Of a DNA stretch of 12,972 nucleotides, positions 1 through 12,972 are shown one piece after another. The position numbers and the translations under genes were made by a program. This stretch comes from Candidatus Hermodarchaeum yapensis. GTDB lineage: Archaea > Asgardarchaeota > Hermodarchaeia > Hermodarchaeales > Hermodarchaeaceae. The notes under the pieces were generated by a model. It worked only from the letters and a program-made list of their open reading frames with translations. It made no database searches and was not told where the DNA came from. The DNA lies in NCBI GenBank assembly GCA_016840405.1, contig JAEOSK010000050.1:1-12972 (forward strand), written 5' to 3'. Position 1 is the stretch's first letter. Every line of letters starts with the position of its first letter.

Positions 1-437
1 AGTATCAACGTGACAAAACCCAAGTATTTCACACTGCCAATCACTTTGGCAAGAATATCATCTGCTGTCCGAAAATCCCTATCTGGTCCAGGATTATTAT
101 CCCCCTTTGTGGTAAAACGTAACTCGCCTCCAACTTCTTGGATTTCAATGATTCGATGAACTATTGGGACATCACCTGAACTCCCAGGATTAGATGATGC
201 GTTGTAGATGACGATGTCTCCGACGACAAGGGTCGTTGGATCCACAGCCCTGACGATGACAAGATCACCACGATAAAACACAGGCTCCATTGAACCAGAT
301 TCAACCGCGAGTAAGGGTGTGGGGGTTTGAAGATAAAACTGAAGGCCAATACCGGTGCCCCAAACAACCATTAAAACAACAGCAATCACTATGGCATCTT
401 CGACGAATTCGCGTTTCCAGCTTTTCTCTTGGCTCAA
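1..437 (-). CDS. sec11: Signal peptidase I, archaeal/ER SEC11-type (S26B); 3' end runs off the window
   Basis: Manual translation from TTG at 437: MSQEKSWKREFVEDAIVIAVVLMVVWGTGIGL...AVESGSMEPVFYRGDLVIV...GDIVIY...PIVHRII...TKGDNN. It has an N-terminal TM helix, catalytic Ser (SGSMEP), His (IVHR) and the KGDNN box. An SD-like GAGGT lies at 445-449 on the minus strand. Not in the ORF track. Confidence 0.95.
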   Translation of the reverse strand, partial: MSQEKSWKREFVEDAIVIAVVLMVVWGTGIGLQFYLQTPTPLLAVESGSMEPVFYRGDLVIVRAVDPTTLVVGDIVIYNASSNPGSSGDVPIVHRIIEIQEVGGELRFTTKGDNNPGPDRDFRTADDILAKVIGSVKYLGFVTLI

Positions 438-560
438 TTTGAGTACCTCAAATTATTGATGATTTGAAGAGTGGTTCAAGGTAAAAAGGTATGTGTCTGG
501 AACACCGGAGACCTAATGATTTTAAGGAGCTTCTTATTATTCTTGAGCCGGTGGCAGTAC

Positions 561-1313
561 ATGCATTTCCTATCCAAGATTCTAAGAGATACAGTCGATG
601 AATCCGTTCATCGTGCTTTTCTTCGCTACGGAAAGGGTGAATATGAGGGCCCTGCAGCAGAAATCTCAATCGCAAAATCAGGCACGGTTAAGGTTAGATC
701 AAATCATTTGTATCAAGATTTAATCGCCTCTGTCTTTGTGACACACGTACCAGTTGACACTATCTCGGTCTCTGGCATTGTGTTAGGCTATGAACCACTC
801 GATGAAGCAATCGCGGGTTTAGGCATTGAAGCAGACCCATTTAAGAAGAAACCTCGCACCCAATTATTTCAATCAAAAATTGCTGGCGTGTACCCCGTCA
901 AACAGGTTGCTTCTCTCTATGATGACATTGGTGAGAATGCTTTAATTTTCTGTAATTTGTCAACAGACAAAGCTTGGTCTCATAAATCGAAAACGAAAAT
1001 TCCATCGGCTCAGAAAGAAAGTCCAATCGAGGAGCAGCTCAAGTTTAGTACCACAAAGATACCTGCTGGAACAAATTTTGTTCCAGAACTTTTACTCGAA
1101 ATCACTCCTGATTTCCTTGACGACATATCCACCAATTTTTCAACTCTCCGCATTGAAAATACCTATGAGATACAAGACCTCATTTTTCCCCCGAACCGAG
1201 ATCAGCTTACATCAAAAGAAATCCGTGTTCTAACCCAACGGAGTGGTATGCTACATCGAACGCTGAGTGTCGATGGCAAAGAATTCAAAAGTAAACTTCC
1301 CATGACAGTGTAG
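561..1313 (+). CDS. Conserved archaeal hypothetical protein (250 aa)
   Basis: Long ORF. ATG 561 (MHFLSKIL...VHRAFLRYGKGEY...RSGMLHRTLSVDG) is preferred to GTG 471 because AT-rich TATA-like tracts lie at 520-540. It resembles an uncharacterised archaeal family I recall (unverified). Confidence 0.75.
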   Translation: MHFLSKILRDTVDESVHRAFLRYGKGEYEGPAAEISIAKSGTVKVRSNHLYQDLIASVFVTHVPVDTISVSGIVLGYEPLDEAIAGLGIEADPFKKKPRTQLFQSKIAGVYPVKQVASLYDDIGENALIFCNLSTDKAWSHKSKTKIPSAQKESPIEEQLKFSTTKIPAGTNFVPELLLEITPDFLDDISTNFSTLRIENTYEIQDLIFPPNRDQLTSKEIRVLTQRSGMLHRTLSVDGKEFKSKLPMTV

Positions 1314-1395
1314 CACAATCCAGTAAGCCAAAGTGTCACCCAAACCAAAAAGAATTAAAAAGGGGAGTCGTCACTCTCCCTGACATTCGCACGAG

Positions 1396-1608
1396 TTGAA
1401 TCTGATGCAGTGGTTACATTTTCTCCCCTGGTATCCTTGGTATGGTGGTCTTCTTATTGCCTTTGCAGTTATACTGGGCATTTGGCTTGTCTACATGGTG
1501 GAAAAGGCTCGACAACTGCCTTGGGGAAAAATACTTGCTGCAATCTTTCTCATTGCCCTTGCTTCTGGTTTCGGCATCAACTTTATCCTACTTTTTTTGG
1601 CTTGGTAA
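1396..1608 (+). CDS. Small membrane protein with two predicted TM helices (start TTG 1396 or ATG 1405)
   Basis: Two hydrophobic segments (GGLLIAFAVILGIWLVYMV; ILAAIFLIALASGFGINFILLFLAW) are joined by a basic loop (EKARQLPWGK). It fills the intergenic gap, with TATA-like ATTAAAAA at 1354-1361 and a T-tract after the stop. Confidence 0.7.
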   Translation: MNLMQWLHFLPWYPWYGGLLIAFAVILGIWLVYMVEKARQLPWGKILAAIFLIALASGFGINFILLFLAW

Positions 1609-1610
1609 TA

Positions 1611-1616
1611 TTTTTT
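1611..1616 (+). terminator. Oligo-T archaeal-type terminator candidate
   Basis: TTTTTT lies immediately after the TAA of 1396-1608, between convergent genes. Confidence 0.35.
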
Positions 1617-1640
1617 ACCAAATAAACACGGGCGTTTCTC

Positions 1641-2858
1641 TTAGTATAGCCGTGCTTTTTTCTCCAGTATGAGTTGTTGGATTGAACACACATCAGCCAA
1701 TTCAGTATCAAGAATTGAGGTTACGTTCTTTTCAACGTCGTTCCATGAAGATGGGTTGTCTACAATTAGTTCTGCAGAAGCAATCAATGGCTGGTCAATG
1801 GGATATCCAATGCGTGTCAGGATTTTAACATAGATTTCTGATACTCTGGGCTCTTCAGCAACCACGCGCTCCGCGATAAGTTGTGCCAACACATTGTAAA
1901 TCTTCCCAACATGATTTTGTGGGTTTTTACCTGCCGCGGCTTCAAGACTCATTGGTCGACAGGGAGTAATCAGACCGTTTACCCGATTACCTCGACCCAC
2001 TCCTGCATCGTCACCCATTTCAGCTGATGTTCCGGTCAAAGTGAGGTAATAGGAACCGCGTTTGAAATCATCAGCAGAATTCACAACAACACTCACACCG
2101 CGCTCTGTGATTTTTTTCGCCTGATTGAGAATAGCATTTGTAACATCGTCTATGACACCATGATAATGATCAGCGTCAGGGATCAAAGGGGCAATCATTG
2201 CAGCTGCAACGGTTAACTGGATTTCGTTGTTATTTCGTAGCCCCATGACTTTGACATCCTCCCCAACCTCTGGATGTTTTTTCTTGAATGCATCAGAGTT
2301 TAGAAGCTGTTCTGTTTGGAAAACAAGCTTCTCTGTTTCTGAAAACGGAGCAAAAGCAACACCAAAGCTAGTGTCATTAGAGCGAGGAATGTCATCAACT
2401 GCGCGGTCGAACACATGAGTAAGGTCCGTGGACCCGGGTTTTATTTTATAGTCCATTAGGACCTGCTCTGTTGGGTTTAGAAATCGTAGGGTGTTTGTTA
2501 GGGTTTCTTTCATTGATTGAAGTGTCAGGGTGCCGAGGGGGATTCGGATGAGGTTTCCGTCTTTGAAAACCTCCGTGGTGGCACGGCCTACAACACAAAT
2601 ATAGATGGGTTCTAACAGCTCTCCGCCTCCAAAGCCTACATGAGCTCGTCCACCCGCAATAGAACCCTTATCAACATTATGATGAAGGATTCGACCAAAG
2701 TTGTCAAGGTAGTACTTACAGAGTCTGACGCCAACATTCTCGACGACTGCATCAAGGATGGTGTCAGGATGGCCTTTACCTTTTCTTTCTACAATTTCCA
2801 ATGATTGTTGTTCTATTGGATCCGCCTGGGCTTTAGTAACTGCAATATTTCGGGACAT
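1641..2858 (-). CDS. mat: S-adenosylmethionine synthetase, archaeal type (methionine adenosyltransferase)
   Basis: Motifs [56 protein letters not shown], [17 protein letters not shown]; 405 aa. Confidence 0.97.
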
Positions 2859-2896
2859 TCTGAGTCATCTCAGTTATTGCGGCATGGATGACTTTC

Positions 2897-2904
2897 TTTT
2901 TTAA
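2897..2904 (-). promoter_or_regulatory. TATA-box candidate for mat
   Basis: TTAAAAAA on the minus strand, about 40 nt upstream of the ATG. Confidence 0.4.
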
Positions 2905-3045
2905 GAATTTCCGTGCTACATCCCAAAATATTCGTTAGGCGAATATTCTATTTCCATATTCTTGCCATAACACTTAAGCCAGCCAAAACCTACTTCATAT
3001 TATCCTCATGGCTACTCGGCGGTTTGGGCTACTTCCACTAGTATC

Positions 3046-3054
3046 GAGGAGTGA
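3046..3054 (+). promoter_or_regulatory. Shine-Dalgarno site
   Basis: GAGGAGTGA ends 6 nt before ATG 3061. Confidence 0.6.
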
Positions 3055-3060
3055 AAAAGT

Positions 3061-4269
3061 ATGAGCCACTTTGTTGATGAAGATGAAATACGACGGCTGA
3101 GCCGACGCATTGCGGAGGAATTTGAAGCAACCTATGGCACCTTGGATGAAAAAGTTGCTCGGGTTCCTGATGATGCGGCATTGGCCATTGCAGACGAATG
3201 TTGTGTTCATCTCGAAGTTGCTCGAGTAGCGTACCGCGTTATGCTAGATGGAACAATACCTGATCCTAAAGCATCCTGCAAAATCTTAATGCGCGAATTT
3301 GACCGTCGCGCCAAACAGGGCAGCCCCGTTCCAGAAGTTGATACCTACCAGCGTGAAGTAGCAATCAACGAAGGAAATTGGATCGAATATCTCTATGGGC
3401 AATTGAACAAAGTGCTTCTTGGAGATTTACGAAACCTTGCCAATCTTGAAAGAACAATTGCTGACGAAATTGAACCGGCTAATGAGCAGGTCATCGCCGT
3501 TGTTGCACAACGACGAAAAGTCGTTGAAATATATTTCACATCATTACTTCAACGCTGGTTGAATGACCATCGAGGAGCTAATATAGGTCATGCTGTTCGT
3601 GCCATCACCGGAGGATTAACTGGATCCTTTGAATCAGATATTGACGATGCAATCAATGGCGCACGTGCTGCATTACTCATTAAACTCCGACGATATGAGC
3701 AATTTCTAAGCGTTGAGGACGAAGAAGAGGAAGAGTCCCGATTAATGGATAAAATCCTGCGTGAGATTCGACTGCTTCTCAAAGAAGTCCAAGGTCCTCT
3801 TGAAGAAGCCTCTCTCCACACTGCAGGTGAGATTTTAATTGAAGCAGCGCCTCCACCCCCCGAGTCCCTGGATGAGAAACCAAAATTTGGATTTGTGTCT
3901 GCACCTTTCCCAACGAGACCCCAAATGGGGCCTCCTATGCAAACTCCACTGGATTATCTTGAAAGAGATGTCTGGTTAGCAGTAATGAAACCCCCTGACG
4001 AAAGAACTGCGTTCCTCCGTGAAAAAATCTCAACGGTAACAGAGAACCTGATTGAGCAGGGTACTCCGCTAGATAAGATTGGAACGACAATAATCTTCGA
4101 TTTGGATAGCCGCTTTTCATGGAAGCGCTCTAGAAAAACGGTTGTCCGTAGAGAATTACGTGAAATTCGAGATTCAGCGGGTGAAGATTATCGCGGACAG
4201 ATCGAAAATTATGTCTTAGAAAATATCCTAGCAAAAATTCCCGAATTACGTTCAAAACCCAACGAATAA
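3061..4269 (+). CDS. Hypothetical protein, largely alpha-helical, with acidic and Pro-rich segments
   Basis: 402-aa ORF with a strong SD. No catalytic motif recognised. Contains EDEEEEES, APPPPE and PFPTRPQMGPP stretches. Confidence 0.85.
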   Translation: MSHFVDEDEIRRLSRRIAEEFEATYGTLDEKVARVPDDAALAIADECCVHLEVARVAYRVMLDGTIPDPKASCKILMREFDRRAKQGSPVPEVDTYQREVAINEGNWIEYLYGQLNKVLLGDLRNLANLERTIADEIEPANEQVIAVVAQRRKVVEIYFTSLLQRWLNDHRGANIGHAVRAITGGLTGSFESDIDDAINGARAALLIKLRRYEQFLSVEDEEEEESRLMDKILREIRLLLKEVQGPLEEASLHTAGEILIEAAPPPPESLDEKPKFGFVSAPFPTRPQMGPPMQTPLDYLERDVWLAVMKPPDERTAFLREKISTVTENLIEQGTPLDKIGTTIIFDLDSRFSWKRSRKTVVRRELREIRDSAGEDYRGQIENYVLENILAKIPELRSKPNE

Positions 4270-4297
4270 AGAATGAATCAAATCGAGATGTATTCGT

Positions 4298-5068
4298 ATG
4301 ATTGAACAAAACCCGCCACTGCTTTGGGTTCTAGACTACGTGATACCTGACTTTCAATTACTTGGTGAAAAAATTACTTTGAGTGGTGAGCTAATCATCG
4401 CGTCTCGTCAACTATTCAGCTTTCTTCAAGAGGAAATTGTTCGGTCAGCATTTATTGGTCCAGGTGCGGTCAAGGGGCAAGTTTTGATAAAAGGAAAACC
4501 GGTGGATGTCGAATATCTTGTTGGCGCAGTGATTTTTGATCCTACCCAAATGCGTCCTCGTGAGCCTATTCCTATCCTTGATATTCTTAATCCGGAAATT
4601 TTGGATCCGTTAGAACAAGCCTCGGAGGAGCAGGTGCAAGAAATTATCCGCACATTAATGATTAAGAAGGGCTCTGTTTCGGATTCAGGTCAAATCTTGA
4701 AAATAACTACTGAAGGTGGGTTACCTAAAACACTCATCGCTGAACAACACATGGTGGCCAAGAACATCTCTTTTGTATCAGGGATGAAAAAAGCACGATT
4801 TCTCTTGGGTGGTCAAAAGAATCGTTTGTATACGCCCTTTAAAGATGGATTGCAGCGGAATCGATTTAGTGATCCGAGTAGAATTTGGACTTTTCGCATT
4901 GATAATAGGGAATTTGAAGCCTTTTCGCCACCAAAATTCAATGAATGGATTATCATAGAGATGCAAACTATTCCTACCGAAGCCTCAAGTTCGAGTGAAG
5001 TTGTGGAATCGGAGTACAATTCAATCCTAACATATCTACTTGGGAATCAGGAGTCCTTTATCTTCTAA
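4298..5068 (+). CDS. Hypothetical protein
   Basis: 256-aa ORF starting 28 nt after the previous gene on the same strand (likely operon). No family recognised. Confidence 0.75.
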   Translation: MIEQNPPLLWVLDYVIPDFQLLGEKITLSGELIIASRQLFSFLQEEIVRSAFIGPGAVKGQVLIKGKPVDVEYLVGAVIFDPTQMRPREPIPILDILNPEILDPLEQASEEQVQEIIRTLMIKKGSVSDSGQILKITTEGGLPKTLIAEQHMVAKNISFVSGMKKARFLLGGQKNRLYTPFKDGLQRNRFSDPSRIWTFRIDNREFEAFSPPKFNEWIIIEMQTIPTEASSSSEVVESEYNSILTYLLGNQESFIF

Positions 5069-5082
5069 GGGATGCATCGCCT

Positions 5083-7653
5083 CTAAGATGGGTGTTCGAT
5101 GCGTTCCATTACTTGGCTCGCATGTTCTGCCAATTCATATCGACCTATAACTTCGGCAACTCGCTGAATGCCCTGAAGAATGTGCACCTGGTTGTCGAGG
5201 AACCCAAAGATATCTCCTGGATAAACAAAGAGCTCATATTCCTGTAGAAAAGTTGAATTGATTTGAGACGGCGTGAGTCCTTTATATCGAAGCTCCAAAA
5301 CAGATCGAGAAACATTCCAAATTCCACAATCACAGAATGGATTTTCTTTACATCGACAACTAAAGAAGTCTATTGTCCATTTGCTAAATTGATTTAGAAC
5401 CCACCGTGGCAGTCGGGCTATCCGTCTACCCCGTCTAGTACTCATTAAATCAAGAACTGCACCCGCAAATAAACGGGTTGCAAACCGGGTTCGAAGTGCC
5501 CGTTCAATTTCACTTTGTAAACGTGGAGAAAGATACACGTTCCGGATGGGTTCAAGCCTAACCGAGAGCTCATCAGCCTTGTCATAAGAATACTCTTGAA
5601 TCGCTGCAACGTTAGATGCTGAAAAATACGAAATTGTAGCGGCACGTCCTAATTCTGTAGGCATCATATCCTGCCCACTTTGGACTGCGAGTCCATGGCG
5701 CTTTAAGAATCGCATTCCCTCATCAAAACTCACCGTCCGTGATAAAAGCCGTTGATACGAATTTTCAAGACGTTTTCGAGATATTTGATCAAAACACGAT
5801 AAAGTAGCTAGCAACTGATCAACAGATTGCTCAAACGTCGCTTCAGGTCGAACTGCTTCTATGGGGTTGCTTAATAAATCGAGTGCGACCTCCTCTTCTG
5901 TCTTACGTTCATCACCAAAATATCGACGACCAATTTCTGCAAGCAAGACAGCTTTTCCACTATCATGCTTACCTAATCGCCCCGCTCGTCCCAACATCTG
6001 GGTTAATTCACCCACGGTGAGAGTTTTGGTTCCCATCATTAAGCTTTGGAAAATCACTGTGCTTGCTGGAAAATCCACACCTGCGGCGAGGGCTGCGGTG
6101 GTTACAACTGCTGCGATTTTTCCTGCTGCGAACGTTTCTTCGATTTTATGGCGTTGAGGATAAGTCATTCCCGCATGATAGGCACGTGCTGAGATTCTCT
6201 GTTTCTGTAATTCATTGGCAATGGAATGCGTGCTTCGGCGTGAGTTCGTAAAAATAATAGTTTGACCCCGAAAACCAAAGGAACTCTTCTGTTGATATTC
6301 GGCTCTACTGATATCGGCGATCATTCGAAGTTTGTCTGGCTCCGTTAGAACCATTATCAAATGACGCTGTAGGGGTACTGGTCGACCGGCTAAAATGACT
6401 GGAGTTAATTGCAGGTCGTGGGCTAATTCTTTTGGATTTCCTACTGTTGCTGACAAAGCAACTAGCTGGGATTTGGGGAAAAGGGTACGAAGGCGGGTGA
6501 TTAATCCATCTAATTCTGGTCCCCGATCCTCGTCAGCTACCATTTGAATTTCGTCGACGACAACTACTCCCACTTCGGCAAATTTTTCAGCCTTCCCGGA
6601 TCTGAGAAGATAATCAAATCCTTCATAACTCGCTACAATGATATCTGCATCAGCAACATCATCATCAACGATAACGAGGGCTTCTTCTCCCACATCTATT
6701 GAACTCATACCCACACGAATGGCTACCCGTAATCCAAGGGCTTCGTATTTTTCACGATACTCATGGTACTTCTGGTTTGCCAAGGCTACTAGTGGTGAAA
6801 GGTAGATGTAGGTTTTCCCTTCCATTGCTGTCTTCAATCCAGCCAGCTCACCTACCAAGGATTTTCCGCTAGTTGTATCTGAGACAGTGAGTAAGGATTT
6901 TCCTTCCAATAGCCCAGCGTCGATGGCTTTCACTTGGATGGGTAGGAGATACTCAATTCCATATTTCTGAAGAACATCAATAAACTCAGAAGGGATTGAT
7001 AGTGTGTTTATCGCAATTTTTTCTTCAGGTTCTTTGACAGCTTGGACTTGGTCATATAGTGTCATAGCTGGATTTTGACTGGGACGAAACTGGGAAGAAA
7101 GAAATGATGCTACTTTCTCAACTGATCGTAACCGTCGTAACATCGTCTCCAAACTACCATACGCCTTCTTAGATACTTCAATATCCATGGCTTGAAGACG
7201 ATTTCCTAACTCCCGTGAAGCACACTTGTAGCACACTGGTTGACCTTCTAGCTGATAGACCTGTTGGCGATTGAGCAGGGTCAACCGACTATCTGCAATA
7301 CATGAACTGCATGCCCTGACGATAACCGGATCCTTCACACTGAAATCCCGCAGCATCCCTTTTAATTCCGTTAGAAAGGGAAATCGTGGCTGTCTCGGAA
7401 TCGCAATATATTCAGCATTTCTTACCCAATTCACGAATGTGCGAGGATCAATCGGGCGAACCCCACCCTTCTGTATTAACCATAACTTGGCAGGACGTAA
7501 CCGTCCTTCTTCCATGCGAAACTGTATTCGTGCCCGTAAAATTGGAATAGACGCCCGTTTGGGTCGAAAGACTACACAAAATGCTGATAACTCCCGCTTT
7601 TTCTCAGGAAAAAGAGCTAAGCCAAACGGAGGTTTTAATGGACGCATTCCCAA
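5083..7653 (-). CDS. Archaea-specific Ski2-like SF2 helicase (ASH-Ski2 / DUF5814-containing)
   Basis: Q motif LLPIQ, Walker A TTSGKS, PLVALANQK, DEIQ, SAT, YHAGM, LAAGVDFPA, QMLGRAGR. It has N-terminal CxxC...CxxC and C-terminal CxCxxxPFCxC clusters; about 856 aa. The start may be ATG 7647. Confidence 0.9.
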   Translation of the reverse strand: MGMRPLKPPFGLALFPEKKRELSAFCVVFRPKRASIPILRARIQFRMEEGRLRPAKLWLIQKGGVRPIDPRTFVNWVRNAEYIAIPRQPRFPFLTELKGMLRDFSVKDPVIVRACSSCIADSRLTLLNRQQVYQLEGQPVCYKCASRELGNRLQAMDIEVSKKAYGSLETMLRRLRSVEKVASFLSSQFRPSQNPAMTLYDQVQAVKEPEEKIAINTLSIPSEFIDVLQKYGIEYLLPIQVKAIDAGLLEGKSLLTVSDTTSGKSLVGELAGLKTAMEGKTYIYLSPLVALANQKYHEYREKYEALGLRVAIRVGMSSIDVGEEALVIVDDDVADADIIVASYEGFDYLLRSGKAEKFAEVGVVVVDEIQMVADEDRGPELDGLITRLRTLFPKSQLVALSATVGNPKELAHDLQLTPVILAGRPVPLQRHLIMVLTEPDKLRMIADISRAEYQQKSSFGFRGQTIIFTNSRRSTHSIANELQKQRISARAYHAGMTYPQRHKIEETFAAGKIAAVVTTAALAAGVDFPASTVIFQSLMMGTKTLTVGELTQMLGRAGRLGKHDSGKAVLLAEIGRRYFGDERKTEEEVALDLLSNPIEAVRPEATFEQSVDQLLATLSCFDQISRKRLENSYQRLLSRTVSFDEGMRFLKRHGLAVQSGQDMMPTELGRAATISYFSASNVAAIQEYSYDKADELSVRLEPIRNVYLSPRLQSEIERALRTRFATRLFAGAVLDLMSTRRGRRIARLPRWVLNQFSKWTIDFFSCRCKENPFCDCGIWNVSRSVLELRYKGLTPSQINSTFLQEYELFVYPGDIFGFLDNQVHILQGIQRVAEVIGRYELAEHASQVMERIEHPS

Positions 7654-7736
7654 ACACTAATCAATCAGCTTTCGCTGAGAACAACAAGCAACGCTTATTA
7701 GTCTTCTCTTACGTTTAGATAGCAGGGGTTCAGAGA

Positions 7737-8429
7737 ATGCGCCAAATCGTTATCTTCCCGGGCATCTTGTCACTCATTTTGAGCAAGGCTGCTCGCGCGG
7801 GTCGTACCGAAATTGGAGGCTTTCTCATTGGCAAAATAAAGCGTAACCAATTGATTATTACAAGAGCTACTTTTCCCCGGCAAATTGGAACAAGTACACA
7901 TGTTACAATCAATGATGTTGACATGGCGCTTCTTGCTGAAGAGCTTGCTGAACGAGGGGCGGGCGAAGTAATCATTGGTTGGCATCATACGCACCCTGGG
8001 ATGGGTGTGTTTATGTCCGGAACTGATGTTTCCACACAACGTCGTTATCAAGCCTTTTTCCCTGAAGCCGTCGCTATGGTAATGGACCCAATCAAATTTT
8101 CAGAAACACTGAATCTTGAAGACTTAGATCTTAAAATTTATCGTGTCAAAAATGGGAAATCTGAAGCACTTGATTATGTGTATGCACATGACCCAGCAAA
8201 AATAATCCCTGATCTTTTCGAAATAATGTTAACGCTTGAAGAACCTGCTCATATGATATTTGAAGACACCTGGTTTGAGAAAATGCTTCGAGAGGTCTTA
8301 GGAGAGCCGATAACCGCACCAGAATTTACCCAAGGACTAGGTAATTTCGTAGAAGCGGCTGTTGCCTTTGGCACTGTTATATTCCTTTGTATTTTCATCG
8401 CCATTTCACTAATGGGACTATTCATCTAA
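7737..8429 (+). CDS. JAMM/MPN+ (Mov34/Rpn11-like) metalloprotease with C-terminal transmembrane helix
   Basis: EIGGFLIG (catalytic Glu) and GWHHTHPGMGVFMSGTD (H-x-H-x7-S-x2-D), then AMVMDP. The protein ends in the hydrophobic AAVAFGTVIFLCIFIAISLMGLFI. Confidence 0.9.
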   Translation: MRQIVIFPGILSLILSKAARAGRTEIGGFLIGKIKRNQLIITRATFPRQIGTSTHVTINDVDMALLAEELAERGAGEVIIGWHHTHPGMGVFMSGTDVSTQRRYQAFFPEAVAMVMDPIKFSETLNLEDLDLKIYRVKNGKSEALDYVYAHDPAKIIPDLFEIMLTLEEPAHMIFEDTWFEKMLREVLGEPITAPEFTQGLGNFVEAAVAFGTVIFLCIFIAISLMGLFI

Positions 8430-8520
8430 TGTTATTTAGAAAAATCCCTACCAATCTTTGATACTTAGTCGTAAGAGTAAAGACACATCACACTTCTGCG
8501 GAAAAAATTGATTAGAGTAT

Positions 8521-9210
8521 TTACTCGGGTTCATCGAAGCCAAGGGCTTTCAAGGCTGCGAGAATTGCCTCCTTGTCATCAACAGAAACGTCGTCGACTT
8601 CTGAACTTGCCTCTGAGACGCTAACGGTTTCTAATCCTGGTTCCTCAACAGGAGCAATGGTTGGGGTCGTTGGTTCAGTTTCTGCCATGATTTCTTCAGC
8701 AGTCTCTGGTGCCACTTCGGGCGTAACGGGCTCTTCGGCAATTTCAGATTCAGTTGCCTCTTCGACTTCGGTAGTGGCTTCTGTTGCTGCAATAGGCATC
8801 TTACGGAATCCCATAAGCTGTTCAGGTTCAAGGGGATGGGTTTCCATGATCTTAGTTACTTTCGTTGCATAGATTTTCATTAGTCCAATGTAATAGCCAA
8901 GGCGAATTTGATCTCTACTTGCTCCAACTAAGAGCGTTTCAGGGGTCCCGCGCATAATTATCGTAAAACCCTTATTACCCCTGAGTATTACTTCGGAGAG
9001 AGTTCCTTGGCTGAGTTGCCGCAGAGTTTCTTCTCCAACATTGACAAGTGTGGCGGTTGCAGCAGAGAAGATGTCGGAATCCACATCACCACTAACCGCA
9101 CATGCCAGACGAATACCCTCCCGGGTAACAACAGCAAGGGCTTCAAGCCCCGTTGATTGTTCGATTCGTCGCATTAAATCCTGTAAATCCTTAAAGGGAG
9201 TCTCAGCCAT
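8521..9210 (-). CDS. Roadblock/LC7 (MglB-like) domain protein with long acidic C-terminal extension
   Basis: GLEALAVVTREGIRLA...FSAATATL...LSEVILRGNKGFTII...LLVGA...LGYY fits the Roadblock pattern. It is followed by about 85 E/T/P/A-rich residues and a terminal amphipathic helix. ATG 9210 is preferred to GTG 9222. Confidence 0.88.
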   Translation of the reverse strand: MAETPFKDLQDLMRRIEQSTGLEALAVVTREGIRLACAVSGDVDSDIFSAATATLVNVGEETLRQLSQGTLSEVILRGNKGFTIIMRGTPETLLVGASRDQIRLGYYIGLMKIYATKVTKIMETHPLEPEQLMGFRKMPIAATEATTEVEEATESEIAEEPVTPEVAPETAEEIMAETEPTTPTIAPVEEPGLETVSVSEASSEVDDVSVDDKEAILAALKALGFDEPE

Positions 9211-9385
9211 CGTCCAATACACTCTCAGAACGTGTCTAGTGTTTTCTTCTCTTCGTTTCCTATATCAAGGTTGCTGTAGCACTCACTTAGTTTTTTGGAA
9301 CTTTGCGAGGGTCGAAAACCGCTATTGAAAAAAGATTACTTTCAGTTTCCTCTACCAGCATAGTGTTTGCTTGAACGTATTGGGG

Positions 9386-9393
9386 TTTATATA
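9386..9393 (+). promoter_or_regulatory. TATA box for the Cdc6/Orc1-like gene
   Basis: TTTATATA lies about 20-35 nt upstream of the candidate starts GTG 9414 and ATG 9429. Confidence 0.6.
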
Positions 9394-9413
9394 GGTTCTA
9401 AGAAAGCCGCAAA

Positions 9414-10526
9414 GTGGGACAATCAACTATGACAGCCTCTGTCGACGCGCTCTTTAATTTGAACTATCTGCCAGCGAGGCTTTTGCATCGGGATCAAGAA
9501 CTAGCCACTCTCTCAAACCTTTTTTTCCAAGAAGACACTTCCACACAAGCACTAAACATACTAGTCCATGGAAGCTTTGGCATTGGACGAACAACACTTC
9601 TCCGATACTTCGGGTTACACGAATTGACAACTTTTTATCGTCCATTTATTCCCTTTCACCATAAACACGCACATGAAATCGTAACTGACACGCTACTTGC
9701 TTTATCCCCTTCTCCAAACATATCAACCTCCATACCTGAACAATGGACTTTAATCAAACGATTAATTCGCAAAGCTGAAACACCTCTGGTGTTTACTCTT
9801 GATGATGTTAACTTCCAAACCACTGAAATTTATGGAAAATTTCTTCAGCTCTGCAAGGAAAATGGCGTTTCTTCGATGGCAACCGCTCCGCGATACTTTC
9901 CGCGCCAACTCAAATCTGAAACATCACGTTATCTTGACGTTTCCCTTGAATTGGAACCCTTTAGTGATCAACAATTACTTGATATTGTCAGACACCGCGT
10001 TGCAGAAATATACACTGAGCCCGTGCCAGCAGAAGTAACACAATTCATGGCGGATTTGATTTGCATGCTAGATTTCCAACGACCTGCGACCGCTGTGGAC
10101 TTGTTACAAAATCTACACCCTTTAATCTCCCAGACCAACGAAATTACTGCTGAGAAAATTCGCAAAGCCTGTCTAGCTTCCAGAACATTGCATTATGATT
10201 TTTGGAGCGGACATCTCTCTAGTTTAACGGAATTAGATGCCACTACTGTTCTTCTGCTTCAGGCTGTGGGACAATACTTCATTAATCATCCTAGACAAAT
10301 TTACGTAACAAAACCAAGTTTATTCAGACAATATCAACAAGTTTCTGAAGGAATTGGACTCCCGCCAACCGCTTCACAATTTTCCCGAGCTCTAAATATG
10401 TTACTCTTTCAAGATCTCCTTCTCCGCTCACGTTACACGTCAGAAAATTACTTTACGCTACTTCCTGCAGAAGGTTACTTAGAGATTGTTGAGCTTCTTC
10501 TTGGAGATTACCAACTAGAACAGTAG
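9414..10526 (+). CDS. Cdc6/Orc1-family AAA+ / winged-helix protein with degenerate ATPase motifs
   Basis: N-terminal LFNLNYLPARLLHRDQEL (Cdc6-like), Walker A GSFGIGRT, Walker B FTLDDV, EPFSDQQLLDIVRHRV (cf. PY..EL.DIL..R), and a C-terminal WH-like LFRQYQQVSEGIG...FSRALNML. Confidence 0.8.
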   Translation: MGQSTMTASVDALFNLNYLPARLLHRDQELATLSNLFFQEDTSTQALNILVHGSFGIGRTTLLRYFGLHELTTFYRPFIPFHHKHAHEIVTDTLLALSPSPNISTSIPEQWTLIKRLIRKAETPLVFTLDDVNFQTTEIYGKFLQLCKENGVSSMATAPRYFPRQLKSETSRYLDVSLELEPFSDQQLLDIVRHRVAEIYTEPVPAEVTQFMADLICMLDFQRPATAVDLLQNLHPLISQTNEITAEKIRKACLASRTLHYDFWSGHLSSLTELDATTVLLLQAVGQYFINHPRQIYVTKPSLFRQYQQVSEGIGLPPTASQFSRALNMLLFQDLLLRSRYTSENYFTLLPAEGYLEIVELLLGDYQLEQ

Positions 10527-10546
10527 ACTCTAATGCAGGAGGGAAT

Positions 10547-11131
10547 TTACACACCTGTTTGTTGAGTAACTATTACACGGGCAAGAAGCCGTGCTATTCG
10601 AATCGGTTCTGGCACTCCTCCAAAACGGGTTAAACGTTTTATGACTCCCTTAACAGTATCCCAATCGCAGCCAATGAATTGAACAAAAACAGTAGACTTG
10701 GTATTCAATGTTAAGGGTTGAATAGGTCCATTTCGGCAGGCTATCTCCCATCGTGTTTTCCAATCCGAAGGGAATGTGGATTCAAGGTGAGTCTGTAAAT
10801 CCTCATGTGGTTCCTTTGTGATGCTAATTACTGGGAGTTTGGTCTTTTGGTGTATCCTCGGCAGATCAACGATATTGTATCCTGCAATTACACTACCATG
10901 TAGTAGAATGCCATTTAGATCATCTCTACTCAAATGGCGAACCATCGCAATTATGGCATCTGATGCATCCATTCCGCGAACGGTTGTCTCTCCATAGATC
11001 ATTCCATCAATAATCAAATCAGCTCGCATCACCACTCCGCCAAGGATAGATTGCTTTGCTCCAGATACCCCGCTTTCGGCTATCCCCAAAAATCGGGCTG
11101 CTGGTTTTTGGGGTGAAGATTTCGTGGTCAA
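10547..11131 (-). CDS. DUF99 family protein (endonuclease V-like / endonuclease dU fold)
   Basis: LGIAES, GVVMRADLIIDG, TVRGMDASDAI, IAGYNIVD, LPVISI, VPEPIRIARLLA. Confidence 0.88.
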   Translation of the reverse strand: MTTKSSPQKPAARFLGIAESGVSGAKQSILGGVVMRADLIIDGMIYGETTVRGMDASDAIIAMVRHLSRDDLNGILLHGSVIAGYNIVDLPRIHQKTKLPVISITKEPHEDLQTHLESTFPSDWKTRWEIACRNGPIQPLTLNTKSTVFVQFIGCDWDTVKGVIKRLTRFGGVPEPIRIARLLARVIVTQQTGV

Positions 11132-11162
11132 AGATGAACGCCACTCTAAAATGACGTCTTAT

Positions 11163-11190
11163 CTAAGAAAAAGGAATGGGTGGAAGAGAA
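11163..11190 (-). terminator. Pyrimidine/T-rich terminator candidate after tes
   Basis: The minus strand reads TTCTCTTCCACCCATTCCTTTTTTCTTAG just after the tes stop codon. Confidence 0.35.
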
Positions 11191-11193
11191 GTA

Positions 11194-12741
11194 CTAAGCT
11201 TGAGCATTCATCTTTTTACCCGGATGCTCTGCCTGCCATTCTTCCACCGAAATAGCAAATTGTTTTTCAATTTTTTCGCGATGCAAAGAATTATTCGCAC
11301 AGAACGGTACAATCCGTCCATCTGGAATCGCGTAATGAATCCCACAGCGTTCAACACGTTCAAGGTCAAAATTGTACGGATCCATGAAGTGCATCGATCC
11401 AACCATGATGATGCGTTTCATAAATTCTGCCAGTGAGTCATAGTCCTTCTTTCGCAGTAAATCATTTGCTAAGCGGAATAACAGTCCTTTCTTCTTGAAG
11501 AATCGCATGGCACCCATGACTCCACGCATAGTTCCACGCCACCTCTTCCCTCTTTCATAGTCCCGAGCCATTTTCTCAAGGGTTCCAAGGAATTTTTCAA
11601 CCTCAACGTAATTTGTGATTGGTGACCAAGAACCATCATCTTCGATGACAATGAACGTTGCCATCCCACAAGCAGGGTGTTCGGAAAATTCTACCATAGG
11701 TGATCCTGCACGAGCACCAAGCGCGCGTGACAATGGCATTACAAATGGAACGGGATACCAGTCACTTTGTTTGATAAGGCCATCGGTTTGTGCTTCAGCA
11801 AGACGTGTTAAATCAGGGATTGTAATGCGCATCTCCGCGCGTTTTTCAGCATCAATACGGCCAGTTATAGCTACCGGCTGGAAATTGATACATCGTACGA
11901 TATCGCTGTTTTCAACAGCAAAACGAATAATATCACCAATCTGCTCGTCGTTTATCCCTCGAACTAAAGTGGGAACTAACACTATACTATGAAGTCCTTC
12001 TTCGCGGCATCGTTCTAGGGCTTTCAGTTTTTGAGATAGCAAGTTTACGCCACGAGCTGCAAGGTATGGTTCTTTTGTTACGCCATCAAACTGCATGTAG
12101 ACGGTACTCAAACCCGCTTCAACCAGTTTCTTCGGATATCCCTTTTGGGCTAGTAATAGACCATTAGTGGCAATCTCAACGTGGGGGAAACCCACATCTT
12201 TAGCCATTTTAATAATTTCAGGAAGATCTGCGCGCATCGTTGGTTCGCCTCCAGCAAATTGGACTGCTGGTGTAGGCACCGGTTCATTAGCGCGTAGGTT
12301 TTCTAACATCGATCGGATTTCTTCTAAGCTTGGTTCTACCACATAACCTGCTTTACCTGCATGCGCAAAACAGATTGGGCATTCAAGGTTGCAGCGATTG
12401 GTGACATCGATGAGGGCTAAGTTAGTGTGGGTTTTATGATTTGGACAGAGACCACAGTCATTGGGGCATTGGTTGACAGTTTCAGTACGTGGGTTTTCAA
12501 GCCCAATGCCTTTGTAAGCAAATTTGAAGGCACGATTGAACTCGGACGCACTGGACCAATATGTGTCCTTGTATTCGCCATGTTCTTTGCATTCTTTTTT
12601 CATCATGACTTTACCGCCTTCTTCGTAGACGGTGGCCTCAATGACGCAGAAGCATTCAGGGCAAATGGACTTGGTGGTATAGGGTAATTCTTTAGGGGGC
12701 ATTTTTTCCATTGTATTTAGTCGCTCCTTTGTGGTTACCAC
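11194..12741 (-). CDS. tes: Tetraether lipid synthase (Tes / GDGT-MAS), radical SAM enzyme
   Basis: Rubredoxin-like CPEC...CKEHG, N-terminal auxiliary CPNDCGLCPNH, radical SAM CNLECPIC, GGEPT, HPACG, MHFMDPYNFD and CGIHY...PFC. The true start may be ATG 12711 (SD AAGGAG at 12724-12729). Confidence 0.9.
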   Translation of the reverse strand: MVTTKERLNTMEKMPPKELPYTTKSICPECFCVIEATVYEEGGKVMMKKECKEHGEYKDTYWSSASEFNRAFKFAYKGIGLENPRTETVNQCPNDCGLCPNHKTHTNLALIDVTNRCNLECPICFAHAGKAGYVVEPSLEEIRSMLENLRANEPVPTPAVQFAGGEPTMRADLPEIIKMAKDVGFPHVEIATNGLLLAQKGYPKKLVEAGLSTVYMQFDGVTKEPYLAARGVNLLSQKLKALERCREEGLHSIVLVPTLVRGINDEQIGDIIRFAVENSDIVRCINFQPVAITGRIDAEKRAEMRITIPDLTRLAEAQTDGLIKQSDWYPVPFVMPLSRALGARAGSPMVEFSEHPACGMATFIVIEDDGSWSPITNYVEVEKFLGTLEKMARDYERGKRWRGTMRGVMGAMRFFKKKGLLFRLANDLLRKKDYDSLAEFMKRIIMVGSMHFMDPYNFDLERVERCGIHYAIPDGRIVPFCANNSLHREKIEKQFAISVEEWQAEHPGKKMNAQA

Positions 12742-12841
12742 TCACAAGTGGTGATTTTGTAATGTTTCGGTCAGGAGTTTCTTAAAAGGGTTTTCCGAAA
12801 TCTCCGAGTAGGAAAAAGCTAGTTTATGTGAGGAGAAAGCG

Positions 12842-12872
12842 TTTTAATAATATCCTGATATATGTCAGGGTA
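12842..12872 (+). promoter_or_regulatory. TATA box plus 22-bp imperfect palindrome (candidate operator)
   Basis: TTTTAATA (12842-12849) is followed by TATCCTGATAT|ATGTCAGGGTA (12851-12872), with 9 of 11 positions symmetric, ending at the ATG. Confidence 0.65.
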
Positions 12873-12972
12873 TGTCCCGGGTAATACGCTTGCATTTGGT
12901 GTCAGTCAAACTCCCCAAGGCCTATGTCAAAGGGCTCGATACGCTGGTTGATCGAGGAACCTATCCAACGCG
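12872..12972 (+). CDS. Ribbon-helix-helix (CopG/CdrS-like) transcription regulator, partial
   Basis: Manual translation: MSRVIRLHLVSVKLPKAYVKGLDTLVDRGTYPTR..., matching the archaeal RHH pattern (V/I)(S/T)VKLP..Y...LD.LV..G.YP.R(SE.IR). Truncated by the window end; not in the ORF track. Confidence 0.85.
   Translation, partial: MSRVIRLHLVSVKLPKAYVKGLDTLVDRGTYPT

Follow-up and report, generated by a model that had tools for sequence, protein, structure and literature searches.

Within PCI complexes, the JAMM isopeptidases Rpn11 and CSN5 each pair with an inactive MPN protein to form a heterodimer. AMSH is a soluble JAMM isopeptidase that is recruited through its MIT domain and through binding to STAM, and it has a zinc site in the insertion Ins-2. 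A membrane-fixed enzyme of the ubiquitin pathway is found in yeast ERAD, where Ubc6, an ER-anchored E2, is a tail-anchored protein inserted by Get3. Among archaea, the Rpn11-like enzyme of Candidatus Caldiarchaeum subterraneum (CsRpn11) is a proven deubiquitinase that cleaves its cognate ubiquitin precursor and ubiquitin conjugates after the GG, but does not cleave SAMP precursors (PMC6043591). Its C-terminal helices are dispensable for catalysis, and archaeal JAMM enzymes also include known desampylases (PMC6043591). Eukaryotes have their closest known relatives in the Asgard archaea, whose ubiquitin and ESCRT genes inform the origin of ubiquitin-dependent membrane sorting. The published Asgard ubiquitin-ESCRT work that we found tracks E1, E2, E3, UEV-Vps23 and ubiquitin, with the deubiquitinase appearing just as a domain match. 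In the literature on Asgard deubiquitinases and JAMMs, we found no description of a tail- or membrane-anchored JAMM of the layout presented below, nor was this layout found in the literature on prokaryotic JAB domains with transmembrane segments.

The window, i.e., the whole stretch of DNA that was analyzed, is a complete contig of 12,972 bases (C70) from a metagenome-assembled genome of 2.7 Mb that is 86% complete. It contains an uninterrupted open reading frame of 230 amino acids with an ATG start (P0001), for which full-length orthologues are present in all 18 other genomes from the host's family. The boundary of its catalytic core was set at residue 150 after an active truncation of CsRpn11 (delta149-202; PMC6043591). 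The gene and its parts are:

7737..8429, + strand: predicted tail-anchored JAMM gene (P0001, 230 aa; open reading frame list, translation)
7737..8186, + strand: MPN+/JAMM catalytic core, residues 1-150 (Pfam JAB, alignment with CsRpn11)
7809..7811, + strand: codon for the catalytic residue Glu25 (E-IGGF), which is fully conserved in alignment A2 and almost fully in alignment A1
7986..8027, + strand: zinc-binding motif H84-T-H86-PGMGVFM-S94-GT-D97 (translation), with H84, H86, S94 and D97 invariant in A1 and A2
8187..8354, + strand: linker, residues 151-206, carrying the motif FEDTWFEKMLR (alignments)
8355..8426, + strand: predicted transmembrane tail anchor, residues 207-230 (hydropathy 2.5-2.65, conservation), with the stop codon (8427-8429) directly after it

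The Pfam profile JAB (PF01398) matches residues 2-109 with 53.8 bits (cut-off 22.5), while the Prok-JAB profile gives a weaker score of 32.3 bits. The translation contains GWHHTHPGMGVFMSGTD, i.e., H84-x-H86-x7-S94-x2-D97, and the catalytic Glu lies upstream in E25-IGGF. The JAMM motif that the earlier note had read as intact is indeed complete (E-x(n)-H-x-H-x7-S-x2-D, with E25, H84, H86, S94 and D97), and the protein is apparently an active JAMM of the eukaryote type. The best match by phmmer against the PDB is CsRpn11 (6FJU; E-value 1.2e-30, residues 4-174), with one gap of a single residue and an alignment that is nearly gapless through Ins-1. Other matches comprise Rpn11 (~1e-15), AMSH (6e-15), CSN5 (1e-13) and BRCC36 (1e-5), and JAMM1 structures are absent among the 56 PDB matches with an E-value up to 0.01. 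Identity to a Caldarchaeum orthologue of CsRpn11 amounts to 38% over 164 amino acids. An MIT match is not found in the protein, although Pfam MIT is detected in the Vps4 of the host. The Ins-2 with its second zinc site is absent as well: there is no insertion relative to CsRpn11, and the single Cys of the protein (C218) sits within the tail.

The core is followed by a linker of about 55 amino acids (roughly residues 150-206), close to the 60 or so that had been estimated before. Its first part aligns to the C-terminal helix region of CsRpn11. The linker is conserved inside the host's family, for which the motif FEDTWFEKMLR is specific (alignment A1); its length and sequence differ among Asgard lineages (alignment A2). 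The last 24 residues, A207-I230, are uncharged and hydrophobic and run into the stop codon. The Kyte-Doolittle mean over 19 residues reaches its maximum of 2.65 at residues 212-230 and is at least 2.26 from window 204 on, and residues 201-230 form the sole region with hydropathy windows above 1.9. The only further stretch of moderate hydrophobicity, residues 4-22 (mean 1.55), coincides, when aligned with the soluble CsRpn11, with the opening strand and helix of the MPN fold, so the N-terminus does not represent a signal peptide. Both the hydrophobic end of about 24 residues and the lack of an N-terminal signal peptide, as described in the earlier note, thus hold. That note had also asked whether the tail is conserved among homologues, and it is: of 53 homologues from the database, with identities as low as 30%, 51 keep the tail, and it is found in all 19 genomes of the host's own family. 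Its codons show a dN of 0 and a dS of 0.19-0.34 against the two nearest orthologues and, judged by these values, the tail is under purifying selection. Based on hydropathy and conservation, the protein is a predicted tail-anchored protein. A PGF-CTERM/archaeosortase sorting signal was also considered for the tail and rejected, as the signal peptide, the motif and the basic end are all absent. Membrane attachment of JAMMs as such is not rare, since many of the 150 nearest metagenomic representatives are uncharacterized JAMMs with a transmembrane segment in the middle of the protein.

A survey of homologues across 400 Asgard genomes indicates that the tail-anchored JAMM is an old and widespread Asgard orthologue group and no peculiarity of the host. 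All genomes tested from families f4, f5, f6, f7, f8, f9, f12, f14, f15, f16, f26, f27 and f33 have a best homologue with the tail, as does one of the two tested from f13, so the layout occurs in at least 14 Asgard families beyond that of the host. Named records place these families among the Odin-, Baldr-, Jord-, Frey-, Hel- and Heimdallarchaeota. Only soluble JAMM paralogues occur in complete or near-complete genomes of f10, f17, f19, f20 (Loki type), f3 and f28, and two genomes of f31 (97-98% complete) contain no Rpn11-like JAMM. The anchored gene is the single Rpn11-like match per genome in the host's family, Odin, Baldr, f13 and f26; in Jord, Hel and Heimdall, it coexists with operon-linked JAMMs. 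We compared 76 catalytic cores, including one CSN5-like representative of the eukaryotic paralogues, in a quickly built tree with weak deep nodes and a very long outgroup branch. In this tree, the clade of P0001 unites the tail-anchored forms of Jord, Odin, Baldr, Hel and some Heimdall, with few soluble members nested, and lies apart from the CsRpn11 type, the E1/E2-linked type of Loki and the small type of the ESCRT cluster; the anchored JAMMs of Heimdall f6-f9 branch separately. Three kinds of Asgard JAMMs can be distinguished: a tail-anchored and unlinked kind, a soluble and operon-linked kind, and a small kind within the ESCRT cluster. Two more tail-bearing contigs carry the labels Bathyarchaeia and Deferrimicrobium, perhaps through misbinning, and the NCBI labels on near-identical proteins disagree (Thor-, Odin-, Hod- and Promethearchaeota).

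None of around 35 loci from a dozen lineages has a ubiquitin, E1, E2, RING or ESCRT gene beside the tail-anchored JAMM, whereas the soluble JAMM paralogues do adjoin such genes. Pfam detects no ubiquitin-system genes on the whole 12,972-base contig either, and the distance between the anchored gene and ubiquitin in complete genomes ranges from 59 kb to more than 800 kb. Neither of the two roles that the earlier note had proposed at the membrane, sorting and quality control, gains support from these loci; for ESCRT-dependent sorting, the gene content of the host is consistent with the proposal, but the linkage to ubiquitin or ESCRT genes is not there. At the level of families, ubiquitin is present wherever an Asgard family has the tail-anchored JAMM, and the Rpn11-like JAMM is missing where ubiquitin is missing (f31, f25, f30, f2, f23 and mostly f24). 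This co-occurrence is supportive only, because the genomes are related rather than independent and reflect few independent events.

The earlier note had suggested a search of the genome for the ubiquitin system, ESCRT and Get3, and ubiquitin, E1, E2, RING, ESCRT-I/II, Vps4 and a Get3-type ATPase are all present. The end of contig C19 carries Vps4, Vps25, Vps22/36, Vps28, UEV-Vps23, an unknown gene of 179 amino acids, a RING gene and ubiquitin, and contig C40 begins with E2, an E1 that has a Ubl domain at its C-terminus, and Yip1. Both ends almost certainly join, since a complete genome of f3 has these genes in one uninterrupted run (L064). The resulting ESCRT-RING-Ub-E2-E1 cluster contains no protease gene in the host. 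The equivalent ESCRT cluster of f3 and f28 includes a small JAMM of 111-143 amino acids, and f3 is without the tail-anchored form. The ubiquitin of the host (L015:14094-14330) ends in ...RTEGG, immediately followed by the stop codon, and a GG-stop is likewise encoded in Baldr, f4, f12 and f33. In further lineages, ubiquitin has 1-10 extra residues past the GG, with 4-10 in Odin. We also considered whether mature ubiquitin is the rule in lineages whose only JAMM is the anchored one, and rejected this on account of the Odin extensions. A whole-genome profile search finds PF01398 in this gene only, a status that is provisional for a genome of 86% completeness. Two Prok-JAB genes are located elsewhere in the genome. 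The one on contig C30 has PfJAMM1 as its best PDB match (4e-13) and is a candidate JAMM1-like desampylase, and the one on C41 adjoins a ThiF-type E1. Four ThiF-family E1-like genes score above the Pfam cut-off. The Get3/ArsA-type ATPase is encoded at C10:10857-11759 (341-aa frame, 317 bits).

The recurrent neighbours of the anchored JAMM are two unannotated genes upstream of it, here called X and Y, which in the window are separated from it by a helicase gene:

3061..4269, + strand: gene X (402 aa, P0204), first gene of the recurrent order X-Y-JAMM
4298..5068, + strand: gene Y (256 aa, P0205), second gene of the recurrent order X-Y-JAMM
5083..7653, - strand: Hel308-like helicase with DUF5814 (Pfam DEAD, Helicase_C, DUF5814)

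In 15 of the 35 loci, X lies upstream of the JAMM and on the same strand (Odin, Jord/Frey, Baldr, f26 and the host's family). In Odin, Jord/Frey and f26, X, Y and the JAMM share one strand and Y precedes the JAMM by 0-200 bp; Baldr has one gene inserted between X-Y and the JAMM. The helicase between Y and the JAMM is seen solely in the host's family, and the comparison of gene orders indicates that X-Y-JAMM is the ancestral arrangement in the host's lineage. Part of this order may simply be inherited, as the synteny of the host's family with Baldr extends to the SAM synthetase, EndoDU, Roadblock and Orc1-like genes. Families f30 and f31 have X, Y and the helicase in this order on a single strand. 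Y occurs without an adjacent JAMM in 83 out of 89 genomes of f31-f33 pooled, as well as in f3 and f28, and X-Y is followed by the helicase or other genes in f31, f3 and f28. Both genes are moreover present in families that have no ubiquitin. The module thus does not depend on ubiquitin, and its association with the JAMM, though real, is not a fixed one. The tail-anchored JAMMs of Heimdall and Hel have unrelated neighbours, and the gene upstream of the Heimdall one (A6), which was considered as a relative of X or Y, is unrelated to them. Neither X nor Y matches a Pfam, NCBIfam or PDB profile, and in the ESM Atlas they score 0.82, no better than chance. The structure model of Y has a pLDDT of 46.7 when built from a 10-sequence alignment and of 72.5 from a 33-sequence alignment. 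For the latter model, the best E-value obtained with Foldseek against the PDB is 0.2, and a wide VIA search gives a best Z of 3.1 for Sm-like barrels, which is not a fold match. Y was also considered as an inactive MPN partner and rejected, as hhalign gives a probability of 0.9% against the JAMM alignment.

On balance, we favor the reading that the protein is a membrane-tethered, Rpn11-like deubiquitinase, which probably takes off ubiquitin tags on the cytoplasmic side of the cell membrane. The intact motif in a JAB domain above cut-off argues for it, as do the lead of CsRpn11 far ahead of Rpn11, AMSH and CSN5 and the near-identity of the cognate ubiquitin tails. In the host, this gene is the sole PF01398 JAB, the ESCRT-ubiquitin cluster is without a protease, and the gene on C30 can cover desampylation. 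Further support comes from the presence of ubiquitin in every family with the anchored JAMM and the absence of Rpn11-like JAMMs from ubiquitin-free families, from a tail that is conserved across Asgard classes under purifying selection, and from the Get3/ArsA-type ATPase. Against the deubiquitinase reading, we count the lack of linkage to ubiquitin or ESCRT genes, the fact that it is the soluble paralogues that are operon-linked, and the occurrence of X and Y, the sole recurrent neighbours, in ubiquitin-free families. In Jord, Hel and Heimdall, the anchored JAMM need not be the ubiquitin protease, because operon-linked JAMMs coexist with it.

What we infer from sequence for this protein, from catalysis, ubiquitin substrate and topology to the Get3 route and any ESCRT connection, would fit together as follows. 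A zinc isopeptidase of the archaeal Rpn11-like (CsRpn11) type would have its catalytic domain in the cytoplasm and would be tethered to the inner face of the cell membrane by its C-terminal transmembrane helix. As the transmembrane segment leaves the ribosome last, its insertion would have to be post-translational and would probably proceed via the Get3-type ATPase of the host. The most likely substrate is the eukaryote-like ubiquitin of the host. As this ubiquitin is encoded in its mature form (GG-stop), the enzyme would strip it from conjugates rather than process a precursor; in lineages with an extended ubiquitin, precursor processing may be a second role. Anchoring would confine the activity to membrane proteins or membrane-bound complexes, where the enzyme would recycle ubiquitin and reverse or edit the tags placed by the E1-E2-RING cascade that is encoded beside the ESCRT genes. 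A more specific and rather doubtful version is that the tail-anchored JAMM is an ancestral Asgard component and takes the AMSH/Doa4 step in the ubiquitin-dependent sorting of cargo right at the membrane. It would then strip ubiquitin off membrane proteins captured by UEV-Vps23/ESCRT before their scission or extraction.

The missing linkage to ESCRT genes would suit a deubiquitinase of general purpose, with an anchor that serves storage, avoidance of cytosolic conjugates or precursor processing and with no role in sorting or ESCRT. The single Rpn11-like match in Odin is anchored, and the 4-10-residue extension of Odin ubiquitin needs removal. Yet, ubiquitin is encoded with a GG-stop in the host, Baldr, f4, f12 and f33, and the strict conservation of the anchor across classes argues that location matters, which makes such a generalist unlikely. 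The substrate may alternatively have to be sought in the neighbourhood. If the anchored JAMM served the X-Y module, it would act on a non-ubiquitin substrate, for instance by cleaving or maturing X, Y or a partner at the membrane, and its resemblance to deubiquitinases would reflect chemistry alone. In Odin, Jord/Frey and f26, the three genes follow one another on one strand at distances of 0-200 bp, and in Baldr and the host's family one gene interrupts them; this speaks in favor of such a tie, as does the fact that X and Y belong to no known family or fold. We nonetheless give this explanation little credence, given that X-Y stands without an adjacent JAMM in f31, f3 and f28, that the anchored JAMMs of Heimdall and Hel have other neighbours, and that the wider synteny between the host's family and Baldr may have preserved part of the order by inheritance.

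A membrane-bound protease for a ubiquitin-like protein other than ubiquitin (SAMP, Urm1, ThiS/MoaD type), comparable to the haloarchaeal JAMM1, is a very unlikely reading. Four ThiF-family E1-like genes in the host would fit it, and archaeal JAMM desampylases are known (PMC6043591), but JAMM1 is absent from the 56 PDB matches, the JAMM1-like gene of the host is the one on C30, CsRpn11 leaves SAMP precursors uncut (PMC6043591), and the phyletic pattern tracks ubiquitin. That the protein is an inactive or scaffold MPN protein, or that its tail is a frameshift or annotation artefact, is hardly conceivable: the catalytic residues are all invariant, and the tail is conserved in 51 of 53 homologues, is under selection (dN 0) and ends at a conserved stop.

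This analysis adds that the tail-anchored JAMM is spread Asgard-wide, has no operon linkage to the ubiquitin system, follows ubiquitin in its phyletic distribution and recurs next to X and Y. Three kinds of Asgard JAMMs that are usually lumped together are separated here, and two conserved unknown genes accompany the anchored one. If the sole Rpn11-type protease of several Asgard classes is fixed to the membrane, deubiquitination would be spatially restricted in these archaea, which would in turn hint at membrane proteins being an important class of ubiquitin targets. If, in addition, the version with ESCRT cargo were true, reversible ubiquitin tagging of membrane proteins would predate the eukaryotic endomembranes, and adaptor domains would later have replaced lipid anchoring. 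With one small enzyme, one anchor and one cognate ubiquitin, the system would be a simple test object.

Compared to the described systems, the protein is most similar to CsRpn11 (6FJU, 6FJV, 6FNN, 6FNO). Both are stand-alone archaeal MPN+ proteins of around 200 amino acids with an equal motif and an Ins-1 of the same size, and lack Ins-2. Their cognate ubiquitins have near-identical tails (RTxGG), LITRTEGG in the host and LITRTVGG in Aigarchaeota. However, CsRpn11 is soluble and encoded within a Ub-E2-E1-RING operon (loci L079-L100), whereas P0001 has a predicted C-terminal transmembrane helix and its gene is unlinked to ubiquitin genes; in the tree with its weak deep nodes, its clade is sister-level to and separate from the CsRpn11 group rather than nested in it. 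With Rpn11/PSMD14 and CSN5, the protein shares the catalytic motif and a match to PF01398 instead of just Prok-JAB, but it differs in its predicted membrane anchor and in the absence of a second PF01398 gene from the 86%-complete host genome. The JAMM1 enzymes of Haloferax (HvJAMM1) and Pyrococcus (PfJAMM1; 5LDA/5LD9) are likewise stand-alone archaeal JAMMs that remove Ubl tags, yet they belong to another subfamily, are soluble and act on SAMP substrates, with the gene on C30 as their counterpart in the host. Like AMSH/STAMBP and AMSH-LP, the protein is a putative isopeptidase of the JAMM type whose site of action would be a membrane, and its host possesses ESCRT-I, ESCRT-II and Vps4. In contrast to AMSH, it has no ESCRT linkage, and its attachment to the membrane would consist of a helix embedded in the lipid. 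In this respect, its predicted layout corresponds to that of Get3-inserted tail-anchored proteins such as Ubc6, with a single terminal helix, no signal peptide and an enzymatic domain in the cytosol.

The genes that recur upstream of the tail-anchored JAMM are X and Y, which remain paired wherever they were found among the Asgard loci compared and for which no known family or fold was matched. Along the window, the pair and the remaining genes surrounding the JAMM are arranged as follows.

3061-4269, + strand: gene X, 402 aa, conserved in Asgard
4298-5068, + strand: gene Y, 256 aa, conserved in Asgard
5083-7653, - strand: Hel308-like helicase, 856 aa, with DUF5814 at the C-terminus (domain matches)
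8521-9222, - strand: Roadblock/LC7 protein, of which the C-terminal half of 130 aa has no assignment
9414-10526, + strand: divergent Orc1/Cdc6-like ATPase
10547-11131, - strand: endonuclease dU

In the synteny comparison, the tail-anchored JAMM is the next gene after X-Y in Odin, Jord and family f26. The placement of the helicase, whose N-terminal 210 aa lack an assigned domain, relative to X-Y varies by family: it is inverted in the window, while in f30 and f31, two families without ubiquitin, it follows the pair on the same strand. The Roadblock/LC7, Orc1/Cdc6-like and endonuclease dU genes share synteny with the JAMM gene across the source organism's own family, and more loosely so in Baldr. 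In the Heimdall type, the gene directly upstream of the tail-anchored JAMM encodes a protein of 345-380 aa (L049:5526-6560 and relatives, alignment A6) with no Pfam match. Its DFHQSN ... IDP pattern is invariant in the alignment and, judged by motif resemblance, is reminiscent of kinase-like phosphotransferases.

The ESCRT-ubiquitin cluster of the source genome is divided between the ends of two contigs.

C19 end, L015:8603-14330: Vps4, Vps25, Vps22/36, a 97-aa unknown, Vps28, UEV-Vps23, a 179-aa unknown, RING and ubiquitin
C40 start, L016:3-2252: E2, E1 fused at its C-terminus to a Ubl domain, and Yip1

The number of residues beyond the ubiquitin GG is lineage-dependent (loci L212-L222, L062, L064 and L079-L097): the protein ends at GG in the source organism's family, Baldr, f4, f12 and f33, and has one to three more residues in Heimdall, Jord, f3 and f28, four to ten in Odin and 0 to ~15 in Aigarchaeota. 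Families f3 and f28, both without the tail-anchored form, carry very small JAMM genes (111-143 aa) within their ESCRT-ubiquitin cluster (L064:4884-5396 in genome G004; L062:5002-5430 in G307). A soluble JAMM of 316 aa lies ~3 kb away from the Vps4 and Vps25 genes in an f11 genome (G080, L057:4893-5867).

Very roughly a third (an estimate rather than a count) of the 150 nearest metagenomic JAMM representatives contain a single hydrophobic segment at about residues 170-280, beyond which extends a long C-terminal region that is often rich in Pro/Ala. This membrane-spanning JAMM layout, seen among proteins P0117-P0203, is uncharacterised and probably bacterial. Elsewhere in the source genome, on contig C41 (L017:5263-7633), a ThiF-type E1 gene overlaps a Prok-JAB gene on the same strand, adjoined by a transglutaminase-like gene on the opposite strand; the overlapping genes are a bacterial-style E1-JAB pair.
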